A stretch of 64,000 nt of DNA, taken from an uncultured Nitrososphaerales archaeon (lineage in GTDB: Archaea > Thermoproteota > Nitrososphaeria > Nitrososphaerales > Nitrososphaeraceae). Both the position numbers and the translations under genes were made by a program. How positions within the stretch are numbered: the first letter of the stretch is position 1; each line of letters opens with the position of its first letter. The stretch is from NCBI GenBank assembly GCA_963841565.1, contig CAWJCY010000011.1:1-64000 (forward strand), written 5' to 3'. Shown piece after piece: positions 1 to 64,000 of the stretch. The notes under the pieces were generated by a model. The model saw only the letters and a list, made by a program, of their open reading frames with translations. It searched no databases and had not been told where the DNA came from.

Positions 1-91
1 ACTATTGGGCTATCGACGGATCCGGAACGGACCAAGGAGGTTCCGTATGCATTCAATACATGAAGAGTGACATAAAAAAACGCATTCTAGT

Positions 92-876
92 CTACGATAA
101 AGATTTGTGTTTGTCGACCTCTTGCAATACTTCGAGCAGATACTGTTTTATGTCTTGTTGTTGAACCGAGGATTGTATCCCTGACTTTTTTTCCAATTCC
201 ATTCTTTGTTCCTTGACCACATTCTCCAGGTCTGACGCTTTGGACTGCACATGCTTTTCCATTTGTGCTTGGCCGATAGTACTAAGAAAACCAGAGTCTA
301 CCTTGCTGAGATCCTTGATATATTGTCTAAGTCTGATATCTTGCGAAATGGATACTGCTGTTGAGTATAGTCCCAAAATAATCATATACGATGATAACGT
401 CAGCATAGCAAACCTAACAAATCCATATGGGGGATATGAGGCTGCAACTAGTACACCCACACCGGCTATTAAATTTAACACAAATCCATATGAGCAAAGT
501 TGAAGGTATTTTGCGACTGATTTGTTAGCTCTCATTACCTTTGCGATTGTCCAAAACGCAAATCCTAGTAATACCCCTCCAATGACACCATTAAGGGAAA
601 CATACACGTAATAATTGAAAAAGTCGGTATCTAATTCAGGAACATACAATCCAAATGTGTCTACCAAAGTGTTCGAACCAGAGATTATCTGAGATGCGAT
701 ATTCTTGATTAGTCGAATCAGTACAAAGAAAGAAGGATAAATATGGTTGTGAGAATCAAAAACAAAGAAATGCCTAAGGAGGAAAACGGTATAAAAAATC
801 GCAACATTTAATAGATACATCGACACTGAATAGGATTGTGGCAGTAGCAAAAATAGCCAAAAACTAACCTATTCAT
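92..876 (-). pseudogene. Decayed ~10-TM membrane protein (paralogue of 1232-2614) with frameshifts and a large internal deletion
   Basis: ATG at 876. Frame-hopping gives MNRLV/LAIFATATILFSVDVSI/SLGISLFLILTTIFILL/FVLIRLIKNIASQI, matching TM1-TM2 of 1232-2614. It then jumps to the TM8-10 region and tail (ASYPPYG, SISQD, STIGQAQME, ELEKKSGI, YLLEVLQEV). Confidence 0.8.
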
Positions 877-879
877 AAA

Positions 880-1185
880 TCAGTTATTACTTATGCAATA
901 GCCACGGCCTCTGCCAGAGATCTGACCAGATTCATCGCCAGAGCTATCTGGTAATCCTGCTGCTGTAGAGTTATATATTCCGCTACTATTTGTAACTGAA
1001 CTTTGGTTTGCTGAGAGGGTAGTGTTTTCTTGTGCAAATAAATTGCCAATGTTGAATGTGAAGAGGTTCTGTTAACTCAGCGGGCCATAGAATATGGTGT
1101 TAACTGTCGGGTCATACCCACTTGCCGCTGAGTTTACTACCATTGAAATCGAAGTTCTAAAGCCCTCGCCGAGATTAATGGTCAT
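880..1185 (-). pseudogene. Secreted peptide precursor 2 with an in-frame TAA at 1072-1074 (not in ORF track)
   Basis: Manual translation: MTINLGEGFRTSISMVVNSAASGYDPTVNTIFYGPLS*QNLFTFNIGNLFAQENTTLSANQSSVTNSSGIYNSTAAGLPDSSGDESGQISGRGRGYCISNN*. It has an LFAQ cleavage-like site, NxT/S sequons and an SGQISG motif shared with 2804-3055. Confidence 0.7.
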
Positions 1186-1231
1186 TGAATGGTAAGCTCA
1201 TGACGAATTAATAATACCCCAATAAGTCTCC

Positions 1232-2614
1232 CTATGTTGGTTTCTTGGTTTTGCCAACTTCCTGCAATACTTCTTCTAGATAACTCTTGATATCTTCTTC
1301 TTCCATATTTGCTTCTATTCCTGTTTTCTGCTCTAATTCCTTCTCTTGTTCCTGAAGAACGTCCTTGAAACGATCGACTGTTCTTAGTATTTCCTGCTGC
1401 ATATGCGCGGTTCCGATGCTACTCAACAAGTTTGAGTCCTGAGTAGCAACCTTCTTGATTGATTGACGTACCTGATAATCCTGGGAAATAGATATTGCCG
1501 TACAGTACACACCAAGAAAGATCATATACGCGGATAGCGGTAGAGGAATCAATGTTGCGACGCCGAATGGGGGATAAGATGCAGCCGTAAGGGTAAGGTT
1601 GTTTGATATAAAATGCAATACAAAGCCAAAAGCTGCAATTATAAGATACCTTTTCACAATGCTATCCTGACGTATGGTTTTTGCCACAGTCCAAAAGGCA
1701 ATTCCAATAAGGATGCCACCAGCTGAAGTACTCAATGAAGTAATCAACCAATAATAAAATGACTCTGTATCTGTTTCAAGAGTAATTAGCCCAAAATTTT
1801 CAAGTGAAGTGATGATTTTATACAGTATAGGCAGAGATATGACAAGCCAGAATTTTATTCGTCCTATTTTTTTAGAATAATGATGTAAGAGAAGCGCCGT
1901 TCCGGCCATCAATATAACAAATGCTATTGTATAAGTATACTGATAAGTATCAAATGTATTTGCTAAAAATGAGCCTGGCTCGAAGTAATCAGATGGAAAA
2001 GTAACTTCCGATTGAGGAGTTCTTATTGGTTCCTTTTCTGACATAAGAAGGAATTCGTTTACTGAAATGAAAGCCAGACCGAACGCGAATAATGCAAAGG
2101 ATGAAGCATATAGCAAAACAACAACGGAATTCTTATTTGTTCTATACCATGAAAAGAACCGTTGTGCGCAAAGACAGAGTATACCCACAGTCAGGAAGCC
2201 GGTAACACCTGTAACTGCTGTAAGCAAAATAGTGTGATATTTGGAGGTTATAAGGATCTCTAATACAATAAATATCATAATAGCTACTAGGAAGTATTGT
2301 GCAACAGTTACGATCAGGTGAATCATATTGAAATATCGATCTTTTGCTCTTATCTCCCGGCTATTTTCACTCACAAATCTCAAGATAAAATACTGACCGA
2401 CACTGTATACTGCGCATATGATAACGAAGAAGAATATGCTCCAACTGGAAATCAATATCGGAACGATAAAATCGCTCACATAGTTGATCATTATATCAGG
2501 TATCAAAACGGCTACCATGATACAGAAAATTACTAGGATTGTCCTACTATTGTTCTCTTTTAATTTGACTGAGATATTCCTCAGCAAAGATTTGGGGTTC
2601 TTATTTATGTTCAC
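1232..2614 (-). CDS. Uncharacterised ~10-TM membrane protein with C-terminal helical/coiled-coil tail (putative peptide receptor)
   Basis: 460-aa ORF with about 10 hydrophobic segments and a polar loop after TM5. Tail SISQD..SSIGTAHMQ..EQEKELEQKTGIEA..YLEEVLQEV is shared with three other loci in the window. Confidence 0.85.
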   Translation of the reverse strand: MNINKNPKSLLRNISVKLKENNSRTILVIFCIMVAVLIPDIMINYVSDFIVPILISSWSIFFFVIICAVYSVGQYFILRFVSENSREIRAKDRYFNMIHLIVTVAQYFLVAIMIFIVLEILITSKYHTILLTAVTGVTGFLTVGILCLCAQRFFSWYRTNKNSVVVLLYASSFALFAFGLAFISVNEFLLMSEKEPIRTPQSEVTFPSDYFEPGSFLANTFDTYQYTYTIAFVILMAGTALLLHHYSKKIGRIKFWLVISLPILYKIITSLENFGLITLETDTESFYYWLITSLSTSAGGILIGIAFWTVAKTIRQDSIVKRYLIIAAFGFVLHFISNNLTLTAASYPPFGVATLIPLPLSAYMIFLGVYCTAISISQDYQVRQSIKKVATQDSNLLSSIGTAHMQQEILRTVDRFKDVLQEQEKELEQKTGIEANMEEEDIKSYLEEVLQEVGKTKKPT

Positions 2615-2803
2615 GTTCCTTTACCATTTCAAATTTAGTCACAGACATTTAATCAAAAAAAATGTGAGGAAAAATATGACATACTGCTATTAACGTCGGG
2701 TTTGGTTTTTTTCTCATCGAACAAAAGACGGGTTTGCATACTCTGTTAACGGTTATTGAACTTCTGCATTATACTAATCCAATGCTTGTGCCATCTACTC
2801 TGA

Positions 2804-3055
2804 TTAGTCACTGTCTGTATAGCACGTGCCACCGCACCTTCCCCCTCCTGAGATGTGGCCAGACGCCTCCGTCATATTGCCCATGGTCATATTTCCTCCT
2901 GTCATATTTCCAGCCATGGTTGCATTATCAATCACAGTCTGAGCCATCGCAGGGTTTGTTACAGTGAATCCGTTTGTTACAGTGAATCCCGTCGTTGCTA
3001 GAATTCCAGCTCCTACGAAAATTGCAATCAACGCCGAGAACCTTATTTTAGTCAT
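2804..3055 (-). CDS. Small secreted peptide precursor 1
   Basis: 83 aa: signal peptide ending AMA|Q, four NxT sequons (NAT, 3x NMT), then SGHISGG-GRCGGTCYTDSD. TATA box about 25 nt upstream. Confidence 0.8.
   Translation of the reverse strand: MTKIRFSALIAIFVGAGILATTGFTVTNGFTVTNPAMAQTVIDNATMAGNMTGGNMTMGNMTEASGHISGGGRCGGTCYTDSD
2954..2989 (+). repeat. Perfect 18-bp tandem duplication (GTTTGTTACAGTGAATCC x2)
   Basis: Seen directly; encodes GFTVTN twice in precursor 1. Confidence 0.9.
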
Positions 3056-3071
3056 TAATAGATTAGATCTC

Positions 3072-3087
3072 TATAGTACTATATAAG
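3072..3087 (-). promoter_or_regulatory. TATA box (CTTATATA) of precursor 1, overlapping the palindrome TATAGTACTATA
   Basis: About 25 nt upstream of ATG 3055, typical leaderless archaeal spacing. Confidence 0.5.
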
Positions 3088-3724
3088 GAGATGTAAATCT
3101 ATAAAGGAATCCATTAGGAATTCATTTTGGATTGATTGTGATCCGCAAAAGTAAGGAACACTGCAACAATCGCCTTCTAATATCATAAATATTGGATTGA
3201 AAGAAAGATCCGAGCGCATTATTCTCCAATTAACTCTCATCTAAAAGTTCCCTGCATAATCCTTGGGAGTTACATTATGGCAAGCCAGCAATTTAAAAAC
3301 CTAGCCCTCATTGCACATGGAAGAATATCTGGGTATGAAACTTTTAATTCATAGCTAAGAACCTATTTCGTAAAGGATAACTGTAGGTAGTACGACCGTG
3401 GCAAAAAGCTTCCAAGTTATTTTCTAGTGGAAGCCTCCTGATTGTGTAAGATACGCTCTAGGTGTTCAGAAAACCTTTGCGTATATCTATAGTCCCAATG
3501 AGCAGTTTGTTACTAGTATTTGGTGAAATCCAAGAACTTATTCGGCCGGCCCTTGGAATTGGCTCTGCGTGGGAGGTCCACAAGGGCCACCGCTGTTCAG
3601 AAACTGATGCATCATGCAAGCACTATTCATCTAACAATGTTTTGTTACGCGCCCTTTTTTCAATATCTACAAAGAAAACCAACCGATTCAATCTGTGATT
3701 ATTCGAACTGAATATTAGGTGGTT

Positions 3725-4510
3725 CTAGTAAGTAAGCGAATCTATTAATCGCGCAAGAACCCTTGAATTACTCTTACGCCAATAATTGAAATACGGATTA
3801 TGCCCCGACCACCCGTTAACCATCATCTCGAAGTTTCCCAAAATGATTAATTTTTCTTTAGATCGAGAAATGGCTACATTGAGATCCTGAAGGGTCCCTG
3901 CTGCCCCTACTATCCTTTCAGAATTATTTCTAACAAGGGAGAAAAGTACTATGTCTGATTGAGTACCTAAGGCTCCTGTAGTAGTTGTTACTCTGATATT
4001 AGATATACCCATCATTTTGAGATAATACCTAATTTGCAATTTCTGCCCTGTAAACCTAGTAACCATAACTATCGATTTTTTGGTTAAAGTTCTCAAATGA
4101 TTACAAATTTTTGCGCAAGCTCTTGCTTCATGATCATTCAACCACGAGGAAGCTAGAACCTCTTCCTCAGTTCCATCCATATCCACCCATGTTATAACTT
4201 CATCGGGGTCAATAATCTCCCTATATGGGATGTCAGGAGCATGGGCTAATGTCAATCTTCTCATTGCAATATCATTCGCGGATGTTAATCCACCATACTG
4301 AGCAAATTCAATAACTAACCCTGATAATTTATCAGGAAGTCGATGCGTGATATTGAGAATGTCTGATCTAGCCCTTTTAGTTACCCACTCAATAGCGCTC
4401 GCATCTCTATTTGTTAGACCAATAGGTCTGGATTGCTTCGGATCGATTGCTCCGTCATTGATCAAAACATACGGTTCTCCCCCCCGGCAATGTTTTGGGT
4501 CTGAATCCAC
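3725..4510 (-). pseudogene. C-terminal fragment of a Upf1/Dna2-like SF1 helicase (AAA_12)
   Basis: DPKQSRP (motif III-like), HRLP, N-x-x-EA, DIVLFSLVRNN and LNVAISRSKEKLIILGN are present. Walker A/B are absent, and an unrelated gene ends just upstream. Confidence 0.75.
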
Positions 4511-4519
4511 TGGTCGACC

Positions 4520-5083
4520 CTAGAATAATTCCTGAATCACACGATTTATTAGATAGTCTCTTGTTGCTGGTTTCTTTATGAAGCAGCCAAAACTCTCAAC
4601 TGGATGGTGGATTTCTCGTATTGCTTCGTAGTTCACTTCCCCAGATGACATAAAACAAACTTTGATGTTGAGATCAAGCTTTACTATTTTTTCAACGAGT
4701 TCATAGCCATTTACGGTAGGCATGTTAATATCGACAAGTACAAGATCGTAGTAATATGGTTTGAATTCTGCTAATGCGGTTACTGGATTTGAGTACATTG
4801 ATACTTCCATAACCTGAAATTCTGACCCTTGAGCATCTTTTTTGAAATAGCTCTCAAGGCATGTCCTAATTGCTATGGCACTGTCTAGGTCGTCATCTAT
4901 TACTAGAATCTGCTTAGTAACACTAGCCAATTCATTCCCTACCTTGAAAGAGTCAGTATTTTTTATAACTGCCTTCTCAGATGGGGACGATTCAGAAATA
5001 TATTGATTTATCCTATGATTCAATCGAGACTTATCTGGTGTGCCAAAAGATATTCTCGAGTTCAGGTCCGCGATCTTTACCAC
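4520..5083 (-). CDS. Single-domain response regulator (REC)
   Basis: ILVIDDD, DLVLVDINMPTVNGYEL, FIKKP motifs. Confidence 0.9.
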   Translation of the reverse strand: MVKIADLNSRISFGTPDKSRLNHRINQYISESSPSEKAVIKNTDSFKVGNELASVTKQILVIDDDLDSAIAIRTCLESYFKKDAQGSEFQVMEVSMYSNPVTALAEFKPYYYDLVLVDINMPTVNGYELVEKIVKLDLNIKVCFMSSGEVNYEAIREIHHPVESFGCFIKKPATRDYLINRVIQELF

Positions 5084-5428
5084 TTTAGAATAATGACAAG
5101 CTCAAGTTAATATTGATTTATAGACTCCATTGTTAATTAATCAGAACAGATACTTATACTTCAGCTATGCTTGTTATGAAGAATATCCCATTTTCAAACG
5201 ACTTAATGCAATGCAATCGCAGATATAGTCATTGATAGCTACACTATCTGGTCTTCAGAATTAGAATCAACAACGTAAAAAACCTTACAGAAAAGAAGAG
5301 ATATGTTAAGCATGCTTAGTCTATGCAATAACATAAGTAACAACAGGCCATTCTATTAGCTATAAGATAAGTAGACTGACTCGGATTGGTAGATACTATT
5401 AATAGCTGTTTTTTATTGTTAAGGGTTA

Positions 5429-6601
5429 ATGCTAACGACTCTTGGAAGAGAATTCTTACTGTCTATATTATTATCATGTATCTCATTTGTTTCTGTCTAT
5501 TTGGGGGTATGTTCTGTACCGTGTAACGGCCAGTATTTGGCTTTTGCACAGGGTGATAATACCACTACTGATCTTAGTCGATCTTCGAACGCAAGTGTCA
5601 TTACTGTGAACCAGACAACTTCGGATGACGTCGAAAAATTATATAATGAGGGTTATTTAATGTCTAATCTGGGCAGATATAAGGATGCTATAAATTATTT
5701 TGACAAGGTATTGAAGATAGACCCACATCATATTGATTCATTATATTTCAAGGGCCTTACCCTTTCCGATCTAGGCAGAGATGATGAAGCCATAGAATAT
5801 TTTGATAGGCTATTAGTTCTTAAACCCGATTCGCTCCGTGCTCTAAGCAGCAAGGGTAATGCTCTATCCGAGTTGGGTCTATATGAAGAAGCGATTGTTA
5901 ATTATGATAGGGCCATAGACGTAGACCCCAAAGCTATAGGGGTTGTGCATAACAAAGCTTTTGCCCTTTTCAATCTTGGAAGATACGAGGAAGCTTTGGG
6001 TAATTACAATAAAGTATTGTCGATTGAAAAGAACAACTTAGATGCAATGAACGACAAGGGGAATACTCTTCTCAGATTACATAGGAATCAAGAAGCGCTT
6101 GACTACTTTGACAAGATACTCGCCGTTGAGCCAAATAGGGTAGACTTTGTATACAACAAAGGTCTCGCTCTTTCTAGTTCTGGCAGATATCAAGAGGCGC
6201 TTGAATACTATGATAGGGCCGTTGCTATCGATCCTAATTATACCAGGGCACTAAATAATAAAGGATTCATTTTATCTAATTTAGGGGAATACCAAGAAGC
6301 ACTTGGCTATTTTAACAAGATATTGGTCATAGACCCTAATAATGTTGATGCCTTGAATAATAAAGGATATATTCTTTTTAAAGAAGGTAGATATCAAGAA
6401 GCACTTGACAACTATGATAAAGCCCTTGCCATAAATCCTTACTATGTCAAGGCATTGAATAATAAGGGATATGCTCTATATGATTTAGGAAAATATCAGG
6501 AAGCCATAAACTATTCTGATAAAGTCCTAGCAATCGATGGTCATCACGGTCAGGCATTAGATCTTAAGGGTAAAGCCTTACGTGCGATCGATGGTGAGTG
6601 A
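5429..6601 (+). CDS. Secreted TPR-repeat protein
   Basis: N-terminal hydrophobic signal (AFA|Q) and about 9 TPR units (NNKG..L..LG.YQEAL..YDKAL.I.P). Confidence 0.9.
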   Translation: MLTTLGREFLLSILLSCISFVSVYLGVCSVPCNGQYLAFAQGDNTTTDLSRSSNASVITVNQTTSDDVEKLYNEGYLMSNLGRYKDAINYFDKVLKIDPHHIDSLYFKGLTLSDLGRDDEAIEYFDRLLVLKPDSLRALSSKGNALSELGLYEEAIVNYDRAIDVDPKAIGVVHNKAFALFNLGRYEEALGNYNKVLSIEKNNLDAMNDKGNTLLRLHRNQEALDYFDKILAVEPNRVDFVYNKGLALSSSGRYQEALEYYDRAVAIDPNYTRALNNKGFILSNLGEYQEALGYFNKILVIDPNNVDALNNKGYILFKEGRYQEALDNYDKALAINPYYVKALNNKGYALYDLGKYQEAINYSDKVLAIDGHHGQALDLKGKALRAIDGE

Positions 6602-6639
6602 ATTGGTCCCGAAAAATAATAATACCTCGATATATCTCC

Positions 6640-6792
6640 CTAAATTTGTATCCTGCTCTTGCCAACTTCCTGCAAGACCTCTTCTATACTCCTAATGTCT
6701 TCATCCATATTCGCTTCAATTCCGGTTTTCTGTTCTAATTCCTTTTCCTGTTCTTGTACGTCGTTCTTGAACCTATCAATTTTTCGAAGCAT
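6640..6792 (-). CDS. 50-aa stand-alone copy of the C-terminal tail of the 10-TM family (or a gene remnant)
   Basis: MLRKIDRFKNDVQEQEKELEQKTGIEANMDEDIRSIEEVLQEVGKSRIQI*, closely matching the end of 1232-2614 at both DNA and protein level. Confidence 0.65.
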   Translation of the reverse strand: MLRKIDRFKNDVQEQEKELEQKTGIEANMDEDIRSIEEVLQEVGKSRIQI

Positions 6793-6845
6793 TTATCATA
6801 AATATATTGAAAAAAGAGAAATCCTTCTAAAACGACCACGGAGTT

Positions 6846-7770
6846 ATGAGAAATCTGATCTCAGAAGTGAGAAATGATCAAATCGAATGGAGCAGAACCA
6901 AGGCCTTAGAGCTGGCCAACGGTGACAATAATCAAACAAAGATATACCAAAAGCTTCGGTTGGATAGATCGGCAGTTAAAGTTGTATCAGCGTCTACTGC
7001 GGTACTTATGATTGCGATGTTATTTTCATCTGTAACTTTCACGTTAGAGTCAGTTGGGCCTAATCCTGCTTATGCTAGCACATTCCCACGAGAGTGTATT
7101 GACAGAGGGAGAGATCCCAACTCCAACTTCACTAGCTTGGAATATTTTCAATGTAGACACGGAAAGTGTATTACCAACTTTGCTCCCATAGTTTGCGACA
7201 TACTCGATCCCTCAACTAAGAGGTTTTGCCCTAATGGTGACCTTGATTTCGGTACTGGATGTCCAACATCAGCTCAATCCCCCATTTCAATCAAACCTCC
7301 TCTTCCGAACTGGGATACTCTCTGCACTACCCGAGATTTTTACACTAATATTGGAACTACGGGAAAACCAGAACTTCATAATGGCTTAGACATTCCTATT
7401 CCTATAGGCACTCCGGTGTTGGCCCCTATGAATGTTACCGTGGTTGGGAAAGTGACTATAATTGGTAAGGAGGGCCGCACAGGCTACCAGTTCGAAGGTG
7501 GGAGCGTTCTATATGTTATGTCAACCGACGGAGTTCATTTGTTCGACTTTGGTCACCTTCAGAATGGATCAATAGCTAGTCCAGGAAAGGCAGTTGAAGC
7601 AGGTGATCAAATCGCACTCAGTGGTGATACAGGCAAGGCGAGCTACGGGCCCACATCTACACTTTTCCTATCACATTCGAGAGAAAGATCCTATTACTAA
7701 TACATGGTCCCCGTTCATACTGCAAGATCCTTACGAAGTTGTGAACAAGTTAAAGTCTTGTAAAAAGTAG
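6846..7770 (+). CDS. Secreted/anchored M23 family Zn-metallopeptidase with a Cys-rich N-terminal domain (frameshift near 7650)
   Basis: HNGLD (HxxxD), GTPVLAP, FGHL and GDQIALSGDTG. The +1 frame continues GPHLHFSYHI...QDPYEVVNKLKSCKK* (HxH motif) to TAG at 7770. Confidence 0.85.
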
Positions 7771-8389
7771 TGGAGGGAGGCATCTTCCTTAGAGCCTGTT
7801 ATTTCATCATGTTACTCTATCAGGGCTCCTACTTAAGATCTATTAATCACTTACCTAGCTCTATAATCCTTATCTTATCCAAGATTCTTGCATTTAATAT
7901 TGGTGGAACTAAGTCGTGGTATTCATACAATAGATGGCTTGGAACATCCATTTATACCGTCTGGAATAGTATCTGAATTCACAAATTGTCACTATTCAAG
8001 AAACTGAATTCTAGCATTGTTCTGTCTCCACATAAATATGCCAAACAAATCACATACACTTAGGTTGTAATATCTGATAAAGTACTATGATCACTAGTAA
8101 TGATGGCCTGAACGTATTACCTCCGATCTCAACAGCAACGAGTCTTATTCTGAAATCCATACAGTAAGACACATGAGTTAGATGTAATGTTACTACCATA
8201 GAGGTCATTCAGGTCGAAAACCGATTCAAGAATATATACCAAAGCTGTTTTAGTTACCAAGTCGTCGCCTCATTAACAATAACAATTCTGATTGCTGATT
8301 AAAATTCTAACCTGTGTTACTAAAATGGTAAACCTGAGCATGAACGCGTCCTCCATTAGCCTATCCACATAAAAGGTCTTGTTACAGGT

Positions 8390-8581
8390 CTACTTTTTAG
8401 AGATGGGAAATACTGGAAGGATCCATTGATCTTGCCAGACCAGATTGCATTGAGGGCAATTCGCAGTTTCAATCACCATGTTCCGTTTGACTGGATGATT
8501 CAAGATACTTAATTCTTTGGAACTGCAGCGGGGACAAACATATGTATTTCGGTTTCTGATTTCGGGTGTTCCAGAGCGCAT
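8390..8581 (-). CDS. Small zinc-ribbon protein
   Basis: CPRC...CPQC. Confidence 0.6.
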   Translation of the reverse strand: MRSGTPEIRNRNTYVCPRCSSKELSILNHPVKRNMVIETANCPQCNLVWQDQWILPVFPISKK

Positions 8582-8821
8582 TGAATTTCATATCCTAGAT
8601 CTATATTTATTTAAGATAAGACTAAAAGATACTGGATTTTCTACCATAAGATAATTTCTAAGGTATATACATTTAAATCATGAAATAGATGTGGCCATAG
8701 TTAAAAAAAAGTAAGTCACCATATTCTTGTTGGGGACCGAATGGTTATTTTAGGGTGCATAACCTTGAAGCGACTTTCTATCAATCCATCAGACTTTTCA
8801 AGATAAAGTCGGAGCATCATT

Positions 8822-9955
8822 TCATAATTCGTTAGGTTTCCTTGCTCCTTTTTGCTCAAAAAGCCATTTTCGCCTGTATTCTTCCTGTCGCAATCTAAAT
8901 CCCTTAAAGATATTAAAATACGCTTGCTTGGCGTGGCCCTGCTTTTCAAGTTCTGATTGGATCCACAAAGTATCAAATACAGAGATAGTAGCGGAGACCT
9001 TCGTTTCATTATTAGAGAACGTAGCTTCTCCAAGTATCTCCGCAAACATCTTTCTTGTACTATCGACTATATCTACTGAGAGTAAAGTAACTTGGTCGAC
9101 AATAAAGAACATGTTTCTAACTCTCAAGTCCCTAGTCAAGAAGGATATATTGGCATAGAGGTCATTACTTTTGCTTCTCAGTACCTGTCTAATCATTTCT
9201 TTTATCATTTCGGCCTCACCCTCATTTTTGTCGATATGCACTATCGCCCTGACAATGACGTTATGTTTAATCTTGTCCCCCAGCGATGCTATTACTCCTG
9301 CGCTTTCTGCGCACCAAAACGTATTTGCATAGGGGAACACAACTAGGATTTCACTTCTTGATGATTCTATAATATCTGTGACGGCATTGCGCACCTCTGA
9401 CGGATCGCTTGTTACCTCCTTTAGCATTTTATGTTGGGATACACCTCTTTCAATCTCTGCGATCCTTTGCATTGCCGGAGTTGCTACGCTCCAAACTCTC
9501 TCAAAAAAGTAGCTTTGCATCTGGGTGAACGATTGATTAGTTGAGAGAAACAAATCAGATTCAGGGTTGATTAGTTTGGTTGAATCAACACCGAAGTGTT
9601 CCATCCCCGTTGAGACATAAATAAATTGCTCATCGACATCTTTTATTCCAAGATAACCTGTAACATTATCGATGTGCCTTAACTCTACATATTTCATTAA
9701 TCGCGTGCACGGCTCTAAATTTTCCTGACTAATTCTAGTTATAAAGCGTGAAGCAACATGTCTGAACTTCAGTTGAACTTGCTCGTTCCAAAGTAGCGAA
9801 TTATCGAGAAGTACTGCCAACCAACCACCATCGAATATGCAATTATAACTCTTTACCGCCGAGGAAACAATTCTAGAAATCGCCCCCGTTGCTTCCGTTA
9901 AACTATTGTCACTGACCAAATTTTCAGGAGTGGTATTTGAATCAGTGGAAGGCAT
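8822..9955 (-). CDS. Protein made of the duplicated N-terminal module of Nitrososphaera-type histidine kinases, with no kinase domain
   Basis: RFITRISQENLEPC..ELRHIDNVTGYLGI, YFFERVWSVATPA.QRIAEIE, and a second repeat ending SVFDTLWIQSEL. No HisKA or HATPase domain. Confidence 0.65.
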   Translation of the reverse strand: MPSTDSNTTPENLVSDNSLTEATGAISRIVSSAVKSYNCIFDGGWLAVLLDNSLLWNEQVQLKFRHVASRFITRISQENLEPCTRLMKYVELRHIDNVTGYLGIKDVDEQFIYVSTGMEHFGVDSTKLINPESDLFLSTNQSFTQMQSYFFERVWSVATPAMQRIAEIERGVSQHKMLKEVTSDPSEVRNAVTDIIESSRSEILVVFPYANTFWCAESAGVIASLGDKIKHNVIVRAIVHIDKNEGEAEMIKEMIRQVLRSKSNDLYANISFLTRDLRVRNMFFIVDQVTLLSVDIVDSTRKMFAEILGEATFSNNETKVSATISVFDTLWIQSELEKQGHAKQAYFNIFKGFRLRQEEYRRKWLFEQKGARKPNEL

Positions 9956-10142
9956 AGATAATTAATCTGAACTTCAATACCTCGTCTTAAAGATATAAAT
10001 GCTTATCACAACGCATATTGAAAGTAGACAGAACAATTACAAACATTTAGCAATTGAGCATGAGGGGATATTGACCCGATATCTAATCCATATAAACTAA
10101 CAAAAAAGCACTTATAACTCAATGTAGAGTTAATAATTTGAT

Positions 10143-10421
10143 TTGCCTGTTTATTTGGACGTTCATAACGTACCGTTTAAGGAAGACCAACTGAAAGAAT
10201 TGGTGCATTCTCCCAAAGACGAATTTGGTGTCAGCCATGTCAACCTCTTCTACAATCATGATGCAAACGTTTGCTTCTGCCTACTTGATGCCCCTGATGA
10301 GGAGGCGGTTATAAAACACCATAACAAAGTAGGGATTAATTGTGAGTGGATAACAAAAGTTACAATGGCTACAGGTAAAGAGTTCTTTCCCCCAGGTCTT
10401 GCCAGTATTTCACACGAGTAG
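10143..10421 (+). CDS. DUF4242 / SCO4226-like metal-binding protein
   Basis: MPVYLDVH...FCLLDAPDEEAVIKHH...CEWITKV. Confidence 0.8.
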   Translation: MPVYLDVHNVPFKEDQLKELVHSPKDEFGVSHVNLFYNHDANVCFCLLDAPDEEAVIKHHNKVGINCEWITKVTMATGKEFFPPGLASISHE

Positions 10422-10604
10422 CGTTAATTTAATTATTGAATTGGCCAGGTTGTTGGTCATTGAATGCTAGAATGCATTAGCAACAATAGAAATTAGGAGT
10501 TACTCCAGCTAATGTTATCTCCTTGATGTAGAGGATTCTACTACTAACTAAAAAAGTGAAAAATGGGAAGCATTTGCGTAAACAGATATCCTGCAGCGAT
10601 TCAT

Positions 10605-11096
10605 CTAACCGGCAAAAGCGAACGCTCCTCCCCCTCCAGCAGATGCGAAGGCACCTCCTCCATCCCCGTCATCATCGCCATTGTCATTATCACTGTCATC
10701 GCCATTGTCATTATCACTGTCATCGCCATTGTCATTATCACTGTCATCGCCATTGTCATTATCACTGCTAGCGCTATCTTCGTCGTCATCTTTGCTGCTA
10801 GCGCTATCAGCGTCTTCAGTCTCTTCAATCACAGGAGTATAAGATGCGGGTGTGATTGGCTGATTAACGACAGGAAGGACGGCATCAAGTTGTGTAATGT
10901 TCGCACTAGGACTGTTTTGGACTGGATCTGCTAAATCTTGTGCCATGAATCCTATACGAAAATCTGCAGGCTCTAGAGTAAATGATGGGGTTATCTGAGC
11001 TGACAACTGATTTAATTCCAGGGATGGTACTGACAGGAAAGTCAGTAGCATGGCAGTAACAGTAACAAGACTTAACACACAGAACTTTAGGGGCAT
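10605..11096 (-). CDS. Secreted protein with an acidic repeat and a Gly/Ala-rich C-terminus
   Basis: Probable start ATG 11096 (MPLKFCVLSLVTVTAMLL...), then (SDNDNGDD)x4, ending GGGAFASAGGGGAFAFAG. Confidence 0.7.
   Translation of the reverse strand: MPLKFCVLSLVTVTAMLLTFLSVPSLELNQLSAQITPSFTLEPADFRIGFMAQDLADPVQNSPSANITQLDAVLPVVNQPITPASYTPVIEETEDADSASSKDDDEDSASSDNDNGDDSDNDNGDDSDNDNGDDSDNDNGDDDGDGGGAFASAGGGGAFAFAG
10671..10766 (+). repeat. 24-bp tandem repeat x4 (GTCATCGCCATTGTCATTATCACT)
   Basis: Four contiguous units, no spacers. Confidence 0.95.
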
Positions 11097-11459
11097 TTCA
11101 TTCTGAATAATCGCCTCCCTCAACATGGTCACTTTTTGTACTAGATGAGAGCACCATTTTGTACTCAATAAGTCTACTAAATATGAGCTACATAATATTA
11201 TTCTAGAACTTCTCGCCATCAATTTGACTATGATTGAATCTAGATTGTGATAGATGGATCGAACTTGCGACAACCCACCTCAGTAAAGAAGAGCATAACA
11301 TTTTGGTCGTTTTTTGCAGTGCAGTCGTTGTCGGCAAACTTGTGATTTTAAAGAAATGGTCCACACTCAATGGTGCAAGGTACTAGAAAACTCATCAATA
11401 GCTTACTTATTTATGATCTAAACATATAAACATAATAACTCCCATTCCCCATTTAAAAG

Positions 11460-11693
11460 GTGAAAGATATGGAATTTACATGTGTCAATTGTAGTAGATT
11501 AACAGCTGTAAGTCTTACTACCGATGATCTTACTGTTTACAGGTGTAACAATTGCGATATGGAGTACCGGTTAATAACTGGATGCATGGAGAAGCAGTCT
11601 GTCCAGAGTGTCAGTGTGAGAAGCAATAAGGTGATAAATGAAGGTGATGGATATAGCGCCATGCCAATAAGAGTCGAAATTAAGCGGCCATAA
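11460..11693 (+). CDS. Small zinc-ribbon protein
   Basis: CVNC...CNNC, with a TATA-like sequence upstream. Confidence 0.6.
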   Translation: MKDMEFTCVNCSRLTAVSLTTDDLTVYRCNNCDMEYRLITGCMEKQSVQSVSVRSNKVINEGDGYSAMPIRVEIKRP

Positions 11694-12124
11694 GTTCTAC
11701 GTCGTTCTACTTTGAAGGATCGGCAATATACTTGATGAATGGTTAGCTAACGTTATTCTTAGCCCCAAATAGGATCAATTGGTTGATGGCTTGTCACCAT
11801 TGACAGGTCCAAATTTCACTTTCAGGTGTACAATTTGAGTTTCTGTCAATATTGATGATCAGTTTCAATACTAGCTGCATGCAATAGGGGAAATGCCTAC
11901 CAGGTGGTTTTTTGAAATCACTAACGTACTGCAAATATGTTTGACGATTTACTATTAAGGTATCTTCTTAAAGAGATACATATTTCATCCTTCGTCCTGG
12001 TATTTAGAAAGCTATGTGCAAGTTGATAACCTAGGCCTAAATTCTTAAAAGACTATAGGAATTTCTAATTTGATGAATTATATTTGGTTCGATATGTTGA
12101 ATTGCTTACAACGACTTGAGATTT

Positions 12125-12763
12125 ATGAAGGTTAATGACTATACAATTCGGCCCGCATTATTAGTCATCGATGTTCAGAATGGCTTTGCGGCAAAAGGTG
12201 GTTCGTACGATCAATTGGGTATCGATATTTCAAAGTATATCAGCGTCATTCCAAAGATTGCAAACCTCATTAATGTTTGTAGAAACTCAAAGATTCCCAT
12301 TTTTTACACTCAAGCCATACGCGAACCCTCGGGAATTGATCTCCTAACAAACGTTCACCGGATTCTTCCTAAATCTAGGGAGGAAAGAATAAGAATGAAA
12401 CCCATTTGTGTGAGAGGTACCTGGGACGCGGAGATCGTAGATGAAATAAAACCAGCTGATTCTGACCATGTAATTAGGAAGAGACGTGATTCTGCCTTCT
12501 ATGACACCGAAATAGGAGTATGGCTTAAGAGCGCGAGAATAGACACTTTGATATTTAGTGGGATAGATACTTCAATCTCTGTAGAATCCTCATTAAGAGA
12601 CGCCTTCAATCTTGGTTATGATGTCATATTGATTTCCGATGCTACCGCGTCGAACATAGAAAAGCACTATCAATCGACGTTGGAAAATGTTAGAGGATAT
12701 TACGGACTAGTTATGAGCATAGATGAGTTCAGTAAATTTGCACTAACAAGTGGCACTTCATAA
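12125..12763 (+). CDS. Isochorismatase-family amidohydrolase (RutB-like); Ser at the catalytic Cys position
   Basis: LLVIDVQNGF, GTWDAEIVDE, KRRDSAFY, GIDTSISVESSLRDAF. Confidence 0.9.
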   Translation: MKVNDYTIRPALLVIDVQNGFAAKGGSYDQLGIDISKYISVIPKIANLINVCRNSKIPIFYTQAIREPSGIDLLTNVHRILPKSREERIRMKPICVRGTWDAEIVDEIKPADSDHVIRKRRDSAFYDTEIGVWLKSARIDTLIFSGIDTSISVESSLRDAFNLGYDVILISDATASNIEKHYQSTLENVRGYYGLVMSIDEFSKFALTSGTS

Positions 12764-13095
12764 AGTAGATGATAACAGTTTAATTAAAGTAGTTTAGTGG
12801 AAGAAATAAATGTGCGCCAGTGGATGCTTTTACTTGTTTTTCCTAGCCTTGCTATTGGTCTAGCCCCTGAAGGTTAATTAGACATACCTAGTCGCATGAG
12901 TCATACGCATACCCACTTCCTGTTCCTTCCGAACTTCGAATACCTGCCAAATTTCTCAATTTTACATCTGTTCTTAACCTATATTCTCTAAAGTATATTA
13001 GCTCATATAATCACATATTAAATTGACATCGGATTTATCCTGTAATAGGTTCCGATTTGTAAAAATACGATCCAGTCCAGTTTCCTATTACAGAC

Positions 13096-13371
13096 ATGAA
13101 AAATAGGACACATCATGACATACTGGCTAAGGTGTTGCAAGTGGCCAAAGGTACTGATGGAACCACTAAGACAAGAATAATGTATAGTGCATATCTTTCC
13201 AGTAATCAGCTCAAAGAGTACATTGCTTTCTGTCAAGGCCATGGACTCGTAAGTTATGATGCCAGAAAGAGAGTATACAAGACCACAGGTAAAGGAATCA
13301 GGCTTTTAGAACTCTTCGCTAAAATGTATGAGATAGTTCCTTCGGGTTCTATTGAAGAAATTAGTCCATAA
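13096..13371 (+). CDS. Archaeal winged-HTH transcriptional regulator (HTH_45 type)
   Basis: R...DILAKVL...TKTRIMYSAYLSSNQLKEY...YKTTGKG. Confidence 0.85.
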   Translation: MKNRTHHDILAKVLQVAKGTDGTTKTRIMYSAYLSSNQLKEYIAFCQGHGLVSYDARKRVYKTTGKGIRLLELFAKMYEIVPSGSIEEISP

Positions 13372-13753
13372 AGTCTTTTAATCTCGGCTTGATTTATTAA
13401 TAGATATACTTGTACTTAATATGCCAGTTACCTGAGACTTTGATAAGCAGTCATAGTTTCTTTCCAAGTATTAGAGGACTTTTTTCTAATAACAGTGAAT
13501 AGTTGCATAGGATGTTAAATATTTCAATTTCGACTAGAAAGAATATCCAACTCAATAATTAAAGGATTAAAGGGATTTGTATTAGAATCGTTCAATCTTG
13601 CGATTTGTTGCTTGTTTTATTTCTTCGTTTCATATCACGCCATGGCTGTTGTCTGAAATAATTCTTCTATGCTATCCTGACACTTTGACTAGCTAACTGT
13701 AAATTATCGAAATTTGACATAGTGTAGTTAAACTTTATGTATTAGCTTTATCT

Positions 13754-15175
13754 ATGATGATGCATGTAAATTTGGCTAAATTAGCTTCGGCATCGGTCAC
13801 GGTCAATAGTCGGAAGATAACGGTTGTGATTGGACTTGCTATTATTTTCCTTGTTATTCTTGATTTACTTGTCACTCGTCAAGTCTTACCCTACACCACC
13901 GATGTAGAAACTACGTTATTCATATCCACCGTAGTTGTTGGATATGGCTTCGGATCTTGGATCCTCCTAGGATATACTAGAAAGGTTAGTGAGGAGATTA
14001 GAGCAAAATCTAGGTTTATCAACGTTTTGCACTGGACCGTAACAGTAACTCAATTTGCATTATTTGGGATATTGTTGGTAATACTCTTTAGTGGCACAAA
14101 GACCGGTTTTTTGTCGTCCTCAGTTTTTGCAATTAGCTCCGCGTTAGCCACATTCATCATGGGCGTAATAGCCTTCAAGTTCTTTACTTGGTATAAATTG
14201 AGTTATAGTAAAAATTTTACGATTCTATTTTATGGCTTTGCTACATTGACACTCGCCCTCTCTATTGCCGAAGACGCTAGTACAAAGCTACTTATGGTCC
14301 AAGTGGTATATGAGCAAACACCCGAAGGAGTGCCCACAGAATCATCATTCTTATATGAATCCTCTGAAAAGTATAATGGAGAAATTATACGGAAGGAAGT
14401 AAATGGAGATACTACTACACTCCTTATACTACCCGATTCAAACAAGGAATACTACAACCTTTTAAACTCTACCATACTTCCCATAGCATTTGTATTTAGG
14501 TGGATTGCTTCTACTATGCTCCTCCGCAATTCTTATCAAAAGATAGGTAAATTATCCTTGTTCTTTTGGATTATTCTTTCTCTCCCTTTAATCCTTTATC
14601 TTGTCGGAAAAATGCCTGGCTTTTTCTCAGGAGAAAGCCTCTCAGGTGTAGATGAACCATATCGCTATTTCTTTAGAATCCTTTTTAGAACAGGAACAAT
14701 AGCTGGAAATATCCTCTTCGGTCTTGCATTCTTCATGGTGGCAAGGAAAATGGCGTCTTCAAAATTGAGGGACTATCTCATCCTCACCGGAATAGGGGAT
14801 ACCATCGTGGGCATAGCTCTCTCTACTTCCGCATTAGAACCAACATACGGAGTAGCTGGTCACTCTCTAGTGTTACTCTCTTCGTATTTATTCAGCATCG
14901 GATTTTACCTTTCAGCGATATCCTTGTCACAGGATAGCTCATTAAGAAAATCTATCAAGAAGAGTATGGTAGACGTTATAGACAATATTGGGACCGCCCA
15001 AATGGAGCAGCAGTTGAGAACCAGAATTTTGAAAATAGTCGAGAAAGAAAAACAAACCTTGGAAGAGGAGACAGGAGGTGTTTCTCAAGAAGTTAGCGAA
15101 ATTGAGCTGAAGGAATATATGGATTTGGTGACCGAAGAAAGGAAAAAATCGACTGTCTTCGGAGGCAAAGGGTAA
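13754..15175 (+). CDS. ~10-TM membrane protein, third member of the 1232-2614 family
   Basis: Same topology, with EIRAKSRF, FFTWYK, QKIGKLSLFFW, SLSQDSSLRKSIKK, NIGTAQMEQ, LEEETG and LKEYMDLV. Confidence 0.85.
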   Translation: MMMHVNLAKLASASVTVNSRKITVVIGLAIIFLVILDLLVTRQVLPYTTDVETTLFISTVVVGYGFGSWILLGYTRKVSEEIRAKSRFINVLHWTVTVTQFALFGILLVILFSGTKTGFLSSSVFAISSALATFIMGVIAFKFFTWYKLSYSKNFTILFYGFATLTLALSIAEDASTKLLMVQVVYEQTPEGVPTESSFLYESSEKYNGEIIRKEVNGDTTTLLILPDSNKEYYNLLNSTILPIAFVFRWIASTMLLRNSYQKIGKLSLFFWIILSLPLILYLVGKMPGFFSGESLSGVDEPYRYFFRILFRTGTIAGNILFGLAFFMVARKMASSKLRDYLILTGIGDTIVGIALSTSALEPTYGVAGHSLVLLSSYLFSIGFYLSAISLSQDSSLRKSIKKSMVDVIDNIGTAQMEQQLRTRILKIVEKEKQTLEEETGGVSQEVSEIELKEYMDLVTEERKKSTVFGGKG

Positions 15176-15467
15176 TTGGATGATGCCTGAAAATCAATCA
15201 GGTCTCGTAGGTCGAATTTATCTGAAGTCATGTGTGCAGTTACTCATATTCCAACTTACAAAAAGAAACAATTTGGAAAGTAGTATTGCGTAACGTGCAC
15301 TGAAATTGCTATTGACAAAGATCGCAACCAATTATGATCGATTAGAAGATGAAATTGCCGGATGCAGTAACTGAATGATATTCTATTACCACGATAGAAA
15401 AGACTATTGCTATCGTAATAGTACATTCTTATACTATTCTCTCTTTATAGAGTCTGTCCTTCGCCAG

Positions 15468-16410
15468 ATGAACAAGTGCATTGCTTTTCATTCCTACAAA
15501 GGAGGTACGGGAAAGACTACGTTGGCCTGCAATAGTGCCATCCTTTTAGCGAGGAAAGGATTTCGTGTATGCCTGCTAGATTTGGACATCTACGCCCCAA
15601 GTTTCCAGTTATATTTTTCAAAAGAACCTCGAAAATGGATAAATGACTTCCTTACTTCCAGCGCGGATATTCGAGACGTAATGTTAGATGTTACGGACAA
15701 TTTTAACAGTCAGCGAAGCCAATCCGAAGCAATCGAGTCAAATAATCTTGTCGGTGGCAAAAAGGCCGAGATTACGGGCAAATTATGGGTAGGATTCTCT
15801 AACCCTCAGAAGAAAGAGATATTCAAACTTGAAGCTGCAGATACGAATACAAAAAGGCAGGCTATTAGAAGATTTATACATCTTAGAGAAATATTGATGT
15901 CTGAATTCGGTGCAGACTATATCCTAGTCGACACGAGTCCAGGAATAAGATTCTGGTCAATAAATTCGTTAGCAATTGCGGATATTTTACTGCTGACATT
16001 GAAAATGAGCGACCTTGATATCGACGGCACAAAAATTGTGGCAGAGGAGATATACAGGTGTTTCATTGAGCTGAGGCAGCAAGGCATTTCTGGTGTACAA
16101 CATGGTTGAAGGTTACTGCGTCCCTCAACAGAGTATCTCAAATAGAGAAGGATTCTTAAACGTGTCAACTCCTGCAATTGCTCAATCCCCCAACAGTGAT
16201 GCTGCACCGGTAACGCAGTTACAGAGCCAACAAAGGCGCAGCGAGGATGACGAATCTAGGAACCTGTCTGCGAAATTAGGAATTGAAACCATTTCCTTCA
16301 TTCCCTGTTATTGCGATATCCAATTCTTGAGAAAAGAATTTCTTACAGTCCTAAAATATCGAGACCATCCATTTACTTCCCAAATAGAAAAGCTCATAGA
16401 TGCTCTATGA
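15468..16410 (+). CDS. MinD/ParA-family ATPase (frameshift near 16070)
   Basis: HSYKGGTGKTT deviant Walker A, LDLD and DTSPG. The second frame continues AFLVYNMV...IPCYCDIQF..HPF. Confidence 0.85.
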
Positions 16411-16606
16411 TATGTCTCGGGGCTATGATATGTCTGGGGGCCCGATCCTGTCACCGTCTTACAAGGAAAATATCGCCGACTGGCAATGATTTGGACTATT
16501 TTGTAGATTAACAATTCAAATCACCAATGTCTGGGTACAGGGTATGCTACCTAAGTATGGCTCGGTGTTCACAGTTTATAAAATCACTCGACCAATTATA
16601 TTTCTG

Positions 16607-16891
16607 ATGTATGATCAAAAGAGAACTGACAAAGACTCGGGGTGCGAACATTTTGCAGGGATAGATGAAAGCAAAGTAAAACCTAGTACTAGGTCATGTC
16701 AGGAGTGCGAAATAGAGGGGACTGACTGGGTGGCACTACGAATGTGTTTGACGTGCGGTCACGTGGGCTGTTGTGATTCATCCGAAGGGCTTCATGCTAC
16801 GAAACACTTTGAACAAACCGGTCACTCCACAATGGTAGCTTTACCAAACAAACAGTGGAGATGGTGTTATCTTCATAAGAGCTATTCATAA
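16607..16891 (+). CDS. UBP-type zinc finger protein
   Basis: CEH...CQEC...LRMCLTCGHVGCCDSS..HATKHF...WRWCY. Confidence 0.9.
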   Translation: MYDQKRTDKDSGCEHFAGIDESKVKPSTRSCQECEIEGTDWVALRMCLTCGHVGCCDSSEGLHATKHFEQTGHSTMVALPNKQWRWCYLHKSYS

Positions 16892-17277
16892 GTGAGTTAT
16901 CATCTGCAGCATTTTAACCACAAGTGATTGTTATTCGGTCAAGAACGTTTGTGAAGAAGTCATTATTGGTAATTTACTTCCTCATGTGATGGTCGTAATC
17001 AAATTGCAGATATTAATTGGATGGCCGGGATAGCAATAGTCTTTACACTCAAGTTAGATTGCTGGAAATAATCTCCAAACTACTAATTCCAGCTAGAGCT
17101 AGAGTTGCGCCTACTTGAAAATAGCACTTTGACGCGTCTATGGTTCCAATAGAAGTAGAATCAGAGTCAAAGGAATAATGGCCAGTACTGCTGTAGACTA
17201 GAGCTGACATATCCCCCTCCCCCCCTTCTGAACTGGTATTTCATACCTTAAATGCTCGGCTTCATGATCTCCAGCCT

Positions 17278-17739
17278 ATGCCTAAGCCAACTGTGCAGCA
17301 ACAACGACAACAATACTACTTGGAAGCTAATGAATTGTTAATTCAACGAATCTATGCCTCGGTTAGCGACCAAATTGCTCAGAAAAGGTGGGAATTTCAG
17401 CACTCCGACATAGATCCAAATCGGTTATGGAATATTGCAAATCAGGTTGAAGCGCTTAATTGGGTTTCGAAAAAATTGAGTGGGATACTCAGACAATACA
17501 AACCGGTACCTGATTCTTCGGTTAAATCGCTAATTGCATCACTCATTAGAGTGCTGGTCAGAATTGACAAGGGCCTTTTAAAGTTCAAGAGAGACAAGCA
17601 AAAATCATATGAATATTATAGATTGAAATCACGAGCAGCGATGGTTGAATGGTCCCTTTTTCAGATTCACTTTATGGCCGCTGATGTACTTAGAAGAGTA
17701 CCTAGACCGGACGGTATTCAGGATTTCACATCGATTTAA
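17278..17739 (+). CDS. Hypothetical protein
   Basis: 153-aa ATG ORF, helical composition. Confidence 0.55.
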   Translation: MPKPTVQQQRQQYYLEANELLIQRIYASVSDQIAQKRWEFQHSDIDPNRLWNIANQVEALNWVSKKLSGILRQYKPVPDSSVKSLIASLIRVLVRIDKGLLKFKRDKQKSYEYYRLKSRAAMVEWSLFQIHFMAADVLRRVPRPDGIQDFTSI

Positions 17740-18136
17740 ACTTCGGCTCCGATCCCTTTTCTTTCGTATTGAAAGGTTTATTTTCAAGCATACACGACAC
17801 TGCTATTGTTTAGAGCTTGCCTGACCACCTCTTAACGGCATGTGGGAGGGCCTTTTCTAAGCACCAAGCCCCTACATTTTAAGTCAATTGCAAGACATAC
17901 TTTTCCTAATCAGATTGGAATAGTTCTCAATGTATTAAAAAAATAAAAAAAATGCGTTGTTTTGGAAATAGGTTGATTTTTTATTGATTTCTATGTTGCA
18001 AATGATATTCTGATACGAGGTAATGATTAGTAAATCTGGATTCTGAGCGTAACGGACGATTCGTGCTATTCGGTAAGGGAGTATTGCAACACTTTGGATA
18101 ACGTTAAAATCGCGTGTCCGCAAACACCTCGACATC

Positions 18137-18655
18137 GTGTTCCTAAAGAGAGATAAGGACAGCAAGAAATGGAAAATCGAATATGACGAAACGGTCTACA
18201 AGATATACGATAGGAATAATGATTTAGCGGGCTACTTTTTCCCTAACTATGGATTTCTAACCGATCAGAAGTCTAGTAGTGAGATGGGTGAGGAGGATGA
18301 GGAGAACATCATTGAGGCCATGAACCAAGAGCATAAAGAGGTCCCCGGGGGAGAGGTTCTCGTTCCACTCGTGAAACTCGATCTTCTGGACATCGAAGAC
18401 GAACATGTAGAGTTAGATTTCGCCTATGGGATGATGGAGGCAGATCTGAAAAGAATGGATGCATGGAGGACCTGGATGAAATCTAATTCGGATAGATATA
18501 GTATAATAGGAAACGGAATTTACACCTCTAGGGAAGATAGAAACATGCTATCCATCGCACTCCAATTAAATAGTAGATTTATTTTGCACGAAAAGGATAT
18601 TGGTCTAAAGTTAAAACCTATTCTTGATAGCTTAGGTGAATGTGGATTGCTTTAA
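18137..18655 (+). CDS. Hypothetical protein
   Basis: 172-aa ORF with protein-like composition. Confidence 0.7.
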   Translation: MFLKRDKDSKKWKIEYDETVYKIYDRNNDLAGYFFPNYGFLTDQKSSSEMGEEDEENIIEAMNQEHKEVPGGEVLVPLVKLDLLDIEDEHVELDFAYGMMEADLKRMDAWRTWMKSNSDRYSIIGNGIYTSREDRNMLSIALQLNSRFILHEKDIGLKLKPILDSLGECGLL

Positions 18656-18747
18656 TCAAACGATTGTAGATTTGCAATCGTACAGGTATTGAACAAAAGA
18701 CAGTAGAATCGAAATTCACCGCATTCTTGCTATAGTTTTGTGCATAG

Positions 18748-18930
18748 TTAAGGTCCAACTGGCGTCTCATTGTGGAGTTCTTTATCCAATTCTAGAATAG
18801 CTGTAATATAGCAGCGAGGACACACTGGTATACTAGTTCCTAACTTTTTCTCGAGTTCGTAGTCCATGAACCTCTCTTCCCCGCAACTGTAACATATTCG
18901 GGATCGTATTTTAGTCACTGCTGATACCAA
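18748..18930 (-). CDS. Small zinc-binding protein
   Basis: CYSC...CPRC. Confidence 0.5.
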   Translation of the reverse strand: MVSAVTKIRSRICYSCGEERFMDYELEKKLGTSIPVCPRCYITAILELDKELHNETPVGP

Positions 18931-19222
18931 AATACATAATACTTTGAATTATATCTCTTTTATGAAGAACTTCCTGTAGATAATTACGTAGTGATACATC
19001 AGAATCTCCTTTCTCCGCTCAAATTCTCGATCATACATTCTACTCTTATGCTATTGACCATCCACATTCAAGCTAGTAGATATCTCACAATGCAACGACT
19101 TGCCATGATAGAAAAAAAATCAATTTGCATAATTTAAAAGCCTAATATGGTAAAAAATGGTAAATTGTTTGTTCAATTATCAGTATTCGAGTGATTTGAC
19201 ATGTGTTCTAGAAGGAACAATC

Positions 19223-19801
19223 CTAATGATCCAGTAATAGTGCATAAAGTCCCCCTACCCCATAAGCTATTCCTATCAATAACCGAGAAGCCAATGGAGC
19301 AAGCTCACCTGAATTCTGAAGAATTGTATAATTTATGATTGATGCAAGAGGTATAAATAAGATTGATAAAATGCCCACTAGATATTGCTCCCTGTTTGAC
19401 GTATCGCTATATTTCCGTAACAGACTGTAGGTGCAAATATTCCCAGCCCCAATCCCCAATAGGACCAAGTATGGATATAGAGATTGGAATACAGGTATCA
19501 TTGCAAATGGGCCGGCCCAACATATGCCGTTTACCAATTTTGCTGTCAGGGGCCAAGAAACACTGCTTTTCATCCTATTCCGCAATGGAATCAATATGTG
19601 ACGAAAAAGAAATACCAAGGTAACAGTAACAATGGCAAAAACTAGCCACCAGATTGCTAAAGCGGCATATGAAGGCAGATTGTAAAGTAAAATAGTCCAA
19701 TCTGCAATCGTTGCAGAGGTGATGGCAACAAAAATTATGAGGAATAGAATGGCGAGTGACCTCTTCCCCTCCTTGTCAGGACGAAATTGATCAGTGGTCA
19801 G
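19223..19801 (-). CDS. Membrane protein (~6 TM), probable CTG start
   Basis: The frame stays open upstream of the tracked TTG and adds two TM segments up to CTG 19801. TATA-like TTATTAAG lies about 20-25 nt upstream. Confidence 0.65.
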   Translation of the reverse strand: MTTDQFRPDKEGKRSLAILFLIIFVAITSATIADWTILLYNLPSYAALAIWWLVFAIVTVTLVFLFRHILIPLRNRMKSSVSWPLTAKLVNGICWAGPFAMIPVFQSLYPYLVLLGIGAGNICTYSLLRKYSDTSNREQYLVGILSILFIPLASIINYTILQNSGELAPLASRLLIGIAYGVGGLYALLLDH

Positions 19802-19823
19802 TGCTCGAGATCTATTTTCGGCT

Positions 19824-21151
19824 TAATAATAATGTATAGTATGGGATGGTACACTTATGTTGAAAACCACCCCACGCATAATGTAACGTGGAGAGGGATA
19901 AGCGGGAGTTAGAAGGATACACTTATGTTGAAATCTACACCACGCATAATGTAACGTGGAGTGGGATAAGCGGGATTATTGAATTCCTCGAAGGGCTTGG
20001 TAACAAGTGTACCACTTGCAGGTACTGCAGAAGAAGAGGAAGATGAGGAGAAAGATGACGAAGATGAAGAACCTATTGGTTCTCGTCCTTCAAACACAAT
20101 CTTGTTGACAACTATGATTGTTCCCTGTGAAGTGGATGTTGTTGGCGTTGTTGGTGTTGTTGATGTTGTTGGTATCTTTGTCCCTCCTCCCGTAGGTGTG
20201 ACGCCACCAGTTCCTGTATTGCCAGCCTGTGTTCCCCCTGCACATGCACCTGTGTTTGTTTGGAATGACCCAGGCGGGCATTTCCCTCTGCTCCCTTAGG
20301 TACATTTGGACCGACACATACACCCACACTAGTTTTCACCAATCCACCTGGACAGTTTCCATCCGGTCCCGCGGGTACGCTTCCATCTGCCACTTTATCA
20401 GTAGTACCTATTGTCCCTCCGGGTGGTTGTGTTGTTTCTGGAGTGGTACCACCAGGTGATTGAGGTGTTGTACCTGGTGGGCAAAGCTGTATGAATCCTC
20501 CGCAGGGGTCTTTGGATGGAGTTGTTCCAGGTAGTACTTTAGTTGGATTTACCAAAACGTCAGAACCAACGCCACCGCCTCCTGAAAAGCAATGCGCAGG
20601 AATGGGTCTCAGAAAGAGACAGGATGCCTGTTTCGCATTTTCCAACTTCGTTTCTGCCTGTTCTTCTGTCAGACAACCTTCATCTACACCCCCATAACCA
20701 TTGTTAGAGGTATTGATAGTAAAATTTTGATTGTTGGGAGAACTACTCACGTCTCCATCTAGGTTTAGGCATTATGTGGCTCTTCTCATCTAATCTCGCG
20801 TATTTTTATGGAATGCTGGGTAAGCACAGAATCAATTCAATTTTCAAACTGGAATTTACTGTGAATAGAAGACCAAGGGATCCAAAAGTTTAATCATCAT
20901 CAATCAACAAGGAATGACGACTTTGGATCCCTCATCATTAGTCTTCAGGTCAAAGGAGTATTTCTTCCACAGAGTGGAATGCACACGGGCGGAATCGGTT
21001 CAGTAGATGAGGAGATCATTAGGATGGAGAGCATGGGCAGAATCCACGTCATATAGAATGACTAGAGCCGAAAACGGAATCAATACTATGCAGAATTCGT
21101 GAGGTGTTTCTTCAGTAAAAAGCAAGTGATTCTAATTTGTTCACCAAACAT
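19824..21151 (-). pseudogene. Frameshifted/decayed secreted Cys/Pro/Thr-rich surface protein
   Basis: Degraded signal (IVLIPFSALVILYDVDSAHA), Cys-pair repeats VPAGPDGNCPGGLVKTSVGVC / VPKGAEG(K)CPPGSFQTNTGAC across a frameshift, TTP and poly-Ser linkers, and a duplicated C-terminal motif. Confidence 0.6.
19850..19976 (+). repeat. 68-bp-period direct repeat (2 copies)
   Basis: TACACTTATGTTGAAA..CCACGCATAATGTAACGTGGAG.GGGATAAGCGGGA at 19850 and 19918; encodes PAYP[TS]PRYIMRGVxFNISV twice on the minus strand. Confidence 0.85.
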
Positions 21152-21635
21152 TGTAGAGGACTAATTCGAACAGTAATTTGATCATCGATACTAATCATAA
21201 TTTCAAAATTACTTCAATTAGCAGAAAATTGAACTACTAGTTCGGATTCAAGTGACTACGCCTGTATCCCTTGAGCCTGTTTGCATCTTGACCATAGGTT
21301 AGATACCAATTATCATTGGGGAATCTATTGACTGTTACGGTGTATCGATTAATTCATCACTACTACTGCCCGGGCTCGCGAAAATAGTGAACTTCGCTAC
21401 TTCATGTCCAGTTTAAACATGTGACCGCTAGATTCCTTCGAAATAGAATTTGACCATACGGGATACTGTACAGTACCGAGGTGTGAAAATTAAGTCAACA
21501 CCCTTGGAGATATCATGCAAATTATGCGCTCATGCACACAGGTAATGTCGGCTTTCTGTGTTTTGTCAATCTTAAGGGAATGCCTCATCAGTCAATTTAC
21601 TTACTGGTTCTCCTGAAGGTAGTGGAGCATTTCTA

Positions 21636-22133
21636 TCAAGCTCGGTACTTGAATATGTCAGGAAAATTTATGTCCAAAATCACATTTCTACCAACCGCTA
21701 TTATGTGGGACTTTGGTATGTCAAATCTTTGGTTTGAATACCCAAATACAACTATCTTGTCATTTGTTTCCTTCATAACATGTCCCACATCATCTTCATT
21801 ATTTGCTCTGACTCCTTTATTGAACAATGACATTGGATACTTTCCTTCATAAGTTCCAAGATCTACGACTTTATCGTCATCTGGCCACGGGTCTTTTCTG
21901 CTAGTGGGTAAGGGTACCTTTCGGCTAACGGTATATTTCTTGATTATATCGGCAAATGGGAGACCGATAAGAACGTTTCCGCCCACCTGCTCTATTTCCT
22001 TGATTGGGATATCATATCTTTCTTGTTTCCCCCCAAATACCACTATTGTATCAGGTGTTTCTCTAACAACATGCCCTATGTGGGGAGCGTCTAACGCCTT
22101 CACACCCTTATTGAAATATTTGCCCGATGTCAA
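21636..22133 (-). CDS. Internal two-repeat protein (possibly PRC-barrel-like); C-terminus probably frameshifted
   Basis: FNKGV.A.....GHV..ET.D.IVVFG....R.DIP...I..VG.NV occurs twice. An alternate frame continues ELDRNAPLPSGEP. Confidence 0.7.
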   Translation of the reverse strand: MTSGKYFNKGVKALDAPHIGHVVRETPDTIVVFGGKQERYDIPIKEIEQVGGNVLIGLPFADIIKKYTVSRKVPLPTSRKDPWPDDDKVVDLGTYEGKYPMSLFNKGVRANNEDDVGHVMKETNDKIVVFGYSNQRFDIPKSHIIAVGRNVILDINFPDIFKYRA

Positions 22134-22322
22134 ACTTAGTAATATTCATCACCCTCGGTTTTAAATAGTTGCCTAGGCATTCGATAGTTCCCAGATATCC
22201 ATTATTCTAGGTTAAAAAATATTCAATGCTAGATGTAAATTCACTGTACTAAATCTCATCTTCCAATAATTTTAGGGTCCTATGACAAAAATCATTTTAA
22301 GTATGAGACCACCAATAACACG

Positions 22323-22796
22323 TTGCACTTGAGCCTAGATCAAGGGATAGATACATCCACACCAGCAGAAGACGATCGCTTCGATAATATTCGAAGTGGC
22401 GGGGTGACCAAATCAGGCCAATCAAATAAAATCCTCGTGGTAGATGATGAACAAGATATAGTCTTTACGTTGAAGACGATTTTGACTGAAGCTGGGTTCT
22501 TAGTAGACGCCTTCACAAATCCTTCTGTTGCGTTCGAAATGTTTATTCCTGAAAAGTATGAGTTAATCATCTTGGACATTAGAATGCCAGGTCTTAACGG
22601 ATTTGAATTGTACATGAAATTGTTGGAACTGGATAGTTCTATCAAAGTATTATTTTTAACAGCTGTTAACGAATTCTCAACGTACTCTAAATTCAAGAGT
22701 AGCGTATCTCCTATGTCAGGCAAGAGATATTATTTGCAAAAACCGGTAGACTTTACGAAATTATTGCAACGCGTTGACGACATGTTAAGTCTTTGA
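22323..22796 (+). CDS. Single-domain response regulator (REC)
   Basis: ILVVDDE, LIILDIRMPGLNGFEL, FLTA, QKP. Confidence 0.92.
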   Translation: MHLSLDQGIDTSTPAEDDRFDNIRSGGVTKSGQSNKILVVDDEQDIVFTLKTILTEAGFLVDAFTNPSVAFEMFIPEKYELIILDIRMPGLNGFELYMKLLELDSSIKVLFLTAVNEFSTYSKFKSSVSPMSGKRYYLQKPVDFTKLLQRVDDMLSL

Positions 22797-22959
22797 AAAA
22801 TTACATTTTGCGTTGTCTTGATTGGTTTTATTTGTAAGCAATCCGTTTCAGAGGCATCTATTTTCGCAACGGCCAGAGAATATGATGATAGTGTTAGTGG
22901 TATCGGTGGTGGTGGTGGTAGAGGAAAGATTCATCTACGACTGCGCGTATATTTAGAGC

Positions 22960-23322
22960 ATGAAAGTAAATACGACGGTTCAACGAGAAGTTGATAAAGC
23001 AGACAACCACTCGCTAACTGCAAAACCCCTCACGCTAAAAGATATTTCACCAAAATGGTTCGATAGGCTATTCGGTAAAGAAAAGACGCTTCCGTTCCCG
23101 TTATCTCCGGTTTGGTTTAAGTGGTATTTCGAATTGGATTCCCCCGCAAAATGCATTATAGGTGAAGCACACGGTTACTCTAATTCATACGAAGAGACGT
23201 GTAAAGAATGCGATCGATTGGGATGGAGCTTTGGTAAATCCTTCTTTCTGCGATCCCGCACAAGACTAGAGGACGACGTCAACGAATTCGTTCATCATTG
23301 GAACACAAAGCACTTGAGATGA
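22960..23322 (+). CDS. Hypothetical protein with Cys/His motif
   Basis: KCIIGEAHG...CKEC...FVHHWNTKH. Confidence 0.7.
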   Translation: MKVNTTVQREVDKADNHSLTAKPLTLKDISPKWFDRLFGKEKTLPFPLSPVWFKWYFELDSPAKCIIGEAHGYSNSYEETCKECDRLGWSFGKSFFLRSRTRLEDDVNEFVHHWNTKHLR

Positions 23323-23463
23323 CTTTTCACGCATAGGAACCTGTGGAACACACATCATTTTCCCTTAAACCGGTCTTATTTCAAGAATTGGACCTGACAA
23401 GATATACAGGAAAATTTCTTTCGCAATCGGTAAGTTTGCTCGCGCAATTACTTGAATAGTGTT

Positions 23464-23898
23464 TCAGCTAGGGAGGTGGTCTCTTATGCCCACGTGATTG
23501 GGACAATAGTTAAGAGATTTACCGATCCCATATCCTATGTATTCATTGGTTGTTGCCTCTATTGAATAGCCCTGGGAAACTAATGTCTCGATACAGCTTT
23601 CTTGTTCTTGCTTTTTCTCCAAGGATAAGGAAATCGCTGTGCTCCCCCCTTCATTTGTCGTATTTGCTATAGTACAAATTGAGGGAGTTTTCAACTCGAC
23701 CAATGCATTAGGTATAGATTCCATTGTTTTATTATCCCATACCAAAATTAATACAAAGTAAGTACAATTATTTAACTGACTTTTTGCCTGAATGTTATGC
23801 TCAATAGTCAATCCTTGCTCAGCGTGTGCTAACGGGAACAAATCAGCACTTAAGTCGAAACTAGCCAATATTAGAACAAGAATATAATGGGTACTCAC
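23464..23898 (-). CDS. Hypothetical secreted protein
   Basis: Hydrophobic N-terminus with AHA|E. Confidence 0.5.
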   Translation of the reverse strand: MSTHYILVLILASFDLSADLFPLAHAEQGLTIEHNIQAKSQLNNCTYFVLILVWDNKTMESIPNALVELKTPSICTIANTTNEGGSTAISLSLEKKQEQESCIETLVSQGYSIEATTNEYIGYGIGKSLNYCPNHVGIRDHLPS

Positions 23899-24376
23899 TA
23901 TGACGAAAATCTCTACAGTTAAATTTCTCCATTGGATTTAAGCATACATTTAACTCAATACTACCACTAGCCGGAATCCTTAATAAAATTTGAAATATGT
24001 GAGAATTAGAAAAAATGAAACTTAACCAAAATCGATAATTTTTTCCAACCTATACATTTTCTTAATGATGATTCCACGCATTGGTAAGGATGATTATTCA
24101 TAATCTGAATGGTACCATTTTCAGCTCACATCGAACTAGTCAATTACAAACTCAATCGATGAAAGAATCATCATAGCCACAATGTAGGGCAGAAACAAGC
24201 AATTGTGACATGAACTCTATTAGAACTAAAATACAGATACGCACGTCGCAGTACAAATGTCCTTCGTCTCAAAGTAACTAAAGAATTGCTTATTTTGTCT
24301 ATCCTCAAGTTTCACTATGGGCAAATAGTGGGAATTAGGTAAAAGTTATCAGTATGCATATGATAGGTATATTGTC

Positions 24377-24523
24377 ATGTTTGCGAAGGCTCGATGCAGA
24401 ATATGCAATGATCAGGTAAGGTTTGCATTGCGACATCTGAGGACCAAACATCCAGAAGTTTTGAGCGATAAGGACGTAGCTAGGCTTAATATGCATCAGA
24501 TCATGAAAAGATTCTTCGTTTAG
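24377..24523 (+). CDS. 48-aa C2H2-like zinc-finger protein (not in ORF track)
   Basis: MFAKARCRICNDQVRFALRHLRTKHPEVLSDKDVARLNMHQIMKRFFV*. Confidence 0.65.
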   Translation: MFAKARCRICNDQVRFALRHLRTKHPEVLSDKDVARLNMHQIMKRFFV

Positions 24524-25031
24524 CGCAGCCATTGGTGTATGTCTTAAACCAGAGTCGAGAAAATATGGTACATATGTATATTCAGCTAATCAGATTTTGA
24601 TGGTTATTCATGACTAACATTGGAGATTGTTACTTGTCATCTACTACATGATGATTCATTTCACAATTCTTATCGTTCCCGCGAAAATATCGTTAGAATA
24701 ACTTAGAAATATCTGAGACTTTCCTTCTTACGAATTAAGTATCAAGTCAATTTGCATTTTTTCCAAAACGGAAAGCATGTAAATATTACAGGAATCCATT
24801 GCTCCCCGAACCAGGAGCATTACATTCACACCTGTTGTAGTAATATAATTGTAGACTAGTCATTTTCTACTGGCAGATTATTGGATAAAGAGACGGCTAC
24901 TCCAATTTCAACTCTTGACATCACAGAGTGTTTCCGATGTTGTCTGTCCATGGATAGATCATTCTTTCTTCCTATTTTTTAAAATAGCCCTTGCCATCTG
25001 GATCCGGTGATATTCATGTATTTTTAGACCT

Positions 25032-25340
25032 CTAATAATCATCATAATCAGTTCTAGTTGCCCGCTCCTTCTCTTGCACCTTTTTGAAATACTTAATATC
25101 GTCCTCCAACTCCTTGGTCGGGTTAAAGGTGTATTTTTCCGACCGATTCTTATCATATTCTTCCATCATTCTGTCTACAAGATGTACTCTCCATGCCTTG
25201 TAGAACATTATAGCCTGCGACTCTTTAAGTTCAGGGACGGGTATGAAGTGAGACGCTTCTAATTTTCCGTCGTTGATTTCCTTTTCGATAAATTGGATGC
25301 ACTTTGACACCATCATGGTATCTATTTCTCTCCATTCCAT
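25032..25340 (-). CDS. Hypothetical protein
   Basis: 102-aa ATG ORF, charged and helical. Confidence 0.55.
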   Translation of the reverse strand: MEWREIDTMMVSKCIQFIEKEINDGKLEASHFIPVPELKESQAIMFYKAWRVHLVDRMMEEYDKNRSEKYTFNPTKELEDDIKYFKKVQEKERATRTDYDDY

Positions 25341-25871
25341 TTCATTATCTTTCCTTTCTCTAAAACTACCTGTAACCCCGTATTAATCTATGGACGTTGC
25401 ATTGTCGGAGGGAAACTACTTAAAATGTGCGGTGTCAAAACACAGCATCACAAATACAAAGCGAAGACAATAGAGCCGCAATTGCTGGCGCACAAGGCTC
25501 CATCGAAGAGAACGGTATAGGCCAGCAAGCCTCATTGGAAGAATAAAGACCTCACAGCAGCTAAGCAACAAAAGCTAAAGTAACAAATGTTTTAGCTGAA
25601 CTATGATTTTTTATATTATGTTTTCACTACTTGTAGTATAAAGGTTTGTTATATATGGTTATGAGGAAATCGTGTTTAAAACTTTAGCAAATCAGTCAAT
25701 AGTCTATAAGGCAATCAAACCCGACGCCAATCGTTAGACTACAAAATTCTACTAATGTTTGTCATATGAAAGGATGAAATTTGAGATCAAAATGGTGTAT
25801 AAGGAATCGAAGCCAATCGTTAGACTAGCAAAGATTCCCGTGGCTCTACATGGCGTCCTTATTCTGAATTA

Positions 25872-26303
25872 TTAAACCTTGTTCCTATCAACAAACTTGA
25901 CCGCTCGATCTACAACTGTAGCGTTACTGAGTAAGTCAATACGCATAGCACAACACTCTTTAATCAGTGTCCTTGATTGCATTAACTCCCTGTTATCTTC
26001 GGTCTCCATATTCCACATTTCCTTGACAATCATGTTCAAAGCATCCAAACAATGCTGAAACTCTGCAGGTAAATACTCATCCATATAATGCTTGATGTTA
26101 TGTTTTGCTTCTTGTCTCATATACTTTAGATCCTTGTTAACTTGTGCTAATGCGACCAGCAACTCCGTTGATACTTCTCTTTGAGTATATCCTTCGATAG
26201 TTGACTCTTTAACCTTGTCACGACGCCACCTTAAACTCTGTTCGCTTATGCTTCTCAAATGTTCGGTAAAGGATATAGTGCGTTTCAGCCTTACAAGTTT
26301 CAA
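25872..26303 (-). CDS. HTH-containing protein of a type often found near thaumarchaeal integrases
   Basis: WRRDKV....EGYTQREVSTEL.V....VNKDLKYMRQ, followed by a helical domain. Confidence 0.65.
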   Translation of the reverse strand: MKLVRLKRTISFTEHLRSISEQSLRWRRDKVKESTIEGYTQREVSTELLVALAQVNKDLKYMRQEAKHNIKHYMDEYLPAEFQHCLDALNMIVKEMWNMETEDNRELMQSRTLIKECCAMRIDLLSNATVVDRAVKFVDRNKV

Positions 26304-26413
26304 GGTCTATCTATCCTACTGGCTATAATTGCGACTGCAACAGTTATTCTAAAGACTAGACTCTAGTATCTGGTTGCTTTCCGTTTGTTGTAGAGATCAT
26401 ATCTTTAGACAAA

Positions 26414-27073
26414 TTACATTCCTCCAGCTCTAGTTAATAATTTGAAAGCAATATTTGGTCCCATTTGTCGGCTATATGCAAGTTGAATCCACAGTAAGGC
26501 CATATACTCTAATACCCGTGCGTTGATAAGAGGACCCGCATCTACAGTATCGAAACCAATCTCTGTAGCCAGTTTTTTGACCACAGTTTTTGACTTGAAA
26601 TCATCCCCACAGATAAAGGCGTCGGCTCTGACTAAACCAAATTGTAAATTATCTAATGTTTTTGCGCCTATAGAATTAAAAGCCTTAACAACCTTGGAAC
26701 CTTTGGCCCATTTTGCAATCTCTTCAGCAGCAGATGTTGAGGATTCAATAATTAAACCCGTGAGGTCAGCGTTAATCGGATTTGTGGGGTCTATCAAAAT
26801 CTTTCCAGAGAGATCCCCTGCACTTTTGATTGTTTCTTCCACAGCTATCCACGGTATTGCAAGAACTATTACGTCTGCAAAAGAGGCTGCCTCACCAATG
26901 GTTCCAACCTTAACACTGGAGTTTATGGATCTAATTAGATTCAGAACGTTGTGACTCTGAAGATTTCTAACACCAAACATTAAATGATGCCCTTTCTTAA
27001 CCCATATTCTTCCTAATGTGCCTCCTACATCTCCTGCTCCAATAATAGAAATTTCCATATCTCTATATTGCAC
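26414..27073 (-). CDS. NADPH-dependent F420 reductase family (F420H2:NADP+ oxidoreductase-like)
   Basis: IIGAGDVG, IVLAIP, ILIDPTNP, VVKAFN, CGDD, DAGPL.NAR.LE. Confidence 0.9.
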   Translation of the reverse strand: MQYRDMEISIIGAGDVGGTLGRIWVKKGHHLMFGVRNLQSHNVLNLIRSINSSVKVGTIGEAASFADVIVLAIPWIAVEETIKSAGDLSGKILIDPTNPINADLTGLIIESSTSAAEEIAKWAKGSKVVKAFNSIGAKTLDNLQFGLVRADAFICGDDFKSKTVVKKLATEIGFDTVDAGPLINARVLEYMALLWIQLAYSRQMGPNIAFKLLTRAGGM

Positions 27074-27401
27074 TTCTATTATTTCAGTTCTTATACATTA
27101 ATTATTTCAAAATATTTTCAGGTTTAACTGTAATCAAAAGGAAAGCACAAATAGATTGCTTATAACATAGTTTTCTTATCTACGGGTTCAAAAGAACTCT
27201 CAATTATAGAAACCTTTCTAAGGCACTAAAACAATAATATCCTAAGACAATTTAAATGGATATGTCTAGTACATGCTGTAGTTGCGGTAAAAAGATTCAA
27301 GATTATCCAATATATTGTTATATGTGTGACGATTACTTTTGTTCAGACCAGTGTCATATAAACAAACATAATAAACAGTGGCAAAAATTTTGATAGATAG
27401 C

Positions 27402-28478
27402 TTAAGGAAGTTCTTCCTTTAACTCACCTAGTTCGGCAAGATAATCACTCTGAGTCTTCCTTAGTTCTGCATTCTCCTGCTTTAGTCTCTGAGTAGGGTC
27501 TATTGTGAGGAATGGGATTGCTTTAACGTATTCAGTAAGCCTATCTTCCTCAGTTGTCCCATCATAATGGATATCCAGGCCCCTAGAGTGTTTGTGACCC
27601 ACAAGATATTCTCGATCATTGAAGTCAAGATGTGCATGCTTCATCTGGGTAATTGCGAACTTTCTAAGGCCATGGGAACGCATGACATCTGCAGATATGA
27701 CCTCTGACCTCTTGAGGATTCTATACATGAGAGTTTCAAGTCCGCTTTCTTTCATAGGAAGGGGTTTGGCTGCAGCATATCTAGCAGTCATATCAAATGT
27801 CTCCCTGATTAATGGAGAATCTTTCTGTATAGCCTCGCCATAAACCTCTCTGAATGAATACAAGTACTCATCTATTGCATTCTTGCATTCTGGGGTACAA
27901 AACGTATAATGGGAATCCTTAGTTCTAGCATAAACTTGAATCTTGTAAATGTCCTTTCGTTGGGTCATAGTACCTGAGGTCTCCAACTCTTAGACCAGGC
28001 AACGCCCCAATACGCATTCCTGTAGAGCCATTAGTAATATTATGACTCTGCCTCTTTCATCACACTTGGAAAGAATCTGTTCTATTTCTTCATGAGTGTA
28101 GTGTCTATCCTCTGTTTTTTCTTCGTCTTGAGGAATAGACCGGTTGATTTTCTTTGTGTTTAATCTGACATCATTCCACTCAAAGAAATGCAATATTGCA
28201 GCAACTTCATGATGGATGGTTGAATGTCTATGGTGTCTTTCGTTGGAAAGGTACTTTATCCACTGGATAATCATAGCCTCTAAAACCCTGGGCTCCTTGC
28301 TGGCTTTAGATAGAAGGGAGTCCTCTGTTATTCCGTCAAAGTGTTCAACAAAGCATCTAAAATGATAAGCATACTTCTTTCAGGTCTGATATGATGCAAT
28401 GCCGTCTGTCACTGCATAAATGACTCGATTATCCTCTTCATTTGCTTTTACTGCCGGCGCCTCAGATGTCTCAGCCAT
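27402..28478 (-). pseudogene. Tyrosine recombinase/integrase with a nonsense codon and two frameshifts
   Basis: ATG 28478, in-frame TGA near 28381, then GMRIGALPGLRVGDL (R), HGLRK (HxxR) and VGH..GLDIHY (H, Y) spread over three frame segments. Confidence 0.88.
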
Positions 28479-28784
28479 CAGAAAACTAATATGAATTGGA
28501 CACTAAATAAGTGTCATTATCGCATTGGATATGTCAGTTTCCTGTTCATCTTGTGGTAGGAAATACAAGATTATCCAGTGTTCTGTTACCTGTGCGATGA
28601 CTACATTTGCTCTGAAAAATGCCACGAGGACACTCACAAGGTTCAGTGGAAAAAGCATTAGTTGGTTGAAATGGAGAGCAGAGCGAGAGGATCTATTTCA
28701 TGTGAGGCGATGGAATTGAAAATCACAACTGACAAACAAGTGGAAGCTAAACATGGTTGGATTCAAACCTATAGAAAAAGATAG

Positions 28785-29183
28785 GTGAAAGATTTTAATT
28801 CATCGATAATGCATCATATCGGCATGTCCTACCCTGAGAATTCAAACGCAGACAAATCCTCCAAGCTTAGTGATGGTCAGCGTAAAAGACCATCGAGACA
28901 GGAATTGAGAGAACAGAAGATTATTCAAAATCAGGAAAGATTGACCCATTCTACCGAAACATTGGAGACTATCAAAAAGGATATTCAGATCCCTAAAAGA
29001 ATTAAAAGATTGATAACTGAAGCAAACTTAATGCTAAAGGATGAAAATAATGGCAGCATGTCGGTTCGTGCTGCTAACGCTATAAGTATAATGGAAGAGC
29101 TGACATATAGTAGACATGTGCAATCGCATATCCGGACGAAGATTTGGGATGTTGTATCTTCACTTGAGGCCATAAGAGAATAG
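28785..29183 (+). CDS. UPF0147 family protein
   Basis: IPKRIKR...SVRAANAISIMEE......HIRTKIWDVVSSLEAIRE. Confidence 0.85.
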   Translation: MKDFNSSIMHHIGMSYPENSNADKSSKLSDGQRKRPSRQELREQKIIQNQERLTHSTETLETIKKDIQIPKRIKRLITEANLMLKDENNGSMSVRAANAISIMEELTYSRHVQSHIRTKIWDVVSSLEAIRE

Positions 29184-29427
29184 CATGATGAATAAGTAGG
29201 CGAAATATTGCATTTTATCTGGATCTCCGATGTCGTTAATCAATCTTTTCTACCGCAAGCATGCACTTGTTCCTTCTTATTTATATCCGTAAAGATTCTT
29301 CTTTATGCGATAAGTGAAAGCTCAACAAAATATGGTATTCAAGACGATCATCACTATGAGTAATTGAAATAAGCCCTTTCACAGTACTATCAGAATCTTA
29401 TAATAGTTCATCTTCTTGTGAGATAGG

Positions 29428-30906
29428 ATGAACTTCGAACAATGGTGTAGGTTAGATGAGATGCTCTATGTCTGCCAAACTGATGAGGAGTGCAAGCAAT
29501 ATGCAGGACTTTATCATGACGAAGGACTCATAGTACAGCTAGCAGAAATGAGGCGATTAAATTCGAACAAGTATCTTGAGTTATTTCCGAACAGAGATGA
29601 GTCATTATTTCTTGGCGCCGTCGAAGATATCGCCAACTCTAAAACAATAACCCAAGAACTTGAAATCCATCGCTTGAGAAATACAGATATTGTTTCAAGA
29701 AAGCACATGTTCCACGGAGTTCCCGTAAATTGGAGCAATTGGAGACAGTTTAACAGCCACGAAAAGGAGGATTCCAAGAGAAAAGAGGTTTTTGACGAAT
29801 TCATTGAGAAAACAGAAAAGATATCGCCAATAGTTGAATCTAGGTTTTCAATGATTAATCAAACATATGCTGAATATTCAGGGGTAGCTGAATCAAATCT
29901 TGGATACAGCATTACTCCAGTCTCAGCTTATATGACTAACGAGAATTTCAAACGTAATTCCCTCCTTGAGTTTGTAAAATCATTAGGCGAAAAAGCAAAG
30001 ATTCCTTTTCGCAAAGCTTTGCAAGATACGAGCAAGGAACTGTTGAATAGGGATCCAGAATATTACGACGATTTTTATTTTTTTAGAAACCGAATCTATT
30101 CTGATATCGAAGAAGCCTTCGCGTACCTGGATCCTGTAGATGAGGTTAAGAGGACACTGAAATCAATGAATTTTGAACTGTCTAATATTCAATTTGATAC
30201 TGAAAGCAGAAAAGACAAATACCCGTCTCCCATCTGCTTCTTTGTAGAGATTCCTTCTGACGTACGTGTACTTTACAAAAGGGAAAGTCCCTACTTTGAT
30301 TTTCAAGGCTGTTTGCACGAAACAGGGCATGCGATCCATGCCACTTCAATTGACAGCGGCTGCAGTTACTCTGAGAAGTATCGAATTTCCATGGGCGTAG
30401 CTGAGATATTTTCTATGTTCTTCGAGAGGTTATCTAGGAATCCAACTTACCTCGATTCTCTTCGCTCTAAGGTTAAAGGTGACATCCTAATCGACCGGAT
30501 AATCGCCAAGAACAATTTCATGGACCTCTTCTTCATCACGTTCTACACTGCGAATACCTTAATGAAGACCGAATATTGGGAGAAGAGCCTGAATAACGAT
30601 GGGGCGTCTGAACTTTATTCTAGGCTGATCCGGGAATATTTGGGGTTTGACATGCCCGGTGAATATTGGCTCTTGCATCACATCTTACCTGAGGCTATAA
30701 TGTATGTCCCAAGTTATCTTGTTGCTGCTGTGAGAGCTTTTGAACTTGAGAGATATATCATGGCTAAATTCGGTGAGAAATGGTGGAAGGAAAAAGAAGC
30801 TGGAGAGGGGCTTAGAAAAATAATGAACCCAGGTGCGAAATTAGATATAACAATTTTTTCTCGTCTTGACACTGTAGGTTATCTGAAAGAACTAAGTGCT
30901 GCATAA
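29428..30906 (+). CDS. Gluzincin metallopeptidase (M3/M32-like)
   Basis: LHETGHAIH with downstream AEIFSMFFE, and YVPSY. Confidence 0.8.
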   Translation: MNFEQWCRLDEMLYVCQTDEECKQYAGLYHDEGLIVQLAEMRRLNSNKYLELFPNRDESLFLGAVEDIANSKTITQELEIHRLRNTDIVSRKHMFHGVPVNWSNWRQFNSHEKEDSKRKEVFDEFIEKTEKISPIVESRFSMINQTYAEYSGVAESNLGYSITPVSAYMTNENFKRNSLLEFVKSLGEKAKIPFRKALQDTSKELLNRDPEYYDDFYFFRNRIYSDIEEAFAYLDPVDEVKRTLKSMNFELSNIQFDTESRKDKYPSPICFFVEIPSDVRVLYKRESPYFDFQGCLHETGHAIHATSIDSGCSYSEKYRISMGVAEIFSMFFERLSRNPTYLDSLRSKVKGDILIDRIIAKNNFMDLFFITFYTANTLMKTEYWEKSLNNDGASELYSRLIREYLGFDMPGEYWLLHHILPEAIMYVPSYLVAAVRAFELERYIMAKFGEKWWKEKEAGEGLRKIMNPGAKLDITIFSRLDTVGYLKELSAA

Positions 30907-30954
30907 TGAATTCACCAGCCCAAGGAAGTAGTTACCTCTCCCAAAAATTTTAAG

Positions 30955-31605
30955 CTAAGTTTTCAGGATTGGAACTTGTTCCAATTCACTTAGCGCTTGA
31001 GTGAGTTGGTCAGCAGTTTGATTACCGTATATCAACAAGATTCTGTCGTCATCTTTTAATATATAATCACTTAGCGCCGAGGGAGATTCTAATTCTTTTC
31101 CATTAACAAATGCTCTTAGTTCCTCAGTCCCATTTGTGCAGTATTCTCGCTGCTGTCCCTGTTGTTGACTCTGCGGACTAGAAGTTTCTTCTGAAATGGA
31201 GAAGCAATTACCTTCTAGATTCATGTTTTCACTCGTTAGAAATTCACCAAAGGGTACCCTATCAGTATGCCTATGTAAGGTGAATCCGTCGCCTCCTTCG
31301 ACATGAATAAGTCGTGACTTGACCTGATATTGTGGCTGACTAAAGTCGATAGGTGTACCATTTACATTAACAATAAAAGCAGCATGCTCGTGTGCGGAGC
31401 CAACCGTGCCGAATTTATTTATCTCAGACGAATATCTCGTACCAGAAATAGCGAGTATCGCCACCATTGCCGCTATAATGGGTATTATTATCATTAGATA
31501 CTTTTGCCGCTTCTTTTTTGACGCATCCAAATAGCTGCCGCTTCTCTTTTTATTTTTACCCTTGGAACTCCCGGCGTTGGAACTGCTTTTTTTCTTCCCA
31601 AACAA
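30955..31605 (-). CDS. Membrane-anchored conserved archaeal protein with His motifs
   Basis: Basic N-terminus, one TM, AHEHA, IHVEGGDG.TLHRH, YILKDDDRILLIYG. Confidence 0.75.
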   Translation of the reverse strand: MFGKKKSSSNAGSSKGKNKKRSGSYLDASKKKRQKYLMIIIPIIAAMVAILAISGTRYSSEINKFGTVGSAHEHAAFIVNVNGTPIDFSQPQYQVKSRLIHVEGGDGFTLHRHTDRVPFGEFLTSENMNLEGNCFSISEETSSPQSQQQGQQREYCTNGTEELRAFVNGKELESPSALSDYILKDDDRILLIYGNQTADQLTQALSELEQVPILKT

Positions 31606-32293
31606 ACTAGATACGACTCACACTATTATAGCTCTGGGATATATGTACCTATGGAGTAAAAAACTTTGCTAATCGGTTGAAAATCAAATGTTAATCTGCA
31701 AATAGTCCAAAAGCCTCTTGTACCAACCACAATATACTCTGTTTCCTTCCTATTTCTATTCGTGTAATTTATTGGATTCCCAACTGGACTATCAGAACAT
31801 CAAAATAATCGAGATATGCAACACTTGTGGTTGTATTTGCTATTCTTGAGAAGAATTTAGACTTTAACGTTGACTGAACAACAATGCAGCCTCAGGCTCG
31901 CACTGCTTTGATCATAAGTGTAGTATATGGTTCTACTAATGGTTCTATAATATGGTAACTACTATTATCCAATACATCTTGCATTGAGGAACATGTTTTC
32001 ATTAGTCTTCAATATAATCGGATAGTTATCATCTAAAAGTTTGCGCTAGAATTGGGAGAATTAGAAAATTTGGTTATGGTCATGTTTGGGATGAGTTAGA
32101 GTCATTGAAGAGGGGGAGTAATAATTGGCATTTCAGATTCAAAATAGAGATACGTATTAAGGCAGGGCGACTTATCGAATTCAATTAAAGCACTTCAGAG
32201 AGCGCGAATACTAAGAATCCCAGTGTCATTTTATATACCTCCTTGAGTAATAGAGAGATATGAGTGGTAATTTTGATCCAAAATAGTTTTCCT

Positions 32294-32608
32294 ATGAAAG
32301 AATGGCATATTCAACATATGGAAAAGACCGTTATCAAATACATAAAGGGACTTCCTGAGAATGCTACTGCCTGGGAAAAAAGACAACATAGGAGATATGG
32401 GGGAATAACAAGAGTCTGCAGGCAAATAAATTATGATATTAAGCATGGCGTAACTAATGAACAGGTGCTTGAACTGCTTGAAGCAATAAAAACCGACTCA
32501 TCATATATCGATTTGAGAGATGATGTGGGTTGTATGGATAGATTGGCTGAGATTGAGAGTCTGTTTGTTCACACGACACAAACCGTTGCAAATCCTAGAT
32601 TTTTATAG
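32294..32608 (+). CDS. Hypothetical protein
   Basis: MKEWHIQHMEKTVIKY..., with TATA-like sequence upstream. Confidence 0.7.
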   Translation: MKEWHIQHMEKTVIKYIKGLPENATAWEKRQHRRYGGITRVCRQINYDIKHGVTNEQVLELLEAIKTDSSYIDLRDDVGCMDRLAEIESLFVHTTQTVANPRFL

Positions 32609-33291
32609 AGTAATATTCCAGGAACAGTAAGTATGGATAAATACGAAATATAAAATTGAATTTTTCTCGTCGAAAGATTTCACTTAGAAAGTTCAACTTT
32701 TTGGGTTGTAGATTCCCTTAAAAATTCCTATAACTGGTTACATAATAAAAACTAGTAATCCACTGGGGTAACGTACTTCAGCATTTAACCTCTGTCAGTT
32801 GCATTCAATCGCGACTCTTCCATGGTAACTGTCCAAGATGGTTATCCAACATTTTAGTTAGAGTTTGACGACATTATTGCCAACCAATGACTCCGAAGCG
32901 AATTAACAGAAATATTGTGAAGTAAACACTAAACACGTTGATTGTTTGAGGCTTATCATCTCCCGTTGTCTATCCTGCTCCAATCGAGGAAGAAGAATAC
33001 AACCTCAATCTATGTGCACCTCTGGAAAAAGGGAGCTAGACTTACTAGTCTATGTTGAACTAGCGTAATCGCGCAAAATAGCAATGAAGTCTGACATCCA
33101 TATCGAAATGATTCATGGAATTAGAGTATCTAATCCTAATTTTGTTTGGAACTTTGTGACCTAAATTATGATGCACATCTAAACATACGCGATCTATATC
33201 AGAATGTAGAACTAGTGAATTCCTTCAGTTATTTATGCGAAAAAAATATGGAAAAATTGTACTCGGTCTTTAACCTAAAAACAAAACGGAA

Positions 33292-34219
33292 TCAGTGGCC
33301 ATGGCCTTCCAACATCTGAAATATGTGCAGGATACCAGGGAACAATGAATCTAATGATTCTCTTACAGCCCTAACACTCCCAGGGAGGTTGACTATCACG
33401 GTACTCCCTCTTACACCTCCGATACCTCGTGAAAGCATCGATAGTGGAGTCCTTCTTTGGCCGTATGCCCTCAATGTTTCACTTATTCCATTTACCGGCT
33501 TTTCAATCACATTAGCAGTAGCTTCGGGCGTGACGTCTCTTGGGCCGACTCCAGTTCCCCCACTTGTGAGCACTATGTCCACTCTCAAATTGTCGCACAT
33601 TCTGACGAGTTCAGACTCGATAACTTTTTGCTCATCTGCCACTATTTTGTACTCCTTAATTTCCATGCCGTATTTAGCGAGTCTTTCGAGGATGGCCTTA
33701 CCTGATTTATCATCCTTTTGAGTCCTTGAATCGCTCAATACCAATACTGCCGCTCGAAGTGCTCTCTCGTGGGTTTGGAAAAAGGAATTCAATCCCCCAG
33801 TTTTTTCCAGGAGTTTGATAGATTCAATCTCCAAATTGTCGTCTACAGGTTTTAACATATCATAAATGGTTAGAGCTCGCTATACAAGCACCCGTGAGAG
33901 CCTCCATTTCAACGCCTGTCTTATCTACGTTTTTCACAGTGACAATAATACTGATCCTCCCTTCGGCCATCACATCAAAGTTTACGGCAACATGATCAAT
34001 CGAAATAGGATGGCAATAAGGTAATAGATCCCAAGTACGTTTAGCTGCCATATTGGCTGAAATTTTTGCAGCATCAAATATATTCCCTTTCGGGATTTTT
34101 TCATCATTTACAAGTGTTACTGTGACTGGGGATACTTTAACAATGGCTTGAGCCACAGCCGTCCTAAGGGTATCTGGCTTATCACTTATATCATACATTC
34201 CACCCTTCGTCATTTCCAA
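33292..34219 (-). CDS. moaC: Bifunctional MoaC/MoaB Moco biosynthesis protein (frameshift near 33880)
   Basis: MYDISDKP.TLRTA.A, LLPYCHP and TGVEMEALT, then MoaB motifs VLSD, TSGGTGVGPRDVTPEA, LSRG and NLPGS. Confidence 0.9.
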
Positions 34220-34232
34220 GATATCCCAAAAG

Positions 34233-34682
34233 TTATTTCTCTGTCGGGGGTATAAGTGTACCTCCTAACCATTTTTTACCTTTGTTGGTTATTTCCATCT
34301 TCCAAATAGGAACTCTAGACTTTACACTATCTATTATGTACCTGCAGCATTCAAATGCTTCTTTTCTATGCTTTGATGAAACGATAATGATCACACTCAC
34401 TTCACCCATGTTCAAAGTTCCTATCCGATGTATGGCTGTAATCTCTTCTATCTCCCATTTCATTTTAGCTTCTGTTTCAATTTCCGAAAAAATTTCTTCT
34501 GCCATTGTTTCATATGCTTCATAATTTAATTGTAACAATTTGATATTTTCACTATTAAGTTCTCTAACAGTTCCTAAGAATATGACAGTTCCACCTACAG
34601 AGGTATTTTGGCGATCAACTAGCAACCTATTAACATCGATCACTTCAGATGTCAAATAACCCAGGTAAAACTCACCCTCCAC
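34233..34682 (-). CDS. moaE: Molybdopterin synthase catalytic subunit
   Basis: GGTVIFLGTVR, YEAYETMA, HRIG, SKHRKEAF, VPIWK.E. Confidence 0.93.
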   Translation of the reverse strand: MEGEFYLGYLTSEVIDVNRLLVDRQNTSVGGTVIFLGTVRELNSENIKLLQLNYEAYETMAEEIFSEIETEAKMKWEIEEITAIHRIGTLNMGEVSVIIIVSSKHRKEAFECCRYIIDSVKSRVPIWKMEITNKGKKWLGGTLIPPTEK

Positions 34683-34935
34683 TAATCGGAGGTAATAATG
34701 CTAATTCATCGGTCTTCCGAATTAGTTTTGTATCATCTACAGCCCTTCGATTGATCGATATGGTGAACTGGGCGTTGACGATAGACAAGATTGGAAATAA
34801 TTCATTAAGCTTTTCTCGAAGATCTCCGACACTCATATTATCGTTCCAATCTAGGTAAATTCTATCCGTACCCAAGAGGTCCTTGACTGAAGCGTATAAT
34901 CTTAGGTCTATTTTACTTCCCGTTTCTGCTATCAG
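34672..34935 (-). CDS. moaD: Molybdopterin synthase sulfur carrier (start probably CTG/ATA)
   Basis: IDLRLYASVKDLLG...DELALLPPISGG with C-terminal GG. Confidence 0.88.
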   Translation of the reverse strand: MIAETGSKIDLRLYASVKDLLGTDRIYLDWNDNMSVGDLREKLNELFPILSIVNAQFTISINRRAVDDTKLIRKTDELALLPPISGG

Positions 34936-35697
34936 ATCTAAAATTCAACTCCCATCCAAGTCGCATATTTCAATTGGATCTTATCAATTGATAATCATAA
35001 TACATATAATCCAATTGGTCTTGTGAGCCCATTTGAGAATATTTTTTTAAATACTGATTTGGATAGTTCTGAAATATCTTGACGGAACTCAAATACATGC
35101 AGAATCCTTGGAAAGATCTCCTCAGTTCTGAATTCGAAATATCGGGGCCTTTTTTAATAAGTCTGATGCATGAATGAAAATTACTTAGACACGGAGTCCA
35201 CTTCGCAGGTAGACGGGACTGCACTATCGATATTGAAAACCATGCATTACAACACTATAGTCTTCTTCTTTTGCAGAATATTTTTAATCCTGTAGCCAAT
35301 AGACCAACTGGACATCATCATGCAGTCATATCACGATATATGAAATTACTCAAATTATCGAATGCCTACTAATTGCTCTCTACTTGAAAGAACATTCACA
35401 TTAAAGATTTGGGATTAGATTAAATTTCAATTTGCTTGATGATTGTCAGGTACGAGGAGCACTGCTAAAATGTTGGTGATCATAATTATCTTTCATCAGA
35501 GCGATTTATTTTATGCCATTGTCACCTTTTTCAATCATTCAGCCCAAATAGGAGGCAATAAATAAGAAGCTTCTAGGAACTATTGATCCAAAGTGAAATC
35601 CTTGAATTCTTGAATGTAGTAGATCGCAACTTTTTCCAAACAACTGATCACTATTTGTCAGGTTCAATCATCTTTCATCCCCATCTCCAAAGACCGG

Positions 35698-36996
35698 TCA
35701 AGTTGTTTCCTGTATGTTCTTAAACAAGGTAACATCCACAACTTCACCTTTTCTTAGCTTACTACTATGAGTGATCCGACTATTCACAATTACTATGCCA
35801 TTTGAATTTGTCAATGTAGTAATCAGACTTGGACCGCTGGCGCTAACGGGTTTGGCCAAGAAAACATTATTACGGCGATAAACTATAACGCGTACTAATG
35901 TCAGAAAATCCTTGTGAACACTAATGTCTTCAGTAATCTTCACCTTTAATTTTGCTTTAACAGGCCCCTTCGTACCTAAAAACTTGGACAAAATTGGTAA
36001 TCCGAACATAGAAAAGGCGGCAAAGGCAGAAACTGGAAAACCAGGACAGATGATAATCGGGGTATTTCTCACAATCCCTAGTCCTGTGGGAGACCCGGGT
36101 TTCATAGCTACTCCATGAACCACAAGTCCAGGTTTTCCCAGCCTGTCTACGATCAAAGGCGTATAATCCTTCTCTCCTACTGAAGCTCCACCTGATACGA
36201 CGATCATATCCAGCTTTAATGATGATTTTAATATCTCAAATATCGCATCTGGATCATCTTTGCACAATCCCAAATCCACGGATTCTCCGCCAGCATCCCT
36301 TATTAGACAAGACACCATGTATCTATTGCTTTCAAAAATGCTTGCGTCATTTAGTGGACGCCTTCCAGGCTCTGTAAGTTCATCCCCGGTTGCTAGTATA
36401 CCAACTTTAGGCTTTTTGACCACAGGGATCCTATCAAAACCCATGGACGCAATTAAGGCCACATCTTGGGAAGTAATCCATGTTCCCTTTCTCAAGACTA
36501 ATTGTTTTTCTGTAACGTCGCTACCTTTGTAAGATACATGATCACCTCGATTGACAGGTTTGGAAATCTTGACTAATCTATTGGCCCCAGAGGTGGTATC
36601 TTCAAACATGATTACAGAATCTGCACCTTTAGGAAGTTTTGCTCCAGTAGCTATTTCAAGTGCTTGCCCCTTCCTTAAGCGATGTGACATTGCCCCTTGT
36701 CCTGCAAGGCCCTTACCCATTATCTTAAGATAAGTCGAAGAGAGAGGCGATGCTTTAACTGTATCAGATGATGATATCGCAAAACCATCCCTATCGGCTC
36801 GATCGAATGGAGGAACACTCATAGGGGAATACAGGTTTTTCGCAAGTACTCGTCCGTTAGATTCTAATAAAGATACGTATTCTACCCTCTCCGCATTCAT
36901 TTTTGGAATTTTAAAGGATGAGAATAGCCTGACCAGAGCCTTCTCCACCGAGATGAGGGTCCTTGGTTTTATTTTAGAACTTTGGATACTATTCAT
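35698..36996 (-). CDS. moeA: Molybdopterin molybdotransferase
   Basis: PPFDRADRDGFA, IATGA.LP.GADSV, ATGDEL, SGGASVGEKD, MKPGSP, PGFPVSA. Confidence 0.95.
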   Translation of the reverse strand: MNSIQSSKIKPRTLISVEKALVRLFSSFKIPKMNAERVEYVSLLESNGRVLAKNLYSPMSVPPFDRADRDGFAISSSDTVKASPLSSTYLKIMGKGLAGQGAMSHRLRKGQALEIATGAKLPKGADSVIMFEDTTSGANRLVKISKPVNRGDHVSYKGSDVTEKQLVLRKGTWITSQDVALIASMGFDRIPVVKKPKVGILATGDELTEPGRRPLNDASIFESNRYMVSCLIRDAGGESVDLGLCKDDPDAIFEILKSSLKLDMIVVSGGASVGEKDYTPLIVDRLGKPGLVVHGVAMKPGSPTGLGIVRNTPIIICPGFPVSAFAAFSMFGLPILSKFLGTKGPVKAKLKVKITEDISVHKDFLTLVRVIVYRRNNVFLAKPVSASGPSLITTLTNSNGIVIVNSRITHSSKLRKGEVVDVTLFKNIQETT

Positions 36997-37233
36997 TCAC
37001 GCAGAAAGTCATGAACACTAGCCAATAAGTTTTTGTTTTAATAACCATATTTTCAAATACTCTGTAACTCAATTAATAGCTAAACCTTTGATTTGGTATT
37101 ATCTAGACTTCTCCAACTAGATGAGCCGATATAGGAAATGGGAACATAGTCCGCTTTCGACCTAGAATTGGCCACATATTGCAATTGTAACCAAAACCAT
37201 TCAGAGAAAATAAAGAAATGAATGTTGAGATAT

Positions 37234-38451
37234 CTATCTAGCTGTAGAAGGAAGAAATGTCTGAACTATTCCGTGTCTTTCCAAAGTTTGGTTATTCCGA
37301 AATAAACTGAAAGAAATATTGTCCCCTACTGATTTGTGCTCCTGGATATGTGCCAACAGTTGCTCAAACCTATCTACAGAAATCCCATCTATGGCAGTTA
37401 TTATGTCTCCGCCAAGTATCTCCCCGTATTCATTTGTGTCACTTCCTTGTAAGCCTGCTAAATCCGCAGTACCATCCCTCTGTAATTTACTTACGAATAC
37501 ACCATTCATATCAGATGGTATATTTGTAGAGTTGATCATACGTTGAATTAAGTCAGGAGTGAGTGTTTCTCCAATGATCCCGATACCTGGATGAAGATAA
37601 TAACCATTTTCAACAATTGATGAAGCGACTCGATTAACTATATTCGAGGGAATGACTGCTGTCATTCCAGGAAATTGTCCCAAAGGTACACCCACAGGAT
37701 TTAGCCTACCATAAATCATTCCTATGACTTTTCCAGTTGTGTCTATCAATGGTCCTCCTGAGTTGCCAGGATTCACCGTTACGTCAGATTGTATAATGTT
37801 AGGTATAGAGAATCCACCTGCCGGAAATGCTAATACATAATCAGTTTTACTTACCAAACCGCCGGTCATAGACGGTCCTGTCGAGCCAAAATTGTAACCG
37901 ATGGTTACGACAGGATCCCCGACATGCAATGCGCTTGAATTACCCACACTCACTGTCCTAAGGGTATCGTTAATAGTCGACAATTGACTCTGCTTTGTAG
38001 CTGCGGTAGTTACCGTATTTTGAATTGCAGCAGTCGAATTAAGTTCTAAAATTGCTACGTCACTAAAGGGGTCAGCACCTTTTAGCGTCGCTGGGTATCT
38101 TTCTCCCTCACTTGATATTATATCCACATTCATAGCCCCCGATAATAAGTGATAAGCAGTAATAATGTGTCCCTTATCACCAAAAACAAAACCGGTACCT
38201 AGTTCAGTTAGATTTTGTATTTGGGGATTAAAAAGATTCGTAGGTATCGTATTCATGACGCTCACCGTTGAATGTTTTAGTTCATCAAAAATCATCTGTG
38301 AAGAGATTGACTCATTGCTTTCTTGTGGTGAAGCAAAAGACAAATCCTGTGTGTAAATGATACACGCAAATAGAGCCATGGCCAACGAAACATATACACC
38401 ATAGCGTTTCCTATTCAGAATTAGCACCTTCGTCCAGAGATATGGGGACAT
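37234..38451 (-). CDS. HtrA/DegP-like serine protease with PDZ domain
   Basis: GTGF, ITAYH, DVAIL, NPGNSGGPL, and a C-terminal PDZ (GDIITAIDG). Confidence 0.92.
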   Translation of the reverse strand: MSPYLWTKVLILNRKRYGVYVSLAMALFACIIYTQDLSFASPQESNESISSQMIFDELKHSTVSVMNTIPTNLFNPQIQNLTELGTGFVFGDKGHIITAYHLLSGAMNVDIISSEGERYPATLKGADPFSDVAILELNSTAAIQNTVTTAATKQSQLSTINDTLRTVSVGNSSALHVGDPVVTIGYNFGSTGPSMTGGLVSKTDYVLAFPAGGFSIPNIIQSDVTVNPGNSGGPLIDTTGKVIGMIYGRLNPVGVPLGQFPGMTAVIPSNIVNRVASSIVENGYYLHPGIGIIGETLTPDLIQRMINSTNIPSDMNGVFVSKLQRDGTADLAGLQGSDTNEYGEILGGDIITAIDGISVDRFEQLLAHIQEHKSVGDNISFSLFRNNQTLERHGIVQTFLPSTAR

Positions 38452-39223
38452 TTCCCTGTTATAAGTATTTAAGAATCTGAATTTTTTTGGCTATTTCAAT
38501 TCCCCAAACTGTCATCAATATATAGTACTATTGGTTAGCGGACAACGCTCTAGGTGGTAGAACCTACGATTTTCTGACGATTGCATTTCAAAAATCAAGT
38601 TCATTGCATTTTTTGCATGAATACTTTGACCCATATGCTTTAATGACTAGGTAACCTTTTTCTTAAAATGTTATATTAAGATTAGTAACAGCCATTCTCA
38701 CTTGTGAGAAATATTATCAATATTGCTGTATTGCTGTCGTCAAGATAGTTTATGCATTAGATAATAGAAAATAATAATAAACCAAACGTTTTCTGCCACC
38801 TCCTCACGAAGACATTGAAACGGCTTCCCCAAGATTCAGGATCAAGATTTCGTAAAGTAATGTTCTTATTTATTGTACATAACCTATACGTTGGTAATAT
38901 TATCTGAAACGTACAATAGTAATTTAAAATATCATTCCAAAACCATATACTTATGGGAACCTAAAGAGGAACAGTTGGATACTTTTGATCGCAAGAATCC
39001 TAAAAGTAGCTATCAATGTTATATGAATATTATACATATACATAAGACGGTATGTACTACATTGTATCCATGCCTACATTAAGAATCTTAGTTCCAGGTT
39101 ACCTTCCCACACATCGCCATATTGGTTCCAACCCCACAGAGTGAAATTTGTCGAGTATATATCTACCATATCACATTTGTTTAACATTCCTGCCAGTAAT
39201 TCGGATCGGAAAGATAACAGCAG

Positions 39224-39607
39224 CTAATCCACACAAACCCCTGCGACTGCAACTTTTTTGAATAATTGAGGAGACATCACAGTGTTAGGAAGTACCTTAG
39301 CCATGTTATCCCAGAACTCAGGTTTATCAAATGCCTGTCTAAAATGCGCTACAGATTCCCATACCACATAATTAATGAATGTAGAACTCCCAGCAATTCC
39401 TTGGTGCAATTGAGCGGAAATGAATCCAGGTTGCTGAAAGACCTTAGTGGTATCGGCAAAAACCTTTAGGAACTCCTCGACCTCATCATAACCCACGTTG
39501 AACTTGTTCATTAGAATGACTGCCCCAACCTCAGCTTCGAATTGTTCACTGAGTGTTACTGTGTCATCCATTTCAATGATCTTTACCATATCTAATTCTA
39601 CTGGCAA
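39224..39607 (-). CDS. Antibiotic biosynthesis monooxygenase (ABM) domain protein
   Basis: QPGFISAQLHQGIAGS.TFINY.VWES...F. Confidence 0.85.
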   Translation of the reverse strand: MPVELDMVKIIEMDDTVTLSEQFEAEVGAVILMNKFNVGYDEVEEFLKVFADTTKVFQQPGFISAQLHQGIAGSSTFINYVVWESVAHFRQAFDKPEFWDNMAKVLPNTVMSPQLFKKVAVAGVCVD

Positions 39608-40016
39608 TAATATTTCAGTATTTGGTGATCTACCTGCGTGAAAAAAGAGTCAGGATTCAATTTAATAAATGAGCGTAGTGAATTATTGTTTTTTGTCCAT
39701 GTCACTTTCCGCCAGTATGCGATCATGGCCCCTTGACCATCGGGTAAGGAGTCAGACTAACAACAGGCTGCTATTTCTATGAAATCCAACACTAAGAATT
39801 GTATCCATCTAAGGAAAATAGGAGACGGTTACCACTCCTGGTTCTATCAATTGTGTTTGTGATTGACATCATATCGAGACCTACCTTAGACAGAAATGTA
39901 GGATGGTGAAGAGTAATAAAATTCGATGTCCTTTATCATAGCACTGACGATGGGTCTCTTTCATCGTCCAAAAGATACTACCTTTACCGTATTTGATACT
40001 AGCATAAAGTAATGGG

Positions 40017-40394
40017 TCACTTATTGTTTTTCGAAGTGGCAGAATTCTCTTTCGTCTGACTCTGCTTTTTGCCCTTATTCTTTGTTTTTTTGCTTTGCAG
40101 GTACTTTTTTAAAACCTTTGTAAGTTCTTTCACATTCTCTGAATGAGTAGACCTTCTTAAATTGTCAACGGGGATGTGATAGGCTCTAACTTTCGATATA
40201 TTTTGATTTCCTAAACCAATCTTAGCAAATGCCTCTGCAATCTCCTTATTGGAATAGCCTCTACCTCTCCTGCTACGGGGTACACCTTTGCGATTGGTAA
40301 AGACAAGTGATTTTTCCTCGTTGAATATTTGAAGCTTCCCCAAATTAGGTTCTCGCTTATCCAAGTCGGCTTCGCCTGAATCTACAGAGCTCAT
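40017..40394 (-). CDS. rpl13e: 50S ribosomal protein L13e
   Basis: RRGRGYS..EI..A.....IPVD.LRRSTHSENV..L. Confidence 0.8.
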   Translation of the reverse strand: MSSVDSGEADLDKREPNLGKLQIFNEEKSLVFTNRKGVPRSRRGRGYSNKEIAEAFAKIGLGNQNISKVRAYHIPVDNLRRSTHSENVKELTKVLKKYLQSKKTKNKGKKQSQTKENSATSKNNK

Positions 40395-40630
40395 ATGTCG
40401 ATCTAAATTGCAAGCTTATAAAAAGGATTTGGCATTACACTACTAGGATCCTCATAAAATTGAAATTGTGCGTTCAACTTAATCTACTGAATTCTGTCGC
40501 TATTAAGAGGCCCACAATTTTGAGTACTTGATGTCTTGCTAGTTTGAGAGAATTTAAAATTGATCTTCTCATGAATCTAATTGTATTTCTGTAATATTGG
40601 GATGTGTCTCTCCCAAGCAGTTTGTCAGCG

Positions 40631-40768
40631 CTAAAAGAATCCTATTAACTTGAGTACAACAACGGCAAACCCAATTATCATTGCCCCTCCGACAAGGAAA
40701 ACATCCCACTGTTTTGCAAAATATGACAGCAAATGTATTCTACTTCTAGATTTATCACACGTTGTCAT
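40631..40768 (-). CDS. 45-aa single-TM protein (not in ORF track)
   Basis: MTTCDKSRSRIHLLSYFAKQWDVFLVGGAMIIGFAVVVLKLIGFF*. Confidence 0.45.
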   Translation of the reverse strand: MTTCDKSRSRIHLLSYFAKQWDVFLVGGAMIIGFAVVVLKLIGFF

Positions 40769-41073
40769 ACTTATCCTTTTGCAAATCAACACAGTAAATA
40801 GACCATCTTGGGCCGTTTGTTAAGAACGCAGCCTATTCATAGATATTCCATAGAAAGGACCCATGATCTCGGGAGAACAATATTCGTGTTACTAAATTAT
40901 ATTCTCGATCGAAAGAATCGGTAAGTTAGACATTCAAAGTTAAGGTATCCTGAAATTCTTCATTTCTGAAAATCAGGACAAGACAAAAATCAGATTTTCG
41001 ACTTCTGGTAGTTATATCCTATGCCTTGGGTATTGAAAAGAGAATTATATAGCATTAAGAGTATTGACAAATA

Positions 41074-41563
41074 ATGATTGAGAACAAGGTAATCAATTAT
41101 ATTTCACCGGACGCGAAGTTAGGTAGGAACGTCAAGATTTGGCATTTCTCATATGTGGGAAGTAATACCGAGATTGGCGACAACGTAAGTATTGGTTCTC
41201 TGACTCATATAGATTATAATGTCAAAATTGGAGAGAATACTAGAATAGAAGGTTCTGTTTACATTCCGCCATTAACAGTTATTGGAAAAAATGTATTTGT
41301 GGGTCCTGCCGCAGCCTTCACTAATGATCCATATCCTACAAGTCCCAGAATGTCAGGTGTTATCGTGGAGGATGGAGTTATTATTGGTGGGAGAGCTGTC
41401 ATGAAACCTGGGATTCGTGTGGGAAAGAACAGCGTCGTGGCAATGGCGAGCAGTAGTTACTAGAGATGTTCCCCCTGATACCGTTGTAATGGGCCATCCA
41501 GCTAGGATCAAATATTCCCGATCTGAGTACGACCTAAAGAAAGAAAAATGGAATTCTTCATAA
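41074..41563 (+). CDS. Hexapeptide-repeat acetyltransferase (frameshift near 41448)
   Basis: IGDNVSIG / IGENTRI / IGKNVFVG repeats and FTND.YP. A second frame gives AVVTRDVPPDTVVMGHPAR. Confidence 0.9.
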
Positions 41564-41743
41564 AGTCTAGCAAAGTAGGACAGATCTATACAGTGAGCTG
41601 AGTCCATCTTCGAAGTTAGATAGCCAATTCTCAAATCCTCATCTTGATCTTCATAAATTATGCAAGTCCAGCGCTGCTCTAATTCCAATTTTTCATTTTT
41701 CTAGTCCTAAATCCATGCTTCCCTAAAATTAAAATCAAAGACT

Positions 41744-43545
41744 TCATCTCCCATTGACAATTTTAAGATCAAAGCCGAAGACAGCTCCCCTCCCACTCGG
41801 ATTGTTCCTAGCCCATATTCTACCACCTTGAGCTTCGACCAAGTTCTTACAAAGGTATAGTCCAAGACCTGTCCCATCATAAGAATTAGTAGAAAACATA
41901 GTGAAGAGATTAGCTTGTATTCTTGGATCGATGCCTTCTCCGTAGTCGGTTACGTTAACCGCCGCGAACTTATTATTCCCTTCGGCATGTTCGCTCAATG
42001 TCACCTCGATATCTCCTCCTTCTTTTCTCGAAAATCTTAAAGCATTATTTAATAGGTTTGAAATTATTTGAACAAGCCTACTCAAGTCTGCTTCCACTAT
42101 TATATTTGCAGGGTTACCATTTATGTCGGGACGGTACAATAGCCTAACCTGCCTTGTGTGATTCTCCTTAAAGATTTCTGTTCGATAATCTTTTACCATT
42201 GATAGTAACAGATTATGGATTCTCACAGGTTCCTTGTTTAACTTGAGCATTTTACTTTCAATCCGAGTTACGTCAAGTATATTCTCAGTTAACTTCCGAA
42301 GTCTCTGTGCGTTTCTATATATTACTTCCAAGTATTTGTCAAGCTCTTTGTCCTTATTTTCCTTCACTACAATTTCAGAAAGCCCTAAAATTGGCTGAAT
42401 AGGAGTTCTTAATTCATGTGCTGCAATGTTTATGAATTCTTTTTGTAACTTATTGTTGCGTTCCAGTTGGCTGTTTGCTTCCGTCAATTGCTTATTAGAG
42501 TCATGTAGCTCCTTAGTTCGCTTAGTCACCTCATTTTTAAGGGAATTATTCCATTTAATTAGAAAGATCATAAGAACAATTACTCCGGCTAAGGTAGGCA
42601 GCAAAGAGCGAAAACAATTTTACTCTTTCAATGAAAAGAGAATTTTCCAAGTCAGAATATAGACTATTTGTGGGAGTCACTGCCTGTACGAAGAATTCAG
42701 GCCGCCCGTTTACCGATATTGGTTCTTGGGTTGTAATTCTCTCCCCTCTTCCGTAGTCATATATTCCAAAACCTGAGTGACCCTGTAAGAGGTCTCGTGT
42801 GAGGTTATTCAATACCTTATTCCTGGCAACAAAATCCTGAACAAACTCTCCAAAGTAATTTTGTCCAAGAAGACCTGCATTGCCTGGATTAGTTATGATG
42901 TTACCTGTTTTATCGAACACCACCAAAAATTGATCATCAAGGTTTTCGAGGTTACCATAAGTCGAGAAGAATGGGGCGGTCGAGAAAGAAGCTCCCACGA
43001 TTCCTAATCTCTCATTTGTCTCTCTGTCAAGTATTGGAAATGTAATAAATATTTTGTATATACCTTGTCTCTCAAAGCCACCTGAAAAATATGGCGCCTC
43101 AGTCTGGGTTCTTGTATCCTTGACCCATTGCCTCTGAGATAAGTCATCACCTGCTCTTAAGTCAGTATCATCTGTCGTCGTATTTGGGCCTGGCAAAGCC
43201 AAAGTCACTATATTGTTCCTATCCAGTAGAAAAATGTTACTAATCCCAGCTCCGTATCTCTGCAATTTGTCGTTGATAAGCTTGGTTGTATCATTCGAAG
43301 CAAAATCTCCGCTTTGAAGTAGATCAGAATTTGCAAGACCATCTAATACAGATACCAGGATCCCAAGATCAGAGCTGATGCTTTGGGAGACGCTAGTTGT
43401 AACTTCCTCCTGTCTGTCAATCTGCTGTTCGTATATATTTTTCCTAACGGTTGACTCTGTAAAGTTTTGTAGAAAAACTAATAAAATCAATGAGGAACTT
43501 GCAATAGTAACTACAAATATGATGCCTATCAGAATTAGTCTTTCC
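41744..43545 (-). CDS. Membrane sensor histidine kinase with extracellular Cache-like domain (frameshift near 42600, start uncertain)
   Basis: TM - Cache-like - TM, then AAHELRTPIQPILG, NLLNNALRF, DYGEGI and GTGLGLYLCK. Confidence 0.9.
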
Positions 43546-43756
43546 GTTTAGAGCCTCCCTCCTGATTCTACACCCAGTAAGTAATGTCACGGATTACTTT
43601 AACATTTCCACTTCGTTATAGTGACAGTACAAATGGGTGTCAGAAATCATGGAAGGTATCTGCCCTCGTTTTACTGAATCAACCAAGGCAGAAAGCACAT
43701 TGGTGATGTTAAGATAAACATAAATACATTTACCATACCCCCTATTTGGCAAGGAA

Positions 43757-45271
43757 ATGCCCTTTGAAGTTCCCTCTTCCCTGCATCTGAATTGTTACTC
43801 ATTTTTCCTGGTATTTTTAGCTCTTTCGGCTTTCATCTTTTGTTTACAAATAAATGATTATTTGTCTTTGTATGATCAATTATTTAGTTTTAATTTTGAA
43901 GGGCCCTCTGATACACAAGCAGATCCCTTCTTCGAGGCATACTCGCATTCATCGGCATTCGCATCTACGGGCAGGATGAATGCATCTGATTTGGCAAATG
44001 GTAGTAGTATAGTATCATGGGATGACAATGGAACAGAATTTGTATTGAGAGGCCTTCTCACTGATTTGGGCGAAGAAGGAAGGTGGAAATCATTGTTGGA
44101 CAAGGGTCTGGAAAAATTGCAGCAAAAATATCCTGACAAGAACTTGCTACTTAAGTATCAGGAGCTACCAACTAATGATACTAGGGAAGAATTTCTGCGA
44201 CTCATGACCAATAAATCAACAATCGATTTCATATCCGTTGATCAAATCTGGTTAGGTGAATTTGCCAGCAAAGGCTTGCTTTCCAACTTGACTGCGTACG
44301 TAGACAGTTGGGGAAGAGCACCTGATTGGTACCAGCAACACTGGGACGGCGGGAATTATAATGGAACGGTATACAGTATTTGGACATGGACGGACGTAAG
44401 AGGCATATGGTATTGGAAGGATTTGCTCCGACAAGCTCAGGTTAATGCGGACGATCTAAAAACGTGGAATGGTTACATTGAATCTGCACAGAAGTTAAAC
44501 CAAAAGTTGAAGCCTAATGAAGTGAATGGAACTATTCTATTTGACACATATTATTCTCAAGATCTGTGGTTTCCTTATCTGTGGATGCTAGGAGGCGACA
44601 TTGTGCAGCTCAAGGATGGGCATCCGACTAAGGGAACATACTGGTTTCCCACTTACAACGGTACAGAAGGGCTTCAGGCTCTAGGCTTTATTAAAGATCA
44701 ATTTGATGCAGGAGTGAAACCAGATAGTCTGCCAGCCAGCGATAGACTTGAATTTGCTCAGAAAAAAATTGCAATGTTCCTCGGAGGTTCATGGATACCC
44801 GGATACTTTCCAAACCTGAAAAGAGCCGACTTTGAAAATATGGTAGGATTTATCCCAATGTTTCCCGTGCCAAGTCCTAATAAGCAGTCAAGTACATTAA
44901 TGGGAGGATGGGAACTGGCCATTCCAATCACATCCAATCACAAGACTCTTGCATGGGAATTGATCGAGGCAATCTTAGAGCCTGATATCCTTGGACCTTG
45001 GATTCAGAAGTACGGCTATCTCCCCACCCAAATTCCTCTTGGTCAAGGACTAATTCTCAACCAGACAGCCGCTGAGCTACCTTACTACGGTACCTTGATA
45101 TCTATGATTCCATTCGGCAATATAAGACCAAGCATACCAGAATACCCATCTATTGCAGGACACATAAATGAAGCAATTCACCGAGTTTATTCTTCCAATG
45201 CTACTAATTCAAGTATAAGCACGATTCTAAATGAAGCTGCTCTTAAATCTGCAAGTGCTCTAGGTTGGTAG
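43757..45271 (+). CDS. Extracellular solute-binding protein, family 1 (sugar-type)
   Basis: N-terminal TM, DQIWLGEF, YWKDLL, AMFLGGSW, MGGWELAI, RPSIPEY. Confidence 0.88.
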   Translation: MPFEVPSSLHLNCYSFFLVFLALSAFIFCLQINDYLSLYDQLFSFNFEGPSDTQADPFFEAYSHSSAFASTGRMNASDLANGSSIVSWDDNGTEFVLRGLLTDLGEEGRWKSLLDKGLEKLQQKYPDKNLLLKYQELPTNDTREEFLRLMTNKSTIDFISVDQIWLGEFASKGLLSNLTAYVDSWGRAPDWYQQHWDGGNYNGTVYSIWTWTDVRGIWYWKDLLRQAQVNADDLKTWNGYIESAQKLNQKLKPNEVNGTILFDTYYSQDLWFPYLWMLGGDIVQLKDGHPTKGTYWFPTYNGTEGLQALGFIKDQFDAGVKPDSLPASDRLEFAQKKIAMFLGGSWIPGYFPNLKRADFENMVGFIPMFPVPSPNKQSSTLMGGWELAIPITSNHKTLAWELIEAILEPDILGPWIQKYGYLPTQIPLGQGLILNQTAAELPYYGTLISMIPFGNIRPSIPEYPSIAGHINEAIHRVYSSNATNSSISTILNEAALKSASALGW

Positions 45272-45523
45272 GCTATTTTCAGTACAGAAGATAGGAATTG
45301 AATCAACATTTTCCTAGCTCGTCAGTAGTTGTTAGAATGTATACCTTTCGCTAACTGATAGGGTTATTATCGAATTGGCCATCTCCATTATAACTCCTTA
45401 GATCTAAATCCCTCAGAATATTTTTTTGAATCATAATAATATAGATCTGAATCCGTTTAATGTATACAGTCAAATGATGCAAGAACAAGCCTACTGTACT
45501 ATTCCGTTTACCCTAAAGTCATT

Positions 45524-46129
45524 TTATTGTTTGTATCCACATGTACCACAAAAATTTGTGTGTCGAAGCAGAATTGTTCCACAGCCAACACATTGTTTTG
45601 GCACAGACTTCACTATGGGATACTCTTTATTGTTCTTTTGGCCATTCCGGTAAATGATCCTGTCAAATGATCCGATTGTTTCAATGACTTTGTCTGAATT
45701 GTTGATAGCAATGGTTGAAGGCTCCTTGCCGCTGGTCAATATGACGCCACCGTCTCCCGACCCACCATGGGAGGGGCTTCCGAGAAATCCCTCAATACCA
45801 AAACTGAATTGTGAACCAGCAGTAGATGAATCTTCCATAACGGTACCTCCCGTAGAATCTTTCATCGAAGTTCCCTTTTCAATGGCCGTTCTCATCTCAA
45901 GAATCACGTGCATAACCAGGAAATTTAACGCCGACAAGGATATAGTATAGGTAACTACTTTGTGCACAAATTCCTTCTTGCTGATCTGCTTATTTTTGTA
46001 CATTCGAATATCTGCGTCAAAAGATGTTCTGATATGTTCCGTATCTTTAAGCTGCTGCTCCATTTTGCTTGCCAGATTTCCCAAAACGTCTACTCCCCCT
46101 GGTCCTAGAGGCATGGAAGAGGAATACAT
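45524..46129 (-). CDS. Hypothetical protein with C-terminal zinc ribbon
   Basis: CVGCG......NFCGTCG.KQ. Confidence 0.7.
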   Translation of the reverse strand: MYSSSMPLGPGGVDVLGNLASKMEQQLKDTEHIRTSFDADIRMYKNKQISKKEFVHKVVTYTISLSALNFLVMHVILEMRTAIEKGTSMKDSTGGTVMEDSSTAGSQFSFGIEGFLGSPSHGGSGDGGVILTSGKEPSTIAINNSDKVIETIGSFDRIIYRNGQKNNKEYPIVKSVPKQCVGCGTILLRHTNFCGTCGYKQ

Positions 46130-46944
46130 TAAATTTACACTTCAATCTGTTCGCTCGGAAGTAATAAAACTTTAGGCGCTTTCAGATGCAAAGAAACGGA
46201 TTTATCGCCATAAGTTTCTTATGAAACTAGGTTGGTTTGATCAAAAAAGCGTTGATTTGAACCCATTTTACCAAAATAAGTCCGTTTACAACTTTTAACA
46301 GAACTCGCTAACAAAACGAAAAATGTTAACGTAATCTCAACGGGTATGCGAGTCGTATTGAACATATTTAGCGGTCCATGCTCAGCTCATTTACTCATTC
46401 TTAAAAAATAGGATTGCATAATAAAATATAAGGATGCTTCCCTAGGGGGGAATGTGTCAGGGTTGTCAACGCAGTCAGTCAACAAAACAGCGTAGGAGTT
46501 TGAATTGAAAAGAAAAGGATTTGTATCAGACATTTCTAACTTCACGATCCTCCCTACGGACCAAGCAAAAACAGAAGTATCGCACTTGCTAATTTGTAGG
46601 ACAAGGAAGGGTACAATGTATTCAATGGTCAACTTCTTCTAAAGCATGAGATATAAGAGTGCCCTTGTTTCGTGGTCGTCCGTCTCTAGTCATACGGAGT
46701 CTTACTGATACGACTGTCCGTTGACTCACAATTGTTAAAAATGGAGAATAACACGTACATTCGAGCAGGTTAGGAATATTTTCTGTGAAATACGACATTC
46801 TATTTCAAATGGAAGGGATCTTGAAACCCTAGTTGACGTTTCAACTGTGCTTTTGGATCTTGACTGTCCTTACTTCACAAATCGTACAAAGCATAGGTCT
46901 TCAACATTTGTTATTTTTTCATGATTCTCACATTCGATCATTCA

Positions 46945-47691
46945 TTAGTTTATTGTTTCCCCAATATCTTCCAAGTCAATAGGATGTTTCTGAGACCCTA
47001 TTCCTAGTGCTTCGAGTTTTGACTTTACTATCCCACCTTGGGTCAGAATTTCTTTGCTACCTAAATCGGAAAGCACTACTTCACAATTATCCGCGTGTGT
47101 ATCACCGTTCATGGGATTAAAGTCGATAATAATGTCGTAACCGTCTCCACAATCGAAATAGTCTGGCCCAGGTCCACCAATTAATACGTCGTCACCGGGT
47201 CCGCCATAAAGCTCGTCCTTTCCTTTATCACCTACCAAGAAATCACCACCGAAACTAGCCATAAGAATATCGTCGTTTGGACCACCATACAAACGATCGT
47301 TACCATCTGAGCTGCTGAGTTCGTCATTTCCTTCATCACCATAAAGAGTATCATCTCCTACCGATCCGTGCAGAACATCATGTCGCTCTAATCCTCTTAG
47401 TGTATCACCTGAGGTGCATCCGGTACCTTCCGTAGGAATGGGACAACCAATGATAATATCATTGCATTCGGTTCCCTTGGTATAGGATCTCGTGCCAATT
47501 ATTATCTTTGTTTCACTACAATTACGATCATTATTTTTATTATTATTGTTATTATTATTATTGCCATCATCACCGTTGCCATTCCTGGCATGTGAGTCGT
47601 TTGGGAACTCTACGCTAACAATGAATCCTATTGTTAATAGTAGCCCAAATAAAACAATGATTAAGGAAAACCCACTATTATCTATATGCAT
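46945..47691 (-). CDS. Secreted hemolysin-type (RTX-like) Ca-binding repeat protein
   Basis: Signal peptide, poly-Asn, GGxGxDxLxG nonapeptides, DYFDCGDG.D.I.DF. Confidence 0.88.
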   Translation of the reverse strand: MHIDNSGFSLIIVLFGLLLTIGFIVSVEFPNDSHARNGNGDDGNNNNNNNNKNNDRNCSETKIIIGTRSYTKGTECNDIIIGCPIPTEGTGCTSGDTLRGLERHDVLHGSVGDDTLYGDEGNDELSSSDGNDRLYGGPNDDILMASFGGDFLVGDKGKDELYGGPGDDVLIGGPGPDYFDCGDGYDIIIDFNPMNGDTHADNCEVVLSDLGSKEILTQGGIVKSKLEALGIGSQKHPIDLEDIGETIN

Positions 47692-47994
47692 TATATATTC
47701 TTACCATGCACTTCCTAATATTGAATAACTGGAATTTCCTGTCCAAACTGTTACGTAATGCTGTACAGTATGAATTGCCTAATCGATAATCTTGAAACTG
47801 TGTCATAGAATTCTTCACTAACAGATTCTTAAACATACTAGGCCATACTCTAATGTTCCCTTATTGGGGAACCTATCACACAACTTGAACCGTATTAGGG
47901 AGTACTGAAATGAGGAGTGGTTATCAAAATAAGGGAAAATCAATGCATAAGACGGGACCACCGCCCATCAGCATTGATGGGAAGATCGAGAGCA

Positions 47995-48588
47995 CTACTT
48001 ATCTTCGCTCATTTCACCCAAGTTGAGCTTGGCTTCCAAGACATTAGAGATAGGAATAGCTTTCTCATCATCTGTGAGCAATGCTATTGCAGTTATATTT
48101 TTCAGACTGTGATCATTTAGAGTGGTGGCAAGTTGGATGGTTCCCTCTGGACTTGTTATGTTTAATGGATGAGGAAGTGATGAAGTTCGTATTAATGATT
48201 GATTGGCGGCGTAAACTTCCATAATTGCGTTGATAGGATTATCTATTAGTGATGATTCAGTTACATTGTAGTTAAGAAGTAACTTGACTTGATTTCCGGG
48301 GCTGTTGCTTATCGGACTCAGTGGTACAAAATGAGAATAGTTTAGTGTTTGGGATACACTATTTGGAGAATACCTTGGCGATAGCGTTAACTCATCTTTA
48401 ATATCCGCTGATATTTCGTCTCTGATGGATGTTGCACTCGAACCAAGAGGGTGATCCTGCGCCATAGCAATTTTTTGTAGAGAATGTGGAGAAATTGCGA
48501 GCGAGAGGCAAACAGATAGGAAAAGAAATCCTGTTGAGAAGCCAAGTTTCGATACGTTTGAAATCCGTCGTCGCAATGAGGGTTTCAT
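47995..48588 (-). CDS. Hypothetical secreted protein
   Basis: Signal peptide ending AMA|Q, with NxS/T sequons. Confidence 0.7.
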   Translation of the reverse strand: MKPSLRRRISNVSKLGFSTGFLFLSVCLSLAISPHSLQKIAMAQDHPLGSSATSIRDEISADIKDELTLSPRYSPNSVSQTLNYSHFVPLSPISNSPGNQVKLLLNYNVTESSLIDNPINAIMEVYAANQSLIRTSSLPHPLNITSPEGTIQLATTLNDHSLKNITAIALLTDDEKAIPISNVLEAKLNLGEMSEDK

Positions 48589-49152
48589 ATTCTGTTACCC
48601 ATCACAATCTTTATAATAATAGCCTCAGAAACTTTAGATGGACTATTCCTCTATTAATCTTAGTAATTAACGAACTATTGATTATTATCGTAAGTCTTGC
48701 ATGTGAATTTACCAAACTTGCTTCTTCGTGACCGCATTTTTGGTTGTTGATTGATTATCCCTATCATCACGCTTAAGGAATTTCCTTTTTGGATATTTCC
48801 TCAAATTTCTCTAGGGTGAGCAAGCGTCAGGTCAGTATGCTATTCGAGAATCTAGGTCAAGACTGCAATATAATTAAACATTGGCTGATTGTTGGTCGCT
48901 GCAATTGATTAATTTAGCCAAATTTAATTCGTTAGGGGTTGTCTTTATGGGTATATTTTCTAATCATTATTTTTCCATGTTGACATTATTCTAACTTTAA
49001 AGGCTAAACCGTAAACCGCATCTGCCTCCTCATTTCGCGACAAGATAATAGACCTGCTTGTTAAATGCATAGATACGGGGCTGGAGGGGCATTACGTTGC
49101 AACACAACGCAAACCAATAATTTATTATAATTTGGGGTACTTAACATAGTAT

Positions 49153-49776
49153 ATGTCAAGGGATGTTAAGGTTAACGATAGTCCTAATCATTTCATTGTG
49201 CTGGATGCAATAGGCAGAGGAATGAAAACAGTAGACAAGATAGGCAAGGTGACGCGGCTTGATAAATCTGAGGTAGAACTAATACTCAACGATCTTGCAG
49301 TTCAGCGATTGGTAGTCCGAACGGATAAGAAAGGCCTCTTTCGGAACAAGACAGAATTCGTCATCAATGAGACTGGTCAGAGCTTACTTGACTCCAAAAA
49401 ACGAGAATTACAACATAAGGCCAAAGACATGGAGCAGGCCTACGGCAATGGTAACACCGCACAGTTGCAATCATTCATGCAAGCCGACAGAGCCTGGATA
49501 CCTTTCCTCTTGTTTTCTGGCTTACTTGACGTCGTGTTCTTCGCGTCAATGATGTCCTTCATGGGTATGGCAATGAGTCCTCAGGAGAGCTCGATGGCCG
49601 GAGATGCCGGAAGCGCTACTGACTCGACAGATTCTAGCTCGGATACTGCGGGCCAGGAAGACGTCGGTGGTGGTACGGATTCAGGGGGCGACAGTAGTGG
49701 AGGAGGCAATGAAGGAGGAGGATTTGATAGTTTTGGAGATTCGGGAATGGACTTTGGCGGTGATTTTAATTTTTAG
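49153..49776 (+). CDS. Winged-helix protein with a hydrophobic segment and an acidic Gly-rich tail
   Basis: wHTH-like N-terminus, WIPFLLFSGLLDVVFFASMM, and a D/G/S tail ending GGDFNF. Confidence 0.75.
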   Translation: MSRDVKVNDSPNHFIVLDAIGRGMKTVDKIGKVTRLDKSEVELILNDLAVQRLVVRTDKKGLFRNKTEFVINETGQSLLDSKKRELQHKAKDMEQAYGNGNTAQLQSFMQADRAWIPFLLFSGLLDVVFFASMMSFMGMAMSPQESSMAGDAGSATDSTDSSSDTAGQEDVGGGTDSGGDSSGGGNEGGGFDSFGDSGMDFGGDFNF

Positions 49777-50115
49777 GATATCGACTTTAAACGGTTAGCC
49801 TTCGTTCAGAGATATATCTCCCTTTTTATTCATAACGAGAAAAAATGTACTTTAAGATGTGTCATTGGTCTAAAATATCATTCAAGTAACTATCCAGAGA
49901 ACCAATATTGTGGAGAGTCATGGTCCCAAGAGACAAGTGTAATTAAATCGACCAGATTGGAGGGAGGCTCTTATTTATAGCACCTACGGAGAAACGTTCC
50001 CATTGCTCATACAGTGATTCATTTTGTTAGCTCGAGATATCGAACCACTTCACCACCGGGGCAATTAAAGTAACAAACAATTAGTGTTGAATATCCATCA
50101 GATATCAGTGATTCT

Positions 50116-50721
50116 GTGACCGAAGACATAATTACAAAAATCGCAAAGACAGGGCATCCGGTTAACGAGCTTATCGCAAAGAGATGGAGCGCAAGAGCAT
50201 TTTCGACAAAACCAGTTGAAAGATCCAAATTGCTTTCCATATTAGAAGCTGCAAGATGGGCCCCGTCCTCTAAAAATGAACAGCCGTGGAGGTACATAAT
50301 CTTCTCAATAGACAATCCAGTTAAATTAATGGAAGCGCAATCGGTCTTGCTTGAATCCAATTCTTATGCTAAAAGGGCCCCGATACTCATATGCGCAATA
50401 GCAAAAAAAAACTACTCTGAAGGAGAGAAATACAACAGGCTTCATTTTCATGACCTAGGGGCCGCAAATGAGAATATGTTTCTCGAAGCTTTCAATCAAG
50501 GTCTCATCATGCATGAAATGGGGGGCTTTGACGTGCAAAAGGCCGTAGAAGTCTTTAAGATTCCTGAAGACTATGAGATTGGAATCATGATCGCAATAGG
50601 ATATCAAGATAAACACTCCGTACTCCCCGAAAGATTCAGAGAAAAAGCATATTCCCCACGAGTGAGGAGAAAGCTGTCTGAGATTGCATATGTCGAAGAT
50701 ATTGGGAACAATTTAGAATAG
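50116..50721 (+). CDS. Nitroreductase family protein
   Basis: RWSARAF, AARWAPSSKNEQPWRY, DLGAA, HEMGGFD, IAIGY. Confidence 0.93.
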   Translation: MTEDIITKIAKTGHPVNELIAKRWSARAFSTKPVERSKLLSILEAARWAPSSKNEQPWRYIIFSIDNPVKLMEAQSVLLESNSYAKRAPILICAIAKKNYSEGEKYNRLHFHDLGAANENMFLEAFNQGLIMHEMGGFDVQKAVEVFKIPEDYEIGIMIAIGYQDKHSVLPERFREKAYSPRVRRKLSEIAYVEDIGNNLE

Positions 50722-51301
50722 AATCAGGAACTCGGCTCTCTAAGATAGAATAGTTGTCTACTTAAAGATTTGATCCCGTGGCCGCTTTAGAATCGGATTA
50801 CCAATTGAATCGAATACGAATCTACCTTGAAATGTTATAACTTCTTATAATATGTATTACTGCCGATTTTAACTCAATGCGAGATGTTATGCATGATCCG
50901 TGGTCCTAAAGCAACAAAGCCATTGTTCCTAAAAGGGGAACATAACCAACAACAGTCATTAAGAGGGGAAAGCGAAATGGCAACTAATGCTTCTAATTTT
51001 AGGGATCTCCAACAAGATATGTAAGACTATTATTCTGAAAACTCTCGAATTTATGGTTCGTAGACTATTTTGGAAGACTGTCGTCATCAACGATAGAAGG
51101 TTATTTCATTTGGTTTCAAATCAAACCGACAAAAAAATCTGCACGCATAATAATTATCACCGCCAAGGTAAAAGGGTTTTACACACTTTTGGCCTAATTG
51201 AATCCTCGTCTATCACATCTAAATGACGTTCTGGTAACTATTTCAATTTTCGTGGGTGGGTTTTTATGTGCTTCAGTGCAAGACCATGGTTAATAGAGCC
51301 A

Positions 51302-51427
51302 TTATCCAACTCCTGTAGGAGGGTGATGCTCCTCATGTTCTAGTTTGATATGTTCTTCCTTTTCATTGAGTGTATCAAATGTGATTCCGCATATTTCACA
51401 AGTGTACCTAGACGAAGATGTTGACAT
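51302..51427 (-). CDS. 41-aa C2H2 zinc-finger protein (not in ORF track)
   Basis: MSTSSSRYTCEICGITFDTLNEKEEHIKLEHEEHHPPTGVG*, with a TATA box upstream. Confidence 0.75.
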   Translation of the reverse strand: MSTSSSRYTCEICGITFDTLNEKEEHIKLEHEEHHPPTGVG

Positions 51428-51978
51428 AAGCCTAGCTAATCATTTAACCAGTTACTGTTATAAAAGGAGTACTCTCACATCGTCAACATTAATCTTGTTT
51501 CCCTTAAGTATCAGGAACAACCCTTCGCTTGAAATTCTTTAGCTAGAAACAAATTTCTCGATAGATAAATGGCAAATTATTCCTAGAGTTCTCTAACTTC
51601 AAACAACAACAAAGATTCTACCCTCTCTCTTCATATGCAAAGATTATCGATTTTCAAAAGTCACAACCCCTAATTTTTAAGGTAATTCTAAATGTCCAAA
51701 GTGCAAAGTGCTGCGATGGGTAAGTCGGCTGCAATTTCAAATATAACGCTTAGTCGGATTTTACCACTTATTCGGTTTCTCTGTCGATGTACCTCATAGG
51801 AAGATGTGATTAATCATCTTTTGTATCGTTAATGACACTTACGATTTAGCTTTGCTGGAATTCAATAGAACAGGGTAGGTGCGTGTGTTTCAGATTCATA
51901 CAATCTAGAAATATACAATTCATCATCTGAGCAACGAGAAGGAAAACAATAATAAAAAACGCATTCAACTTTAAAGAT

Positions 51979-52356
51979 ATGTCTTCCTCTGATCCAGTTT
52001 CAATACTTTCTCAATATCGCTATATTAAACTCGAGACTTTGAAAAGAAACGGAGAAGGCTTGGCAACACCCGTATGGTTTACAGTAGATGGAAGGAAGAT
52101 TAGTGTAGTGACAAGAAATCAGACTGGCAAGGTAAAGCGTCTGAGAAATAATCCAAATGTGCGCGTAGCACCCTGCGGGATGACAGGTCAGCTCAAAGGC
52201 CAATGGTACAATGGAAAAGCTTCTATGGCAAATTCAGAGGAGTTACATAATGCGTTGCGCCTGAGGAGCAAGAAATATGGATTCAGAGTAAGATTGGCAG
52301 GGATCTTATCAAGAACTAAGGGAGAACTGGTTGGGATCAATATTAACCTCGATTGA
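51979..52356 (+). CDS. PPOX-class F420-dependent oxidoreductase
   Basis: LETLKRNG...TPVWF...GKVKRLRNNPNVRVAPC...G. Confidence 0.9.
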   Translation: MSSSDPVSILSQYRYIKLETLKRNGEGLATPVWFTVDGRKISVVTRNQTGKVKRLRNNPNVRVAPCGMTGQLKGQWYNGKASMANSEELHNALRLRSKKYGFRVRLAGILSRTKGELVGININLD

Positions 52357-52740
52357 ATGCGGTGACAATTATCTTATTCTAAGCTTCTCGCTGATTGATA
52401 TGCAACGCATATTCATGCCCAGCGGTGAGGGCAATTTGAGAATGTTATAGCAGATGAGAAGGGGTGGTAACTCCTTATATGTCATATCTTGTTCATAAGA
52501 CCTTTTCGTAATGTCGTTGATCTAAGCAAATAAATATCCATTTTATGACCATCTTCAAATTCAAATTCAAATTCAAATTCAGATCCTAACTCTATCATTG
52601 GTATAATGAAACTTGCCATCAAAGATAATCTGCCTCCGCATTAGCAAAACCACGTAGCCTTAATGGTTGTCTGATTAGATGCCCTGTTTGCTTTGAAAAA
52701 CTGTACAACTTATTTATCTAATGATAAATATAGATGTTAT

Positions 52741-53193
52741 ATGGTGGATATTCAAAAAATTTCATTGTTTGGGCCATTACCTATAAGGATACTTGCTGGA
52801 ATAGCATTTGTTGCGCATGGTATGCCTAAATTACTTGATCCATCAATGACTCAGGGGTTCTTTCCTAACATAGGATTGCCTCCTGAATTGGCCATTCCAA
52901 TTGGGATACTTGAGGTTGTAGGGGGTTTTGCCATCCTTGTCGGGGTACTCACAAGAATAGTATCGATACTATTCATAATTGAAATGGTAGGTGCGACCTT
53001 GCTGGCAAAGATCTCTGAAGGTTTTGTAAGTGGTTTTGAACTAGAATTATTGTTAATGTCTATTTCGATAAGTCTCCTGCTTACTGGTCCTGGAAGGATT
53101 TCTATTGAATTCGATATTCTAAGACGAGAGATATTCCCACATGGCAAGGACCTCATTCAACGGCCCTCTCCTCAGGCAGAACTTAAAAGATAA
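52741..53193 (+). CDS. DoxX family membrane protein
   Basis: RILAG..F.AHG.PK, EVVGG, G.LTR, GFELELLL, GPGRIS. Confidence 0.9.
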   Translation: MVDIQKISLFGPLPIRILAGIAFVAHGMPKLLDPSMTQGFFPNIGLPPELAIPIGILEVVGGFAILVGVLTRIVSILFIIEMVGATLLAKISEGFVSGFELELLLMSISISLLLTGPGRISIEFDILRREIFPHGKDLIQRPSPQAELKR

Positions 53194-53646
53194 CCATTAA
53201 TTATGTCTTTTTTTATTCTCTAGCAGATCCCGAGAAATTAGGATTTCAAGGCTTGATAGTTGTTCAATCAATTATTTTGTTGGGAGCACGCACTACCTAC
53301 CTAGTCCATTATTTGTAACTTTTGCTAATTGTTTAGTAAGCAGGCCGCTCTAAAGACTCTATGCTTAATACACTACCATAAAGAGGAACAGATTGAAGAT
53401 TGATTAATTGAATTCCCATCCCCCCTTGAACGACCAATACATATTGCCATAGATAATTTGTATTCTCCTTGGGGAACAAGCAATCCTTAGATTAGTCAGA
53501 TAGCAATGCGTTTATTGGCAATAGATAGGCGATCATAAATTTAGTAAACATGGAAAAATCGGGTTCTTACCTTTCACGCATTCTAATTGGGTAATAAAAA
53601 TATCCTACTGACAATAAAGAGCTGAGAGATGATCGCCAGAAATAGG

Positions 53647-54219
53647 CTACTGAATTTTATGAGTTGCTTTTAGGCTCCTGACAAAATCTTCTAGTTTCCT
53701 CAAAGTCTCAGAATGTAGATGGTGTTCAATTCCCTCTGCATCTTCGTTAGCGATGTCGTCCTGAACACCGATCATCTTAAAAAACTCAGCGAGTATTCCA
53801 TGCCTCTTGCGTATGGCTTTAGCCACCTCTATGCCCTTATCTGTCAAGCTCATTCCTCTGTATTTTTCATATCTAAGGAACCCTGTTTCATGGAGACTTT
53901 TCATCATCCTCGTAACACTTGGCGAGGAAACATTGAGGTAATCGGAAATATCAACTGTTGTAGCGTAGCCCTTCTGAAGGACCAGTTCATAGATCACTTC
54001 GAGGTAATCTTCCATACGATCAGTTCTGTCTTCTCTAATCGTCCGATTGGCTTCACGAATTGAGGAAAGTCTGGCATCAAGTCCGCCTTTCCCCTGATAC
54101 ATCGGCCCCCGATTGTGTCGTGCTGTCGTAGTTGATGAGGCATCCGATGATGTGTCGTCTACAACACTACCACCACTGTCACTATGCATCATATAATGAC
54201 CTCCTCCCGGCATCTCCAT
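53647..54219 (-). CDS. DtxR/MntR family metal-dependent regulator
   Basis: MEDYLEVIYEL, VSSPSVTRM, YEKYRG..LT..G, RHGIL.EF, AEGIEHHL. Confidence 0.93.
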   Translation of the reverse strand: MEMPGGGHYMMHSDSGGSVVDDTSSDASSTTTARHNRGPMYQGKGGLDARLSSIREANRTIREDRTDRMEDYLEVIYELVLQKGYATTVDISDYLNVSSPSVTRMMKSLHETGFLRYEKYRGMSLTDKGIEVAKAIRKRHGILAEFFKMIGVQDDIANEDAEGIEHHLHSETLRKLEDFVRSLKATHKIQ

Positions 54220-54239
54220 TATTCATATCTGAGCATCCT

Positions 54240-55637
54240 TCATATAAGTAAGCCTGTAAAATACATTATTAGCAGTCCTGTAATAAATCCTGCAACAACG
54301 GGTCCTGAGATGTAAGTTGAGGATTTTGGCTTTTGATGATGTGAAATCCATGAAATCAATGAATATACTACTTGGAAGATTGCTCCTGCCCCCACTGATA
54401 AAAATATAACGGCTGCAAGAGGTGAATAAAGAAAGCCGCCAATCCAAGTACCAGCTATTGTTGGAACTCCTGCAATTAATCCCATCAAAACCAACCTTCG
54501 AATCATAGTGCTTCTTTTCGCTTCTGTTTTTGCAATTGGGGCTACTATAGCAAGTCCTTCCGTCGTGTTGTGAAGAGTGAACCCAACAATTAGAAATGTA
54601 CTGAGCGCCACTTCGCCAAGAAGCATGGCAGCACCTATCGCTAATCCTTCTCCAAAATTGTGTAGACCTATTCCAATTGCTATCATCATCGAGATTGTTA
54701 GTGGTTTCAAAAGTTGCTGATATTTCTGCAACTGTATTTGTATCTCTTGTGCGGAAGAGGATATCTTTGCAGATTCGCTGTAAAATTCTCCCTTCCGGTC
54801 TTCTGTTGAGGATTTATCTTGATTCAACGATTCTCCGGCAGATAAGGATGAGGTCGATGGGCGAGTTTTGCCAACTATTGATTTTTCTATGGCCCTCTGA
54901 GTTAATCGTTCAGAAGTATAAAGTAAGATAATAAACGAGGAAATCGTTACTAAGACACTTAACGCCTGACCGTTGAATACCGCGGCCAAATTTTTAATGA
55001 CGATTTCGTTCGCTTCCAGCAGAGCGTCGATTCCCAGAAATATAAGTAGTCCTGCCGTAAGACTGAGAAAAAAACTGTACTTACCAATGCTTATCTTACG
55101 TATGTATGGATACCACAAAAGACCTATCAATATGGGGATCACTCCGACGTATATGCCCAAGGATGTGAAGAGTAATGCTTGATTTGCATCTGGCGTCGGT
55201 GCCAAAGTAGCAGCTTCCACACTCTTACTGAACCTGGTCCCATCAGAGGTGGTTATACCTATTTCGTATGGGGTCCCTGCGATCCAAGGAAAAGGAATCG
55301 TCACCAATGCTTCCCCTAGTCTCTGGATTTTGCTACTAGGTTCTATTGCAGCGGATTGAATTCGGTCATTGACATCAGCTTGCGATACAACTATGTTCAA
55401 AGGACCGGTGTTGCGAATAAATGCCAATATTTGATTGTCATGAAATTCGATCTTTTCAATAGTAACTTGCGGAAGAGGGGTTCCTACATTTATGAGAGAT
55501 TGTCCGTACGGACTAAATAAGAATATAAGCATCCCTGCTAAGACTACGATCGGAACGAATGCAAGAACTATGGAGGTTTTATTGGAGAGGCGTCTACCGG
55601 CCCTTGTATTCCTGTCTTCACTTAACACTTTCGCCAA
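54240..55637 (-). CDS. ZIP family metal transporter with N-terminal extracellular domain
   Basis: GIGLHNFGEGLAIG and GFTLHNTTEGLAI. Confidence 0.92.
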   Translation of the reverse strand: MAKVLSEDRNTRAGRRLSNKTSIVLAFVPIVVLAGMLIFLFSPYGQSLINVGTPLPQVTIEKIEFHDNQILAFIRNTGPLNIVVSQADVNDRIQSAAIEPSSKIQRLGEALVTIPFPWIAGTPYEIGITTSDGTRFSKSVEAATLAPTPDANQALLFTSLGIYVGVIPILIGLLWYPYIRKISIGKYSFFLSLTAGLLIFLGIDALLEANEIVIKNLAAVFNGQALSVLVTISSFIILLYTSERLTQRAIEKSIVGKTRPSTSSLSAGESLNQDKSSTEDRKGEFYSESAKISSSAQEIQIQLQKYQQLLKPLTISMMIAIGIGLHNFGEGLAIGAAMLLGEVALSTFLIVGFTLHNTTEGLAIVAPIAKTEAKRSTMIRRLVLMGLIAGVPTIAGTWIGGFLYSPLAAVIFLSVGAGAIFQVVYSLISWISHHQKPKSSTYISGPVVAGFITGLLIMYFTGLLI

Positions 55638-55672
55638 CCACTCCTGGCAATACTGAATGTGCGAGTATACAT

Positions 55673-56852
55673 TTATAATTGGGCTCCGGAGGTCTCAGGT
55701 GATCTATTTACAAAGGAGTTATTCATTGAATCGTAAAAGATGCTACTGCTATTTGTCGGAATTGATGTCTGTGATTCATTCCCATCCGTAACAAAAAATG
55801 TACCCATCCACCCTTTCTCTGCAAACTCGGTTTTGTGTGCATGAAACATAAATTTTCCAGGATATTTGTATTTGAATTCCAATATGCCTCTCTCTCCCTG
55901 ATTTGTGGTAACAATATCAGTAAGCTCATCCGGTTGTAGGCGAGTGCCGCTTGGATAGTAATCAAACATATTCGCATGAAGATGGAAATTGTTGAGAGGA
56001 TCGAATTCTAACATATTTACTAGATATATCCTTACCAGCTTATCCTTCTGAATCTGCACAGGATGGTGCATATAATAATAGGGTACTCCATTGACGGTGT
56101 AAAAGTTATTCTCGGTGTCAAAATCAGTATCATATCCGTTCATAACCATGACCATCTCATCAGCGGGGGGACGTGGAGGCTGAGGGTCGACAATGAAGAC
56201 TCCATACAGGCCATGAGCAATGTGCTCTTCCAGAGGTGTCATGTGACAATGGTACGGGAAAACACCAAAGGGCTCTGCTGTGAATTCGTATGTGAATTCA
56301 CCACCAGGTGAGATCATCTCAAAAACCCCGTCCATATTTGCAGGATGAACACCATGCAAATGTAACGAATGTGGCATTGAGCCATTATTAATGAAGTTTA
56401 TCCGTACTAGATCTCCTTCAGTAGCTCGAATGGTCGGGCCCGGGACAGTACCGTTGAATGTCCACACATTATAAAATACTCCCGGTGAAATCTCCTTCAC
56501 TAAATTATCTGAGGCAATCAAAGTAAACTCTCTGAGTGTTTTTCCATCTGGGAGTTTCGATACTGTCCCATAGTTAAATTCTCGAAGATACTTCATAGGA
56601 TCAACGACGGCATTGGCTGGGTTTCCATCAAATGATGTTTGAAGAGGGTCCAGAATGTTGCCAGAAGTGGTGGTAATTGGATAGCCCGGGGTATGACTAC
56701 CAACAACCTTTGAGTTGGATTCAATGTTAGAAGTCTGTGCCGCGCTCATTATCGAATTAATACTCTTGTAACCTCCAGAACCGATCGTAATGATTACAGG
56801 CAGCAGCCGTAGAAATTATAGCAATAGCAATAAGTAAAGGAGAAATATGCAT
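55673..56852 (-). CDS. Two-domain multicopper oxidase (signal peptide separated by a frameshift near 56800)
   Basis: HSLHLHG, YHCH..PLEEHIAHGL, NNFHLH, MFHAH. ATG 56852 begins a hydrophobic signal in another frame. Confidence 0.9.
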
Positions 56853-56879
56853 GATTACCAAATTGTTAATGGCTTTAAT

Positions 56880-56898
56880 AAATCTTAGCCTAATCTAA
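56880..56898. promoter_or_regulatory. Putative DtxR/MntR operator
   Basis: AAATCTTAGCCTAATCTAA matches the DtxR consensus TTAGGTTAGCCTAACCTAA at 13 of the last 14 positions. It lies about 30 nt upstream of the MCO-ZIP-DtxR operon. Confidence 0.7.
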
Positions 56899-57345
56899 GT
56901 TTATTCATGCCCACGATTAATGTTACTTAGATAAACGATTTTTAGAGAATTGAATATCATTCCTCTTTTCCAGTTGAAGTGACTGCTAGGATAATGTTTT
57001 TGACATAGGCCCCTTTATAAAAAAAGAAGACGGTTATGATATCCTTTGAAATTGCTAGCCTAATGATTTGATCTTCATACAGTTTCAACTTCTCATTTCA
57101 TGAGGTGCTAGATTTAAGATGATCAAGTGCCCAAGAATGCCATAGGTGCAAGAGCGCGGTATCACTTGATCCAATAAAAATAAACTCTCTAGGTATAATC
57201 TCTCCTGACTTGAAATTAGAGAACCCGCTAGACAAGGATATCCATAGGTTCATCCAATTTCGCGGCGTTACAAAATCAGAGCAGATGCCAATCTAAAAGA
57301 AATGCAGTAAAAGCCCAAAGGAAAGTTAGCTGACTAGTTAGGAGT

Positions 57346-58284
57346 CTACTTAGTGATTCTCTTAAAGGAATTGGCAGGCAATTCTAAACCTGCAAAGGTT
57401 ACAGGATTAATTATTTTTGCCAATATTTCCAATCCTACCACAATTCTAGGTCCAGGTTTGCTAAAATATGCATTTGCGTTTACAATGTATACCTCTCCAT
57501 GATTAACTGCGTCTAATGCCTTCCATCCATCGTTATCATTTAGAGCGTCCATCTCCTTGTAGGTCCTCTCAATGTCGAACCCGCACGGCATAAGAACTAT
57601 CTTATCTGGTTGATATTGAGAAATTTCGTCAAACCTTATATGCCGCGACGGTTCTCCGCGTGAGCTTATGCCGTTTATCCCACCTGCAATCTCGACCATT
57701 CGGGGTATCCAATGACCAGCGACATAGAACGGATCGATCCACTCTATGCATATTACCCTGGGCCTCTTGATTTTTTCATCAAGTTTCTGCTGTGCCTCCA
57801 CTTCTACTCTTTTAATCCGCTGTCGTAACTTGGATACCAGTAAATAACCCTCTTCAGATTTATCGACTTGCTTTGCAACATCCTGGATGCTGTTCAAGAT
57901 ATCATCAAGATCATGAGGGTCAAGTACGATTAAGTCTGGTTTATACCCCAGAATTTCGAACGCCTTCTCTATTTCCTTGGTGTGAGGAGCACATACTTCA
58001 CAAACACCTTGAGCAATTATAATGTCAGGCATTGCATCCTTTAGGATGTTGCTGTCTAGAACGTAAATTTCTCCTCCAATTCTAGACAATTCTCCGATCC
58101 GACCATCAATTTCAAGGCTGTTCATCGTGGTGAAATCCATGGCCGCATTGACCACCCTTGGTTTTTTTCTCGCCGAATCGGGGTATTTGCATTCATGCGT
58201 GACACCGGTGATCTGTGTTTCTAGTCCCAACTCGTACAAGATTTCCGTGGAGCTGGGCAAGAAAGATACTATTCTCCTAACCAA
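57346..58284 (-). CDS. BtuF-like cobalamin/Fe-siderophore binding protein
   Basis: RIVSFLPSSTEILYELG, GVTHECKYP, EWIDP...GHW, FSKPGPR. Confidence 0.88.
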   Translation of the reverse strand: MVRRIVSFLPSSTEILYELGLETQITGVTHECKYPDSARKKPRVVNAAMDFTTMNSLEIDGRIGELSRIGGEIYVLDSNILKDAMPDIIIAQGVCEVCAPHTKEIEKAFEILGYKPDLIVLDPHDLDDILNSIQDVAKQVDKSEEGYLLVSKLRQRIKRVEVEAQQKLDEKIKRPRVICIEWIDPFYVAGHWIPRMVEIAGGINGISSRGEPSRHIRFDEISQYQPDKIVLMPCGFDIERTYKEMDALNDNDGWKALDAVNHGEVYIVNANAYFSKPGPRIVVGLEILAKIINPVTFAGLELPANSFKRITK

Positions 58285-58533
58285 ATCGATTGACTCTCCA
58301 GTTTCTGACCTTTCTAATAGTTACAGTTCCTATTACTTTTTTGCATTCGCAACCATTTTTAAAGCCAATAAATGTAGGTGGAATTCTAATTCTCTTGCTT
58401 GCTATTTACCGGGGTCTGAGCACGATATTACGAAATTAAGGTCTGCTTTTTTGTGGCGTTGCCTTGCTCCTGCTTAGTTAGTCACTGCTAGTTAGTCACG
58501 TTTATATATCTGGACGTCACATATATCTGTAAG

Positions 58534-59181
58534 GTGAATTTGAAGAGAATGAGTTTTTGGAATATAGAACCGGATAGTTGGTTCTCAGGAGTGAGGAGAT
58601 TACTGCCCTTATTAAATGGAGAGACTAGATCAACATTCTTCGATGAAGTACTTACAGATTTTTCAAAAATGAAAGAAGAGCTAGAACTTCTAGAGAGACA
58701 AGCACCCAAAGAACTTGTCTCAGAATACAAAGAATCGGATGGAACCAAAGTTCGAAAAATAGGTCCTATAGTTTATGGGTATTCAATGACGGTCGGCCCT
58801 GACGGTAAGCCTGTGATCCGCGAATTTGGTAACGTCAAGAGAGGTCAAATATATGGTCTCAATGCTGACGTTAAGCCAGCTAGACCAGAAATTGGGGAAG
58901 AAAGGGAACCCATGATCGACGTATTAACAACAGAAGGCAATGTCAAAGTGACCGTAGAAATGCCTGGAGTTGAGAAGGACAAGATCAAGATCGATGCCTA
59001 TGACAACACCGTAGAGGTAAGAAGTCTTGAGCCAACAAGAAAATATCACAAGCTAATAGACTTGCCTACAGAAGCAGATGTAAAAACAGCCCGATCGAAG
59101 TACAACAATGGCATCTTAGAAATAACCTTTGATAAGAAAAAGGAGACAAAACCAAAGGGAAAGCAGATCAAGATCGAATAA
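58534..59181 (+). CDS. hsp20: Archaeal small heat-shock protein
   Basis: GPIVYGYSMTVGPDGKP..REFGN, EMPGVEK, YNNGILEI. Confidence 0.93.
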   Translation: MNLKRMSFWNIEPDSWFSGVRRLLPLLNGETRSTFFDEVLTDFSKMKEELELLERQAPKELVSEYKESDGTKVRKIGPIVYGYSMTVGPDGKPVIREFGNVKRGQIYGLNADVKPARPEIGEEREPMIDVLTTEGNVKVTVEMPGVEKDKIKIDAYDNTVEVRSLEPTRKYHKLIDLPTEADVKTARSKYNNGILEITFDKKKETKPKGKQIKIE

Positions 59182-59657
59182 TAAATAGGAGTACACGAAA
59201 CCAATTTTTATTGCAGTGGTCTCGATTCCATTGTTAACTTTCATTTTTTTCCTATGAGAACCTGTTATTCTCAAATTCTATTAATACATAACCATAGCGA
59301 TTTACCTCAGTTTTATTAGTAACATATTAAAGTATTCAAAGAGGAACGTTCCTTATTTCTGCGAAGGTCAATAGATTATTCAAACCAGATGTTCTTTTGG
59401 TTGATGTGCCTTGTTCATGTGGCAGCCAAACCGAAAATGTTGTCAAAGAAGATAGTTCTTAACGATACCTAATTCTCGATGCGAGGCATGCATTCATGCA
59501 TCCTAAAATTACATGACATCAATTTTTTATATCTGTTAACTTCCAACGAGACCAAGCATAACATCCTAAATGAAGCCTGGTAACTAAATTTCTCACAATT
59601 CCATGAAAACGTTTCGTAGAAATCAGTATTAACGATACCACCTAACTCCGCAATTTT

Positions 59658-60029
59658 CTAAGATAATCGTTTCTTCAGTTTCGTAATAAATGAATTACTA
59701 GCCAATGTAGTAAATTTACCAAAATAATTTACCTGTTTTTTGAGAGTCCTAGATACTGTCCCTGCATCACTTGCCACTCTAATCCCTTTTCTTGTCAAAG
59801 CGTACTGTCCTTCATCGGTTTGAGACAGCAGGTCTTCTTCCACCAGTTTGGCGAGCAATGGGTAGACGTTTTTAGGCGAGGGTTTCAATGTTCCTCCACT
59901 ATTAATTAATAATGTTTCGATTATCTCTTTTCCATTCATAGGTCTATCCTTGAGCATGTTTAAAAGATACATTCGTGGGAAGCCTCTATTTAGCAAAGTG
60001 GTGGCCTTATCTGCCCATCCGGAACGCAT
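59658..60029 (-). CDS. PadR family transcriptional regulator
   Basis: PMNGKEI, PSP..VYPLL..L...L......Y.LT.KG. Confidence 0.85.
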   Translation of the reverse strand: MRSGWADKATTLLNRGFPRMYLLNMLKDRPMNGKEIIETLLINSGGTLKPSPKNVYPLLAKLVEEDLLSQTDEGQYALTRKGIRVASDAGTVSRTLKKQVNYFGKFTTLASNSFITKLKKRLS

Positions 60030-60451
60030 TTGTGTTACTCCTACCTACCCATACGACATATAAAAAGCTGAGCCAACCTAATCACTTTGAACCCTTCTAA
60101 CACAAAATCCATATGTCAGGATCCTCACGTTGTTTCACTTCCATTGCAAAGAGGTTTACATGAATTTCGGCAGAAGATCTCTCACAAAATTAGATGGAAC
60201 ATAAGTTATACAGATGAGCTGAGGATCATCCCTTAAGATGCAGAGCTCGCTGTCCTTAGTTTTGATAACGAAAATTATTTTCATAAATAATGTCATGAAA
60301 ATAGCCTTCGACAGATTCGACTGACCTACGACTAACTCTGCGTTCACTTAAGCTGTGAATGTTTTGTACAAATCAACGACCCTCTGAGAAGTGACAAATA
60401 TGATGTCTTTAATTAACAAATGAGTAAAAGATTGATGGTAGTTGTCAGATC

Positions 60452-61105
60452 TTGTCAATGGATTTTGTGTTAGTAGAAAAGGGAATGTCACCTGCATACT
60501 TTAAACAAGTAGAGAGGATTTATCTAGATTCATTTCCGGTTTCACAGATTAGGCCTAGCAAGATGATTACCCGTATGCTTGAATTTGACCCAAAATATCA
60601 TCTCCTGGTGGTGCGACAAGGTGACCTCATAGTGGGATTCACTTTGGTCTACGCTTTCAATGAATTGGATGTTGCATTCCTTGATTTCATGGCGATAGAT
60701 AAGACGTATAGAAACCGAGGCGTTGGTAGTAACCTGTTCAGATATACGATAAATACATCAAAGCGGCTTGTGACGAATTCCATTGGGTTGATCTTCGAGG
60801 TTGAACGTGAAAGCACTATAGAGCATAATAAACATGGACTCAGACACAGACGCGTTTTGTTTTATAAAAGGCATGGGGCCAAGGCCTTGGATAATGTACA
60901 CTGTATGCTGCCTGACCTACATGGGGGTAAGCCCCTGGACATGTACTTGATGATTATTCCAAATCGGGAACTTGCCTATCTTGAGAAAGGATTTGTTTTT
61001 CGTGTAATAAAGAGCATTTATCTGAGTATGTACAATTATCATGATGAGTCGAACTTTTTAGATCTCGCTATTGATGGTTTGCCCCCAAAGATTAGACTAA
61101 TTTGA
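60452..61105 (+). CDS. GNAT family acetyltransferase
   Basis: LDFMAIDKTYRNRGVGS, FEVE, RRVLFYKRHG. Confidence 0.88.
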   Translation: MSMDFVLVEKGMSPAYFKQVERIYLDSFPVSQIRPSKMITRMLEFDPKYHLLVVRQGDLIVGFTLVYAFNELDVAFLDFMAIDKTYRNRGVGSNLFRYTINTSKRLVTNSIGLIFEVERESTIEHNKHGLRHRRVLFYKRHGAKALDNVHCMLPDLHGGKPLDMYLMIIPNRELAYLEKGFVFRVIKSIYLSMYNYHDESNFLDLAIDGLPPKIRLI

Positions 61106-61134
61106 CTGAATTTACACAAAACAAAATCATGGTG

Positions 61135-61296
61135 TTAATTTTTCTCGTCACCGTGAAGCTTAATAACTTCTCTCAATTTGTCCGAAACAGTCGGTAGGAT
61201 ACGCGGATCGTCACTAGGTGGTAAAATATAGTCAGGGCACAAATGTTCTTGTTCCACTAAATCTGCGATGCCCTTGACGACAGCCACTAGCGCCAG
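61135..61296 (-). pseudogene. Remnant resembling the C-terminus of malic enzyme
   Basis: LVAVVKGIADLVEQEHLCPDYILPPSDDPRILPTVSDKLREVIK resembles the AA.AIA.LV..L..DYIIP...D.R end of malic enzymes. No upstream domain is present. Confidence 0.45.
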
Positions 61297-62512
61297 TCAT
61301 GGGAAGGCCCTCTTCCGAAATTTGTTGTTATCCTGCTTTGGATCGCTATCTTCCCCATTAAAATACGATGTAATGCAATAGCATCATTCTCGAGTTTCAA
61401 TTTAGATGGACTTTGTGGCACTCTCCATATTGCTTATCGTATCCTTCTCTTGCTATAGCATATTTTTTGCAATTTCTCCCATGCCTAGAAACGCACTTGG
61501 AATTCTTTTTGTGACTATATATGTCAGATTCTCACAGAACAGAATTGTGAACCAGTCATCTTGGTTTCTCGCTGTCAATTGTCGTTGACAATTTCTGTTA
61601 AATCATAGAGAGTAAGACAACCAATTCCAACAACGGAATTCATTAAGGATGCTCATTCCAAAAAATTGCGCAAAAGTTTAATTGAAATTGCGACTAGAAG
61701 AGAATTCTTTATAACTTGAAAGCTCAAAAGAGCATTTCTAAGATGATAAATTTCAGACTTTCACTAATTGAATTCATTTTTGGAAACAAATAAATAACGC
61801 TGTCTTAGTTTTGTTACTACTAAAGTACTACCATTAAATGCCTCTAATAGTAGATAGATATTTTATAAATGTCAGTGTGGGTAGTTCAGTTGGTGATTGG
61901 CTTATGTGAGCAGAATTGGGATATAATAAAACTAGGAAAATAGTAGTTATCGTAATCAGACTAATTGCCATAAACTTCTAAATCGGTCTTTATTCAAGAA
62001 CATAAAGAGTTTAACATAAGAGATTACAATAGGGTCAAATCGAGTGGAGAAACATAATCCTATGACCACGGATTTGATAGAGGTTCAATCTTCAGACCGT
62101 TTGCTTAGTCATAGGCCCTCCTCGACCGGATAGGAAGAGACTCATCGTTTCTTCTTAAGTGAATAAGCACTTATTTATGATCTGCCTTTCTCTAAATCTC
62201 AAATGTCCTATACCAGTATCTAGCAGATTGATTAGTCATTAGAATAAGGAAATAATTCAATGAGAATAAATCTTGGCCTTTATTATTATATGTTTGATAA
62301 AAGCGACAATAAATGCCTTTGAACTAAATAAATTATTATAATATTAACAACATCGCTATGTTCCAGTCTCGGCGTTCATATTCCTTTTTGTGCCGATCTT
62401 CTCATTGTCTATTGATCCTTATTGAGCTTGCCAAATAATAGTTATTTAAGTCGATTGTTTTTAATATGCGAAGGTTTTAATTTCAGAAGAATCGCTGACC
62501 TAATTGTAACAC

Positions 62513-64000
62513 TTGGCCAGCTCTTCTTCTGGAGAGTCATCCACGCCTTCGTATCGTCCTCAAGAACACCACTTGGTTCGCTCCCTGACCCTCCTCGATG
62601 TAGTAATGGTCGGAATCGCCGCCATGATCGGTGGCTCGATTTTTGTACTGACTGGACCTGCAATCGGACTGGCTGGGAGTGCGGTAATAATTGCATTCAT
62701 AATCAATGCAACGATAACCCTGTTTACAGCAATGGCCTATGCCGAACTCGGGTCAGCAATGCCCGAGGCGGGTGGTGGTTATCTTTGGGTACGTGAAGGT
62801 CTTCCTCGTCCAAATGCGTTTATTAGCGGGTGGATGGCATGGTTTGCGCACATCGTTGCCGGGAGTTTGTACGCAGTAAGTTTTGCCTCATTTTTTAATG
62901 GCTTGTTGATGCAGCTTAATCTCTTTAAGGATGTGGGTTCAGAGGGAACCCTGCTAATTCTAGGTATAATTCCCTTGGACAAAATTATTGCAGTTGCATC
63001 CGTTGCCGCATTTACTTACGTCAATTTTAAGGGAACTTCTGAAACTGGCAAGACTGGCGATATTGTTACGGTAATCCAACTAGGTTTGATATTTGCATTG
63101 ATAGGCGCGGGTTTATGGACCATGCATTCTAATCCAGGATGGACGATGAACTTTTCTGACTTTATGCCTATGGGAATTGCTGGTGTTGTAGCTGCAATGG
63201 GATTGACGTTTATTGCATTTGAGGGATACGAGGTTATAGTTCAAACGGGCGAGGAGGTCAAAAATCCTAAGCGAAATATTCCAAGAGCGATTTTCATTTC
63301 TTTATCTGCGGTCGTTGTCTTGTATTGTCTTATAGCGTTTGTATCTATTGGGGCTATCTTTCCTGAAGGTGGAGTACCTTCATGGAAATTCATAGGCGAT
63401 CAGGGCGAATTGGGAATAAGTGCTGCCGCTGAATTGATCATTCCTTATGGTGCATTCATAGTTCTTGGAGGAGGAATGATTTCCACGCTAGCCGCCCTAA
63501 ATGCAACAACCTTCTCGTCAGCAAGGGTCGCTTTTGCCATGGGAAGACATTACAATCTGCCACATAAGTTTAGCGAGATCCATCCTAGGAATAAAACACC
63601 GTACATTGCAATTCTCCTTTCTGGTCTCATAATGGCGGTGATGGCCTCTGGCTTACCTCTAGATCAAATTGCTATCGCCGCTGGAGTAATCTTTCTTTTA
63701 CTCTTTACACAAGTCAATCTTGCTGCGATAAATATACGAAGGATTTATGGAGATAAACTAGATTACGGGTTTAAAACACCCTTCTTCCCTGTTATTCCGA
63801 TCATTGGGATCTTTCTGAAGATTGGCTTGGCAATTTACCTACTTTTGACTGAACCCTTGAGCTGGTTAATCACTATAGTTTGGGTTGCGATTGGTTTTGC
63901 GGTATATCGAGTATATATCTTTCGAAAGGAACTTGAGCATTATGCTCCAACGGTTACCAGCGAAGGAGCATTGGAAAGGAAAGACTTTCGAATTTTAATC
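62513..64000 (+). CDS. APC-family amino acid permease (runs off the window)
   Basis: TTG 62513, then LTLLDVVMVGIAAMIGGSIF, YAELGSAMPEAGGGY, FIAFEGYE, GEEVKNPKRNIPRAI, SSARVAFAMGR. Confidence 0.93.
   Translation, partial: MASSSSGESSTPSYRPQEHHLVRSLTLLDVVMVGIAAMIGGSIFVLTGPAIGLAGSAVIIAFIINATITLFTAMAYAELGSAMPEAGGGYLWVREGLPRPNAFISGWMAWFAHIVAGSLYAVSFASFFNGLLMQLNLFKDVGSEGTLLILGIIPLDKIIAVASVAAFTYVNFKGTSETGKTGDIVTVIQLGLIFALIGAGLWTMHSNPGWTMNFSDFMPMGIAGVVAAMGLTFIAFEGYEVIVQTGEEVKNPKRNIPRAIFISLSAVVVLYCLIAFVSIGAIFPEGGVPSWKFIGDQGELGISAAAELIIPYGAFIVLGGGMISTLAALNATTFSSARVAFAMGRHYNLPHKFSEIHPRNKTPYIAILLSGLIMAVMASGLPLDQIAIAAGVIFLLLFTQVNLAAINIRRIYGDKLDYGFKTPFFPVIPIIGIFLKIGLAIYLLLTEPLSWLITIVWVAIGFAVYRVYIFRKELEHYAPTVTSEGALERKDFRILI

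What the first reader, a model, noticed from the sequence alone, without database searches (positions are those of the whole stretch)
92..3055. Tandem secreted-peptide + 10-TM protein cassettes: candidate archaeal peptide ligand-receptor system
Seen: the minus strand reads precursor1 (3055-2804), 10-TM protein (2614-1232), precursor2 (1185-880), 10-TM protein (876-92). Both precursors have an AMA|Q or LFA|Q site, a spacer rich in NxT/S sequons, and one shared motif, SG[H/Q]ISG, followed by a short divergent Cys-containing tail (GGRCGGTCYTDSD vs RGRGYCISNN). Known: small precursor next to a polytopic membrane protein is the layout of bacterial peptide quorum sensing (agrD/agrC, comC/comD) and of bacteriocin-immunity pairs. 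Inference: the tail is a released mature peptide and the neighbouring membrane protein is its cognate receptor or immunity protein. The membrane protein has no kinase domain, so its output would run through the conserved tail. I know of no described system like this in ammonia-oxidising archaea.
Basis: partly seen in the sequence, partly recalled or inferred. Interest (0 to 1): 0.92.

Follow-up and report, generated by a model that had tools for sequence, protein, structure and literature searches.

The report
Secreted peptide plus membrane sensor cassette
Soil ammonia-oxidising archaea keep a tiny exported, sugar-site-rich peptide gene directly in front of a ten-helix membrane protein whose relatives form the sensing end of histidine kinases, which makes it a candidate, still untested, peptide-sensing system in archaea.

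Summary
Cassette 1 is real: an 83-aa pre-peptide gene (2804-3055, minus) lies upstream of a 460-aa, 10-TM protein gene (1232-2614). Cassette 2 is not intact. "Precursor 2" carries an in-frame TAA, and its first 38 codons are a remnant of a response-regulator gene. "10-TM protein 2" has two frameshifts and a 519-nt internal deletion.

Among 73 distinct full-length family members with upstream sequence, 24 have a same-strand upstream gene for a small peptide. That peptide has a signal peptide, N-x-S/T repeats, G-x-[I/V]-S and a short tail. All 24 fall in one clade of 32; 0 of 44 rows outside it have the gene.

The Cys tail is not conserved. The invariant positions are Q(+1), one sequon Asn, and G-x-x-S.

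The membrane family is found only in Nitrososphaeraceae among the genomes searched and is multi-copy. It has no Pfam or NCBIfam family and no match among PDB sequences or folds. Some paralogues, two of them in this genome, carry the module as the N-terminus of ~1000-aa HisKA/HATPase kinases.

Best reading: an extracellular, probably N-glycosylated peptide partner of a kinase-less sensor. Binding, release of the tail and the output pathway are all unshown.

A second clade is paired instead with a ~250-aa secreted protein.

The parts
2804..3055 (-). Precursor 1 gene: 83-aa pre-peptide (stop at 2804-2806)
   Evidence: ORF. Orthologues sit upstream of receptor orthologues in other genera. Contigs from RNA libraries of 3 studies cover it.
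2942..3055 (-). Predicted Sec-type signal peptide (codons 1-38, ending AMA; cleavage before Q39). It contains a GFTVTN x2 repeat.
   Evidence: Read from the sequence. Q39 is invariant in 24 of 24 aligned peptides. Cleavage is inferred; no predictor was run.
2861..2941 (-). Spacer with four N-x-T sequons (N44, N50, N55, N60)
   Evidence: N50 invariant. The genome encodes an STT3/AglB oligosaccharyltransferase. Glycosylation itself is inferred.
2846..2860 (-). Conserved motif G-H-I-S-G (codons 66-70)
   Evidence: G66 and S69 are invariant in 24 of 24 peptides.
2807..2845 (-). Clade-specific tail GGRCGGTCYTDSD (codons 71-83)
   Evidence: The 96% relative ends at ...CGGTC. Tails differ between clades.
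2615..2803 (-). 189-nt spacer between the peptide and receptor genes, with T-runs
   Evidence: Sequence. Three RNA-library contigs end at 2668-2697, and one (2586-2736) bridges into the receptor gene. Contigs cannot prove transcript ends.
1232..2614 (-). Receptor-like 460-aa protein: 10 TM helices plus a conserved two-helix cytoplasmic tail (residues ~386-460)
   Evidence: No Pfam or NCBIfam family. Homologous over residues 21-453 to the N-terminus of a 1044-codon HisKA/HATPase open frame.
1072..1185 (-). Remnant of the 5' end of a response-regulator gene, ending in TAA (1072-1074). It is not a signal peptide.
   Evidence: The same N-terminal sequence starts the 170-aa REC-containing ORF L045 4429-4941.
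880..1071 (-). 5'-truncated remnant of a second peptide gene (63 codons, no start codon, signal peptide mostly lost). It ends ...SGQISGRGRGYCISNN.
   Evidence: It is 85% identical over 54 residues to the intact orthologue L120 296-517, whose first 18 codons are missing here.
92..876 (-). Decayed second receptor gene: N-terminal ~70 codons spread over three frames, 519-nt internal deletion, and a residual 252-aa ORF (92-850) covering TM8-10 plus the tail
   Evidence: L120 757-1275 has no counterpart; 93% identity over the last 192 residues.

Best explanation
Cassette 1 is a conserved two-gene unit.

The upstream gene makes a small pre-peptide. It is exported by the Sec route and cut after AxA, leaving an N-terminal Gln. 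It is probably N-glycosylated on its N-x-S/T repeats. It ends in an invariant G-x-[I/V]-S motif followed by a short, lineage-specific tail.

The downstream gene makes a 10-TM protein of a family found only in Nitrososphaeraceae among the genomes searched. In paralogues, the membrane module plus coiled-coil tail is the input end of ~1000-aa histidine kinases.

Most likely the exported peptide is the cognate extracellular partner of this kinase-less sensor, acting as a ligand or a bound co-sensor. The sensor would pass the signal on through its conserved cytoplasmic tail, for example by pairing with kinase-bearing paralogues.

Shown here: the gene pair, its conservation within one clade, the kinase fusions, the lack of any known fold, and the presence of the peptide gene in RNA libraries.

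Inferred: export, cleavage, glycosylation, binding, and the output route.

Cassette 2 is a pseudogenised copy of a paralogous cassette.
For: (1) Synteny.
- 24 of 73 distinct full-length family members with at least 300 bp of upstream sequence have the peptide gene directly upstream on the same strand.
- All 24 lie in one clade of 32 rows (SH-aLRT 94). None of the 44 rows outside the clade has it.
- Three further cassettes are cut by locus ends.

(2) Reverse test. 15 of the 35 best hits of the peptide profile in 61 genomes lie directly upstream of a family member, including 14 of the best 15.

(3) Peptide conservation. Q(+1), N50, G66 and S69 are invariant in 24 of 24 peptides, although mean column identity is only 27%.

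(4) Sensor context.
- Two paralogues in this genome (1036 and 1033 aa) carry HisKA and HATPase_c behind the same module.
- The sister group of the peptide-linked clade contains kinase-fused forms.

(5) Not an obvious enzyme or transporter.
- No Pfam or NCBIfam family.
- No Foldseek PDB hit at E<=0.001 (best are rhodopsins and GPCRs, E 0.07-1, TM 0.3-0.5).
- No PDB sequence hit.
- No invariant D/E/H/C/K within the TM helices or loops; the only invariant charged residue is R383 at the cytoplasmic end of TM10.

(6) Glycosylation is feasible. The genome encodes STT3/AglB.

(7) RNA. Contigs from RNA libraries of 3 studies cover the peptide gene at 95-99% identity.

(8) A second clade of the family is linked to a different secreted protein (19 of 79), so pairing with exported partners recurs in the family.
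Against: - No result here bears on binding.
- 49 of 73 family members lack the peptide gene.
- 20 of the 35 best peptide-like genes have no receptor gene nearby, and 4 of those 20 carry G.IS near their C-terminus. The peptide class therefore does not need an adjacent receptor.
- In the peptide-linked clade, extracellular loops are no more variable than TM segments (mean pairwise identity 0.46 against 0.42). No specificity-determining face is visible.
- The protein has no output domain.
- REC genes are not enriched nearby: 3 of 23 peptide-linked loci and 3 of 50 other loci have one.
- Some tails are only 3 residues long, and Cys is not conserved.
- Tail type follows receptor identity, but the tail lies next to the receptor gene, so linkage alone explains this.
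- The RNA evidence comes from assembled contigs, which show neither strand nor transcript ends, and DNA carry-over is possible.
Confidence: 0.5

Rival explanations
1. Diffusible autoinducer (quorum sensing in the strict sense). The C-terminal tail, or the whole glycopeptide, is released and accumulates. The cognate receptor senses it, and tail variants act as pherotypes.
For: - The layout resembles Sec-exported pro-peptides with a C-terminal mature part (recalled: Phr peptides).
- Within one genus, 12 cassettes keep GNISG but carry 6 different tails. Same-tail pairs have receptors 82-96% identical; different-tail pairs are at most 74% identical.
- Word depth of the peptide-gene contigs is higher than that of receptor contigs in the same RNA runs (27.4 against 2.0-2.6, and 6.5 against 2.6). 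The tool warns that this is a poor measure.
Against: - No protease, exporter or kinase is linked.
- Some tails are as short as 3 residues.
- The congruence is explained by linkage.
- The loops are not hypervariable.
- Nothing shows release.
Confidence: 0.2
2. The membrane protein acts on the peptide, either processing, modifying or exporting it, or anchoring it. It does not sense the peptide.
For: - The gene order (substrate gene first) is operon-like, with short spacers of 33-189 nt.
- The invariant G-x-[I/V]-S could be a processing or attachment site.
Against: - No invariant catalytic-type residue lies in the membrane part.
- There is no similarity to known peptidase, transporter or glycosyltransferase folds.
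- The same module heads histidine kinases.
- Most family members have no peptide gene.
Confidence: 0.12
3. Archaeocin plus immunity protein. The peptide is a secreted antimicrobial and the membrane protein protects the producer.
For: - A small secreted peptide lies next to a polytopic membrane protein.
- The loci vary between close relatives, and copies decay.
- Some tails carry two Cys.
Against: - The Cys residues are not conserved.
- The peptide is dominated by glycosylation sequons.
- No export or modification genes are linked.
- The membrane protein has a strongly conserved cytoplasmic coiled-coil tail and kinase-fused paralogues. That is unlike known immunity proteins (recalled).
Confidence: 0.08
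4. Neighbours without functional coupling. The peptide is one of many generic small secreted glycopeptides of these archaea, and its position is inherited by descent only.
For: - 20 of the 35 best peptide-like genes are orphans.
- Small signal-peptide plus (GNMTG)n proteins are common in the family.
Against: - Same-strand adjacency is kept across several genera while the receptor diverges to 35-40% identity.
- The motif is invariant.
- Both genes decayed together in cassette 2.
Confidence: 0.1

Closest known systems
Phr/Rap-type (RRNPP) Sec-exported pro-peptides of Firmicutes (recalled knowledge, not tested)
   Same: A small pre-peptide with a Sec-type signal peptide. The variable short part is at the C-terminus. 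The gene lies next to the gene of its presumed receptor.
   Different: Those receptors are cytoplasmic TPR proteins, and the peptide is re-imported. Here the neighbour is a 10-TM protein, the peptide is packed with N-glycosylation sequons, and the host is an archaeon.
AgrD/AgrC and ComC/ComD peptide quorum sensing (recalled)
   Same: A small precursor gene lies beside a polytopic membrane sensor, and the signal part varies between relatives.
   Different: The membrane protein here has no kinase domain. No AgrB-like or C39/ABC processing gene was seen among the neighbouring ORFs scanned. The peptide has a Sec-type signal peptide instead of an amphipathic or double-glycine leader.
Histidine kinases with polytopic N-terminal input modules (e.g. 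HisKA_7TM, PF16927)
   Same: In paralogues the same module sits in front of HisKA and HATPase_c. The Atlas's nearest named cluster is HisKA_7TM, at a score of 0.81, which is only a lead.
   Different: There is no Pfam hit to PF16927 or any other family. The module has 10 TM helices, not 7. The window's protein stops after the coiled-coil tail.
Sensor plus extracytoplasmic co-sensor pairs (LuxP/LuxQ, TorT/TorS; recalled)
   Same: A gene for an exported partner lies beside the membrane sensor gene. This is seen here in two clades with two different partners.
   Different: The partners here are a ~45-aa glycopeptide-like product or a ~250-aa protein with no known fold, not periplasmic binding proteins.
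arCOG08821, 'Membrane protein, expanded in Thaumarchaeota' (PMC4158269, Table 2; passages read)
   Same: It is an uncharacterised membrane protein family expanded in this lineage, and the most frequent uncharacterised arCOG in archaeal 'dark matter islands'.
   Different: Identity with this family was not tested. No arCOG library is available here, and the paper's supplements were not opened.

Membership tests
Two-component sensor histidine kinase | HisKA (or equivalent) phospho-acceptor domain plus HATPase_c domain | tested here: not met
   Pfam finds no family in the 460-aa protein. Two paralogues of this genome (L043, L044) do have both domains.
HisKA_7TM (PF16927) input module | Match to the Pfam model over its cut-off | tested here: not met
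   No hit even at E<=1. There is only an Atlas feature score of 0.81, below the 0.9 lead level.
agr-type peptide quorum sensing | AgrD-like leader without a Sec signal, an AgrB peptidase, and an AgrC kinase receptor | tested here: not met
   The peptide has a Sec-type N-terminus with AxA|Q. The receptor lacks a kinase. Neighbouring ORFs are a REC protein, a helicase fragment and a TPR protein. AgrB was not searched for genome-wide.
Double-glycine leader peptides (ComC / class II bacteriocins) | N-terminal leader ending in GG, and a C39-peptidase ABC exporter | tested here: not met
   The conserved glycine-containing motif is near the C-terminus, behind a Sec-type signal peptide. No C39/ABC gene lies among the ORFs of 1-6000. 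The genome was not searched for one.
RRNPP/Phr-type pro-peptide systems | Sec-exported pro-peptide whose C-terminal 5-10 residues are the signal, and a cytoplasmic TPR receptor | tested here: inconclusive
   The peptide architecture is compatible. The adjacent protein is a 10-TM protein, not a TPR receptor. Processing cannot be tested here.
Archaeosortase substrates (PGF-CTERM and the like) | C-terminal motif followed by a TM helix and basic residues | tested here: not met
   The tails after G-x-[I/V]-S-G are 3-13 residues long, hydrophilic or Gly/Pro-rich, and have no hydrophobic helix.
Known transporter or membrane-enzyme folds | Structural or sequence similarity to a solved transporter or enzyme | tested here: not met
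   Foldseek against PDB: 0 hits at E<=0.001; the best are 7-TM rhodopsins at E 0.07. Profile against PDB sequences: one hit at E 0.34.
The 10-TM Nitrososphaeraceae family itself (unnamed) | Full-length homology including the S-Y-P-P-[FY]-G loop and the conserved C-terminal two-helix tail | tested here: met
   One search found 2378 cluster representatives at E<=0.001. Y347, P348, P349 and G351 are invariant in 20 of 20 sequences.

The most novel reading that the evidence does not exclude
These cassettes are the first peptide-based (glycopeptide) cell-to-cell signalling system of Archaea. A Sec-exported, N-glycosylated pheromone has tail variants that define pherotypes. A kinase-less 10-TM receptor reads it and signals by pairing with kinase-bearing paralogues. 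More broadly, the whole 10-TM family (more than 2000 sequence clusters) would be a lineage-specific class of sensors that work with genetically linked exported partners: a peptide in one clade and a ~250-aa secreted protein in another.
Probability: 0.2. Interest if true: 0.9.

Novelty: new variant of a known kind. Interest (0 to 1): 0.7.

Why it matters
Ammonia-oxidising archaea drive soil nitrification, yet little is known about how they sense their surroundings or each other. I found no peptide signal described for them. Four full-text searches were run. The only quorum-sensing papers on archaea that they listed were a LuxR-solo survey, whose abstract concerns AHL and non-AHL signals, and a paper on marine AOA; for both I read only the start of the abstract.

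This cassette links a very large, unannotated membrane-protein family to histidine-kinase signalling. It also names a concrete candidate ligand encoded next door. The idea can therefore be tested directly with synthetic peptides, glycopeptidomics and binding assays.

If the peptide is only a structural partner, the result still assigns a likely sensor role to the family. That family may be one flagged in 2014 as the most frequent uncharacterised arCOG in archaeal 'dark matter islands' (identity untested).

Tried and rejected
- Complex prediction of the mature peptide (residues 39-83) with the receptor gave no verdict: ipSAE 0.02 against a mark of 0.32, and the controls were not run. It counts neither for nor against binding.
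- Pfam and NCBIfam scans of the receptor, its truncated copy and the peptide found nothing over the cut-offs. The sub-threshold hits (ABCC10_N, DUF7637, DUF6692, arginyltransferase) were ignored.
- Foldseek against PDB and the profile search against PDB sequences found no usable match.
- REC genes near the cassettes are not enriched: 3 of 23 peptide-linked loci and 3 of 50 other loci have one. This genome has 22 REC genes in 2.05 Mb. I dropped the idea that a nearby REC protein is the conserved output.
- Hypervariable extracellular loops were not seen.
- Tail/receptor co-variation is congruent, but it rests on two recombination-like discordances and is explained by adjacency. It is not used as evidence.
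- A conserved ~250-nt 'element' upstream of family members without a peptide gene gave 0 Rfam matches. It turned out to be a protein gene on the opposite strand.
- The model of that secreted protein (pLDDT 88.8) has no PDB fold match at E<=0.001 and no Pfam family.
- Read laying: window 1-1254 and 3079-3400 had no cover in the four RNA runs. This is not interpreted.
- The careful tree search did not finish within 300 s, so the quick IQ-TREE tree is used.
- Literature: searches found no description of this family or cassette. For PMC5847659 and PMC4158269 I read only the passages found by term search. Their supplements (domain-architecture and arCOG tables) were not opened and could bear on whether the module is already listed.
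Full report
WHAT IS IN THE WINDOW

On the minus strand, an 83-aa ORF (2804-3055, ATG) is followed after 189 nt by a 460-aa ORF (1232-2614, GTG).

The small ORF has these parts:
- a basic N-terminus;
- a hydrophobic stretch and a c-region ending AMA, followed by Q39;
- four N-x-T sequons;
- the motif G-H-I-S-G;
- the tail GGRCGGTCYTDSD.

The large ORF models with good confidence (AF2 with a 20-sequence alignment, pLDDT 81.7, pTM 0.82). The model has ten membrane helices followed by two cytoplasmic helices. I inferred the topology from the positive-inside pattern of the loops: N-terminus and C-terminus inside, and five outside loops. The outside loops include a conserved PQSEV-x-FPSD loop and the invariant S-Y-P-P-F-G loop.

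THE SECOND CASSETTE IS DECAYED

The frame 1185-880 has an in-frame TAA at 1072-1074. Its first 37 codons (MTINLGEGFRTS...) are the start of a response-regulator gene. In a 98% relative (L045) the same N-terminus begins a 170-aa REC-containing ORF placed right after the receptor gene.

Only 880-1071 is peptide-gene sequence. It is 85% identical to residues 19-72 of an intact 73-aa orthologue (L120 296-517), so the first 18 codons of that orthologue are missing here.

The following ORF (92-850, 252 aa) aligns only with residues 269-457 of protein 1 (47% identity). Compared with the intact orthologue (82% identical to P0116):
- its first ~70 codons lie in three different frames;
- 519 nt (L120 757-1275) are deleted;
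- the last 192 residues are 93% identical.

THE MEMBRANE PROTEIN FAMILY

This genome holds about ten matches. Two of them continue into open frames of 1044 and 1035 codons; from their first Met these give proteins of 1036 and 1033 aa with HisKA and HATPase_c domains. Some other copies are broken.

Distribution:
- The family was found in 58 of 61 sampled genomes of the same taxonomic family.
- In a sample of the class, it was found in 23 of 30 genomes of this family and in 0 of 220 genomes of 13 other families. All record titles name Nitrososphaerales or Nitrososphaeraceae.
- A profile search of 1.84 billion cluster representatives gave 2378 hits at E<=0.001 and 725 at E<=1e-30. They are about 430-470 aa or about 1000 aa long.

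Annotation:
- Among the 120 listed of 175 close homologues, none has a Pfam domain, and the only name given is 'hypothetical protein'.
- Pfam, NCBIfam, PDB sequences and Foldseek against PDB give nothing significant.
- The alignment of 20 orthologues has no invariant Asp, Glu, His, Cys or Lys within the TM helices or loops; the only invariant charged residue is R383, at the cytoplasmic end of TM10. The cytoplasmic tail is well conserved.

My reading is that this is a sensor or input module, not an enzyme or transporter.

IS THE PEPTIDE GENE LINKED TO THE FAMILY?

I fixed the criteria in advance: a hydrophobic N-terminus, at least 2 sequons, and G.[IV]S within the last 20 residues.
- Such an ORF lies directly upstream on the same strand in 15 of 54 GTDB loci that include the gene's N-terminus. 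One more occurs elsewhere in those loci, and it also precedes a family member.
- After pooling all held loci and removing duplicates, there are 79 distinct full-length members. Of these, 24 have the peptide gene, 49 do not, and 6 lack upstream sequence.
- On a quick maximum-likelihood tree, all 24 fall in one clade of 32 rows (SH-aLRT 94).
- That clade also holds 6 rows without the peptide gene. Two of them have a variant peptide ending ...QGEILHDR.
- It also holds 2 rows without upstream data.
- Its sister group includes kinase-fused forms.
- None of the 44 rows outside the clade has the gene.

The reverse test used a profile of 24 peptides, searched in 61 genomes. Ranks 1-11, 13-15 and 17 lie next to a family member. 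The 20 other hits among the top 35 do not: 0 of the 20 fetched loci hold a receptor ORF. These orphans are other small signal-peptide plus (GNMTG)n proteins, and 4 of them carry G.IS near the C-terminus.

The peptide alignment keeps Q(+1), one sequon Asn, and G and S of the motif in 24 of 24 sequences. Tails are clade-specific: CADRGC, CDTRC, L[LM]P(P), LGP(G), VEDPF(P), RSRS, GGKKR and others. Two-Cys tails occur in only a few lineages, so the Cys is not a defining feature.

TESTS OF THE LIGAND IDEA

- Tail and receptor. Within one genus, 12 cassettes share GNISG but carry 6 different tails. Tail type follows receptor identity: 82-96% for same-tail pairs and at most 74% otherwise. The N-terminal part of the peptide is sometimes discordant. 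L055 and L021 are 92% identical there, with receptors 69% identical and different tails. L105 and L062 are 52% identical there, with receptors 90% identical and the same tail type. This fits co-adaptation, but it fits simple linkage equally well, because the tail abuts the receptor gene.
- Loops. Outside loops are not hypervariable (identity 0.46, against 0.42 for TM segments). They are, however, relatively more conserved inside the peptide-linked clade than across the whole family: EL3 0.43 against 0.21, and EL4 0.46 against 0.19.
- REC genes are not enriched near the cassettes.
- Glycosylation. The genome has an STT3/AglB gene, so glycosylation of the sequons is plausible.
- RNA. Contigs from RNA libraries of three studies cover 2668-3038, which is the peptide gene and part of the spacer. 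Other contigs cover parts of the receptor gene, and one bridges 2586-2736. Contigs cannot give strand, transcript ends or expression level.

A SECOND PARTNER TYPE

What first looked like a conserved non-coding element upstream of the family members without a peptide gene is a gene for a ~250-aa secreted protein, mostly transcribed divergently.
- Example: L066 1965-2717. A homologue, L090 2052-2822, was scanned against Pfam and matched no family.
- The AF2 model has pLDDT 88.8 and is beta-rich. It has no PDB match at E<=0.001.
- It lies within 2.5 kb upstream of 19 of 79 family members and of 0 of the 24 peptide-linked ones.
- By my reading of the tree, 17 of the 19 are in one 22-row clade.
- In this genome the pair is at C3:3379-3924 and C3:4072-5442.

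Two clades, each with its own exported neighbour, support the view that this family works with extracellular partners.

COMPARISON WITH KNOWN SYSTEMS

The layout works like a peptide/sensor pair. The peptide architecture (Sec signal, variable C-terminal end) is closest to Phr-type pro-peptides. The membrane neighbour recalls AgrC or ComD.

It is a member of none of these families. It has no kinase domain, no TPR receptor, no AgrB or C39/ABC genes among the neighbours scanned, and no double-glycine leader (see the membership table).

The family may be arCOG08821, 'Membrane protein, expanded in Thaumarchaeota' (PMC4158269, Table 2; passages read). This was not tested.

VERDICT

The conserved synteny and the kinase fusions make a peptide-partnered sensor the best reading (confidence 0.5). 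A diffusible pheromone is the bolder subset of that reading (0.2). Binding, processing and output remain untested.

Novelty: a new variant of a known kind, built from an unannotated, lineage-specific family. Interest: 0.7.

The tallies include the unpublished genomes G035 and G077. No sequence of theirs is used.

Noticed in passing
L066 1965-2717 (minus); own genome G000:C3:3379-3924 beside C3:4072-5442 (outside the window): A multi-copy family of ~200-260-aa secreted proteins with a conserved W..WW.W...P...NP..D.TG..C...Q..VWFL.G core. They have no Pfam family and no PDB fold match. They lie mostly divergent from a second clade of the 10-TM family: 19 of 79 members, and 0 of the 24 peptide-linked ones. 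Several copies can occur in one locus.
   Followed up: partly
L150-L169 (20 loci from 15 genomes of the family): Many orphan small secreted proteins consist of a signal peptide, AxA|Q and (GNMTG)n-like sequon repeats, with no 10-TM gene nearby. Some end in acidic or Gly-rich tails. This looks like a broad class of small sequon-rich exported peptides in these archaea.
   Followed up: partly
window 2962 (signal-peptide c-region of precursor 1): One RNA-library contig (X15) carries an 18-nt insertion that would add a third GFTVTN repeat unit. The 98% relative also differs in this region. The signal-peptide c-region therefore varies in repeat number.
   Followed up: no
L046 3001-4383: In a 96% relative, the receptor gene is split into three ORFs (157, 243 and 73 aa) while the peptide gene is intact. 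This is either decay or assembly errors.
   Followed up: no
window 6643-6795 (minus): A 50-codon fragment is 75% identical to residues 408-457 of the receptor tail and is interrupted by a TAA. It looks like a remnant of another copy rather than a microprotein gene.
   Followed up: partly
window 3725-4510 (minus): A 261-aa ORF holds only the C-terminal AAA_12 helicase domain (E 9.6e-24). It is probably a truncated superfamily-1 helicase gene. It lies between the cassette and a REC-only response regulator at 4520-5083.
   Followed up: no
G000:C4:84215-85625 (outside the window): Another paralogue of the 10-TM family in this genome is interrupted by stop codons and a frame change. Together with cassette 2, this shows frequent decay of family copies.
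   Followed up: no
L045 5126-5655; L121 3736-4308; L127 3212-3984; G009:C63:22303-25871: Peptide-receptor cassettes tend to occur in pairs within one locus. They are tandem in the window and in L045, head-to-head in L121, and convergent in G009:C63. The paired cassettes carry different peptide types.
   Followed up: partly
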